NCBI RefSeq assembly: GCF_006345805.1
Contig: NC_043003.1
Coordinates: forward strand, 12,772,001-12,836,000
DNA length: 64,000 bases
Direction: 5' to 3'
From: Octopus sinensis
Lineage: Eukaryota
Part shown: positions 1-64,000 of the stretch, one piece after another
Numbering within the stretch: the stretch's first letter is position 1
Layout: every line of letters starts with the position of its first letter
Notes under the pieces: model-generated
The model's database searches: none
Told to the model about the DNA's origin: nothing
What the model saw: the letters and a program-made list of their open reading frames with translations, nothing else
Made by a program: the position numbers and the translations under genes

Positions 1-2791
1 TGCTTAGCAGTATTTTGTCGGTCTTTACGTTCTGAGTTCAAATTCCATCGAGGTCGACTTTACCTTTCATCCTTTTGGGGTCGATTAGATAAGTACCAGT
101 TACGCACCGGGGTCGATATAATCGACTTAATCCGTTTGTCTGTCCTTGTTTGTCCTCTCCATGTTTAGCCCCTTGTGGGCAATAAAGAAATAAGAAACTG
201 AAAGAAGCCCGTTGTGTATGTGTTAGATGGTTAGATGCAGGTGTGGCTGTGTGGTAAAAAGTCTACTTCCCAACCACATGGTTCTGGGTTCCGTTCCATA
301 ATGTGGCACTTAGGACAAATGTCTTCTACAAAAGCACCACATTGACCAAAGCCTTGCAAGAAGATTTTTTTTAGATGGAAACTGATTGAACCCTGATATT
401 TATGTACGTGTGTTTGTGCGTGTGCACATACGTACGTGTGTCTATATTTATATCTCCTTCCCTTGACACCCCATAGTAATTATAAAATAATATCTCCATC
501 ATGCAGGCAGTATCATTCGTTTCCAATCTTTTATGTAAGCATATTTGGCCACATGGAAATATTACCTTGCTGCGAAACGGACGAGGGTAGTTGACAGGAA
601 AAGCATCCAACAACAGAAAACCTGTCCCGACAAATTTCATCTGACCCATGAAAGCATGGAAAAAATGGATGTTAAAACGATAATGAAGGACATTATTATG
701 ATGGTGGTGGTGGTGGTGGTGGTGATAGTGATGATGATGATGATGATGAAGGTGATGGTGATGAGGATGCTGATGATAACTGCAGAACTAAACTTTAAAA
801 TGCTGATGAGCAAAGACAGTTATATTGATTTCATTTCACTCTGCATGAGGCCAATTTATTTCGGTAGGATAAGGAACAAAGTGAAACTGAATGGAGACTA
901 GTTAATTATTAATGTGTATTGTATTGAACCCAGAATCATAAAAGTCAGGGTCAATAGCAATGGGATTTGAATTCAGAATGCTAGAATGCTAAAACTAAAT
1001 ACTGCAATTGATTTAATACCAGCGCTGTAGTTTTTTTGCCAACTTTGAAATAAGACATAACAGAAATTTTTTTAGTGTAAATGAAGAAATAATCAATGAA
1101 AATGACCTGAGTATATTTTTTATTGTATTCTTGAGTCCCAGGTCATGTAAGCTCAGTTACCTCCTGGCACTCCATCGGTTACGACGATGAGGGTTCCAGT
1201 TGATCTGATCAACGGAATAGCCTGCTCGTGAAATTAATGAATGTGCAAGTGGCTGAGCACTCCACAAACACATGTACCCTTAACGTAGTTCTCAGGGAGA
1301 TTCAGCATGACACAGAGTGTGACAAGGCTGGCCCTTTGAAATACAGGTACAAGAGAAATAGGAAGAAAGAGTGAGAGGAAGTTGCAGTGAAAGAGTATCC
1401 CTGCTGGATATCCCCCCATATGGAGGGGGGATATCAGGTGTAGTAAAAATAAATAAGTAAATGAGTGGAAATCAGACTGGTGAGTGTGTTAAATTTATAA
1501 AGCACTAAAAGAGAATGACCCTCCCCAGACACAATAAAATATGCTTCAACACACAAATTCACATAAAGAATCTTGCAAACTAAATACAAAAACGAAATTC
1601 AATTGGAATGTTTCTTTTTAATGTCTTTAAAAAGTATTTTTCTTGTAAGATGGAGGAAGAACAGCAGAAAGGAAGGAAGGAAGGAAGGAATGTAGAAAGA
1701 AAGAATACAGAAAAATAGAATTCACGAAAGAAGTTAAAAAACAAAACAAAAACAATACATAAGAACAGAATACAAAAAAGAAACAAAAATAATAAAAAAC
1801 AAATAAATAAATAAAAGAAGAGCTATGGGGAAAATAAATAATAAATAAATACAAATAATTATATCTTTAATTGTCCAAAGAGTATTGATTTCAAATTGTT
1901 GCACAAGGCCGGCAATTTTGAGGGGAGGGGGTTAAGTTGATTACTTCAACCCCAGGGTTCAACTGGTTCTTATTTTATCAAGGCCAAAAGGATGAAAGGC
2001 AAAGACAACTTGGGCAGGATTTGAACTCAAAACACAATGTCAAAAGATGTACTGAAAAGCATTTTTTCCTCCAACATGGTTATGTTTCTGCCAGCTAACC
2101 ACCTTGAGTATGTAAATGAGTATTGGTCATTGTGTTGAGAATTTTGCTTCACAACCACTTGGTTTCAGATTCAATTTCATTGCACATCACCTTGGGTAAA
2201 AGTTGCAGGAGTAGCTGCGTAGTAAGAAGCTTGCTTCCAAACCACATGGGTCCGGGTTCAGTCCCACTGCGTGGCACCTTGGGCAAATGTCTTCTACTAT
2301 GGCCTCATGCCGACCAAAGCCTTGTGAGTGGATTTGGTAGGCGGAAACTGAAAGAAGCCCATCGTACATATGTGTGTGTGTGTATGTATTTGTTGTGTCT
2401 GTGTTTGTCTCTCCACCATTGCTTGACAACCGATGCTGGTGTGTTTACGTACCCGTAACTTAGTAGTTCAGTAAAAGAGACCGTTAGAATAAGTACTAGG
2501 CTTACAAAGAATAAGTCCTGGGGTCGATTTGTTCGACTAAAGGCGGTGCTCCAGCATGGCCACAGCCACATGACTGAAACAAGTAGATAGATAGATGTGT
2601 GTGTGTATGTGTGTGTGTGTGTGTGTGTGCAAATGAGTCCATTTGTCTTTGAATTTGTCTCTCACCATTTGACAATCAATCAATGTTGGTTTCTTTACAT
2701 TTCTGTTAAAAATAAGTACTTCCAGGTAGTGCTCCAGCATGGCCATAGCCATAGCCCAAATGACTGCAAAGTAAGCAAAAGAGTAAAATGC

Positions 2792-3091
2792 TTATAACAA
2801 TGTTCTCTCATCCTCCGTGATGAATTCAAGGCATTGCATCAACCAGTCTCTAGAATCTCTGAATTTGTAATATGGGAGGCTATCCTGTAGGACAGAGAAA
2901 AACTGATGCAGTCTATTGTAACGCATATGCAAGCTAAACTTGCATGCTTTCTGTAATTTATGGAGACAGACGGGACACAAGAATATAGGCTGCATCATGG
3001 CTTCCTCCAGAGATGTGCTGTTATTCATCAGACAAGAATATATTTCACAATGCATTAGTCCGAAAAGATGACAGGTTTCGTGAACTGTTAC
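2792..3091 (-). CDS. AMZ2: Archaemetzincin-2-like zinc metalloprotease, last coding exon
   Basis: Acceptor tttctag|GTA at 3091; reads VTVHETCHLFGLMHCEIYSCLMNNS...PIFLCPVCLHKL, i.e. the metzincin HExxHxxGxxH motif followed by the archaemetzincin Cys motif (C-x4-C...CPxC); TAA at 2792-2794. Confidence 0.9.
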   Translation of the reverse strand, partial: VTVHETCHLFGLMHCEIYSCLMNNSTSLEEAMMQPIFLCPVCLHKLQKACKFSLHMRYNRLHQFFSVLQDSLPYYKFRDSRDWLMQCLEFITEDERTLL

Positions 3092-3933
3092 CTAGAAATA
3101 TAAAGAGAATGAGAATCATTTAAAGTATTCATTTGTATTTTTTTTCTTTTCTTTTCTTTTTTCTAATTTGCATATCTAATTTACATATAGGCGCAGGAGT
3201 GGCTGTGTAGTAAGATTCGAGCAAGGTTGTTGCCAGTACCGCCTGACTGACCCCTGTGCCGGTGGCACATAAAAGCACCCACTACACTCTTGTGAAATGT
3301 CCCACCCATGCTAGCATGGAAGGCAGACGTTAAACGATGATGGTGATTGTTTAAACTTATAAGAACATTGTAGGGTAGGTGTAAGAGGCTGGATCTGGTG
3401 AGATTGAACATAAAAGGGGCAGAGTATTTGGGCCAGATATGATTTGTTAAATGCTTAAGGGTTATGATAACAGAAATTTAAATATCTCTAGAACTTTGAT
3501 GGATCATTGGTTCTCACTTAAAGACTTTATACATGTGAAATACACATGAGCAAAGCAGCCTAACAGAGCCTGTTCTTTTTGAGATTATTGATTATGGACA
3601 AATATTATAGGTGTACATTATCAACATTATCATTATTTAACATCCATGTTCCATGCTGGCATAAATAGATGTGAAATAGGCATGAGTAAGACAGCCTAAT
3701 AGAGCCTGTTCTTTTCAAGATTACTCTCTTTACTCTTTTACTTGTTTCAGTCATTTGACTGCGGCCATGCTGGAGCACCACCGTTAGTTGAACAAATCGA
3801 TCCCAGGACTTATTCTTTGTAAGCCTAGTACTTATTCCATCGGTCTCTTTTGCCAAACCGCTAAGTTACGGGGACATAAACACACCAGCATTGGTTGTCA
3901 AGCGATGTTGGGGGGACAAATACAAACACACAC

Positions 3934-3966
<33 letters not shown>

Positions 3967-5042
3967 CGACAGGTTTCTTTCAGTTTCTGTCTACCAAATC
4001 CACTCACAAGGCTTTGGTTGGCCCGAGGCTATAGTAGAAGACACTTGCCCAAGGTGCCACATAGTGGGACTGAACCCGGAACCATGTGGTTGGTAAGCAA
4101 GCTACTTACCACACAGCCGCTCCTACAATTATTGATTATGGACAAATATTATAGGCGTACATTATCAACATTATCATCATTTAACATCTATGTTCCATGC
4201 TGGCATAAGTTGGATGGTTTGATGGTTAGTGGCAGTGATAATGGCATCAGCAGTGGCTGTGGTGATGATGATGATAGCAATGGTTCAGAAACCTAGCTGT
4301 TTGTATTTATTGAAATTTAATGTACACTTTTATGAGTTACTGTCTCGTGTTCTTCGTAAATTATTTATAGCATGTTACAATTAGGAGAGAGCAGCCTCGT
4401 CTAATTCTGTAATAGCATAGTTATATTTAAAAAGCTTCTGTTTAGTGAAAAGACTAGAATCTCTCTTTTACTTATTTCAGTCATTTGACTGTGGCCATGC
4501 TGGAGCACCGCCTTTAGTTGAGCAAATCGACCACAGGACTTATTCTTTGTAAGCCTTGTACTTATTCTATCGGTCTCTTTTGCTGAACTGCTAAGTGACG
4601 GGGACGTAAACACACCAGCATCAGTTGTCAAGCAATGTTGGGGGGACAAACAGACACACAAACACACATATACATATATATGACAGGTTTCTTTCAGTTT
4701 CCGTCTACCAAATCCACTCACAAGGCTTTGGTCGGCCCGAGGCTATAGTAGAAGACACTTGCCCAAGGTGCCACGCAGTGGGACTGAACCCGGAACCATG
4801 TGGTTGGTAAGCAAGCTACTAACCACACAGCCACTCCTACGCCTATATTGATTTTTTAAAATTAAATAATCAATTAGTTAATTGGATAAATAGTTAACCA
4901 ACTGACAAACAATAACCTTCACAAGATGCAACAAAATCTGTTTCAACACACGAGTTCACATCAGTGACCTTGCAAGCCAAATACAAAAATGGAAATTCTA
5001 AAGAATATCATGAAACATTAACATATTCCAAAAATTATTTAC

Positions 5043-5792
5043 CTTGAGCATTTTCCAAATCAAACTTTCATCAACTTCCATTATATCACACATTGGTTGT
5101 CCAGCTTGAAACGATAGAGGCTCAAATCTACCAAAGCAAAATATGCCTGATTTGTGTTGGAAGGAAGATTCTCCAAGACTAAAGTTCAAATCTTCTGCAG
5201 GATACAGATCAGTCCAAGTTATTCCCAGAATGCAGTAACCATCTTTGGGGAGTTTTTTTCTCAGAAATGGAAAAAAACTGGAAGAAAGGAACTGCTTTTG
5301 TCCAGTGACAGAGTGTACTCGACTTTTGAGTCCAGAATGTTCAGAATCTTTTAATAATGGGAGACAGATTTTGACATCAAAACCAAGAAAATATATCTGA
5401 GCAAATTCTCGAAGAAGGGTGAGCAAATCCATTTCGGTATTCCCAAGATGAAACGTATATCTTAAAACAAAATCAGGGAATTGTCCGAGTGGCTGTAGAT
5501 AAATAACAGACTTCATGGGGAAAATACACTGGCACTGATTGCGGACATCATGTGTCTCCCAAAGAACTTTCCATTGTATGTATGTCTGTTCTAACATGTA
5601 GACATTTGCTTTGTGAATTTTCTGTACAAACAGTTCATTTTCTGTGCTGTTGTCTAACACAGAGTAACTAAGGGAGTACAATTTCCTTTCAATGTTTCCT
5701 TTGTTTTCAAGATTTCCGATAAGAAATTTCTTTTTCTTCTCACTGTTTGATGTCCAAGGACACATGAAACTGGAATTGCCATTTTTTGACAT
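5043..5792 (-). CDS. AMZ2: Archaemetzincin-2-like protease, first coding exon (250 codons; 349 aa with last exon)
   Basis: ORF contains IYLQPLGQF, LPKDGYCILGITWTDLYPAEDLNFSLGES, typical of AMZ1/AMZ2. Donor AAG|gtaaat at 5043 is phase 0 and joins the 3091 exon in frame. Start assumed at ATG 5792 (first Met after acceptor ttttcag| at 5907). Confidence 0.85.
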
Positions 5793-6489
5793 TACGACCG
5801 AAATTACTTTTTCAATTTCTCTTTTTGGTAGATATATTTTTTCACAAATTTTTCTTGTTTTGTCATAAAGGTACTCCTTTTTTTTTCTCGGGAAAGTTAT
5901 AAGATACCTGAAAAATGAAAATAAATAATGACAATAATAACAAGAACACTCAGAGAATGCAAACCTCCGTCGAGGCAACACCAACATCCTCTCAACGGTT
6001 AGTCAGAGATAATTTTTAAAATGAGAATATCTGAAATAAACTCGACTGCTCTCACAAATGAGAATACTAAAAATGAACCCGACCGCTCTCAAAAATTAAG
6101 TAAAAAAAACAGGAAAAATAATCCAGAATCCTTGTCCAGCACCAAATCGATCCCAAAATCTAATCAGTTTGTGCCAGTTACGAGGTCAAACATCCCTGAA
6201 TGTTCCATCCAAATCTATCCAACAGTTTTTGAGATATCTTGTCCATGGTCAAACAAACAAATACAACTGAAAACAATACCTCTGCCTTAGCAAAGGCGGA
6301 GGTAATAATTCATCCTCCTATAGACAGAAGGTCTGAATTGTTTTCTTTTAGCGTGTGCAGGGGAGGAGTTAGTCAGTTACAACCCTACTGTATGACTGGT
6401 ACTTGTTTCATTGACCCTGAAAGGATGAAAGGTAAAGGTGACCTTACAATCATGAGTCAGATACCTTAATCACTAAGCTACACATCTTC

Positions 6490-6882
6490 ATATATGTATG
6501 TATGAGTGTGTGTGTGTGTGTGTGTAAGTGTGTATGTATGAATGAGGGTGTGTATGTATGTAAGTGTATGTATGCATGCATATATGTGTGTGTGTATGTA
6601 TGAATGAGGATGTGTATGTATGCATGCATGTTTGTATGTGTGTGTATGTATGTGTATGTATGCATATATGTATGTATGTGTGAGTATGTGTGTATGAATG
6701 TATGAGTGAGTGTATATATACATGCAGTTTGCATGTATGTATGTGTATGTATGTGTGTATGCATGTATGTGTGTGTATGTATGCATGAATGTTTGTACCT
6801 GAGTGTATGTTTGTATGTATGTATGTGTGTGTGTATGTATGTGTGTACATGTATGAACATATGTATGTATGAATATATATAT
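6490..6882. repeat. Compound (TG)/(TATG) microsatellite
   Basis: Direct inspection. Confidence 0.95.
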
Positions 6883-7387
6883 AGGGAGAATTCACAAAAA
6901 ATCACAAGACGAAGACAGGTGGTGCAGACAACAAACAGATGTATTAGTATAACGCTTGGGAAGTGAAAAAGTCTTTAACATTTCGAGCCTACGCTCTTCA
7001 ACAGAAAGGAACAAGGAGAGAAAATAAAGAATGTGTAGTGGCTAGCGATATATACACATATGTATATGTGTGTGTGTGTGTGGTGCGCGTGCGTGCGGAA
7101 ATATTGTGTACAGGGAAATATTACTTTGCTTAGAAACAGGTGATGGTTGGTGACAGGAAGAGCATCTGGTCGTATAACTGTAGCGTAGCTTGAAGTTGTT
7201 TAACACCGAGATGGCTAAGATCAAATAGCAGGTGATCAATTTTGGAGCACCTTAGGTGCTCCAAAAATGATCACCTGCCTCTAGAAAGCTTTAATCGATA
7301 TACATTTCCTATAAAAAAAATGAGAATATAAATTGAACACTCACCACCACTACCACCAACACCTCCCCCAAGAAACCGACTTACACG

Positions 7388-7740
7388 AAAGAAAGAAATA
7401 GAAGACGAAAGGGTGGGAGAAGAAGAAGAAGAAGAAGAAGAAGAAAGGAAGAAAAGAAGAAAAGAAGAAGAAAGAAGAAAAGAAGAAAAGAAGAAGAAAG
7501 GAAGAAAAGAAGAAGAAAGGAAGAAAAGAAGAAAGAAAGAGAAAGAAGAAAGGAAGAAAAGAAGAAAGAAAGAGAAAGAAGAAAGGAAGAAAAGGAGGAG
7601 GAGGAGGAGAAGAAGAAGAAGAAGAAAAAGAAGAAGGTGAAGAAGAAGAAGAAAAGAAAAAAGAATAAGAAAGGAAGAAAAGAAGAAGAAAAAGAAAAAG
7701 GTGAAGAAGAAGAAGAATGAGGAGCAGGGGGAGGAAGGGC
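7388..7740. repeat. Polypurine (GAA)n-rich tract
   Basis: ~350 bp almost entirely G/A. Confidence 0.95.
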
Positions 7741-7839
7741 TAAGGAGGAGATAATGAAAGGAAATTTAACGTTAATACTTTAGTTATAGTTAAATGCCGC
7801 TGACAGGCGTTAATTAATCTTAATGACAGACTTAAGGTG

Positions 7840-8135
7840 TGCAGTGCGCGCGCGAGCGGCCGTAGGCGTATGTGTGTAAAGGAAGAAATAGAGATGTACC
7901 GTGTAGGAAACTTAGTACATACAATAAAGGCCGTTTTCATTTCAATGAACAAAACGTCGTAGACATCCACGAAGTCGTTGGCTCTTCAGGATAACGTTTA
8001 TGCGAATTGTGATGATTCAAACGTTTCCTCTAGGGATCTTGTAGAAACGTTAGTGGTCAGTTTCACGAAAGAGCCGCGACTAGGATTGGAAATAAGAGCA
8101 CGGTATTCACTTTACCTTGCTCGCCGTACGAAGTA
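7840..8135 (-). promoter_or_regulatory. CpG-rich unique patch, possible promoter / 5' UTR exon of the AMZ2-like gene
   Basis: Non-repetitive CpG-rich stretch (gcgcgcgcgagcggccg etc.) upstream of the acceptor at 5907, with donor-like minus-strand sites (aag|gtaaag at ~8116; att|gtatgt at ~7922). No transcript evidence. Confidence 0.3.
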
Positions 8136-8609
8136 CATATGAATTATAGCAAACTTCTGATTGTAGTACATATATATACATATATATATATATGTGTGTG
8201 TGTGTGTGATGGGCTTTGAAACAGATTTTTTTTAACAAGAATAGAATTTATTCATAAGGTATTAGGTTTGCTCAAGATACCAAGCAGTGGGACGGAATGT
8301 GACAGACTGACAGATATGTTTCTTTATTAGCCACACAGGGCTGCACACAGACAGAACAAATTACAAGGTAGAGCTTTTCTTTTGGGGGTAAAAAAAAGGG
8401 GGTTGGTTTTCGATCAAAAGGGATCGTAAAAGGAAAGAAAGAGGACAAAAAGGGGGGGTGGATAAAAGGGGAGAGGAAAAAAAAGTTGATCAATAGGGAT
8501 CGCAATCACAGAAATGTCAATATGAAGTGTAAAGGGGAGGACAGGTGAGGTTTACCCGTGGAAAGAAAAGCCTACGGAAAAGACCACGGTAACCTCGGTC
8601 AATGAAGTC

Positions 8610-9138
<529 letters not shown>

Positions 9139-9542
9139 GCTTCACACATTATACCACCAAAAAGAAGTGTGATGTTGACTCTTTCATTGAGTTCTGTAAA
9201 TTAAAAGCAAATTATTTTAAAATACTTATAAACATGTACTAAAGCAAAAACATGTACTAAAGCAACAACAACAAGAACAAAAAAGAATTTTAAGATATAC
9301 AAAACTTTAGTACAAACTGTTTAATGGAGTTGCGTTGTGGGAAAATTTCCAAAATACACCCTTCTCTCGACGAAAGTTTTAAACAAATGTTTTATATCTT
9401 ATCCGCTTGCGTGAAGCTTTTGTTTTAATTTTGCTTTCTTTCTTTTTTTTCTTTTTTTAAGGAAAAAAAAATTCTTTGTTTTTTCTTTCGGCAATCTTTA
9501 GTTTTAGAGCGGAATGAACAATAACCAAATAAATCTGCGCGC

Positions 9543-9573
<31 letters not shown>

Positions 9574-9727
9574 TCAAAAAGGGGAAGACCGGCTGGGCTT
9601 TATGGCGAATGATCAGATCCCAAAAACCTGTTGGTCCATAACCTCTTAAAAATATGAGCGATTCACCATAAAGCTAAACCTTTAATGGATGGGAAACCAT
9701 AAGCTTTTTACAAACGATATATACATA

Positions 9728-9771
<44 letters not shown>

Positions 9772-9787
9772 AATATGTGTGTGTGTG

Positions 9788-10082
9788 GAGACGCAATGGC
9801 CCAGTGGTTAGGGCAGCGGACTCGCGGTCGTAGGATCGCGGTTTCGATTCCCAGACCGGCGTTGCGAGTGTTTATTGAGCGAAAACAAATAAAGCTCCAG
9901 GAGGCTCTGGTAGGGGGTGGTGGCAATCCCTGCTGTACTCTTTCGCCACAACTTTCACTCTTTCTTCTGTTGGCCTGCACGCTTAGCCAGCGGGGTGGCG
10001 TCATTTGAAGGCTAAAACAATGCGAAGCGCATTGTGACTAGCGATGTGTAACAACATCTGATAGCCTGGTCGGTCACGGTGA
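9788..10082 (+). mobile_element. tRNA-derived SINE family C
   Basis: Head ggagacgcaatggcccagtggttagggcagcggactcgcggtcg...gtttcgattccc; related copies at ~16870-17142(-), 34300-34643(-), 46634-46930. Confidence 0.8.
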
Positions 10083-10224
10083 TATATATATATATATATA
10101 TATAAAAGAGGGTGTGTGTGTGTGTGTATATATAAGGTGCGAAAGATATTTGAGAACACTTAATTATCCGTATATTACTCTCTTAAACCATTTAAAAGGA
10201 TTTTGTTTCTTTCAGATACATCAT

Positions 10225-11535
10225 GGCTGATAAAATGCTAACACCAGAAATGAAAAGACGTACAGTCGATGTTGCCATAAGTGTGCAAGATACAGCGATT
10301 TTTAAAAGTTGCAAGATCTTTTGTACATAACGTTCGCATGAAATTCGATGCCTCTGGCAGGAATGTTTCAACTGTATCCAAGCGAAAAATATATTCTAAA
10401 CTTTCGGACACAATAACATTTATAATGTTATCCAACGGGCACCTAACATTATAAATGATGATCCTGGAAAATCAATGAAAGCCATCGCCCCAAAGAACTT
10501 CAGGTGTCGAAGTGAACTATCAAGAGGACATTTGATACAAGTCGTGTCTACGGAGGAGAAGCCAATTCATGTCTGCAAAAGCACAGGAAAATCATTTGAT
10601 CGAAGCCAAGCGGTTCCTTAGCAATGTAAAAACCTTCACGGACATGACATGCTTTAGTTCTCTGATGCGAAAAACATCGACTGACCAAGACCAAAAGTCT
10701 ACAAAAGAGAAATGACAGATGGTTATGTGCAGATCCTTCTGATGTCTCCAGTGATGTGTAGTGGATCTTGCATGCATGAAGTGGATTCGATCCACCACAG
10801 CCAAATTTAAATTAACACTGCAACAGAACTTTTCCCACTGTGAAACAATGGTTTTTCTTTGACAGCAGTTTTACATTTTCCAGATGCCTTCAGCTAGGCC
10901 GAAATAATGTCTTCACCACTTGACTCTTTCTAACCGCTTCTATTTCACCAAAAGCTAAAATAGAGATAACAAGACCACCAACTAAATCTATTGTTCTCAA
11001 TGATAAATCTATCCCACACCCAACAACTCTCACTATCTCTAATTGTGTTCTCTTACAACATCATTCTATCTCTCTCTGTATTTACTACTAAACAATGAAG
11101 AGGGCACAAACACAAACTTTACTTCGCATGCTTTTGGATTTACCATAATCTGCCCGTCGAGGCAAGGTATTTGTAACGTAACGGTAAATAAAATTTCCTT
11201 AAAACAACTCGGAAGTCCGTCTCCAGTAATGCATTTAGTTTTAAAAATTACGATGGTTTTAGAAGTGACGAATAACGAAGGTCATATCATGCCACCTCGT
11301 GTTTTTCCACAGGGCTTAAGAATTAATGCTTTTGGATACATTGAAGTGCTGGGGAGTTGTTAAGCCCTAGATGGACGAAGTGGATAGACGTATGTTCAGC
11401 ACCGGACAATACAAGAATGGCTATTAAACAGTCTTTACGATCATATAACACCAAATTTGTGACCTCCAAACTCGCCAGATTAAAATCCTATGGACTACTA
11501 CGTTTAAAGCGTTGTTGAAAGGGAGACTAATCGAC
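10225..11535 (+). mobile_element. Decayed Tc1/mariner-superfamily transposase remnant (interrupted)
   Basis: Frameshifted translations such as SQFMSAKAQENHLIEAKRFL, FSDAK, NDRWLCADPSDV, MVLEVTNNEGHIMPPRVFPQGLRINAFGYIEVL resemble Tc1/mariner DD(D/E) transposases; many stops. Confidence 0.65.
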
Positions 11536-11539
11536 ATTT

Positions 11540-11935
11540 TACTTTGGCGGTTTGAACAGAAGGTTATGCTGTGTGTTCGGTGGAATTTCAAGGAAGTGTT
11601 GTACTTCGAGCTTGTCCCAAATGGTCATGCTGCGAACACTAACCTTTATGCTAGACGAGTGCAGCAGGTATACGATGCTATGAAAGTCCACTACTTGGCA
11701 TTGGCCAATTGAAGATGCGCACTCCAACGGCATGACAAATCCCCCCCTCCAGCACACACTGTCAATGTGACCAAGCACAAACTTGAAGAACTTGAGAGGA
11801 TGGAAATGCTCCCTCACCCTGCACCATCAGGTTACCACCTTTTCTGAGGTATGGCTCATTTGCTGCATTTCAACAATGGTTCAACAATGTGGATGAGGTT
11901 GAAAACGATTGCAGGTGGTTTTGTGCAAAAGAAAA
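11540..11935 (+). mobile_element. Mariner-like transposase C-terminal remnant (second family)
   Basis: KVMLCVRWNFKEVLYFELVPNGHAAN...LY, then HDK.P, MEMLPHPAPSGYHLF (decayed LPHPxYSPDLAPSDYHLF). Confidence 0.7.
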
Positions 11936-12749
11936 CACAGGAGGATCAGTTAATTATATTCAACATATTCACTTTCCTCAGATTCACTCACTTATTGCAG
12001 CGGTCCTTCAGTTTTTCTAAGTCCTATAAAACAACTCGGAAGGTTGGCCTCCAGCTAGCATTTCGCCCGGCGTGCTAACGTTTCTGCCAGCTCGCCGCCT
12101 TACACACAGAAATTATTGGCAGAAAGCGTGAACGGATAGCTTGGAAAGTCCTTAAACAAATGCCGAAATATTTCAGCTAATCACTCACTGCAGGTACACT
12201 AGCTGTCATGAGAGAATGCAGAAGGGGCGGTTTTCAAGGCCTGTGCACTCAACTAATGAATGATTCACATCTATTGTAAAAGGTCAAGTGACACTTTGCG
12301 CTGGTTTTAATTTTTTTTTTCTTTTTTTTTCCTATCTAACATGTTATGTGAGGAATGTGAGACTGCGAAGCTGGAGCAGTGAACAAAGGAAAAGGATGGC
12401 AGTGTCACGCAAGAGAGAGAGAGAGAGATACAGGATCTTGTACTCATCGAAAGTGAAAATTGTTTTAAGTATCCGAGTCATGCTGAGAGCCAGTTAATGG
12501 CTGAGAGGACAGCGGCTATAGTGAGACATGAGGGAGAGAGACGACAATGTCCTGTTATAAAGAGCTGGCAGAATCGTTAGCACGCCGGTAAAAATGTTTA
12601 ACAGCATTTCGTTCGCCTGTACGTTTCTGAGTTCAAATTCCGAAATTTCAAGATCATTGAGCGGTTGTGGGGTCGATGTCAATGTAAATCGACTTACCCT
12701 TCTTCCGAAATTATTGGCCTTGTGCCAAAATTTGAAACCAATATTATAT

Positions 12750-13138
12750 AGGAGTGGCTGTGTGGTAAGTAGCTTGCTAACCAACCACATGGTTCCGGGT
12801 TCAGTCCCACTGCGTGGCATCTTGGGCAAGTGTCTTCTGCTATAGCCCCGGGCCGACCAAAGCCTTGTGAGTGGATTTGGTAGACGGAAACTGAAAGAAG
12901 CCTGTCGTATATATGTATATATATATGTGTATGTGTGTGTGTTTGTCCCCCTAGCATTGCTTGACAACCGATGCTGGTGTGTTTACGTCCCCGTCACTTA
13001 GCGGTTCGGCAAAAAGAGACCGATGGAATAAGTACTGGGTTCACAAAGAATAAGTCCCGGGGTCGATTTGCTCGACTAAAGGCGGTGCTCCAGCATGGCC
13101 GCAGTCAAATGACTGAAACAAGTAAAAGAGTAAAGAGT
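12750..13138 (+). mobile_element. tRNA-derived SINE family A (representative; about 20 copies in window)
   Basis: A box tggctgtgtgg, B box ggttcagtccc, CORE-like cttgggcaagt, internal (TA)/(TG) tract, (aagagt) tail. Other copies near 2205, 3724(-), 4462(-), 14346, 21275, 29955(-), 32310, 34647, 39005, 44926, 55325(-), 59418, 60653. Confidence 0.9.
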
Positions 13139-13535
13139 ATATAACGAGCGGTGGATTTGAGAGATAGATAAATATGAAGGGAGTTGACACAGTGAATGAG
13201 TGAGTGAGAGAAAGATGGGGATGAAGAGTGGGTGAAAGAGTAAGGACAAAGCAAATTAGGTGAATATTTGTGATTGATGGCGATGAGTGAGTGGCATGAA
13301 AGGCAGGCAGGCAGCCGACGTTAAGAAGGAAAGAGAAGTGTTAGAAATGTACTTGAGAATGAGAAGCAAGGCTCGAGGTAAAACGTATATAAAGGAAAGT
13401 AGAAAGACAAAAATGAAATATAAAAAGAAAAGTGGAGTAAAGCTTGAAGTGGAGAGATTAGCAGAGATAAAACCTCGTAATTTTTCATAGATATTAAGCT
13501 CGTGTGTGTGTGTTTGTGTTTGAATACATACATGT

Positions 13536-13623
<88 letters not shown>

Positions 13624-15591
13624 TATTTCTTTATTGCTCACAAGAGGCTAAACACAGAGGGTACAAACAAGGACAGACAAAGGGATTAAGTCAATTACAT
13701 CGACCCCAGTGCATAACTGGTACTTAATTTATCGACCCCGAAAGGATGAAAGGCAAAGTCGACCTCGGCGGAATTTGAACTCAGAACGTAACAGCAGACG
13801 AAATACCTATTTCTTTACTACCCACAAGGGGCTAAACACAGAGAGGACAAACAAGGACAGACAAAGGGATTAAGTCAATTACATCGACCCCAGTGCGTAA
13901 CTGGTACTTATTTATCGACCCCGAAAGGATGAAAGGCAAAGTCGACCTCGGCGGAATTTGAATTCAGAACGTAACAGCAGACGAAATACCTATTTCTTTA
14001 CTACTCACAAGGGGCTAAACACAGAGGGGACAAACAAGGACAGACAAAGGGATTAAGTCGATTATATCGACCCCAGTGCGTAACTGGCACTTAATTTATC
14101 GACTCCGAAAGGATGAAAGGTAAAGTCGACCTCGGCGGAATTTGAACTCGGAACGTAGCAGCAGACGAAATACAGCTAAGAATTTAGCCCGGCGTGCTAA
14201 CGTTTCTGCCAGCTCGCCGCCTTCTATCTATCTATGTCTACAATTTGACCGAAGGGTCAGACAATATATTTATAGAGAATATGAAATTTATTTTTCGAAG
14301 GAAAAGGTTGAAAGTAGCTTCGACGTTTCACCGATTGTTAGGTTTAGTAGCTTGCTAACCAACCACATGGTTCTGGGTTCAGTCCCACTGCGTGGCATCT
14401 TGGGCAAGTGTCTTCTACTATAGCCCCGGGCCGACCAATGCCTTGTGAGTGGATTTGGTAGACGGAAACTGAAAGAAGCCTGTCGTATATATGTATATAT
14501 ATGTGTGTGTGTATGTGTTTGACCCCCTAGCATTGCTTGACAACCGATGCTGGTGTGTTTACGTCCCCGTCACTTAGCGGTTCGGCAAAACAGACCGATA
14601 GAATAAGTACTGGGCTTACAAAGAATAAGTCCCGGGGTCGATTTGCTCGACTAAAGGCGGTGCTCCAGCATGGCCGCAGTCAAATGACTGAAACAATTAA
14701 AAGAGTAAAAGAGTTTACTGCGGAAATGAGACCGAGGAAAGACCACGGTGGTGCCCCAGCATGACCGCAGCCGCATAGCTAAAACGAGAATAAGACTAAA
14801 AGAATACACATACGTACGTATGTAAATGGATATTTGATGCAAAGCTTTGAAGGAAACATAACTAGAACATTTTAAGTAATGTCGAAGTGCCAATGATAAT
14901 ACGAAGATATATTCATACGCATAAAGAGAGAGAGAAATGTCTCTCAAATAAGTCGGCATCGAATCAGAAACGATAAATAGGCGATGCCAAAACGTCTTAT
15001 ACCCCTAAAGAAGCCTCGTACAGGATAAGTAGCCAAAAGAAATCTCAGGAAGGTAACAATCTGATGAGAGAAACGAGTGGAAGAGAAATGGACTAAAATA
15101 TATCGTAGTGTTTGCACCTCTTCGCATATATTCTTTTCGTACATAAAACCTGTTATCAGGAAACATTATCAAAGCCAAAACTTGGCCCTGATTAAAGGAA
15201 ACAAACTTGAAAGGTGACCTTGAAGATTTTTTTTCTTCTTCTCTTCGTAAAAGAATATATTTTAGCTGAGAAATGTCGGTTTCCATCACGCAGCACTCTC
15301 TTTACTCTTTTACTTTGTTTCAGTCATTTGACTGCGGCCATGCTGGAGCACCGCCTTTAGTCGAGCAAATCGACCCCAGGACTTATTCTTTGTAAGCCTA
15401 GTATTTATTCCATCGGTCTCTTTTGCCGAACCGCTAAGTTACGGGGACATAAACACACCAACATCGGTTGTCAAGTATATATATATATATATTGTGTGTA
15501 TGTCGTGTATATATATATATGTGTGTGTGTGTGTCTGTGTTTGTCACCCCCAACATCGCTTGACAAACGATGTTGGTGTGTTTACGTCCCC

Positions 15592-15649
<58 letters not shown>

Positions 15650-16029
15650 TATATATATAAATTAATAAATAAAATATATGCATACATACATATATGTACG
15701 TACCTACATCTACATGTATATATACATGCATATATAAATATATATATGTGAGTACAGGACACCACAAATAGACGTAGAACTAATTCTTCCTGCGAAAGAA
15801 TTAAATAAAATTCCTTTGCAGAGGGGTAAAAACAAGGAAAGAAAAAAATGTGACAAAAACAGGACGTAAAAATAATACAAATAAAAAAACAAATACAAAA
15901 TAAAAATACAAATACAAGAAAATACAGTACAAGTACTGTTTTTTTACGTCCTGTTTTTGTCACATTTTTTTCTTTCTTTGTTTTTACCCCTCTGCAAAGA
16001 AATTTTATTTAATTCTTTCGCAGGAAGGG

Positions 16030-16105
16030 CTAGTTCGACGAGTCGTGTTCTGTCCTTACCTTCGAAACACACATGGAGTCGAACTAGGGACAGCTGATGA
16101 AGGGG
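16030..16105 (+). ncRNA. Candidate non-circularly permuted hammerhead ribozyme
   Basis: GTG-TT-CTGTCC ... cttc GAAA CAC ... GGACAG CTGATGA a gggg; stem I 6 bp, stem III 4 bp, weak stem II; see findings. Confidence 0.5.
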
Positions 16106-16381
16106 AATTTTCCTTGTATTGTTTGTCTTGTACTCTGTTTTTTCGTTGTTAAAAAAAGTCCGTTTCCATGTTTGTTTTTACGTTTTCGTTTCTCGTTGAG
16201 TTCTACGTCTATTTGTGGTGTCCTGTACTCACATATATATTTATATATGCATGTATATATACATGTAGATGTAGGTACGTACATACATGTATGTATGTAT
16301 GCATATATTTTATTTATTAATTTATTGCATGACTGAGCGCCCTCGCGTCGTTTCGTTTCTTTTCTGTTCTCCAAGTAAGTT

Positions 16382-16463
<82 letters not shown>

Positions 16464-18492
16464 GACAGGCTTCTTTCAGTTTCTGTCTACCAAATCCACT
16501 CACAAGCCATTGGTCGGCCCGAGGCTATAGTAGAAGACACTTGCCCATGGTGCCATGCAGTGGGACTGAACCCCCAACAATGTGGTTGGTAAGCAAGCTA
16601 CTTACCACACAGCCACGCCTGCACACCAACATACTTATAATTATAATTACCAATCAAATCAAAATGATGCACCACCACGTTTCCTTATTTACTAATTATA
16701 GTTATTTACATCTTAGAGGCCCACTTTACCCCCTTTTTTAAAGCAAATACAGTAATCCCACGACTATCGCGGGTGTTACTATCCAAAACACCCCGTCAAA
16801 ATCCGCGAAGTAGAAACAGTACTGTACAGTGTATGTTTTAAAAATTATTTTTATAATTTGTATATATTTGTTTGTTCCTTCTCGAGCCATGCCTGGCTCA
16901 TAAAGGCCGGTTTCCCGGTTTCCTTGGCGTATAGGTTCCCCACCTGGACGGGACGCCGGTCCGTCGCAGATGAGCTCCAAGATGCAGGAGGAAAAAGTGA
17001 GAGAAAGTTGTGGCGAAAGAGTCAGGCGCGTGGAGCTTAGGTGTTTCGCTCATAAACACACACATCGCCCGGTCTAAGATTCGAACCCGCGATTCCTCGA
17101 CCGCGAGTCCGTTGCTCTAGCCACTAGGCCATGTGCCTCCACTTGTATATATTTTATCACAAATGCAAGACAACACTACAGAGGAATCGACGTCAGCTTA
17201 AACAATAAATCGCGATATGCCGAAAGATTTTTAGGATTGAAATACATAGCAAAAAGAACCTAATTCATTTGGTTGGTAAGCATAAAATATAAATGACTTT
17301 ATAACACTCTTCCATTTATTTGGCCAATCTCCAAATTTAAAAGCAATGTCAACAGACGAACAAGCAATAACAGTGGGAACTAACGACACTATTTAATTTG
17401 AGTGTTTCTTGAAAATTATCCAAAAGAAAAAAAATTCTTTACGACGTCGATAATTTTCCAAGCCATTATCAGTGCGTGTAAGGCAGTGAGTTGGTAGGAA
17501 GGCGGCGAGCTGGCAGAAACGTTAGCACGCCGGGCGAAATGCGTAGCCGTATTTCGACTGCCGTTACGTTCTGAGTTCAAATTCCGCCGAGGTCGACTTT
17601 GTCTTTCATCCTTTCGGGGTCGATTAAATAAGTACCAGTTACGCACTGGGGTCGATATAATCGACTTGATCTGTTTGTCTGTCCTTGTTTGTCCTCTCTG
17701 TGTTTAGCCCCTTGTGGGTAGTAAAGAAATAGGTATTTCGTCTGCCGCTACGTTCTGAGTTCAAATTCTGCCGAGGTCGACTTTGCCTTTCATCCTTTCG
17801 GGGTCGATAAATTAAGTACCAGTTACGCACTGGGGTCGACGTAATCGACTTAATCCGTTTGTCTGTCCTTGTTTGTCCTCTCTGTGTTTAGCCCCTTGTG
17901 GGTAGTAAAGAAATAGGCAGTGAGTTGGTAGAGTCGTTAGCGTGCCGGACAAATTGCTTAGCGGTATTTCGACTGTCTTAATGTTCTGAGTTCAAATTCC
18001 GCCGAGGTCGACTTTGCCTTACATTCTTTTAGAGTCGATGCAGGCGTGACTGTGTGGTAAGAAACATGCGTCTCAACCACATTGTTCCGGGTTCAGTCCC
18101 ACTGCGTGACATCTTCGTCGAGCCTCTTTGGGCCGATCAAATCTTTCTGAGTGGATTTGGTAGACAAAAACTGAAAGAAGCCCATCGTGTGTGTGTATGT
18201 GTGTGTCTTTGTCCCCACCACCATCACTAGACAACCGATGCTGGTGTGTTTACTTCCTCGTAACTTAGCGGTTCGGCATAAGAGGCCGACAAAATAAGTA
18301 CTAGGCTTGCAAAGAATAAGCCCTGGAGTCCATTTTGTTCAACTAAAACCTTTTATGGTGGCGCTCCAGTATGACCGCAGTCAACTTTACCTATCATCCT
18401 TTCGGGGTCGATGAAATAAGCACTGAGGTCGAGATAATTCCGTTAGCCTCCCTGTATCCGTTCCCGCTTTGTGCCAATAATTTCCGTGTGTA

Positions 18493-19220
18493 AGGCGGCA
18501 ATCTGGCAGAAACATTAGTACGCCGGGAAAAATGCTTAGCGGTATTTCGTCTGCCGCTACGTTCTGAGTTCAAATTCCGCCGAGGTCAACTTTGCCTGTC
18601 ATCCTTTCGGGATCGATTAAATAAGTACCAGTTACGCACTGGGGTCGAAGTAATCGACTTAATCCCTTTATCTGTCCTTGTTTGCCCTCTCTGTGTTTAG
18701 CCCCTTGTGGGTAGTAAAGAAATAGGTATTTCGTCTGCCGCTACGTTCTGAGTTCAAATTCCGCCGAGGTTGACTTTGCCTTTCATCCTTTCGGAGTCGA
18801 TAAATTAAGTACCAGTTACGCACTGGGGTCGATGTAATCGACTTAATCCGTTTTTCAGTCCTTGTTTGTCCTCTCTGTGTTTAGCCCCTTGTGGGTAGTA
18901 AAGAAATTGGTATTTCGTCTGCCGCTACGTTCTGAGTTCAAATTCCGCCGAGGTCGACTTTGCCTTTCATCCTCTCGGGGTCGATAAATTAAGTACCAGT
19001 TACGCACTGGGGTCGATGTAATCGACTTAATCCCTTTGTCCTTGTTTGTCCTCTCTGTGTTTAGCCCCTTGTGGGTAGTAAAGAAATAGGTATTTCGTTT
19101 GTCTTTTCGTTCTGAGTTCAAATTCCGCCGAGGTCAACTTTGCCTTTCATCCTTTCGGGGTCGATAAATTAAGTACCAGATGCGTACTGAGATTGAGCAC
19201 TGGGGTCGATATAATCGACT
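18493..19220 (+). mobile_element. tRNA-derived SINE family B, head-to-tail array (~184-bp units)
   Basis: tatttcgt recurs at 18543, 18727, 18911, 19091; head aaggcggc..ctggcagaa, B box gagttcaaattcc. Similar arrays at 13622-14222(-), 17499-17915, 48818-49232(-). Confidence 0.88.
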
Positions 19221-19722
19221 GCCTCCACAAAAAAAAAAAAAATGTCGGGCCTTGTGCCTATAATAAAGAATAATTTCCGTGTGTGTGTGTGTGTGAAGCC
19301 GATGATTTTAATGTTTTAATTTTTTTAAATATTTCATGCATTTTGTTTTTTCTTGTTACAGTTTCCCTTTTATGATTTTTCCCACTTGACTTTGATTTTT
19401 GGTTGTAAACACTTAAACCTTTTTAGTGTGATTGCTCGTCACGTAATCTTCCCAGGCAGTTCACAATACGAGGTAGGTTTTCAAGTGTAGACAATGGCTA
19501 CTAAAGTTTGAGTTTTCAAATATTTTATTAACCAGCATTGTCATACTTACAAGTGTACAGCCAATAAATTCATGGAAAAAACATTCATCAAACAAAGCGG
19601 TTACGCATCTTCTGTATTTAACTTACTGGATAATTTCATGAAAGTTGTACAAGGAATTATAATATAATTAATATGTGGTACTTGGCACTGCAAGTCAAAG
19701 TAGGCGCCTTTTGTACAACATA

Positions 19723-20228
19723 CCGTAAATCCTCGAGTATAATCCCCCCCCCCCAATTTAAAGGTCAAAATCCCTAGTGCGTACTATATACGAGGTTAAA
19801 AAAGAAAAATAATTTCTAAGCAATGTTCGAGTTTCTATTTGCTGTCCGACAATGTTTATTCAGACGCATTTTGTGATGTCGGACGCGAAAATACCTTAAG
19901 CTAAGCCAGAAAGCAATGAAGTCATAAAAGAATCATCCATAACTTGCAGTAAGCAACATTTATTAAACATTATTACTGCTATTTCTTTATTTTCTGCAAA
20001 CAAAATGCACAAAAAAGCTACCCGTTTGCATTATGTTATATATACAATAATAATAAAGGACGTTACTGTATATATTTTTATAAATCAAGGACGTTATATA
20101 TACCTCCTTGGCTCAAGTTAGAGAAGGGTTGCGTATTATACACAAGGTTTAGGTTTTTCAGAGGTACAGCCCCCTAAAAATCCTCTGCGTATTATACTCA
20201 AGGGTGGAGTATACTTGATGATTTACGG
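19723..20228. mobile_element. ~500-bp MITE, TIR CCGTAAATCCTCGAGTATA, TA TSD (Tc1/mariner-pogo type), copy 1
   Basis: ta|ccgtaaatcctcgagtata ... tatacttgatgatttacgg|ta; near-identical to 27676-28172. Confidence 0.85.
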
Positions 20229-23200
20229 TAATTACATCAGGATTTTTTTTGTAACTTCTTTAAAGAAATTTCCTGGAAAAAGTTAATTATCTTCTGAGAT
20301 TCATCGTGGAAAATTACCCCAATACACCAAATTTAAAAATTTTCACTAAACTTTAAAAAATTTCCACGGGTAGCCAAAAAGAAAAAAAATCCCATTTGAA
20401 AAGTGATAGAGGTGGGAGAAAGAACAACTCGCAACAAGTGACATAGATTGCTTTTGATAGCTTAGTGACACCCTGGCCCTGAGAGGGAATGTTCAGCCAA
20501 ATTGTTTGACAGGAAAACACGTCGCGTTACTTTGAAATTTGTCTTAAGTCAACCGATCCTGATCGGTCAAGACATATTTACGTAATACCTTTTATGGCGA
20601 CACTTTTCCTCTTGTGGAGATATAATAGTTCGTAGTTCTATCCAGGTAAGAGCTGAGTTATAATTTAAAACTTCGCAGAGGCCTCTCTACGCTTTAAAAA
20701 GCTTCCAGGCGATCGCTCAATCTGCTAAAAGTAGCAGCCAAATCTATCTCAGATCACACCTTAGAGCAGTAGTCTCCATCTTTTTTTTTTATATCTGGTC
20801 AGATCCAAAACCTGATTTTTTAAAAAGAGAGCGGATCTTTTCCTTTTGAACGGCACATGTCAACACAATTTCTAGTTAACTAAACACTTTAAAACTTCGT
20901 ATACTGGTAGAATGTGTTTATAAAACATCATTTTTTCTTGGCTTTATTGAGAAAATTCTATATGTTGTAACATATTTCGACTTTAATTTCGAGCATTTCG
21001 GCAATTTTAACCAATCGCTGACCTCCATTGACGTAAACAACATTCCGTGCTGTATGAATATGTCCCACGTTTAAGAAACAGATTGGGTTTATTTACATTT
21101 GCGAAGAAAAAAAGATACCCTTCCAAGATACCCTTGGAAAAGATCCAAGAGGGCCGCATAGAAAAGTAAAACACAAGTTAATTAAAGAAAAAAGTTATTA
21201 TATTTATAGTGGGCAAACTGTCGAAGTTGCCGGAAGGATGCTTAAAAGGCGCATGAGGCCTTGGGAACCGCGGTTGTGGTAAGTAGCTTGCTTACCAACT
21301 AAATGGTTCCGGGTTTAGTGTCTTCTACTATAGCCTCGGGCCGACCAAAGCCTTGTGAGTGGATTTGGTAGACGGAAACTGAAAGAAGCCCGTCGTATAT
21401 ATGTATATATATATGTAGGTGTGTATATGTGTTTGTGTCTGTGTTTGTCCCCCCCCAACATCGCCTGACAACCGATGCTGGTGTGTTTACGTCCTCGTAA
21501 CTTAGCGGTTCGGCAAAAAGAGATCGATAGTATAAGTACTAGGATTACAAAGATTAAGTCGCGGGGTCGATTTGTTCGACTAAAGCATGGCCACAGTCAA
21601 ATGACTGAAACAAGTAAAAAGTAGGAAACAAAGTCAGTGGTAGTGTGTGTGTGTGGGGGGGGGGGGGAGACACACTTGTGTAGGTATGTCGCTATTTTAA
21701 TGTATTGTAACACCAGGATAATTCAGAGAACACGACCACCAGATATTCGAGATATTCTTTCCCACATCCTAACCACTGCTAATTCACTGTGTACCAGTTA
21801 TAATACTAATAATTTCTAACAAGAGCACAAGGTCACTCATTTGGGTGCGGAGTTGGCCAATTAAACCGACTCAATACTTGACTGATACTCTATCTTATCA
21901 ACCCTTGAGGGATGAAAAGTAGGGTAAAGTTGACGTAGTTGATATTTGAACTCAAAATTTTGTCCGATGTGCTAACGATTCCGGCAACAAATATTAGCTT
22001 AGTACCTTATAAACTAATGGCGTAGCGTGGATAACGGATCGTGTGAATTTTCCGAAATCCTCTCTTCACCCCTTTGGAATCCCCACAAATTTCTTTATAA
22101 TCGTAATCTATGCCATTTGAACGGTATTTCTATAAAATTTCATCAATATATATCCATTTTCCTGAAAGTTATGAGGGAAAAATCAGATCTTGTGAATTTT
22201 CCGAAAGTCCTCTTTCCTGCCGTTCGTTTGCGCAAATTTTCATTTTCATATTCGTTCTCTACACATTTTTTTACATCAATTGGACTGGGGGTTTTTCCGT
22301 TTTGGTGACCGGGAGTTAAACTATATATTATCATGTTAATTTTACTTCAGCGATTATCCGACTCCTACCAAATATTTTCCTCGCACTTGTGTCATCGTTC
22401 TTTCTCTGTGTAGAGAACCGACGAACTGACAGAATCGTTCGCACGCCGGACAAAATACTTAACAGCATTTCGTCCGTCTTTACGTTCTGAATTCAAATTC
22501 CGCCTTTCATCCTTTCGGAGTGAATAAAATAACACCAGTTAAGTACTGAGGTTGATGTAATCGACTGATCCCCTCCATCAAGATTCCGGGCCTTGCGCCT
22601 ATAGTAGAAATGGGTTGATGTAATCCACTTACCTCAATCCCTAAAATTGTTGACCTTATGCCAAAATTTCCCTATGGCTTAAAACCGATATAATCGTTAT
22701 CGTGACGGATAGAATAGTGACATTTCTTCCGGTTATTTAACTCAGAATGTTAAAAAAGAGTAGAGGGTCCCACTGACGATTCTCTAACTGGATCCCATCA
22801 CTTCTAAGCGCCGACCCTGACTTAATATAACCAATAATAGATTTTATAATCTAATTTTGTGTTTGTTTATATTTAAAAAAAAATATATGCATATTCAAGA
22901 TGAAACTAAATGATTGTATAAATATTAACAGTAATGAGAGGAAGGGACATAAATTTGAGAGATACCACAATTAAAAGTTATCGATTGCATGTGATCTGTT
23001 TAAGCTCGTATGCAATCATCTGTAATTGTTGATTACTATATATATTGTAGTTTGCAAATATTCGCGTAAAGGGCGTTGCTCACACACAAGATCTGCATAA
23101 AGTAGGGGTAATATTGCTCACACACAATCAGAATGTGGGATCTAAGAAAATATTCTTCAGAATTTTATAGCAACTATAGATGAAGTTGAAAACGTGAGAC

Positions 23201-23823
23201 AATCTTTACAGACTAATAACAAGTTATAATACAATTTACTCACCGAACAAAATACAACTTAAATCATTCCAGTAAAATATATTTTCTTTCAAATACTAAA
23301 TAACACCAATATAAGTAATCCATTAAATACATGCTTTTGCTGGATCTGTTTCAAGAAAAAATAAACTTCACGCCTTCAAGTTTAAAGTTAAACAATTAGT
23401 TTATTTCCGAAATTATAAAGTGCACTTAAGGAAGAAATATATTTAAAGGACACAACCACCGGTTGCACCGGGCACCTTCTTAATTGCTTTACGAAATGAA
23501 TTAATTATATTTAGTCACATCGTTTAATCCGTTATAATGAACTTTATTTTATTGTAATTTACTTCATGCTTCATCGATCTCCGTATGAAAAATCTAAGAG
23601 TGATCAAACCCTTGGTTAAACTTGAAATTTCTGTATTTATTATCCCTTGCTCAGCTCATCATTGCTCTCATTACTAGCGATGCTACCGAGTTTTTCTTAA
23701 AAATGTTTCTTTGGAAACCGTGTTCGAACCTCTGTGAGAGGTTTTTAAAATTCAAGTGAGTCAACGAAATTAATATTATTTTGCTTGATTGTTTGTTTTA
23801 TTGTTTGGTTCCTGTTATTCGCA

Positions 23824-26004
23824 ATGACAGGTTGTGTGGCTGAATTGTTTTTCTGGACTGTCGGAAGCAATGTTTACATACCTGATAACATCACTGGTTG
23901 CCATGTGTACCACGAAAAAGATGAGAGAGTCTCCAGAGCGGAACATCCATATTGGCATGAAAAACAAATATATACAGAAAGTCGTGATATTACTTGGAGT
24001 CTACGTAACAAGAGACCGGATAAACTTCGGGATACTTTAAAAGAAGTGGAAATTTTATTAAGCCAGTACAAATGTGTGAAGGCCAGTTGGAAAAATAAAG
24101 TTGTCCTCCAGATTATTTTAAGCAATGGATATCTAATTACGTACCTTGTTAAAGAAAATGTTGCCGATATCGAAAAAGTACTCATTGATAAATCACTTTG
24201 CGGAAAATTGAGCGGAGAATTCATTTCCGATGCTCTCCTAACCAACAGTTTTATTATTCTGTCATATCCTAATCTCGCTAAATTGGATTACGTTTACTTT
24301 CAAAAAAGAAGTAATGCGGGAGATGTCGGTAAGAAAATTGAGAAAGTGTCAGCGTTTGATCCAAAATTCGGTCATTTTCAAATCCCTGGACCGTCAACAA
24401 GACGAGTTAACAGACACTTATCTTATTGTTCTGACCGAAATTTGCTCTTGGTTTGGTGTTCTATCAATCCCAAGGATGGTTGTCCGTGGTCACCGCTGGT
24501 CAGTGATTGCGAACAGGCCAACTTGGTGTTGTTATCAATAAATGGACCTCGATTAGAAGTTATTTCTCACGTCAAAACAGAATATAACCTTCTGAATGCT
24601 ACTTTGAGTAAAAAAACTCAACAAATAATTACGGTAGAGCTGGTCTCAAGTCGGTCAGAGGAAACAACTGTTGAAAGAGGGACATACGAAATCTTAAAAA
24701 CAAAGTTACAACAGAGTAGGTCTATATCTATGACTCTGCCCAGTCTCTTCACTTGCCTTAGTGTCCATCCCTCAACAAACAGACTGCTATTTGGTTGTCA
24801 AGATGGAACTTTAGTGATGTTTGATGAAACTTTTATGACAATGCATTCAACCCAAGCCAGTTTAATACCGGTAAATATAAAATGGCACTCAAATGGCGCT
24901 GTTGCATTTGTTGTAAGTGCCTCTGGGAATCTTCAGTTATTTGATCTTGCTCTTAACCACCTCAACTTCCAGTTGCTTGGTGACCAGTTTTCTTCAGAGA
25001 AAGTATTAAAGACTGATATGTTTTTTAAGAAAACCATTTTCTTTCAAGACATGCAATGGAATGATTGTGACAATGATACCGAACTCTCAAAGAATTCCCA
25101 ATTTCTTTTACTTATATTCAATAAAGGCCCACTGGCTGTTTTACAGTTATACTTTGGCCTTATGAGTCAAGAGGGTTTGTCTGTTCTTGAACTGATCAAA
25201 GAATACATAAAACACCAACAACTTTATGAAGCTACCAACCTGTTGTGTTCTTTACATTGGGAAAATGATGGCCCAAGTTGTTATGCAGGTATTTCAGCTA
25301 TTGCTAATTACCTTTTGCGACTGCCACTCAATGCAGAAAGAGAAAGCTACCTTGAAAAGACTCTAGGTATGTTTTATTCTCCGGTGAAAACATCAATTGC
25401 TAACATATTAGAATATCGAGATCCAATATGTAGACTTGCTCGACGATTTTTCCATTTGCTTCTCAGATATTCTCGGTTTGAAAAGGCTTTCCTGCTTGCT
25501 GTCGATATAGGGAGTGAAGATCTGTTCATGGACTTACATTACACTGCTGTAGACCACAACGAAACATCATTAGCAGAAGTTTCAAAAAAGAAGGCTGAAG
25601 AAATTCAAGAGTTAGGCATAAATTCTTCAGAAGAAGAAGAAAGCTCTGAGTCAGACTACCATTCTGATTACTATCAGAATCCTTTGCAGAGCTATCATCC
25701 CAGTAACTCTGACTTTGTTGAAAAGGTGATGCACCATCCAAAAATTAAGAAATCACCCAGTCTGCAAGAACGATGTCCAAGTCGTGTCCCAAAATTAAGA
25801 TTAAGACATCGTACAGAAAATACAGACAAAGAATCAACTGTTGATTATTTCCATTCCGCAACCTCTTTTCAACCTTCTGAAAACTATCATGATGCGATCG
25901 GTAAGGAATTGGTTAACGAATTAATTCAAGACTACACAGACGCTTTACTGGACAAACCTACCATTGATGTTGATGGCACTAGTCATGTTTTTACATATTT
26001 ATAG
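23824..26004 (+). CDS. WDPCP: WD repeat-containing and planar cell polarity effector protein fritz homolog, single-exon CDS (726 aa)
   Basis: Uninterrupted ORF with ESRDITWSLRNKRPDKLRDTLKEVE, IEKVLIDKSLCGKL, LQLFDLALN, LARRFFHLLLRYSRFEKAFLLAVDIGSEDLFMDLHY, recognisable as fritz/WDPCP. First ATG at 23824 (MTGCVAELFFW, resembling the conserved N-terminus). Confidence 0.93.
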   Translation: MTGCVAELFFWTVGSNVYIPDNITGCHVYHEKDERVSRAEHPYWHEKQIYTESRDITWSLRNKRPDKLRDTLKEVEILLSQYKCVKASWKNKVVLQIILSNGYLITYLVKENVADIEKVLIDKSLCGKLSGEFISDALLTNSFIILSYPNLAKLDYVYFQKRSNAGDVGKKIEKVSAFDPKFGHFQIPGPSTRRVNRHLSYCSDRNLLLVWCSINPKDGCPWSPLVSDCEQANLVLLSINGPRLEVISHVKTEYNLLNATLSKKTQQIITVELVSSRSEETTVERGTYEILKTKLQQSRSISMTLPSLFTCLSVHPSTNRLLFGCQDGTLVMFDETFMTMHSTQASLIPVNIKWHSNGAVAFVVSASGNLQLFDLALNHLNFQLLGDQFSSEKVLKTDMFFKKTIFFQDMQWNDCDNDTELSKNSQFLLLIFNKGPLAVLQLYFGLMSQEGLSVLELIKEYIKHQQLYEATNLLCSLHWENDGPSCYAGISAIANYLLRLPLNAERESYLEKTLGMFYSPVKTSIANILEYRDPICRLARRFFHLLLRYSRFEKAFLLAVDIGSEDLFMDLHYTAVDHNETSLAEVSKKKAEEIQELGINSSEEEESSESDYHSDYYQNPLQSYHPSNSDFVEKVMHHPKIKKSPSLQERCPSRVPKLRLRHRTENTDKESTVDYFHSATSFQPSENYHDAIGKELVNELIQDYTDALLDKPTIDVDGTSHVFTYL

Positions 26005-26728
26005 TTATTTAACATTGGTCAAAATAATTAAAAACAAAACCCTTAAGCTCCGTAAGGGAACTTCTACACAGTTGCTCAACCTGCTAGAAATAGCAGCTAA
26101 ATTCATTCACATCATACCCTACCATCTTAACCCTTTACCTGTCTAAAGCATTTTCATAAGTTTGCCCAAACCGTCCATGCTTGTTTCCAGACTTTTGGTA
26201 AGCATTTCTTTCATATGTCCTGAGTAAAATTGCCAATGCGAATCATATATAATGATTGGATGCCAAGGAAATACACAGGACATATAAAATTTTAAGAAAA
26301 AATGGATACATTACAAAATGTAGTCCCACATATGCAAAAAGGATGGAATGATTACACCTAGAATACCTTTGACAGTAGATTTGCTCAATCAAAGCTCACC
26401 TGGGATTAAGCAACAACAACAGCTAAAATACCTGTTTCATTACTTCAAAGTTAAGTACTATCAGAAAACAGTTATTTTCTGGCGAACCCCTGCCCCTTGC
26501 ATAACAAACAGGCTCCTGCAAAGAAAACATACATTTTGTTTTTCTTCCATCTATTTCTTTATGTTTGGGAAAAATGAATATTGAGATAGAAAATATTTGA
26601 TTTTGGATTCTTTAAATTCTTCTTAATCAGTGTTTGTCAACCATTTTCTTTTCCTGTGGAGCCCTTTGGTTCCTGTTTTATTCGTATAGATCCTCCTTGC
26701 CATTCGATGTTTAACAAAATCCTGTTAT

Positions 26729-27313
26729 AGATCCTCCTAGCCATTTTGACCTACAGATTTAAAAAATAATTTTTTGTAACTAAACACTTTCAAACTTCAG
26801 ACACTGGTAGAGTGTGTCATATAAAACATCTTTTACTCTTAGCATTTTTGAGAAAAGCTTATATTTAAGGAGTTATTTCACATTAAAGTTCTCATATTTC
26901 GGTAATTTCAACCAATCAATGACATGTATTCAGCTGAATAGAATTACATCAGCAGTGTATATTTCGTTTGTCAGTGCTATTTATGACAACCCTAACCCTA
27001 AAACCTTAAAACCAGTACAAACACACACGAATGATGTTATAAATAAGTGACAAACGAAAAATACACCGCCGATAGTTGTTGTTGACCAACAACGGCAGTA
27101 ATTTTATTCAGCTGAATACACGTCGCTGATTGGTTGAAATTACTGAAATACAATAACTTTAACATGAAATAACTTCCAAAATATAAGCTTTTCTCAAAAA
27201 CGCTAAGAGTAAAAGATATTTTATATGACACATTCTACCATTGTCTGAAGTTTGAAAGTGTTTACTTACAAAAAATCATTTTTTTAAATCTGTCGGTCAA
27301 AAGGTAAAGATCC
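26729..27313. mobile_element. Fold-back MITE with ~200-bp inverted arms and CCCTAA-containing core
   Basis: 26744-26947 is the reverse complement of ~27098-27302; related half copies at ~20833-21143 and ~63125-63345. Confidence 0.75.
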
Positions 27314-27675
27314 GTTTCACAAAATCCTATTATAAAAGTATAACCAAATTTATTGCTCATGAATATTAACAAGATCTTATATGGGCCTTCAAGGGTCATG
27401 TGCACCCTGGCTGAGGACCACAGCTCTAAATAAATGGCAACATCATTTCTTTCCATTCTAATGATGCAAAGGACAAGGAAATTATTTTAAAAGAGGATAA
27501 AATTCATTAGGTGCAAGCATGGCTGTGTGGTTAAGAAGCATACTTCATGACAGTGTCGTTTCAGTTCAGTCCCAATGCATAGCACCTTGAGCGAGTAATT
27601 TGTACAATAGCCCTGGGCCAACAAATGCTTTGTGAGTAAATTTGATAGCTGGAAACTGTAGAAGCCTATTGTGTA

Positions 27676-28172
27676 CCGTAAACCCTCGAGTATAACCCGC
27701 ATTTTTTCCCCTAAATTTAAAGGTCAAAATCCCTAGTGCGTACTATATACGAGGTTAAAAATGAAAATGTCTGAGTCTCTATTTGCTGTCCAGCAATGTT
27801 TACTCAGACCCATTTTGTGATGTAGGGCGCAAAAATACCTTAAGCTAAGCCTGAAAGCAATGAAGTCATAAAAGAATCATCCATAACTTGCAATAAGCAA
27901 CATTTATTAAACATTATTACTGCTATTTCTTTATTTTCTGCAAACAAAATGCACAAAAAAGCTGCACGTTTGCATTATGTTATATATACAATAATAATAA
28001 AGGACGTTACCGTATACATTTTTACAAATCAAGGACGTTATATAGACCTCCTTGGCTCAAGTTAGAGAAGGGGTGCGTATCATACACAAGGTTTAGGTTT
28101 TTCAGAGGTACAGCCCCCTAAAAATCTTCTGCGTATTATACTCAAGGGCCGACTATACTCGAGGATTTACGG
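27676..28172. mobile_element. Same MITE, copy 2, nested in a SINE
   Basis: ta|ccgtaaaccctcgagtata ... tatactcgaggatttacgg|ta; interrupts the SINE at ~27513-28350. Confidence 0.85.
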
Positions 28173-28638
28173 TATGTGTGTGTGTGTGTTTATACATATG
28201 TATGTGTATATATGTGTTTATCCTACTCCCCCACTTGACAACCGGTGTTGTTTTGTTTATGTCCCTGTAACTTAGCAGTTCAGCAACAGAGACTGATAAA
28301 ATAAGTACCAGACTAAATCTCTGAAGGCAGTGTCCTGGCTCAGCTGCAGTTTGGTATAAAAGACATTCAAATGCAACTATTCCTGTACACAGGCATAGCT
28401 AGGGGGTGCGGTAGGGGTGGTCTGTCCTGGGTGGCTCTTTTAAAGGGGCAGCACTTTTGGGTCTGCTGTAGGCTATATGTGTTTTTTTGTGGGGGCTGAG
28501 ACAGCAAATGGAAGGGCCACCCTGAGCAGCACACATCCTAGTTACGCTAGTGTTCCTGTATCATATTTAATCTTTTTGTTGTTAATTAGGACACTAGTGC
28601 CTAAAACGACATAGTTTCCTGGTTGATAACATTTTTAC

Positions 28639-29062
28639 ACAGTTCTATATTTAAGAGATGAGGAATTATGTACATTATTTACATTCGACGGATATTTGTC
28701 CTCATCTTGTTTGTTGTTAACACAACGTTTCAGCTGTTAGACCCTCCAGCCTTCTTCAGGTGTCTTGGGGAAATTTCGAACCTGGGTTCTCATTCCTAAG
28801 GTATTCTTCAATGTTATTATTGTTCAGGTCACTGCTTGGAATCGAACTTAGAATCTTGGGGTTAGTAGCCCGCGCTCTTAACAACTACGCCATATGCCTG
28901 TGGGCATATAATAATAATAATAATAACATTGAAGAATACCTTAGGAATGAGAAATTTCCCCAAGCCATCTGATGAAAGCTGGAGGGTATATCAGCCGAAA
29001 CATTGTGTTAACAACAAACAAGATGGGGACAAATATCCATCGAATGTAAATAATGTAAACAT
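28639..29062. mobile_element. Penelope terminal-repeat pair in inverted orientation
   Basis: 28652-28905 matches 61081-61328 (element on minus strand); 28910-29062 is an inverted partial copy. A further copy at ~53975-54133. Confidence 0.8.
28719..28764 (-). ncRNA. Minimal hammerhead ribozyme motif (Penelope type)
   Basis: Minus strand: gACAC CTGAAGA a ggctg-gagggtctaa-cagct GAAA C GTT GTGT; stem I ACAC/GTGT, stem II, stem III reduced to a palindrome. Related copies at 28964-29009(+), 54052-54097(-), 61144-61189(-). Confidence 0.7.
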
Positions 29063-29855
29063 TTTTACATGTAAACCGCATTCTCTTTTCCATTTCCATG
29101 TTAACATACCATCCAAAGATTTCTTTGGAAATGTAAATTATATTTTTCTTTCCTTTCTTTTCACCTACATCTAATAAAAATTAAAAAGTTGTGATCTTAC
29201 TGTTTTATCATCATCATTTAATGTCCATTGTCCATGCTGGCATGGGTTCAACAGTTTGACCAGGGCTGGTAAGCTGGAAGGCTGCACCAGACTCCAGCCT
29301 AATTTCCATGGTTTTCTATGGCTGGATACCCTTCCTAACACCAACCAATCTGAAATTGTAATGGGTGCCATTTGTGTGACACTGGTATCTGTCACGACTG
29401 TGATTTTGCTCGGCTTGATGGGTCTTCTTCTCAAGCACGACATAATGCCAAAGGTCTCAGTCATTGCCCCCGTGAGGCCCAAAGCTCGAAAGGAACTCAG
29501 CCACTTTGCCAAATATTGTTGCTAGATAATATTTTTATCATAACTTTTGTCTGTTTTAGCATTCTGGGAAGAAAGGGGAAAAAGTGCCCAAAACACAAAA
29601 TGGAGAACAACCAAGTCAAGAACTTCTATTGAGATCTGAGTCTCAGAAGCTCTAAGGAGCAGAGACTATTGTAGAAGGAGAAAGAACAAAGTGGGGAGAC
29701 TCTACCATTGCTTACAGTTTTGAGCTGCACAATATCAAGAATTTAAGTTACAGCTAAAAAGACCAATTTATTTGAAGTTACAAACACTAGTAAATGGATT
29801 ATGAAACAAATATTTCTATTCATAGACTGACAACATCTGTTTCAGCCAACAAATT

Positions 29856-30457
29856 TGACGTTCAAGAATTTGGACCTGGAGATCTCCATTTCCAGCGACT
29901 TCGAGGGCCACCTCCCATTGGTGTCAGGCGTCAATGAAGAGCCTTCGACTACAACTCTTTTTCTCTTTTACTTGTTTCAGTCATTTGACTGCGGCCATGC
30001 TGGAGCACCGCCTTTAGTCGAGCAAATTGATCCCGGGACTTATTCTTTGTAAGCCCAGTACTTATTCTATCAGTCTCTTTTGCCAAACCGCTAAGTGACG
30101 GGGACGTAAACACACCAGCATCGGTTGTCAAGCAATGCTAGGGGGACAAACACAGACACACAAACACTATATATATACATATATACGACAGGCTTCTTTC
30201 AGTTTCTGTCTACCAAATCCACTCACAAGGCATTGGTCAGCCCGGGGCTATAGCAGAAGACACTTGCCCAAGATGCCACGCAGTGGGACTGAACCCGGAA
30301 CCATGTGGTTGGTAGCAAGCTACTTACCACACAGCCACTCCTGCGCCTACAAGATGACCAAAGTTTTTTTTTTCCAAGGTCTGGGGTCTCCCGCCCCTAA
30401 GCCCTAGACCATCACCTAATCACCCTTACCCGTCTTGTTGCTTAACAACAACAACAA
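29856..30457 (+). mobile_element. Same SINE-like element, interrupted by a minus-strand tRNA-SINE (29955-30347)
   Basis: 13-bp TSD cagccaacaaatt (29843-29855, 30458-30470); nested SINE flanked by (c)tacaa duplication. Confidence 0.75.
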
Positions 30458-31144
30458 CAGCCAACAAATTGAAGTTAGTCATATGACTTGTAAAAAATGG
30501 GAAAATTAGTACGTTCTATATGTTCTTTGTAATAAATTACTAATATGCTCATCTAAATGCAACAATATTTTCCTATTTATTACAGCAAATAATTTCAGAT
30601 CAAAGATGTTGCCAACACATATGCACATTAAAGTCCCTATAGGTAAAATATTAGAGTATTTCCAATGTAGCATTCAACCCGAGACCATGGCTATGTATAT
30701 CATCATCATCATCATAATAGTAATCCTTTCTACTATAGGCACAAGGCCTGAAATTTTGGAGGAGGGGGCTAGTCGATTATATCGACCCCAGTGTTTCACT
30801 GGTACTTAATTTATTGACCCCGAAAGGATGAAAGACAAAGCCAACCTTGGTGAAGTTTGAACTCAGAATGTAGTGGCAGACAAAATACCACTAAGCATTT
30901 TGCCCAGTGTGGTAATGATTCTGCCAGCTCGCCATCTTAATTATAATAATAATAATAATCATAATAATAATAATAATACTAATAATGATAGAAAAATATC
31001 AGGATCTAGCCAGCAGGGACTATGGAAGAATAAGACAATATTCCTGTGGTAATTATTACACTTGGTACAAACAGCCAGTTACCAAAGGAATAATTGTTGT
31101 CTTAGTTTTTCACAGTCTCTTCAGTGGATTTTTGTAGAAGGAAA

Positions 31145-31870
31145 CCCTAGCAGTTGAGGGAACCCGTGGAAGAGGTAGACCCAGGAAAACCTGGGACAAA
31201 GTGGTGAAGCACGACCTTCGGACGTTAGGTCTCACCATGGAAATGACTAGAGACCGAGACCTATGGAAGTATGCTGTGCGTGAGAAGACCCGGCAAGACT
31301 AGTGAAGCCATAATCCGTGGCCCCTACCTGGGACGTAGTCAGTCCACCTGTGCATACCTTCCTTCTTGTGACACTTGTGAAGACCTGTTGAGGCAAGTGA
31401 GAATCGAATCGAATCAAATCAAATCAAATCGAACCAAATCAAAATAGATGAACATCAATGGAATTTGTATCCTTGTGGTACCAGTGCCGGTGGCACATAA
31501 GAAAACCATCCGAACGTGATCGTAGCCAGTACCGCAACGACTGGCCTCTGTGCTGAGGGCACGTAACAAACACCATCCGAGCGTGGCCGTGCGCCAGCCC
31601 CGTCTGGCACCTGTGTCGGTGGCACATAAAAAACACCATCCGAGCGTGGCTGTCTGCCAGCCTCGTCTGGCACCTGTGTCGGTGGCACATAAAATCACCC
31701 ACTACACTCTCGGAGTGGTTGGCGTTAGGAAGGGCATCCAGCTGTAGAAACACTGCCAGATCTGACTGGCCTGGTGCAGCCTTCGGGCTTGCCAGACCCC
31801 AGTTGAACCGTCCAACCCATGCTAGCATGGAAAGCAGACGTTAAACGATGATGATGATGATGATGATGAT
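31145..31870 (+). mobile_element. 5'-truncated RTE-clade LINE: ORF C-terminus, 3' UTR minisatellite, (GAT)n tail
   Basis: EGTRGRGRPRKTWDKVVKHDLRTLGLTMEMTRDRDLWKYAVREKTRQD* is the RTE C-terminal motif; 3' end ...ggaagggcatccagctgtagaaa...gttaaacgatgatgat recurs many times in the window. Confidence 0.8.
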
Positions 31871-31893
31871 GAAACTGAAAGAAGCCCATCATG

Positions 31894-31928
<35 letters not shown>

Positions 31929-32673
31929 TAGCTGATGTACCTGCTAATTCCCAGGAAAGTGGGGGCTATCCCTTGGTTCTGTTTTCATAATTGTTTCACT
32001 AATCCAATAACAACAATACAAAGTATGTAGCCCTTAAAACAGTTTTTGTGCATCTACAGAGAATACCGAAGTGTCTTACACAGGATCTTGTTTTTAGGAA
32101 TTCCGAATAAGTTATGAATACCCAAATTGTGAAGTCAGTTATGTAATAACATGAAATTAGTTACTCGATAGAAAGGTTTCCAGACATGAGTTCTACTCAT
32201 GTGTCAAGTTTCATCAAAATCGATAGGATGATGTAGGAGGAGTTAGCTAACAACTCCACAAACACACCCAGACAGAATTTCCCACATATGCAGTAGATAT
32301 ACAGGCACAGGCAGGGCCATGTGGTAAGTAGCTTTCTTACCAGCCACATGGTTCTGGGTTTAGTCTCACTGCATGGCACCTTGGGCAAGTGTCTTCTACT
32401 GTAGCCTAGGGCCAACCAAAGCCTTGTGAGTGGATTTGGTAAGATGGAAACTGAAAGAAGCCCATCATATATGTGTGTGTGTGTCTGTGTTTGTCCCTAC
32501 ACCATTGCTTGACAACTGATGTTTGTGTGTTTACGTCCCTGTAACCTAGTGGTTCGGCAAAAGAGACCAATAGGTTAAGTACTAGGCTTACAAAGAACAA
32601 GTCCTGGGGTCGATTTGTTTGACTAAAGGCGGTGCTCCAGCATGATGCAGTCAAATTATTGAAACAAATAAAA

Positions 32674-32721
<48 letters not shown>

Positions 32722-32723
<2 letters not shown>

Positions 32724-33600
32724 CATCATCATCATGATTATCATCGTTTAACGTCCGTTTTCCGCGCTAGCACGGGTTGGACGGTTCGACCGGGGTCTGG
32801 GGAGCCAGGGGCTGCCCCAGGCTCCAGTCTGATCTGGCAGTGTTTCTACAGCTGGATGCCCTTCCTAACACCAACCACTCCGCGAGTGTAGTGGGTGCTT
32901 TTTATGTGCCACCTGCACAGGTGCCAGAGGGGTCTGGCATCGGCCACGATCGGTTGGTGCCTTTTTATGTACCACCGGCACAGAAGCCAGTCAAGGTGGC
33001 ACTGGCATCGGCCACGTTTGGATGGTGCTTTTTATGTGCCACCGGCACAGAAGCCAGTCGGGGCGGTGCTGGCATCGGCCACATTCGGATGGTGCTTTAT
33101 ATGTGCCACCGGCACAGAAGCCAGCAGAGGCTGTACTGGCAACGGTCACGTTCGGATGGTGCTTTTTATGTGTCACCGGCACAGAAGCCAGTGGAGGCTG
33201 CACTGGCAATGGTCACGTTCGGATGGTGCTTTTTATGTGTCCCCGGCACAGGTATCACAGCTACTGTTTCCATTGATATTTGGTTCGATGTTCACGTGCC
33301 ACCGGCACAGAAGCCATTCGAGGCGGGGTTGGCATCGGTCACGTTCAGATGGTGCTTTTTATGTGCCACCGGCACAGAAGCCAGTGGAGGCTGCACTGGC
33401 AACGGTCACGTTCGGATGGTGCTTTTTATGTGCCACCGGCACAGAAGCCAGTGGAGGCTGCACTGGCAACGGTCACGTTCGGATGGTGCTTTTTATGTGT
33501 CCCCGGCACAGGTATCACAGCTACTGTTTCCATTGATATTTGGTTCGATGTTCATGTACATGCACTTGACTCAACAGGTCTCCTCAAGCACAGCGAGATG
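32722..33600 (-). mobile_element. RTE LINE 3' UTR copy with expanded ~60-66-bp tandem array
   Basis: (CAT)n start, ggatgcccttcctaac motif, ~9 tandem units of ggatggtgctttttatgtgccaccggcacagaagccagt. Confidence 0.75.
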
Positions 33601-36454
33601 TTCCAGAATCCCACATATATATAAATAAGAAAATGGAGAAACAAATTCATTTCGATCATCAACTTACGGATAGCATTTATGTAATTAGTATTTGGGTACT
33701 TTACCAGCAGTATATTGGATAACTGATATCCCATAGTGGGTTACTTTCATAACCCCTATCTTACTTTGTACTATATATATATATATATATATACTAGCAG
33801 TATCGCCCAGCGTTGCTCGGGTTTGTAAGGGAAATAACTATATAAGCATTTTTAGAGAGTTACTTCCCTTATATAACCCGAGCAAAAATTATTAAAAATG
33901 CCGAAAAATGATGGTAAATTTTTTTAAATCGTAGACTCATCGTAGACGCACGCTAATAACCAGAAGGGCTCGATATGAATCATGACTATAAGATACCCGC
34001 TTTTGGTTAAACTGCACCGCAAAATGTGGGAGTAGTTAGGAATCTAAATCGGAGTAGACAGACACACACACAACATTAGTTTTATATATATAAATGTTCA
34101 ATTTCTAAGGAAAGATACTGAGGAACAGTTACAGGGTAGCCAAATGTGACATAAACATCTAAGAAATTAGTAATGACACTTGCATTGGGGATAATTCTAA
34201 GGAGAAACATATGTCGGTGATATGGCGATAGAAATGATTTAAATAACATCTTGTGCATTTGTCTCCATTTTCCCTTATCCTTAAGTATATAGATCATGGC
34301 ACTCTGTCGGTTACGATGATGAGGTTTCCAGTTGATACAATCAATGGAACAGCCTGCTTGGGAAATTAACATGCAAGTGGCTGAGCACTCCACAGACACG
34401 TGTACCCTTAATGTACTTCTCAGAGAGATTCAGTGTGACAAGGCTAGCCCTTTATAATACAGGTACAACAGAAACAGGAAAAAAGAGTGAGAGAAAGTTG
34501 TGGTGAAAGAGTACACCACCTCCTGCCGGAGCCTCATGGAGCTTTAGGTGTTTCCGCTCAACACAACATCCAGTCTGGGAATTGAAACCGCAATCCTACG
34601 ACCGTGAGTCCTCTGCCCTAACCACTGGGCCATTGCACCTCCACTTGCGCAGGAGTGGCTGTGTGGTAAGTAGCTTGTTTACCAACCACATGGTTCCGGG
34701 TTCAGTCCCACTGCATGGCACCTTGGGCAAGTGTCTTTTACTATAGCCTCGGGCTGACCACAGCCTTGTGAATAGATTTGGTAGACAGAAACTGAAAGAA
34801 GCCCGTCGTATATGTATATATATGTATATGTTTGTGTGTCTGTGTTTGTCCCCCGACATTACCTGACAACCGATGTTGGTGTGTTTATGTCCCTGTAAAC
34901 TAGCAGTTCGATAAAAGGGACCGATAGAATAAGTACTAGGCTTACAAAAAATATGTCCTGGGGTTGATTTCCTCGACTAAAAGGCGGTGCTCCAGCATGG
35001 CCGCAGTCAAATGACTGAAACAGGTAAAAGGGTAAAAGAGTATAATCAAAGAAAGTCATAATTGTCAATAAATTATTAATTACAAAATTCTTTCACTTTC
35101 ATTCATTTTGTCTTTTTGTCTAAATATTTATGAAAATGAAAGCTCACTGATCACTTATTTCATTCATCTCTTCTACCACAGGAGTTAATTCACTGTTTCT
35201 AATACACTCAAGACTATAAAACAGACAGGATATTTCCCTTATCTATTTGTATATGAAAAATACTGTTTGATAATAGCATCTTGGTTTAGAGAGAAATGTT
35301 CTTTTGTGAAGGAGACATTTTCCCAATCAAATTCGATGACTGGCATCCATGCTAGTGGGGTGCAAAGAGCACCATATGATTGTGATCATTGATAGAGCGG
35401 CTAACCGGCTTCCATGCCAGTGGCTCATAAAAGGCACCATTCGAGTGTGATCGTTACCAGCGTCGCCTTACTGGCACTTGTTCCCGTGCTAGTAGGGTGC
35501 CAAGAGCACCATCCAAGCGTGATCGTTGCCAGAGCGGCTAACTGGCTTCCATGCTGGTGGCATGTAAAAGGTCACCATTCAAGGGTGATCGTTACCAGCT
35601 TCGCCTTACTGGCATCTGTGCTGGTGGCACGTGTAAAAGATTTGAGCGAGGCCGTTGCCAGTACCGCCTGAGTGGTCCCTGTGCTGGTGGCACGTAAAAA
35701 GCACCCACTGCACTCTTGGAGTGGTTGGCATTAGGAAGGGCATCCAGCTGTAGAAACTCTGCCAGATCAAGATTGGAGCCTGTTGCAGCTGTCCGGTTCG
35801 CCAGTCCTGAGTCAAACTGTCCAACTCATGCTAGCATGGAAAGCGGACATTAAATGATGATGATGATGTTTGATATTAGCATCTTGGTTTAGAGAGAAAT
35901 GTTCTCTTGTGAAGGAGAGAGACATTTTCCCAAACTATTGAAAATTAAAGTTCCAACTGAATTATAAAAAGAAAAGAGAGAAAAAAAGCCATCCTACAAT
36001 TAGATTTAGGTGCAGGCATGGCTGTGTGATAAGAAAGTTGCTTCCCAACCACATGGTTTTGGGTTCAGTTCCACTGCAGGGCACCTTCGGCAGTTGTCTT
36101 CTATTATTGCCCTGGATTGCTTTATGAATGGATTTGGTTGGCAGTAACTGAAAGAAGCTCATTATGTATGTGTGTCTGTTCCATTATTGGTGTTGGTTTG
36201 TTTGCATCCCTGTAACCTAGAAGTTCAGCAAAAAAAAACAACAAAAAAATTGATAATATAACCAGACAAAAAAACTACTTGTTTGATTTGTTTGACCAAA
36301 GTGGTGCTCCAATATGACCTCAGTCCAATGACTGATAAAAATAAAAATTAATTATAAATATTTCAAATAGAAAGGAAAGATTTATTATCTTGGGTATTGA
36401 AAGAAAAATATAATAAAAAAAAAAACAAAATCAGGTATTTGGTGGAGTTTTTCA

Positions 36455-37242
36455 AAAGCTGTCTTTCAAGGTCCTACACCACATGAGAAAGGGGAAAAAA
36501 TAGTTTTTTTGCCTTTATTCCTGTATTTCATAGAAAGGAAATTATAATTCTCAAAGATTTCTTTTTATGAAAAATTCCCTTTTTTTTAAAATAGCCTATA
36601 TTCTTATCCCTCATGTTCCTTACCCTTTTCCATTCCCATGAGGTTTGGGACTTTGCAAGACAATCATTAAAAAAAAAAGAAAAGAAAAATTCTGCTAGAA
36701 ATTCTAAGATGTTTTTCCCCAAGATTTTCAGAATTCCTATGAGGCATGGGACTTCAAAAGATAGTCATTTGAAAAAAACTCTGAAGAAATCCAAAGATGT
36801 TTTTCCCCAAGAATTCCCATGAATTCCCCACCTCCTCCTCCTCAAAAAAAACCCAAACCAAAAAAATAACAGAAGAAATTCTGAGATGGTTTTCCCCCCC
36901 CCGATAGATTTCTGACAGAAATTCCAATATGTTTTCCTCAAAACTCACCCATGTGGTATGAGATTTCGAAAGATAGTCATTGCCCGCCCACAAGACACAA
37001 AATAAAAAAAAAAAAAAAAAAAGAAACAGAAAAGAAGAGAAAAATTCCAAAAGAAATCCGAATAGTATTTTTGCCATTAATAATTGAAAAAAAAATCAAA
37101 AAAAAAAAGAATCCCATCTCCAAGCGAATCTACCGAGTTACCTTCCCTTAGCTGTCATTCTTCTGGTCGCCAGCTTCGATGGCGGAGTCGAATTAGTAAT
37201 TCCACTAAATTACGATTTTAGTGTGTTTCGTCGTTAAAAATT
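36455..37242 (+). promoter_or_regulatory. Putative MED25 promoter / 5' UTR with repeated ~30-bp motifs
   Basis: Directly upstream of ATG 37243; four copies of CCCATG(A/T)GGTNTGGGAYTTYGAAAGAYA; YY1-like GATGGCGG near 37180 and AAATGGCGGC at 37401. Confidence 0.45.
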
Positions 37243-37373
37243 ATGATCGCCGCTGATACACAACAAATGTTATTCCCTACAGTTTCCGACGTTGTGTTTG
37301 TCATAGAATCCACAGCAAATCTCGCCGCTCACAAAGACATCTTAAAGACATCGTACATCCAACCAACACTCGA
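37243..37373 (+). CDS. MED25: MED25 coding exon 1 (VWA domain start)
   Basis: MIAADTQQMLFPTVSDVVFVIESTANLAAHKDILKTSYIQPTL-E; DVVFVIExTANL is the MED25 VWA N-terminal motif; donor GA|gtaagt, phase 2. Confidence 0.92.
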
Positions 37374-37549
37374 GTAAGTAAATTGCGTTCTTGGTATTTA
37401 AAATGGCGGCCCTGTTCCTGTTTTGATGTTTTTTCCGACTTCTTTTGTTCGTTTATCCGGCATATGTCCATTTATCCGGCATATGCTCCTTACATATTGA
37501 TATCAATAAGTTCACACGATACATTTTTTTTGCAAGATCAACTTCTAAC

Positions 37550-37996
37550 GTAGTCGTTGTGGGGGATCGGATCGACTAGTCACGACTAGCTAGCGCGAGT
37601 AAGCGAGTGCGCGCACCGGGACCACTCTTTTTAAGTAGTACCCGACTTTTTAACCCTAAACCTAATTTTTTAACCCTAGGTACTACTGGGGTACTACTAG
37701 CGAACAGTGGTCCCGGTGCGCGCATCCGCGTTAGCTAGTCGTAAGTAGTCGATCCTACAACGACTTGCAGGTATGTTTGTATTTCAAGGCTGAATAACGT
37801 ATCAAAGGAAATTAAATAATATTTTTGGAACAAAGTAAATAATTTTTAAAACTAAGTATATAAATTATTATTTTTTTATAAACAAACTATGGTTAGGGTT
37901 AAAAAGTCGGGTACTACTTAAGAAGAGCGGTCCCGGTGCGCGCACTCGCGTACTCGCGCTAGCTAGTCGTGACTAGTCGATCCCCACAACTACTAC
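37550..37996. mobile_element. CpG-rich fold-back element with three arm copies in MED25 intron 1
   Basis: 37550-37659 is the reverse complement of 37893-37996; a third, diverged inverted arm at ~37690-37765; taacccta motifs at the inner ends of the arms. Confidence 0.7.
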
Positions 37997-40084
37997 CTAG
38001 CAAAGTAAAATAAAACACAAAATAAATAATGTTTTTACACAAAGTTTGGTGCCCCAGCATGGCCGCAGCCTTCGGTCTTAAACATTTTTAAGGATTTAAG
38101 GAAAGTTAATTTTTTTTAAAACAAAGTAAATAAAACAAAAACAAAGTAAGGATCGACTAAATAGTACCGGGTTTTTGTTTTGCCGAAAACGGGTAGTGTA
38201 TGTATTCTGGGGCACCTCTCTTTGAAAAAGGCATTTTTTTGAAAAAATTCTTTGGATTCCTTCTTTTTCAGTCATTTGTTTATTTATCTGTCTATTTATT
38301 CCTGTCCGTTTATTCATAAAAATATATTTGTCAACAAAATGTAGCGGTCCTCTAGAAGACGGTGTCACTGTTGTTTTTAACCCCAGGAAGACATATCTAT
38401 CTCTTTATACACATATCTATATTCTTATTGAATTTAAAATTTTGAAAACGTGGTTTCTTGCATATGCGAAATATCCGTCATCTAAAACATACGGGGAAAA
38501 AAATTTTTTGAAAAAGTTCAAAAATTTTAAAGTGGTGGGGAGGAGTGGTGTTTGGGATTTTTTTTTTGCATATTCGTAATCTCCAACATCTTAGGAATCC
38601 GAAAAAGTTTTTTTTTTTTCCCAAAAAATGCATTTTTCAAAGAGAGGTGTGAAACTGCATTAGCTCCCGTATTCTTTACCTCCGCCAAATATACATACAA
38701 ATACATATGAACATATAATAATGGTTTCAAATTTTGCCACAAGGGCATGAACATATAATAATGTACATGACTATATAACGAAAATATAAAATTGTATGCG
38801 AGTGCTTGAACTCGGTACATCCGTGTTGGAAACGAGAAGGAAGAAAGTTATAGATACATGGACAATATGTGACAATTTGCATAATTAACCCACAAAGCAC
38901 TGGGATTTGCTCTTACATAGCATGGACTGCTGAGCTCATTTTATGAAAATGAGACTACCATGCACACATAAAAAAAAAAAATAGTTAAATATCTTTTTAG
39001 TATAGGCGTAGGAGTGGCTGTGTGGTAAGTAGCTTGCTTACGAACCACATGGTTCCGGGTTCAGTCCCACTGCATGGCACCTTGAGCAAGTGTCTTCTAC
39101 TATAGCCTCGGGCTGACCAAAGCCTTGTGAGTGACTTTGGTAGTCGGAAACTGAAAGAAGCCCATCGTATATATATATATATATATGCGTGTGTGTGTTT
39201 GTGTGTCTGTGTTTGTCCCCCTAGCATTGCTTGACAACTGATGCTGGTCTGTTTACGTCCCCGTAACTTAGCGGTTTGGCAAAAGAGACCGATAGAATAA
39301 GTACTGGGCTTACAAAAGAATAAGTCCCGGGGTCGAGTTGCTCGATTAAAAGTAGTGCTCCAGCATGGCCGCAGTCAAATGACTGAAACAAGTAAAGAGT
39401 AATATGTGTGTGTGTGTGTATATGTTTGTGTGTCTGTGTTTGTCTCCTCAACATCGCCTGACAACCAATGCTGGTGTGTTTACATCCCCCGTAACTTGCC
39501 AAATGTTCTTGGGGGTGGATAAAGTATTCCTGTCCAGCTCCCATATAAACAGTTCCTTCATCGGAACTCGTGAAAGTGAAATTAAAGTCTATTATGTGTT
39601 CCTTTATGAAGGAACTTTATATGGGAGCTGGACAGGAATACTTTATCCACCCCCCCGTAACATTATCCCGAAACGATTGTAGGATGAATATTAGACCTTA
39701 TCTCTTCCATGTAATACTTATAATTCTTTTTTAATTATTTATATTGTCCATGTATCTATAACTTACTTCCTTCTCATTTCTAACACGGATGTACTGAATT
39801 CAAGCAATCGCATACCATTTTATATTTTCGTTATATATTCATGTTCATATGTATTTGTCTGTATATTTTTATGTATTTTTGTGTAATTCTGTACACGCAT
39901 ATATATTATTTTTACAGTTTTATGAGATTTGCCTTAAGTACTCTGATGTTATAAAGGAAAATTGTTTATTGTTTACCTGAATTTTGTGTCTTCTATCGAT
40001 GACTATATTATTCGTATAGCTCAAATTTTGAGGACCACATTGTTGTTCTATATATGGAATTAATTCCTTCATTCTTTGTGTGTA

Positions 40085-40131
<47 letters not shown>

Positions 40132-41151
40132 TATATATATATCTGACTGGCCCTCGTGATGGTGGCATGTAAAAGCACCCACTACACTTTCGGAGTGGTT
40201 GGCGTTAGGAAGGGCATCCAGCTGTAGAAACTCTGCCAGATCAGATTGGAGCCTGGTGCAGCCGCTGGCTCTCCAGACCTCAATCAAATCATTCAACCCA
40301 TGCTAGCATGGAAAGCGGACGTTAAATGATGATGTGTGTGTGTCATCATCGTCATACGTCCGTTTTCCATGCTGGTGTGGGTTAGATGGTTTCACACGGA
40401 GCTAGCTAACCAGGTGCTGTCCAGACTCCATTTGTCTGTTGTGGCAAGGTTTCTACAACTGGATGCCCTTCCTAACACCAACCACTTAAGAGTGTGCTGG
40501 GTGCTTTTTATGTTCCACAGGTACAGGTGCAGCACTGGCATGGGTTTTTTTTTAAGTGGCTCTGGCACCTGGAAGGACAAGTCTTCTTTATTTGGCTGCA
40601 ACTTCTATTAAATTAAGGGACTGCAGAAAGGGCCTCTCATAAGATCTTAGGCACATTTAATAGCAATATTGCACTGTTCATTACAGTATAGACATATTTA
40701 TATATAATCTTTTATTCTTCCATGCTGGGGTACTACCTTGAAGAGTTTTTAGTTGAATGAATTGACTCTGATACTTATATTTTTGTTAATCCTGGATCTT
40801 ACTCTATTGGTTCCTTTTGCTGAGCTACTAAGTTACAGGGATGTAGAGACAGCAGCACTGGTTGTCAAGTTGTAGTGAGGGACAACGCAGACATAAAGAA
40901 ACACGCACACACACACACACACACATATACGATAGGCTTTTTTCAGTTTCCGTCTACCAAATCCATTCACAAAGCTTTGGTTGGCCCAAGGCTAGAGTAA
41001 AAACCACTTGCTCAAGGTACCACACAGTGATACTGAACTCAGAATCATGTGGTTGAGAAGGAAATTTTACACCACACAGCCATACCTCATAACCATCATA
41101 ATTTTTAATTATTTCATTCATTTTAAACCGATATCTTTTTTTTCTCTCTAG

Positions 41152-41197
41152 ATATTTCAATGGCGGCCCACCTGATCCCACAGATTATGGATGCGAT
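41152..41197 (+). CDS. MED25: MED25 coding exon 2
   Basis: ctctag|A TAT TTC AAT GGC GGC CCA CCT... = YFNGGPPDPTDYGCD, donor gtaagt; 46 nt, phase 2 to 0. Confidence 0.92.
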
Positions 41198-42028
41198 GTA
41201 AGTTGAAAATATTTGTAAACTATTTATTTATTTGCTTTTATAACATATCACGGCACCGACCAGACCATCAGATGTACCCCACTGGTCAGAGTGCGCTTCC
41301 AATTCTGTCTTGATTGCTCCATTCTTTTCCACCTTGATCCAAATCACTTAACCCAGTTGCCTTCCCTTTGTTGTGAAGGCCTTCCAAGTGACCTTTTCTG
41401 ACCGCTTGGTTGGATACCACTTGGTATTTGCACATGTCCACCTGCTCTTTGTGAGCCTTGCAACATGTCTGACCCTACAGAACTTATGCTTTTGTAGTCA
41501 TCATCATCACCATCATCATCACCATCATCATCATTTAATGTCTGTTTTCCATACTGGCATGGATTGGATGGTTTGACAGGAGGTGACCAGCTGAAGGGCT
41601 GTTCAGGCTCTCTGTCTGTTTTGGCATGGTTTCTATGGCTGGATGCCCTTCCTAAAACCAACCACTATACAGAATGTACTGGGTGCTTTTAATGTGGCGC
41701 TAACACTGGCAAGTTTTGTTTTGGCATGGTTTCTGTGACTGGATTCCCCTCCTAACTTCAACCACTTTACAGAATGTCCTGGATGCTTTTACGCATCACC
41801 AGTACGAGTGCTTTTTATGTGGCACCAGCTCTTACAAGCCTGCAAGATTAGTGATGCTCAGCTGGAGAGGGTAGTAGGGGACGAGCCCATATGCAAGAGC
41901 AACCACCATGCTTTTACTTAGCTTGATATGTCTTTTTAAGCACAGCAAACTGCCAGGAGTCTCGGTCCCCTGTCAACCCTTCTGCATTTTTTATTACAAT
42001 TGTTTAAAACTCTTTATTATTTTTGCAG

Positions 42029-42153
42029 TTCAGTTGCACATTGTACGCACTGGTGGCCTTCCATTCTGCTGACATTGCACCAGAGCCTGCTGCACGATGT
42101 TATGCTCCTACTACGAACATTCATACATTCCTTGGATGGTTTGATGGAATTCC
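42029..42153 (+). CDS. MED25: MED25 coding exon 3
   Basis: ttgcag| FSCTLYALVAFHSADIAPEPAARCYAPTTNIHTFLGWFDGI |gtaagt; 125 nt, phase 0 to 2. Confidence 0.92.
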
Positions 42154-42161
42154 GTAAGTTA

Positions 42162-42199
<38 letters not shown>

Positions 42200-43712
42200 C
42201 ATCTTATAAGGCAGCGGGCTGGCAGAATCGTTAGCATGCTGGGCAAAATGCTTAGCGGTATTTCGTCTGTCATGATGTTCTGAGTTCAAAATGCCATTGG
42301 GGTCAACTTTGCCTTTCATCCTTTTGGGATTAATAAATTAAGTATCAGTTAGGCATTGGGGACAATGTAATCGACTTAATCCCTTCCCCCAAATTTGAAG
42401 CCTTGTGCTTCCAGTAGAAAGGATTATTATTATTAATGTAAGGTGGCAAGGTGGCAGAATCGTTAGCACACCAGGTGTAATGCTTAGCAGCATTTCGTCT
42501 GTCCTTATGTTCTGAGTTCAAATTCCACCAAAATTGAGTTTGCTTTTCATCCTTTCAGGGTCAATAACATAAGTACCCATTAAATAATGGGGTTGATGTA
42601 ATCAACATACCCCTTCCCTGAAATTGCTGGCCTTGTGCTAAAATTTGAAATCATCGTCATTATTATTGTTGTTGTTGCTGTTATTATTTAAGGTGGAGAG
42701 CTGGCACAATTGTTACCACACTGGGCAAAATGCTTAGCAGTATTTTGTCTGTCCATAAGGCGGTGAGATGGCAGAAGGGCTAAGTGCTTAGTGGTATTTC
42801 ATCTGCCGTTACATTTTGAGTTCAAATTCTGCCAAAGTCTACTTTGCCTTTCATCCTTTCGGGGTCGATAAATTAAGTACTAGTTACGCACTGGATTCGA
42901 TGTAATCGACTTAATCCCTTTTCTGTACTTGTTTGTCCCTTCTGTGTTTAGCCCCCTTGTGGGCAGTAAAGAAATAAGTATTTTGTCCGTCCTTAGCATT
43001 CTAAGTTCAGATTCCAAGAAGGTTGACTTTGCCTTTCAAGATCAATAAAATAAATACTAGTGGAGCGCTGGGGTCATTCATCACCATCATTTACTGTCCG
43101 TTTGACTGGACTAGCATGCTGGAAGGCTGCACCAGGCTCCAGTCTGATTTGGCATGGTTTTCTATGGCTGGATGCTCTTCCTAACGTCAACCAGTCTGAG
43201 AGTGTAATGGCTGTTTTTACGTGCCACTGGCATTGGTGTCATTTGCACAAAACTGGTATCTGCCATGACTGATTTTGTTCGGCTTGATGATGGGTCTTCT
43301 TCTTAAGCATGGCATAATGCTAAGGGTCTTGGTCATTGCTTCCATAAGGCCCAACACTCAAAAGGAACCCGGCCACTTTTCCTCCATGGGGCCCAATGCT
43401 TGAAAGGAACTCAGCCACCATGCCTCTGTGAGACCCAACACTCGAAAGGAACTCAGCCACTTACCTCTTTGAGGCCCTATGCTCAAAGTCACCTTGCCTT
43501 TTTGAGGCCCAACACTTGAAAGGAACTCAACCCCACTTGCCTTGCAGTCATTGTAATCAACTAACCCCTTCCCTCCCAGATTTCAGGCCTTGAGCTAATA
43601 ACAGGAAGGATTATTATTATTTAAGGTGGTGAGCTGGTAGAATCAGTAACATACCGGGCAAAATGCTGGTAAGCATTTTGCTTGTCCTTATGTTCTGAGT
43701 TCTAACTCCGCC

Positions 43713-44468
43713 AAGGTTGACATTGCCTTTCATCCTTTTGGGCCCAATAAAATAAGTACCAGTTGCGTGCTGGGGTCAATGGTAATGGACTTACTCACTG
43801 CCCCAAAATTGTTGGCCTCATATCAGATTTTGAAATCATCTATAATACATTAAAAGTCATATTGAATCTTGCTTGCTTGCAATGTCACTCAGCCAAACTG
43901 GCACATAATGGGAAAATACTATGAATTAATAAATCTCAGAGCGAGTTATAAACAGTAGCTACAACACATCGTGACGTATATTTGCCATTTAAATATGGCT
44001 AACCCCTAAGGATGGATGCTACTGTAGTTTGTAGCCCAGGAGGACACCTCCTCCAGCTGGTTATAGACACACTTTCCCTTTGCAAATACTGATAGGGCAC
44101 AGAAAGTGTGTCTATAGCCAGCTGGAGGAGGTGTCCTTCTGGGCTACAAACTACAGTAGCATCCATCCTTAGGGGTTAGCCATATTTAAATGGCAAATAT
44201 ACGTCACGATGTGTTGTAGCTACTGTTTATAACTCGCTCTGAGATTTATTATTAATTCATAGTATTTTCCCATTATGTGCCAGTTTGGCTGAGTGACATT
44301 GCAAGCAAGCAAGATTCAATATGACTTTTAAAGTATTATAGATGATTTCAAAATCTGATATGACGCCAACAATTTTGGGGCAGTGAGTAAGTCCATTACC
44401 ATCGACCCCAGCATGCAACTGGTACTTATTTTATTGGGCCCAAAAGGATGAAAGGCAATGTCAACCTT
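43713..44468. repeat. Inverted duplication, ~365-bp arms, 25-bp spacer
   Basis: 43713-44076 is the near-perfect reverse complement of 44102-44468. Confidence 0.92.
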
Positions 44469-44765
44469 AGGGGTTAACCATATTTAAATGGCAAATATAC
44501 GTCACTATGAATTAAGTTTCCCCTGAAATGTACATACAAACAGTATGAAACAAATTTCACGTAAATTGGATAAGTGGTTGTGAAGATGTTAAGGGTTTTT
44601 GGGGTATAAATACTCAAAACGGTGCACAAAGGGAAAAGTCTCTGAAGTTAACTTAATCCTGAAAAAAAACGGGTTAAATTCATCATCATCATCATCATCG
44701 TTTAGTGTCCGTTTTCCATGCTAGCATGGGTTGTATGAATTAATTAATTTTTCTTTTATTTTTAG

Positions 44766-44864
44766 ATTTATTGGTGGTGCTGGTGAAGGCAAAAGTCACA
44801 TAGCAGAAGGTTTAAGTACTGCTATTCAAGTTTTTGATGATTTCAGTAAAAAGAGACATCCCAG
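44766..44864 (+). CDS. MED25: MED25 coding exon 4
   Basis: tttag| FIGGAGEGKSHIAEGLSTAIQVFDDFSKKRHP |gtttgt; 99 nt, phase 2 to 2. Confidence 0.92.
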
Positions 44865-45010
44865 GTTTGTCCTAACTAGAAATACTTTTTCTAATGCTTT
44901 TGCATTTTGACAACAATGACAATACTATAGCCTCGGGCCGACCAAAGCCTTGTGAGTAGATTTGGTAGATGGAAACTGAAAGAGGCCTATTGTATATATG
45001 TATATATATA

Positions 45011-45079
<69 letters not shown>

Positions 45080-47030
45080 ATATATGTGTGTGTATATATA
45101 TATGTATATGTGTATGTGTGTGTGTGTGTGTATATGTGTGTGTCTGTTTGTTCCCCCAACATCGTTTGACAACCGATGCTGGTGTGTTTACGTCACCATA
45201 ACTTAGCAGTTCGGCAAAAGAGACCAATAGAGTAAGTACTAGGCTTACAAAAGAATAAGTCCTGGGGTCGATTTACTAGACTAAAGGCGGTGCTCCAGCA
45301 TGGCCACAGTCAAATGACTGAAAAGAGTAAAAGAGTAATACTGTGACTTTAATCCAAGAGGCATAACTATGGATAAAGAAGCATGCCAATGAAGGAGTCT
45401 CTATGCAGTTACTCAATCTGCTAGAAATAGCAACTAAACCTTCCTCAATTTACACCCTAGATTTTCCATTAATAAATGGCTATGTTGGATAATGTAGCAC
45501 TCGATACCCTGTTCATCATCATCATCATCATCATTTAACATCTGTTGTTCATGCTGGAATGGGTTTGATGGTTTAACTTGGGTTGGTAAGATGAGGGGCT
45601 GCACCAGACTCCAGTCTGATTTTGCATGGTTTCTACGGCTGGATGCCCTTCCTAGCACCAACCACTCCGAGAGTGTAATGGGTACTTTTACGTGCCAGTT
45701 GCATGACACTGGTATCTGCCACAATTATGATTTCAGGACAAATGGGTTAAACAATGACAATAAATAGAGAAAAGCCAAAAGAGAATTATTGCCAGAAACG
45801 TAGTTCTAGCCTAATACTTCATCATCATCCAGTGTTTTAGATCAGGATTTTGCCCCCGTTAACGGGGATGGCTGCATCTACCTCAATGCCATAGCAACTG
45901 AGGTAGGCAGGTGCAGCCCACTCCAACCTTTTGGCTGGCTGGTGTCCATTCTACTTTGCTATCATGAGGCCTTCTGGAGTTGGATTTTCTACGGGGAGCA
46001 TGCCCTTGCTTACCCCCAATCTCAGTTTCTAGACATGAGTGGTCCTGAGACCAAGGCCTCTACCATGATTTTTAAGAAATGTGGAAAACTAGCTCAGGAA
46101 GGCAGGGATGCTACTCCCTGAGACCCCTTTCGGAGCCCCGCTACCTATAAGAAATGAGAAAGCTGTTCTGTTGATCAGATCACCTGGAACCATTATTGTA
46201 ACTGACAAAGTGCCAGTTTGAATTGACTATACTGTTGGGAAGCAAGCTTCTTTACTGTGTGTGCACAAACACTCAGTAAAGAAGCTCTGTAATGTATGTA
46301 GAATTCCCTCTCTCTCTCGGAGAGGTACAAGCACATACACACGGCAGTAACTTCTGCCTACCAAATTCAATCACAAAGCTTCGGTCGGCCTGGGGCTATA
46401 GCAGAAGAAAGACACTTGCCCAAAGTGCCACGCGGTGGGACTGAACCCGAAATTATGTGAACTAATGTCAAATATACTGCAAGGTGCTAGCAGTGTGCTT
46501 GATCTGAAGACCCATAAGTTGGTGGTCCAGTGCCATATGAACCCAACCGTTTTGCTTCTGCTACTGCTGCCACATCAGTGGTCAGTATCTAGCTATTGAG
46601 GTTGTTTTAATTAGAGTCTATTCTATGTTTTCCTCGCGGTTTCGATTCCCAGACCGGGCGTTGTGAGTGTTTATTGAGCGAAAACACCTAAAGCTCCACG
46701 AGGCTCCGGCAGGGGGTGGTGGTGATCCCTGCTGTACTCTTTCACCACAACTTTCACCACAACTTTCTCTCACTCTTACTTCCTGTTTCTGTAGTACCTG
46801 TATTTCAAAGGGCCGGCCTTGTCACTCTTCTGTGTCACGCTGAATATCCCCGAGAACTACATTAAGGGTACACGTGTCTGTGGAGTGCTCAGCCACTTAC
46901 ACGTTAATTTCACGAGCAGGCTGTTCCGTTGTTGTTTAATCCTAGATCAGATTGAAGCGATCTGTGATCAAAGACATTCCATACGACCATAATGCTTTTT
47001 GTTTCTCTGACAGTAGACTACACTGTACCA

Positions 47031-47224
47031 GACGTTCAAGAATTTGGACCTGGAGATCTCCACTTCCAGCGACTAGGGCCACCTCCCATTGGTGTCGGGC
47101 GTCAACGAAGAGCCCTCGGCTACAAGACGACCAAAGTTTTTTTTTTCCCAAGGTCTGGGGTCTCCTAAGCCCTAGACCATCACCTAATCACCCTTACCTG
47201 TCTTGTTGCTTAACAACAACAACA
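47031..47224 (+). mobile_element. ~195-bp SINE-like retroelement with HDV-like ribozyme head and (AAC)n tail, intact copy
   Basis: 11-bp TSD acactgtacca (47020-47030, 47225-47235); homologous to 29856-30457. Confidence 0.75.
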
Positions 47225-47473
47225 ACACTGTACCATGTGTTCTTCCCTTTTACAAGAAAATTTAAGGGAGACTTGGCTATTATTTCTAGCAAATTGAGCG
47301 ACCTCACATAAGATCTCACATTCAATCATTAGTTTTTTTAATTTGTTTATGGAATATTTCAAAAGAAATTATTTATATAATGCTAATATCTAATTGTGTT
47401 CTTTAGGTATGATGTGGCTTCACTACAGTTTCCTTCTAATTATAAAAATTATTTTTGATATTTTTCATTTTAG

Positions 47474-47594
47474 TATCAAACCACAGTGCCATTGTATATT
47501 AGTGACGAATTCTCCACCATATCAGATCCCAAGCTATCAAGTAAAGAATTATGCTGGTCATACTTGTGAAGATCTTGTCAAAATGATGTCAAAT
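47474..47594 (+). CDS. MED25: MED25 coding exon 5
   Basis: ttttag| IKPQCHCILVTNSPPYQIPSYQVKNYAGHTCEDLVKMMSN |gtaagt; 121 nt, phase 2 to 0. Confidence 0.92.
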
Positions 47595-47919
47595 GTAAGT
47601 TTCACTCTTTGTCTTCTTATTCTTATTTTGCATCTGAATTTTGAAACCACATGAATTTCAGGTTCAGCCCCACTTTGTGGCACCTTGAGCAAGTGTCTTC
47701 TACTGCAAACCAGGGTTAACCAAATCCTTATGAAAAGATTTGGTAGATGGAAATGGCAGGAAGCCTGTTACATACTGTACACTCTGTTAAGTGGCTGGTG
47801 TTTGGAAGGGCAACCAGCAGTACAAACAATGCCGAAGCAGATGTAGAATCTGGTACAACCCTCTGGCTGGACTGTTCTTGTTGAAACATCTAGCCCATGC
47901 CAACATGAAAAAGGGAATG

Positions 47920-48208
47920 TTAACCCTTTAGTGTTTAAACTGGCCATATCCGGCCCAAATTGGCCATATCCTGCTCAATATGGCTATATCCTGCCCAAAT
48001 TGGCCATATCCGGCACAAATATTCTACATGTTTTATGTTCAAACTGGCCATACCTAACCTCTCACACCTAATGTACAGTGACATTCTTAAAATACACAAT
48101 CAGATCATTGAAACCTCAAAGCTATAAACATAATGCATGATTAATTCAAAACAATTTGAGTGAAAAAGTATTACATTTAATAGAGAAATTTGAATACCAA
48201 AGGGTTAA
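47920..48208. mobile_element. piggyBac-type MITE
   Basis: ttaa|ccctttag ... caaaggg|ttaa; related to 56068-56294; internal tandem tggccatatcc repeats. Confidence 0.75.
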
Positions 48209-48214
48209 ATGATC

Positions 48215-48775
48215 TTGACTTGTCTTGTAACAGCATTCAACCAGGAGGGGTTAAGCCAGCTCCTATTGAGTTCACCGTGTCATAGGTTAAGGCAGTCCAT
48301 GCCTGTATGTTGGCGGCTGATTCTGCAATGTGTTGAAGCTGTTCCCAGTTCCTGCAACAAACACCAAAGACTCGAGGGTCAAAAGCGAGTTCCATATCTG
48401 CTTTGACTTTCATGAGCCATGTCTTCAGCTGACCAATTCCGGGGGAGAATCTGGCACTATCATTTTCTGGATGAGAAATCGTCATGGCAGCGCTGTGATG
48501 TGCGACCAAACTACTATAGTCTTCTTGTCAGGAGAGTTCACTCAAGAGGCGAGAGACCGCAGCAAACAAAGTTGTCGGTTTGAAATGCAGTTTGAGATAT
48601 GCAGTCAGGGAAGACGACGAATACAGAAGCAATAGAAGACCTCCAGCTTCTGGAGATTGGCAACACGCAGTGGCTAGTCTCACAGCCATAAGAAGGAACC
48701 ATTTGGATGAGTGCCTGGTGAATATGGCATTTTGTTACAAGGTGGATTTCCTGCGTGACCACAAGCACTTACATG
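48215..48775 (-). mobile_element. Decayed RTE-clade LINE fragment
   Basis: IHLVTKCHIHQALIQMVPSYGCET resembles the post-RT KL.IY.A....L.YGCETW motif; similar LYGSET fragment at ~51450-51575. Confidence 0.6.
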
Positions 48776-50317
48776 ATGATGATGATACATATACATGATG
48801 GGTATCATTCAGTTTCTTATTTCTTTATTGTCCACAAGGGGCTAAACATAAAGGGGACAAACAAGGACAGACAAAGGGATTAAGTCGATTACATCGACCC
48901 CAGTGTGCAACTGGTACTTAATTTATCGACCCTGAAAGGATGAAAGGCAAAATCGACTTTGGTGGAATTTGAACTCAGAACGTAACAGCAGACACAATAC
49001 CTATTTCTTTACTACCCACAAGGGGCTAAACACAGAGAGGACAAACATGGACAGACAAACGGATTAAGTCGATTATATCGACCCCAGTGCGTAACTGGTA
49101 CTTATTTAATCGACCCCGAAAGGATGAAAGGCAAAGTCGACTTTGGCGGAATTTGAACTCAGAATGTAACGGCAGACGAAATACGGCTACGCATTTCGCC
49201 TGGCGTGCTAACGATTTTGCCAGCTCACCGCCTTTCAGTTTCTGTCTACCAAATCCTTACAGGAGTCTTTGGTTGGATCAGGGCGATGGTAGAAGACGCC
49301 TGAAGCGCTTTGCAGTGAAATTGAAACTTGTAGGTCTTTCTGACTGTGACTGTTAATACAAGGGAAATAACCATCCCATTACAACACGCGGCCGGATTAG
49401 AATTTTGATTTTGAAATTAAGGAATACATAGAAGATATTTACTTTTTAATTAAACGAAATTTAATTAAAAATAAAAAAAAAGAAACATTTAGTAGGTATA
49501 TAATGCAATGCACTTGTATCTGTGAACTCAAGAGAGCAAATGTTATTGTTGCCACTGTGTGTGTGTGAGTGTGTGTTACAGGTTATAGTAGAAGACACTT
49601 TGCCATGGTGCTGCACATTGGGGCTGAACCACCTGAAATCACATGATTTGGAAACAAGCTTCTTAGCCACAATCACAACCTGCACTTATATATATATCAT
49701 CATCGTTTAGCGTCCGCTTTCCATGCTAGCATGGGTTGGACGGTTCAACTGGGGTCTGGGAGGCCAGAAGGCTGCACCAGGCCCAGTCTGATCTGGCAAA
49801 GTTTCTATGGCTGGATGCCCTTCCTAACGCCAACCACTCCGTGAGTGTAGTGGGTGCTTTTTATGTGCCATGGCACAGGTGCCAGACGAGGCTGGCAAAC
49901 GGCCACGATTGGATGGTGTATTTTACGTGCCATATCATCATCGTCATCATCGTCGTTTAACGTCCGTTCTCCATGCTAGCATGGGTTGGACGGTTCGACC
50001 GGGGTTCTGGGAAGCCAGAAGGCTGCACCAGGCTCCATCTAATTTGGCAATGTTTCTACAGCTGGATGCCCTTCCTAACGCCAACCACTCCGTGAGTGTA
50101 GTGGGTGCTTTTTACGTGCCACCTCCACAGGTGCCAGGCGGGGCTGGCAACGGCCACGGTCAGATTGGTGTATTTTATGTGCCACCGCACGGAAGCCAGT
50201 CGAGGCGGTGCTGGCATCGGCCACGAGTCAGATAGTGCTTTTTACGTACCACCAGACCAGGGATCCTGGCTGGTTCAATTCGATTTTGATTTCGCTTGCC
50301 CCAACATATATATATAT

Positions 50318-50365
<48 letters not shown>

Positions 50366-50438
50366 CACACACACACACACACATTTACAAACATAAGATA
50401 ATCAGTTTGATTTATATGTCTTTTTATTCTATTTTCAG

Positions 50439-50504
50439 AAAGGAATCAATTTCTCTATAATTTCCCCCAGAAAAATTCCAACTTTATTGCGGCTGTTTGA
50501 AGAG
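50439..50504 (+). CDS. MED25: MED25 coding exon 6
   Basis: tttcag| KGINFSIISPRKIPTLLRLFEE |gtttgt; 66 nt, phase 0 to 0. Confidence 0.9.
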
Positions 50505-51718
50505 GTTTGTGCATATTTAATTCTTCATAATTTTTGTCCCTTTCTACCACTTAAAGTCAATACCTTTGTAATAGATAACATTCAGTCTGAATTATCAGTA
50601 AAGAAAAAAAATTTTAAATCTACTCATTTGACAATCAGTGTTTCTAATTGATTTCTTTAATCGTTGATTACTTATTATCCGATAGAATCATCATTATCAT
50701 TTTGAATCCAGGATTTGTTCCCATTAACAGGGGTGGCCGGATTCTACCTCAGTGCCATAGCAACCACCCTCACACCATCTCGCCTGGTTTTGGGCATCCT
50801 CCCTTCTCAAGCCAACCCTCCCAATCTCCTCCTCTAACTGTCCCCGCCACATTTTCCTCGGTCTGCCACGCTTTCACTGTCCATTTACCTCAAACTCTAG
50901 AACCCTCTTCAGAACATGCTCCTCATCCCTCCTCAACACATGCCCATACCACCACGCTCCATTTGCCCTTGCCAGCCATTCCACTGATTCCTCCAACCCC
51001 AGCATTCCCACAAGTCCTCAGTCCTCCTCTTATCAAACAGCTTCACTTGAAATCGATCAACATCTATGGAAATTGTATCTGTGATGCCAGTGGCAACCAT
51101 CCGAACATGGCCGTTGCCAGTGCTGGCCCGACTGACCTCCGTGCCGGTGGCACGTAAAAAGCACCATCTGATTGTGGTCATGCCAGCCTCGTCTGGCCCT
51201 CCGTGCTGGTGGCACTTAAAAAGCACCATCCGATCGTGGCCGTTTGCCAGCCTCATCTGGCACCTGTGGAGGTGGCACGTAAAAAGCACCCACTACACTC
51301 ACGGAGTGGTTGGCGTTAGGAAGGGCATCCAGCTGTAGAAACACTGCCAGATCAGACTGGGCCTGGTGCAGCCTTCTGGCTTCCCAGACCCCAGTTGAAC
51401 CGTCCAACCCATGCTAGCATGGAAAACGGACGTTAAACGATGATGATGATTGCCCTCTCAGTCCTTCTCAAAATTACCATCTCTCTCTCTCTCCTCAAAC
51501 ACCCTGTCTCACTCCCATACAGCATTGCAGCTCTCACACAGCTCCTATAGATCTTTCTTTTCATCTTTAACTCCTGGAATATTAAATCTGCTTTGAAACC
51601 ATATGACATTGGGTTCAATTCCTCCTTGCAGCAGCATTTAGGGCAAGTGTCTTCTAACATAGCCTTACACTGACCTATGTCTTGTGAGTGTATTTTGTAG
51701 ATGGAAACTGTGTAGAAG

Positions 51719-51790
<72 letters not shown>

Positions 51791-52186
51791 ACTGTCTTCT
51801 TCAGTTTGTCTACCAAATCCAGTTACTAGGCTTTAGTTGGCCTGGGACTATAGTGGAGCACATCTGCCAAAGGTAGGCCTGAACCTGAAACCATGTGGTT
51901 GGGGAGCAAACTTCTTAACCACACACCCAAGCCTCCACACATTAAAAAGAATGACAAATGAATACAAGTGATGAGATATTGTGTTGGGAAGTATCCGGCT
52001 TACCCATGCAAGCATAGCAAAAGCAGATGTAAAACGATTATGGATATGAGGAAATTAATTAACCCTATAATTAAATCCAGTTTTTCTACCACTTGATTAA
52101 AATAAAACTGTTTCATGAATTATTTCCTTGATATTTTCTCTTAATATTTTCTAATTTTGGAGTTGTTTTCTTTTACTATTTTTCAG

Positions 52187-52280
52187 AGTAACATGGGTAG
52201 CAATGACCCCCTATTAAACATGAAAGACTGTACAATTGATCACCGGCACCAAGTTTTACTTAAAGGTTACTCTTTACCAG
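52187..52280 (+). CDS. MED25: MED25 coding exon 7 (end of VWA domain)
   Basis: tttcag| SNMGSNDPLLNMKDCTIDHRHQVLLKGYSLP |gtaact; 94 nt, phase 0 to 1. Confidence 0.87.
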
Positions 52281-52992
52281 GTAACTACTGTTACATATTT
52301 ATTGTCAAGTGTGAGTAAGTTGGTTTATAAGTAGTTAAAATTAATCACAATATGACAATATTAAGTGGAAATTTGCTACAGGGTGTGTGGACAATTGGAG
52401 AAATCTTCAGATCCTGTCGAGCAAGTGTTTTGGCCTGTTAGTTCTTGACATTCTAAAGGACCTGGGCCCACCTAGATCACGACTCCTAGGTCGTCCTGTT
52501 GTTTTTGAAATATCACCTTTAGTATAGATTGAACTAGGAACTTCCTGATGCTCTTATATCCCTGAACTGTGGTGTATATTGCTTGGCCACAAAGGCCATT
52601 GCAAGAATTTGCACTGTGGTTCCATATCAGACTGGGTTTCTCTCACATGATGTTCAGTGGCTAGGAGTATTTGTTTCTGGTTTTAGCTATTGTTTCTTTT
52701 TGTCCACAGCCACATTGATCTCTTCTCAGCTTGTTCTGACGGGCATTTTATTACAATTGTTCTTTTGTGACTTTTGATCCTGAGCTGACAATACAATATA
52801 GTGCAGAAATTTGGGGTCAAGGGGTCAGTCGAGTACATCAATTCCAGTGTTCAACTGGTGCTTATTTTATTTGCCCTGAGAAGATGAAAGACAGAGTCGA
52901 CCTCAGTGGGATTTGAACTCAGAATATGAAGACAGATGAAAAGCTGCAAAGCATTTGGTCAGGCATGCTAACAATTCTGTCAACTTGCTGTC

Positions 52993-53221
52993 TTAACCCT
53001 TTTGTTACTGTATTTATTTTGAGATGCTCTGTGTTTCTTTCAATCCCTTTAAATATGACAAAGAATTTAGTAAAATAACCTGGTTATCATTAAGCTAGTG
53101 TTGGGAACATAAATTGTGACTAAATTTTGGTGGAAGATTTTAATTCAAAACTTATGAAAACAAGACATTTGTACTACAGAGCCAGAGCCGGTTTCAGCTG
53201 GGTTGGTAATGAAAGGGTTAA
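52993..53221. mobile_element. piggyBac-type MITE
   Basis: ttaa|cccttttgttac ... gtaatgaaaggg|ttaa. Confidence 0.75.
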
Positions 53222-53240
53222 TGATGATAATAATAATAAC

Positions 53241-53785
53241 ACTATGGAATAACAACAGAAAAAAGATGGTGTAGACACACGCCAGAAAAGGTCACAGAAG
53301 ATGAGAAAGTAACCATACTATGGGATATGCCAATACACACGGATAGAGAAATTAAGACCAATAAGCCAGATATAGTTGTCAGAGATCATCAAGGCAAAAA
53401 ATGCTTTCTAATCGATGTATCAATACCAACAGATGACAATGGTTCTCTAAAAGAAACAGAGAAACTTGTAAAATTCAAAGACCTGGAAATAGAGGTAACT
53501 CAAATGTGGAGTCTAAATTCCTATCATAGTAGATGCATTAGGTATGATAAAAAAAAAATTTCAGATAAATACATAACAAAAACACCAGGACTAACAAGTA
53601 TATACAACATACAAAAAAATAGCACTACTAGGCAAGGCATCCATCCTATGTAAAACACTTTCAATACAATAAAAATAAGAGCTTATAACAACGCACAACA
53701 CATACCCAAGGCACATAGAGCTGTGTTTGGTAGTGCAGTGAAAGTACGTAAAAAAAAAATAAGACTACTGAATAATAATAATAGT
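53241..53785 (+). mobile_element. R4/Dong-clade LINE 3' fragment (restriction-like endonuclease)
   Basis: EKVTILWDMPIHTDREIKTNKPDIVVRDHQGKKCFLIDVSIPTDDNGSLKETEKLVKFKDLEIE (PD..D/ExK); flanked by (ATA)n repeats. Confidence 0.8.
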
Positions 53786-53869
53786 AAATGCTGTTGAATT
53801 TCTTTATGTAATATATGTATAAATATATTATTGATATATACAATTCATTTTAAAATCATTCTTTTCAAG

Positions 53870-53935
53870 AACGGTCAAACAGTCCAAGCTTAGAAGAAGA
53901 GCGGCAGATTATCGACATGCTACGAATGAAACTTT
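53870..53935 (+). CDS. MED25: MED25 probable coding exon 8 (frame-neutral cassette)
   Basis: cttttcaag| ERSNSPSLEEERQIIDMLRMKL |gtgagt; 66 nt, phase 1 to 1, open frame, unique sequence between repeats. No homology recognised. Confidence 0.7.
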
Positions 53936-54563
53936 GTGAGTTGCTTATAACTTTTATACTCGTATCAAGTTAATACAGTTCTATATTAAAGAGATGAGGA
54001 ATTATGTACATTATTTACATTAGACAGATATTTGTCCTCATGTTTGTTGTTAACACAACATTTCGGCTGATGTACCCTCCAGCCTTCATCAGGTGTCTTG
54101 GGGAAATTTTTGAACCTGGGTTCTCATTCCTAAGCCCAGTATACCCATCATGACTATCCGTCTGATAGAGGTACACCAGGCACATGCATCACAACCATAT
54201 GTGCGCGACATGGTGATCTCATATCAAGATAAACAGCACATGACCTTACAGGTGGAGCCCAGTCAGAATATTCTTCTGGTTGAGTAACCCATCCCACTCA
54301 AAAGGTCCCTGAATAAGGGTTGTTTAAGGATGTTGAACGAACCACCCATGTTTCCAGAGGTGAATTATTCGAACCCCAAAGAATCCCTTTCAACTCATGG
54401 CTATGATGCTCCCCCACTACTTCTACTCGTGATCAGAAATGCACATGTCGTCAGCCACTAAGGGACATGCTCAACTGGTTACGGTCAAACAACTGACAAG
54501 CAAATCTGTGGTATTGAGCAGAATATTTGCTGTTGCTCATCTTTTATACCAAGATAAAACAAT

Positions 54564-54595
<32 letters not shown>

Positions 54596-54738
54596 TTTCT
54601 TTTAGCTGTTGCCTTGCCAGGAAGTCAATGTAATCAGCTTATCCCCTCCTCCAAAATTGCTGTCCTTGTGGCAAAATTTGAAATCATCATCATCATCATT
54701 ATTATTATTATTGTTATTATTATTTTTTTTTCTTTTAG

Positions 54739-55127
54739 CTGTAGCCTTGCCAGGAAGTCAACAACCCCCACAGCCTCTTCCAGCTGGTGCCCCCATTGTC
54801 TCTGGACAACCAGTGATGCCCAACCAGCCAAACCATATGCCAGTGCAACAAGCACCCCCACAACAGCAGCAGCCAACTATGACACAGCAGCCTATCCGAG
54901 GCAAACACGGCATGAGCCAAAAAGGCGTTCCTGGCATTAGTCCCCGCGGAGCAGCTGGAACAACTGGTCCGCAAATGCCCAACACCCCACCGCAGGGCAT
55001 GCAACAGCCCAACATGTCTCCGCAGAACATCCCCCCACAAGTAGCAGCTCAGCAACCCCCACCGCCGGGTCATCCTATGATGTCACAGGTCATATCGCAG
55101 CAACAGATCCCCACACGTGTCATGCCT
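54739..55127 (+). CDS. MED25: MED25 coding exon 9 (Pro/Gln-rich)
   Basis: tcttttag| VALPGSQQPPQPLP...IPTRVMP |gtgagt; 389 nt, phase 1 to 0. Confidence 0.85.
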
Positions 55128-56067
55128 GTGAGTAGAATGTTTTTTCATTTTCGTTCTTTTCAATTTTTTCTATGAGGTGCAGACGTGGCTGTGCAGTTAA
55201 GAAGTTTGCTTCCCGACCACATGATTTCAGGTTCAGTCCCACTGCATGGTATCTTGGGCTAGTGTTTTTTACTATAGCCACTGACTGACCAAAAGCCTTG
55301 TGAATGGCTATGATAAATGGAAACTGTGTGTGTGAATATATTATTCTTTACTTGTTTCAGTCATTTGACTGTGGCCATGCTGGAGCACTGCCTTTAGTCG
55401 AACAAATTTATCCCCAGGACTTATTCTTTGCAAGCCTAGTACTTATTCCATTGGACTCTTTTGCCGAACTGCTAAGTTACAGGGACATAAACACACCAAC
55501 ATTGGTTGTCAAGTGATGGTGAGGGGACAAGCACAGATACACACACACATATGACGGGCTTCTTTCAGTTTCCGTCTACCAAATCCACTCTCAAGGTTTT
55601 GGTCAGCTTGAGGGTATAGTAGAAGACACTTGTCCAAGGTGTCACGCAGTTAGACTGAACCAGCAACCATGTGGTTGGTAAGCAAGCTACTTACCACACA
55701 GCAATGTCTGCGCCTATATATATATATCATCATCGTTTAACATCCGTTTTCCATGCTGGCATGGGTTGGATGATTTGACTGAGGACTGGTGAGCCAGGAG
55801 GCTGCACCAGGCTCCAATCTGATCTGGCAGTGTTTCTACAGCTGGAGCCCTTCCTAATGCCAACCACTCTGAGAGTGTAGTGGGTGCTTTTTATGTGCCA
55901 CCGACACAGTGCCAGGGGGGGCTGGCAGCGGCCACGATCGGATGGTGCTTTGTATGTGTCACTGGCACAGAAGCCAGTCAATGCGGCACTGGCGTCGGCC
56001 ACGTTCGGATATATATATATATAATTTAAACATGCACACACATGTGTATGTGGACAGGGTGTCTGGG

Positions 56068-56294
56068 TTAACCCTTTAGTATTTAAACCGGCCATATCCG
56101 GCCAAAATAACTAATCTGTTTTATGTTCAAACTGACCAGATCCAGGCTCTCACACCTACCCTACAATGTTATTTTACATTAAGTAATTACACCATCAAGA
56201 TCTTGAAGATATGAGATAATGCATGATTAATTCAAATCAATATGAATCAATAAGCATTATGTTTGATAGAATAATCTGAACACTAAAGGGTTAA
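56068..56294. mobile_element. piggyBac-type MITE
   Basis: ttaa|ccctttagtattta ... tgaacactaaaggg|ttaa. Confidence 0.75.
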
Positions 56295-57329
56295 ACCTCA
56301 CGGTTTGCATAAAAAAGAAACACACTATCCTGTCATTGTCCAGTCAACCATGTTGAATTACCATTGCTGAAACAGCTGCAACCAGTCATTCCATTGCATG
56401 ACCCTTCTGCGAGAAAGAACCCTCATCATCACCATTGTCATTTAGCGTCTGTTTTCCATGCTGGCATGGGTTGAACAGTTTGACTGAAAGCTGGTAAGCT
56501 GCACCAGGTTCCAGTCTGATTTGGCATGGTTTCTACAGCTGGATGCCCTTCCTGATGCCAACCACTCCAAGACTATAGTGGTTGCTATTTATGTGCCACT
56601 TGGGATGGGTGCCGGGTGACACCTGTATCATCTGTCATGACTGAACTCATTTGGCTTGACAGGTTTTCTCAGGTACGGTGTATCGTCACTTGTCACCTCG
56701 GGTACGGTGTATCGTCACTTGTCACCGCGTCTGTGAGGCTCAATGTTCCAACGGTACTTTCTATGTGCCACCAGCACGTGTACCAGCCACATGGCACTGA
56801 CATCCATGTCTACGATCTCACTTGGATTGACAGGTCTTCATAAGTACAGAGTATTGCCAAAGGTCTTGGTCACTTGTCACTGCCTCTGTGTGGCCTAGCT
56901 TGGACACACACATGCACACACGCACATGCATACATGCGCGCGCGTGCACACACACACACACAAGGGCTTCCATAGTTTCTGTCTATTGAATCCACTCATA
57001 AGGCATTGGTTGGCCCAGGGCTATAGTAGAAGACACTTGCCTAAGGTATCATGTCGTGAGATTGAACCTGGAACCATGTGGCTGCAATTTGAGCTTCTTA
57101 ACTACACAGACAAGCATACATCTATATGTCTGTTTTACATAATCAGTGTAGGTTGGAGAGGTCATCAAAGTTTTAGTCATTTCTTGTTTGGGATTACTGC
57201 ACTCCTAAATGTGACCAGTGGACCATGCTTCTGTTGTCTGTTTTCTGTGCTTGTGAAGACCTGTTAAGGCAAGTGAAGTCATTGTCATGGCCGATGACAG
57301 TACCACCTCAGTGGCAACCTGCGCTGGAG

Positions 57330-57750
57330 GCACATAAAAAGCACCATACAAGCACCGTCGATACCAGTGCCACCTGACTGGTCACGTGCTGGTGGCACAT
57401 AAAAAGCATCATTCAAGCATGATCATTGCCAGTGCCACCTGATTGGCTCCTGTGCCAGTAGCACATAAAAAGCACCTTTCAAGCCTGATCATTGCCAGTG
57501 CCGTCTGACTGGCTGCTGTGTCAGTGGCACATAAAAAACACCATTGAAGCCTGATCATTGCCAGTATCATCTGACTGGCTCCTCTGCCAGTGGCACATAA
57601 AAAGCACCATTGAAGCCTGATCATTGCCAGTGCCGTCTGACTGGCTCCTGTGCCAGTGGCACATAAAAAGCACCATTCAAGCCTGATCATTGCCAGTGCC
57701 GCCTGATTGGCTCCTGTGCCAGTGACACATAAAAAGCACCATTCAAGTGC
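57330..57750 (+). repeat. 66-bp minisatellite (about 6 units) related to the RTE 3' UTR repeat
   Basis: gcacataaaaa recurs at 57461, 57527, 57593, 57659. Confidence 0.85.
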
Positions 57751-58013
57751 CGCCACGTGCATGAGACATGCAAACTGAAAAAGGCAGAGGTTGTGGCAGC
57801 TGCAAAAAAATTTCATTCTTGTGTAGGAGCGTTAATTGCTCAAAAGGGTGGCCATATTGAATTATAAATGTTTTTTGTGATAAATGTTACATTAAAATTA
57901 TATCTGTCTACTACCATTATTTTAATATTTTTTTATAACTAGTTTTATGCATCATAAAAATTGTCTCAATTTATCTGCAAAAATCTGATCCTTTTTATTA
58001 TATTTTCTTTCAG

Positions 58014-58035
58014 AATGAAGATCCTAGTATTATTG
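58014..58035 (+). CDS. MED25: MED25 22-nt microexon (exon 10)
   Basis: ttttctttcag| AAT GAA GAT CCT AGT ATT ATT G |gtgagt (NEDPSII); supplies the phase 0 to 1 switch needed between exons 9 and 11. Confidence 0.75.
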
Positions 58036-59200
58036 GTGAGTAACAATATTTATCTAAGAACAATCGTTTCAAGTTTTCCTTTCTATATTTTCTTGAGTGT
58101 TTCACATTTTATTTCATACTTTCATCATCATCATCGTTTAACGTCCGTTTTCCGCGCTAGCACGGGTTGGACGGTTCGACTGGGGTCTGGGAAGCCAGGA
58201 GCTGCACCAGGCTCCAGTCTGATCTGGCAGAGTTTCTACAGCTGGATGCCCTTCCTAACGCCAACCACTGCGCGAGTGTAGTGGGTGCTTTTTACGTGCC
58301 ACCTGCACAGCTGCCAGGGGGGTCTGGCATCGGCCACGATTGGTAGGAGCTTTTAACGTGCCACCGGCACGGAAGCCAGCCAAGGCGGCGCTGGCAACGG
58401 CCACGTTCGGATGGTGCTTTTTATGTGCCACCGGCACAGAAGCCAATCGGGGCGGCGCTGGCATCTTTGTGTGACTAAATAACTTACACTGATGTTTTTC
58501 TGGCATGTTCCATTGATACATCAATTCCTTTTCATGTATTTCTTTCCCTTTTTTTTTTTCCAAACTACTTCTTTTTCTATTAACTTTTACCTTTATATCT
58601 CTTTTTATTCTATCTTAATTATGATTTTTTTATATTAGTATTTTACTATCATAAATAGGAATTTTATTTTTGTTGCAAATTGGTACATAGTATCATCATC
58701 ATCGTCATCATTGTGTAACGTCCGTTTTCCATGCTAGCGCGGGTTGGACGGTTCGACCGGGGTCTGGGAAGCCAGGAGGCTGCACCAGGCTCCAGTCTGA
58801 TCTGGCAGTGTTTCTACAGCTTGATGCCCTTCCTAACGCCAACCACTCCGTGAGCGTAGTGGGTGATTTTTACGTGCCAGGTGAGGCTGGCAACGGCCAC
58901 GATCGGTTGGTGCTTTTTACGTGCCACCGGCATGGGATCCAGTTGAGGCGGCGCTGGCAACGGCCATGTTCAGATGGTGCTTTTTACGTGTCCACTGGCA
59001 CTGGTATCACAACTACAATTTCCATTGATTCATATCCATTTTATGTAATTGGACCTGGATCTTGACCCCAAATTTTTATCCTGCATAATTTTGGCTTTGT
59101 CCTGTGTAAATCACCCCCACCTGTTTTCTCAGTTAAAATCTACTATAAAATTGTGCTGCTTATCCACAAGTAAAAACATCTTATCAATCTCAGTTTAGAC

Positions 59201-59575
59201 CAGCCCTGGCCAACTCGAATTACGTTGCAGACCCCTTTAATTACAGAAAGTTTTTTGAGGGTCGCTTGTATACTTTATACACTAACAGTCAAATAATCAA
59301 AATACAGAATCAAGAATCTTTCATACTTTTTGTTTGTTTAAAATTATAAAATTGTAGGTTATCGCTTTATTGCCGCATATAAATTTTAACAATCTTATTT
59401 TGAAATTAAACACAATAGGCGCAGGAGTGGCTGTGTGGTAAGTAGCCTGCTTACCACATGGTTCCGGGTTCAGTCCCACTGCGTGGCATCTTGGGCAAGT
59501 GTCTTCTGCTATAGCCCCGGGCCAACCAATGCCTTGTGAGTGGATTTGGTAGACAGAAATTGAAAGAAGCCTGTC

Positions 59576-59627
<52 letters not shown>

Positions 59628-59908
59628 CTGTGTTTGTCCCCCCTAGCATTGCTTGACAACCGATGCTGGTGTGTTTACGTCCCTGTCACTTAGCGGTTCG
59701 GCAAAAGAGACCGATAGAATAAGTACTGGGCTTACAAAGAATAAGTCCTGGGGTCGATTTGCTCGACTAAAGGCGGTGCTCCAGCATGGCCGCAGTCAAA
59801 TGACTGAAACAAGTAAAAGAGTAAAGAGTAATACTTTAAGAAAGTAACAGGTGGTCCACAAGATAAAAGTCTGCATGCGGCCCACGGTCCTCAGGTTGGC
59901 CAGTCCTG
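59201..59908. mobile_element. hAT-type MITE with nested SINE
   Basis: TIR cagccctggccaac / gttggccagtcctg, 8-bp TSD gtttagac (59193-59200, 59909-59916); SINE inserted at ~59418-59830. Confidence 0.8.
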
Positions 59909-60007
59909 GTTTAGACAATGGATAAGGTTACTGTTCATTCTAAAGGGAACATACTTTTGTTTTACAACCATGTTTCTATTTTGTTTTCTTTTAAATATTT
60001 TCCACAC

Positions 60008-60049
<42 letters not shown>

Positions 60050-60063
60050 GTTTCAATTTACAG

Positions 60064-60624
60064 CCCAGAGGCAGGCTATGGCCAATCGCCCACAGACTCA
60101 AATAATGACTCCAGCAGGTCTTGTTAACCAGCCTGGGGCCATAATGCCTGGTCAGCAGGTTATAGCATCAGCGAATACAGTTTTGCCTCCTCAAATGCCC
60201 ATGGCCCAAAACCCACAGCTGCACCCTCATCCGCACGTTGCTTTGGTGAATCCACAACAGCAAATGCAACAGATGCACCCGAACTTCACAAACATATCCA
60301 CCCCGGTTACTGCTTCACAGCAGCAACCACTGCGCATGCCTTACGCTCCATCTCAGATGAACACTGTTAAACATCAGCAGCAGCATCCGCAGCAGCAGCA
60401 ACATCCCCAGCAGCAACAGCAGCAGCAGCAACAACAGAGTATTCAACAGCAGCAGCAACAACAACAGAATAATCAGCAGCAGCAGCCCACGCCGCCACAG
60501 CCACCACAAGTATCTCAGCCGCCGTCATCTCAACCACAGCAAGGACCAGCAAACGTTCAGCAGTCCGTGTTGGATGCAGCTAGTATGGGAAGCAAAGTGA
60601 TTCGTGATAAGAAAATATGGTCAG
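60064..60624 (+). CDS. MED25: MED25 coding exon 11 (polyQ region, start of ACID/PTOV domain)
   Basis: tttacag| QRQAMANRPQ...polyQ...DKKIWS |gtaagt; 561 nt, phase 1 to 1. Confidence 0.87.
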
Positions 60625-60817
60625 GTAAGTTTAGGATTCACTTCTATATTCAAGGAGTGGAGTGGCTGTGTGGTAAGTTGCTTGCTTACGAGCCACATGG
60701 TTCCGGGTTCAGTCCCACTGCGTGGCACCTTGGGCAAGTGTCTTCTACTATAGCCTCGGGCCAACCAAAGCCTTGTGAGTGGATTTGGTAGACGGAAACT
60801 GAAAGAAGCCTGTCGTA

Positions 60818-60882
<65 letters not shown>

Positions 60883-61080
60883 CTGTGTTTGCCCCCCCAA
60901 CATCGCTTGACAACCAATGCTGATGTGTTTACGTCCCCGTAACTTAGCGGTTTGGTAAAAGGAGCCCGATAGAATAAGTACTAGGCTTACAATGAATAAG
61001 TCCTGGGGTCGATTTGCTCGACTAAAGGCGGTGCTCCAGCATGGCCACAGTCAAATGACTGAAACAAGTAAAAGAGTAAG

Positions 61081-61880
61081 AGATGAGGAATTATGTACAT
61101 TATTTACATTCGATGGATATCTGTCCTCAACTTGTTTGTTGTTAACACAGTATTTCGGCTGATATACCCTCCAGTCCTCTTCAGGTGTCTTGGGGAATTT
61201 TCGTACCTGGGTTCTCATTCCTAAGGTATTCTTCGATGTTATTATCATTATTATTGTTCAGGTTACTGCTTGGAATCTTGAGGTTAGTAGCCCACGCTCT
61301 TAACCACTACACCATATGCCCGTGGGCAATTATGGAGTGAATTTTAGGGCTTATAAATCTAATATTTTTCTATCCTTCCTTAATACCGGTTCCCATATGC
61401 TGCTCTTATCTGCACTCGGTCTGCTTAGGAGGTTGTTGTGTCCTAGCATATGTGCTGCTTTTAGTTTTCGTATTTTCCAGTGGTGTTCTCTGTCTATTAT
61501 TTTAACTTCATCCCACAGGGGAAGGTGGTCTTCATTTTTCCATACATGATCAGCTATACCTGATTTATCAATATCTCCTCGTGTCACAGCTTTGCGATGT
61601 TCGTCTACCCTTATTTTGAGGGGGGCGGCATGTTTCGCCTTTGTATAACCTACCACAGCTGCATGGGATGGAGTACACGCAGTCTTCGGTCATATTCTCT
61701 TCTATTGGTGGTTTTACCCGAAGGAGATATTTGCGAAGTGTTGTATTACTCTTGAATACTGTCCTGATATCATATGGGCCACATATCTTTTGTATCTTTT
61801 CGGAGAAGCTTTCCACATAGGGTAGACAGACTGTGGACAGTGTATTGGCCTCATCCTTTCTCTTCATCATAATTGCAGTC
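61081..61880 (-). mobile_element. Penelope-like element 3' fragment: GIY-YIG endonuclease remnant plus terminal repeat
   Basis: LPYVESFSEKI...VYSIPCSCGRLYKGETCRP / LKIRVDEHRKA...SGIADHVWKNEDHLPLWDEVKIIDRE, typical of Penelope GIY-YIG EN, with a frameshift; followed by tRNA-like and hammerhead-like segments. Confidence 0.88.
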
Positions 61881-62880
61881 TATAGTATAATTGGAGCTTA
61901 TAGTATAGTATAAATAATGTAAGTTTAGGATTGCTTTCAATAATAATAATGATAATAATCCTTTCCACTAAAGGTGGCGAGCTGGCAGAACCGTTAGCAC
62001 GCTGGGCGAAATGCGTAGCCGTATTTCATCTACCATTACGTTCTGAGTTCAAATTCCGCCGAGGTTGACTTTGCCTTTCATCCTTTCGAGGTCGATAAAT
62101 TAAGTACCAGTTACGCACTGGGGTCGATATAATCGACTTAATCTGTTTGTCTGTCCTTGTTTGTCCCCTCTGTGTTTAGCCCCTTGTGGGTAGTAAAGAA
62201 ATAAATAATCCTTTTCACTATAGGCACAAGGCCTGAAATTTTGGGGGAGGGCATAAGTCGATTACATGCCCCCCCCCCACTCCCCAATATTTCACTGGTA
62301 CTTAATTTATCAACCCCCGAAAGGATGAAAGGCAAAGTCGACCTCAGTGGAATTTGAACTTAGAATTTGAAGACAGATGAAATACCGCTACGCATTTTGT
62401 TCTGCATGTTAACGATCTGGCTGGCTCTCCGTCTTAATAATCCCTTCTACTAAAGGTACACAACCTGAAATTTGGAGGGAGGGGACTAGTCAATTACATT
62501 GAGCCCCTGTGCTCCACTGGTACTTAATATATCGGCGACCTGGCAGAAACGTTAGCACACCGAGCGAAATGCGTAACCGTATTTCGTCTGTCGTTACGTT
62601 GTGAGTTCAAATTCCGCCGAGGTCGACTTTGCCTTTCATCCTTTTGAGGTCGATAAATAAAGTACCAGCTACGGCACTGGGGTCGATGTAATCGACTTAA
62701 TCCGTTTGTCTGTCCTTGTTTGTCCCCTCTATGTTTAGCCCCTTGTAGGCAATAAAGAAATAAATATATCAACTCTTAAAGGCAAAGTCGACCATGGCGG
62801 AATTTGAACTCCGACCATAAGGCAAAATGTCGCTAAGCATTTAGCCCAGCATGCTAACGACTCTACCAGCTCCCTGCCTT

Positions 62881-62913
<33 letters not shown>

Positions 62914-63399
62914 CCTTTCTGCTAAAGGCATAAAGCCTGAAATTATGTGGGAGGAGATACAATTGATCAAAGGTCATAGAAAACTTTTGTCCACTGTTCT
63001 TGATTCTGGGTTGTTTTTTTTTTTTTCCTGAGAGGAGGCCTTCCTCTCCCTGGTCCTTATGGTGACATTTGGTAGAAATGACCCAGAAGTTGTTGCTCTC
63101 TGATTACTATTGCAAACAGCAGTAGCTTTCTTCAACCGAATTTACATGTCGTTGATTGGTTGAAATTTCCCAAATTCACCAAATACAACTTCAACATGAA
63201 ATAACTTCTAAAATACCAAATTTTGTCAAAAAATGTTCAAAGTAAACTGTGTTCTGCGCAAGACATTCCACCAGAATACGAAGTTTCAAACTGTTTAGTT
63301 TTAAAAAATTAATTAAAAAATCTCAGCCAAACTGAACAGATCCAGTATTTGAGTTAATTCTTATTCTGAAAAAAAATTTCATCTTGTATTTTTTTACAG

Positions 63400-63502
63400 G
63401 AATTTTAGAATGGCCTGACATGCCAAAACAAGGAAGCAATGCAACCAAAGTGACGCGTTCTCTTCAATGCAACATGACAGTGAGTGCTGGAGAACAAGAC
63501 AT
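63400..63502 (+). CDS. MED25: MED25 coding exon 12 (ACID/PTOV domain); gene continues beyond window
   Basis: tttttacag| GILEWPDMPKQGSNATKVTRSLQCNMTVSAGEQD |gtatgt; WSG-ILEW...TRSLxC is the ACID domain start; 103 nt, phase 1 to 2. Confidence 0.9.
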
Positions 63503-64000
63503 GTATGTATTTATCTCTATTCCTTTTCTTCTTTCATTTTGCCAGGCGTGCTAATGATTCTGCCAGCTCGCTGCCCTCTCATTCTATGTAATTCCATGTA
63601 AGAAACTGCAGTTAAGATATGTTCCAAATACCATCTCAATAATGAAATATTAGTCACAGTAAATCCTTCTGGATTTTCAAAAACTACTCAAAACACATAA
63701 ACTATCATCATCATCATCATCATCGTTTAATGTCTGTTTTCCATGCTGGTATGTGTAGGACAGTTTGACTGAGGTCTGGAGAGCCAGTGGCTGCACCAGG
63801 ATCCAATCTGATCTGGCAATGTTTCTACAGCTGGATATCCTTACTTAATGCCAACCACTCCAATAGTGTAGTGGGTGCTTTTTACTTGCCAACAGGTACA
63901 GGAGCCAGTCAGGTGAGCCTGGCTCCGATTACATTTGAATAGTGCTTTTAACGTGCCACCATTTCATTAAAATCATGGTTCTAAAATCATTTTTAAAAAA

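Follow-up and report, generated by a model that had tools for sequence, protein, structure and literature searches.

The two short repeats that lie within and upstream of MED25 in the window (the whole 64,000-nucleotide stretch of Octopus sinensis DNA analysed here) belong to a retroposon family of about 200 nt with at least 1,576 copies. Its head and its last 36 nt also occur in an Ingi-like LINE, from which the family likely arose by internal deletion. For the head we predict the fold of an HDV-like ribozyme whose P1 stem is split by two hairpins and which would have cut the source transcripts 5' of the first nucleotide, G1. Taken as a whole, we consider this account quite probable. The preliminary description of the two copies, made from the window alone, had proposed a non-autonomous retroposon headed by a ribozyme that has an HDV-like core and a putative catalytic C, and this proposal is supported by covariation and folding. 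The LINE sharing both ends that it anticipated was also found, although it is not of the R2/R4/RTE type then envisaged but Ingi-like, as indicated by its RNase H and by the 2A motif of a sister element.

The 2.72-Gb genome was scanned with exact patterns, which gave 877 matches to a 29-nt head, 844 to a 29-nt tail and 1,576 to an 18-nt tail, and none to the reversed control patterns. From the loci examined we drew 221 distinct full-length copies, with interrupted and cut copies filtered out. The short copies have their own target-site duplications and tail and contain no open reading frame, and the head is partly missing in a few of them (L118, L331 and L333). Divergence among 38 tail-anchored copies was 4.0% outside CpG and 9.6% at CpG. 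Contigs of four further organisms (B to E) carry the family nearly unchanged; they offered no covariation and, among the loose ends inspected, no LINE junction, and a pattern scan of metagenomes for the family gave no match. A core pattern with another base in the P1 3' strand was also tried, and the 30 loci read among its 64 were 29 family copies and one chance match. At four loci (L024, L141, L160 and L172) same-strand copies lie as tandems or as groups of two or three within 0.3-8 kb.

The 5' end of the family is fixed. Among 50 copies flanked by an exact, non-microsatellite duplication, 27 begin at G1, 14 fit a G1 start through 1-2 nt of microhomology, and nine carry 1-3 extra 5' nucleotides, the single additions being T in five cases out of five. 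The duplications measure 11-14 bp in 41 of the 50 copies, with a mode of 12, and duplications of 12 bp are reported for the ingi clade (PMC3820030). The bases ahead of G1 are mostly CAG/CAA repeats, and the first letters of the element are GCCGTTC in 114 of 183 full-length copies. It had been predicted that full-length copies begin with GCCYGAC and that 5' ends pile up there; the pile-up exists, but at G1 of GCCGTTC. Both window insertions, whose own duplications and (AAC)n tails were confirmed at their coordinates, begin at this same family 5' end and are not 5'-clipped, contrary to the earlier view that they start 3-4 nt downstream of a predicted cleavage site.

Neither a tRNA nor a strict A or B box was found in the element, as had been noted for the two window copies, and an internal T run is present, features that do not match a tRNA-derived Pol III SINE. 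Pol III would terminate at this T run, and we favor transcription by Pol II. An intact copy would be read by Pol II, self-cleavage at G1 would leave an uncapped RNA, and the LINE protein would bind the shared 3' end and use the (AAC)n tail for priming at CAG/CAA-rich sites.

The family consensus presents the helices in the double-pseudoknot order P1, P2, P3, P1.1. P2 consists of six pairs, a bulged A and one further pair, P4 is absent, and P1.1 is a single pair in the consensus, as it had been in the window copies. The earlier assignments of P2, P3, L3, the P1 3' strand and J4/2 with its putative catalytic C (T in copy B), and the absence of P4, were likewise confirmed. A contiguous P1 of 6-7 bp is absent at the predicted cleavage site, and seven pairs form only across an insert of 36 nt: the P1 3' strand calls for GCCCGAC, which the family supplies in two parts, GCC (nt 1-3) and CGAC (nt 40-43). 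The seven letters predicted for the P1 5' strand were right, but the strand is present in full and split by the insert rather than lost upstream, and the hairpin ctgga/tccag, formerly placed in J1/2, is actually one of two hairpins inside P1. These two hairpins are predicted to abut each other and both half-stems with zero free bases, and in our model the insert falls between pairs 3 and 4 of P1 (GCC/CGAC) and forms a four-way junction with it. Folded without constraints, nt 1-76 of a near-consensus copy gave P1a, H1, H2 and P1b at -26.2 kcal/mol, and nt 1-100 gave H1, H2, P2 and P3, which is the other nested half of the pseudoknot.

The bases of the core are well kept. Among 114 copies unselected for them, G1 is present in 108, the equivalents of U20 and G25 in L3 in 105 and 106, respectively, and the catalytic C and the A of J4/2 in 97 and 112, with the whole core intact in 23. 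The lack of the usual G in L3, formerly listed as a caveat, is thus a lesion of the window copies. The insert hairpins show only one change, which is one-sided; one pair of H1 is U-G in 190 and C-G in 19 of the 221 full-length copies. Dinucleotide shuffles of the near-consensus head contained the core in 111 of 60,000 cases, and the core together with a 7-bp P1 from nt 1 and one insertion of any size and place in 3 of 60,000; the descriptor was written after the fold was seen, and the freedom of insert size and place was allowed for. Two abutting hairpins occurred in 110 of 100,000 shuffles of the insert.

It is scarcely credible that the fold is a chance property of an ordinary SINE or coding fragment. 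Such an origin would agree with the lack of any Rfam ribozyme model matching the window, three intact copies or one sister head, with the fold energy of copy A alone, which is no better than that of its shuffles (z 0.08), and with the head being readable as open in several frames and having one loose B-box-like hexamer at nt 4. It is opposed by the 3 in 60,000 shuffles, by the T run in an element with neither tRNA nor strict boxes, and by a full-length Ingi-like LINE headed by the same core with compensatory changes; this sister family has already largely refuted it. On these comparisons of sequences the predicted HDV-like fold is well supported. Two published observations count against it. 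Mismatches in P1 are described as uncommon and tied to loss of cleavage (PMC3774820), and a 1-nt J1/2 gives little cleavage in drz-Agam-2-1 (PMC4908430), so that the top of P2 would have to fray in this family.

The main support for the split P1 comes from the sister Ingi-like family, whose heads hold a 1-nt bulge at the insert site and compensatory changes in P1b and P2. The sister was found through an RNase H search, which led to Ingi-like LINEs. Its element on contig C9 is full length though interrupted, with a target duplication and an (AAC)n tail, and encodes an N-terminal 2A motif, PHD fingers, AP endonuclease, RT, RNase H and a C-terminal zinc finger. An RTE-like LINE is inserted within this full-length element. 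The sister heads compared (L310, L311, L314 and L317) have a core like that of the element, with P3 and L3 nearly identical. They also have a small P4, and their P1 5' strand is one base longer, at the site where the element has its 36-nt insert. P2 differs between the element and the sister heads by three two-sided changes, with 98.5% of cells paired; the covariation score was reached in 0 of 500 shuffles and the two-sided pair count in 118 of 500. P1b shows one two-sided change, read by hand because the alignment slipped there. The covariation check of P1, P2 and P3 suggested in the preliminary description thus yields four events across two lineages only, and single sister heads do carry mismatches (L311 at P1 pair 2). 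From this covariation and the folding together we infer the double pseudoknot and the split P1.

A ribozyme with another P1, formed either as a slipped 7-bp stem from nt 1-7 or as the 4-bp P1b alone with cleavage near nt 37, is very unlikely. The lowest-energy fold of copy A does pair nt 1-7 three bases downstream, but the slipped stem requires the rare change C2A, leaves a gap after P3 and abolishes P1.1. A 4-nt P1 is known in one R2 ribozyme (PMC3774820); cleavage near nt 37, however, disagrees with the observed 5' ends, and the sister family fits the split register only.

The parent LINE was found by a protein search with the RNase H region of the sister. Its RNase H and 3' end, the sole parts known, are 34-57% identical to those of the sister. 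Of 23 distinct parent fragments examined, 18 show the last 36 nt of the element directly after the stop codon. All are 5'-truncated, reaching up to about 1.2 kb, and the 2-9 kb inspected on their upstream side contained no full-length parent. Inverted head pieces stand at the 5' end of eight of the 23, six of them long (L359, L362, L363, L368, L369 and L394) and two of 8-10 nt (L374 and L380), and at L359 a unique duplication encloses the whole structure of inverted head and LINE. Because C30A occurs in four of the six long inverted heads and in none of 68 short copies, these heads come from the LINE, which has the insert as well. The run-off point of the six is G1 in three cases, nt 3 in two and nt 28 in one. 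Head nt 1-110 is in this way joined, inverted, to parent LINE bodies; nt 1-110 and the last 36 nt of the element are traced, and nt 111-167 lack a traced source. Since the LINE carries the same head and the same last 36 nt, we regard the element as a derivative of the NARTc/RIME type that likely arose by internal deletion. In the portion available of one source, such derivatives are reported only for RTE, Ingi, Vingi and R2 elements (PMC5786205). Patterns anchored in the short copies did not lead to the parent. With tail-anchored patterns, a head lay within about 220 nt at 27 of 30 loci in one set and at 26 of 30 in another that overlaps it, the remaining loci being interrupted or cut. All 60 head-anchored regions contained short copies, and two long head-to-tail spacings turned out to be separate copies.

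Given the same origin, the 5' end could instead be set by an internal Pol II promoter in the head, the ribozyme being vestigial and perhaps killed by the 36-nt insert. We judge this unlikely, though it has a precedent in Pr77, an internal promoter with its start at +1 (PMC3383444). A short derivative of the sister family, about 250-300 nt long and also internally deleted (L312, L313, L316, L318, L320 and L323), lacks both G1 and the putative catalytic C and still begins within a few nucleotides of the same place; this dead derivative is, however, rare (6 loci among 14 matches). The window copies, too, begin at G1 despite carrying C2A and the change of G to T in L3, but these shared lesions may stem from gene conversion. 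Defects at P1 pairs 3-4, the place of the junction in our model, are poorly tolerated by HDV substrates, and we count this for a promoter; against it, the consensus holds all core bases and pairs, the insert is fully paired, and four compensatory changes separate the element from the sister family. An extra 5' G is the signature of a cap, and G was added at the 5' junction in none of the five single additions, a small sample. Self-cleavage at G1 is the reading we retain, although a promoter of the Pr77 type may act alongside the ribozyme or in its place, and the earlier term 'promoter-less' is unsupported.

Both window copies are probably inactive as ribozymes, judging from their lesions, and would be dead passengers (Table 1). 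Copy A carries C2A, a 3-nt loss in J1/2-P2 and the G-to-T change in L3; in copy B, C2A and the L3 change are accompanied by loss of the catalytic C. The preliminary description had taken copy B to be inactive; copy A is probably equally dead. In a cellular HDV ribozyme the change G25A sharply cuts cleavage (PMC13635239); the window copies have U at the equivalent position. The two copies are separate insertions, as had been stated, but they are not independent samples, since C2A, the L3 change and a short ACA variant are common to both. C2A gave nine exact genome matches including both window copies, versus 877 for nearly the same head pattern, and the L3 change is found in 1 of 221 full-length copies, plus the interrupted copy B. 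A C2A subfamily was considered and rejected, the L3 change being common only to the window pair among the nine matches. Copies A and B share descent, either through gene conversion or through a common damaged source, between which we do not rank. The stretches 29857-29918 and 47031-47089, 17 kb apart, share two rare changes and are candidates for gene conversion or local retrotransposition. MED25 was assigned through Med25_VWA matches on four exons, exons 2 and 3 being read from translations, which confirms the placement of copy A in sense in intron 4, between exons 4 and 5; copy B sits upstream of the gene. Copy A is probably inert for MED25. Elsewhere in the window, an uninterrupted frame of 751 codons (23749-26004, plus strand) matches Fritz/WDPCP and is unusual as one exon.

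Table 1. Positions of the two window copies, their parts and the related sister element (window coordinates unless a locus or contig is named).
Feature	Position	Strand	Remark
Copy A, full length, degenerate non-autonomous element	47031-47224	+	
Copy A 5' target-site duplication, 11 bp	47020-47030	+	same letters at 47225-47235
Copy A 3' target-site duplication	47225-47235	+	
Copy A P1a 5' strand	47031-47033	+	begins with G1, the family 5' end, where cleavage is predicted; 47032 carries the C2A lesion
Copy A insert hairpin H1, 6 bp	47034-47049	+	arm 1 of predicted four-way junction
Copy A insert hairpin H2, 6-8 bp	47050-47069	+	arm 2 of predicted four-way junction
Copy A P1b 5' strand, 4 bp	47070-47073	+	one pair G-C; A-U in sister family
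Copy A J1/2 and P2 5' strand	47074-47080	+	3 nt of family sequence missing
Copy A P3 and L3	47081-47093	+	G25-equivalent to T at 47089
Copy A P1 3' strand (47094-47100) and G of single P1.1 pair (47101)	47094-47101	+	
Copy A J4/2, one extra pair, bulged A, P2 3' strand	47106-47117	+	putative catalytic C47106; P4 absent
Copy A end-to-end complementary motif, 5' half	47122-47129	+	
Copy A internal T run	47137-47146	+	inverted heads of parent LINE begin just ahead of such a run
Copy A parent Ingi-like LINE 3' UTR and (AAC)n tail	47186-47224	+	
Copy A end-to-end complementary motif, 3' half	47199-47206	+	
Copy B	29856-30457	+	G1 at 29857, after one additional T; T at 29935 in place of the catalytic C
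Copy B target-site duplications	29843-29855 / 30458-30470		
Antisense repeat nested in copy B	29955-30346		own 6-bp duplication
MED25 intron 4, host of copy A	44866-47474 (approximate limits)	+	same strand as copy A
Sister element	L310 1504-1580; G000:C9, about 3603747-3611700; L276, L263		HDV-like head, P4, 1-nt P1 bulge

The ends of the element are complementary to each other. The 10 nt just after P2 can pair with the 10 nt just ahead of the tail, and in the sister 13-15 nt of other sequence are complementary at the same two places. The duplex energies are -15.8 kcal/mol for the element and -26 to -30 kcal/mol for the sister, compared with -7 to -8 kcal/mol for crossed pairs. All eight inverted heads of the parent begin at nt 108-112, which is the 3' edge of the motif, ahead of the T run. 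Two of 12 sister loci (L345 and L346) hold an inversion starting at the same motif, L402 is inverted elsewhere, and a short false start lies at the same place in L359 and L346. The paired ends may hold the 5' UTR at the insertion site, where the second target strand would prime and copy as far as the RNA 5' end. Twin priming of L1 likewise inverts the 5' part within one insertion, but its inversion points are scattered, whereas the eight head inversions here all start within the same few nucleotides. Our literature search found no paper on Ingi elements with twin priming, and the portions available of the literature on L1Tc and NARTc contain no mention of end-to-end complementarity. Tentatively, and with somewhat less than even confidence, we propose the two features as a pair: an active HDV-like ribozyme, missed by searches for a contiguous P1, whose substrate stem runs across a perfect four-way junction, and an Ingi RNA that closes into a 5'-3' panhandle fixing second-strand priming, so that the second strand would have a programmed start in place of random twin priming.

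Ribozyme-headed LINE derivatives are already known as NARTc, RIME and the R2 SIDEs (PMC3414825, PMC4035085, PMC6765202). Like the trypanosome pairs NARTc/L1Tc and RIME/ingi and the ribozyme L1TcRz, the element has the LINE 5' end and about the last 30 nt, with a ribozyme starting at +1; NARTc and L1Tc have 77 and 30 terminal nt in common, the NARTc ribozyme cuts at +1, and Pr77 of both is promoter and ribozyme at once (PMC3383444). A single-pair P1.1 is reported for L1TcRz (PMC3185411), which also has the 3-bp P3, and the ingi/L1Tc side has the 12-bp duplications. The L1Tc primers show the same order after J4/2, with one base, one spare base and an 8-nt P2 strand, and L1Tc and ingi resemble the sister element in being LINEs with 2A, AP endonuclease, RT and RNase H. 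In contrast to NARTc and L1TcRz, the host here is an animal, P1 is split by the 36-nt two-hairpin insert, P4 is absent and the first pair is G1-C; the tail is (AAC)n instead of poly(A), and the ribozyme is known from sequence only. The R2 SIDEs of Drosophila are also internally deleted LINE derivatives with a 5' HDV-like ribozyme and the LINE 3' end, but they are rare, and R2 is site-specific in rDNA, whereas the present family is dispersed, Ingi-like and present in over 1,500 copies (PMC3414825).

As regards the fold itself, drz-Agam-2-1 and other large HDV-like ribozymes similarly have a structured peripheral domain adjoining P1; the P1.2 domain of drz-Agam-2-1, however, lies in J1/2 after a complete P1 (PMC4908430), unlike the present insert, which is placed within the 5' strand of P1, between its third and fourth pairs. 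The P4-less ribozymes of silkmoth R2 and abalone also replace P4 by few nucleotides, but their P1 is contiguous (PMC3774820). In the portions of these sources available to us, extra domains are placed in J1/2 or P4. Neither a domain inside P1 nor such a family in this animal group was found in the literature searched, which did not extend to Repbase, Dfam or supplements; ribozymes of animal Ingi elements may already appear in Ruminski 2011 and Kojima 2011. If cleavage is true, the HDV fold is widened, with a new place for domain grafts, and descriptor searches undercount such ribozymes. The covarying end-to-end pairing and the fixed inversion start would provide a direct handle on the second-strand start in AP-endonuclease LINEs. 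Vingi, a sister clade, is being used to insert genes from a donor that carries both UTRs (PMC13708176), and further background is given in PMC4758252.

Other elements were encountered in these searches. In a third Ingi-like family, which is older (L220-L231), the stop codon is followed by an (AAC)n tail; this family showed no clear match to the element, and its 5' end was not found at these loci. The RNase H search also returned a degenerate LTR-retrotransposon-like pol fragment with RT, RNase H and integrase (L224). L269, which like other young families lies on small contigs and may be another organism's, holds on its minus strand (about 2710-6070 of the reversed locus, G000:C9489) a Vingi-like LINE with a 2A motif, a 12-bp duplication and an (AAC)n tail. 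No RNase H was seen in its translation, and its head is canonical HDV-like, with a contiguous 7-bp P1.
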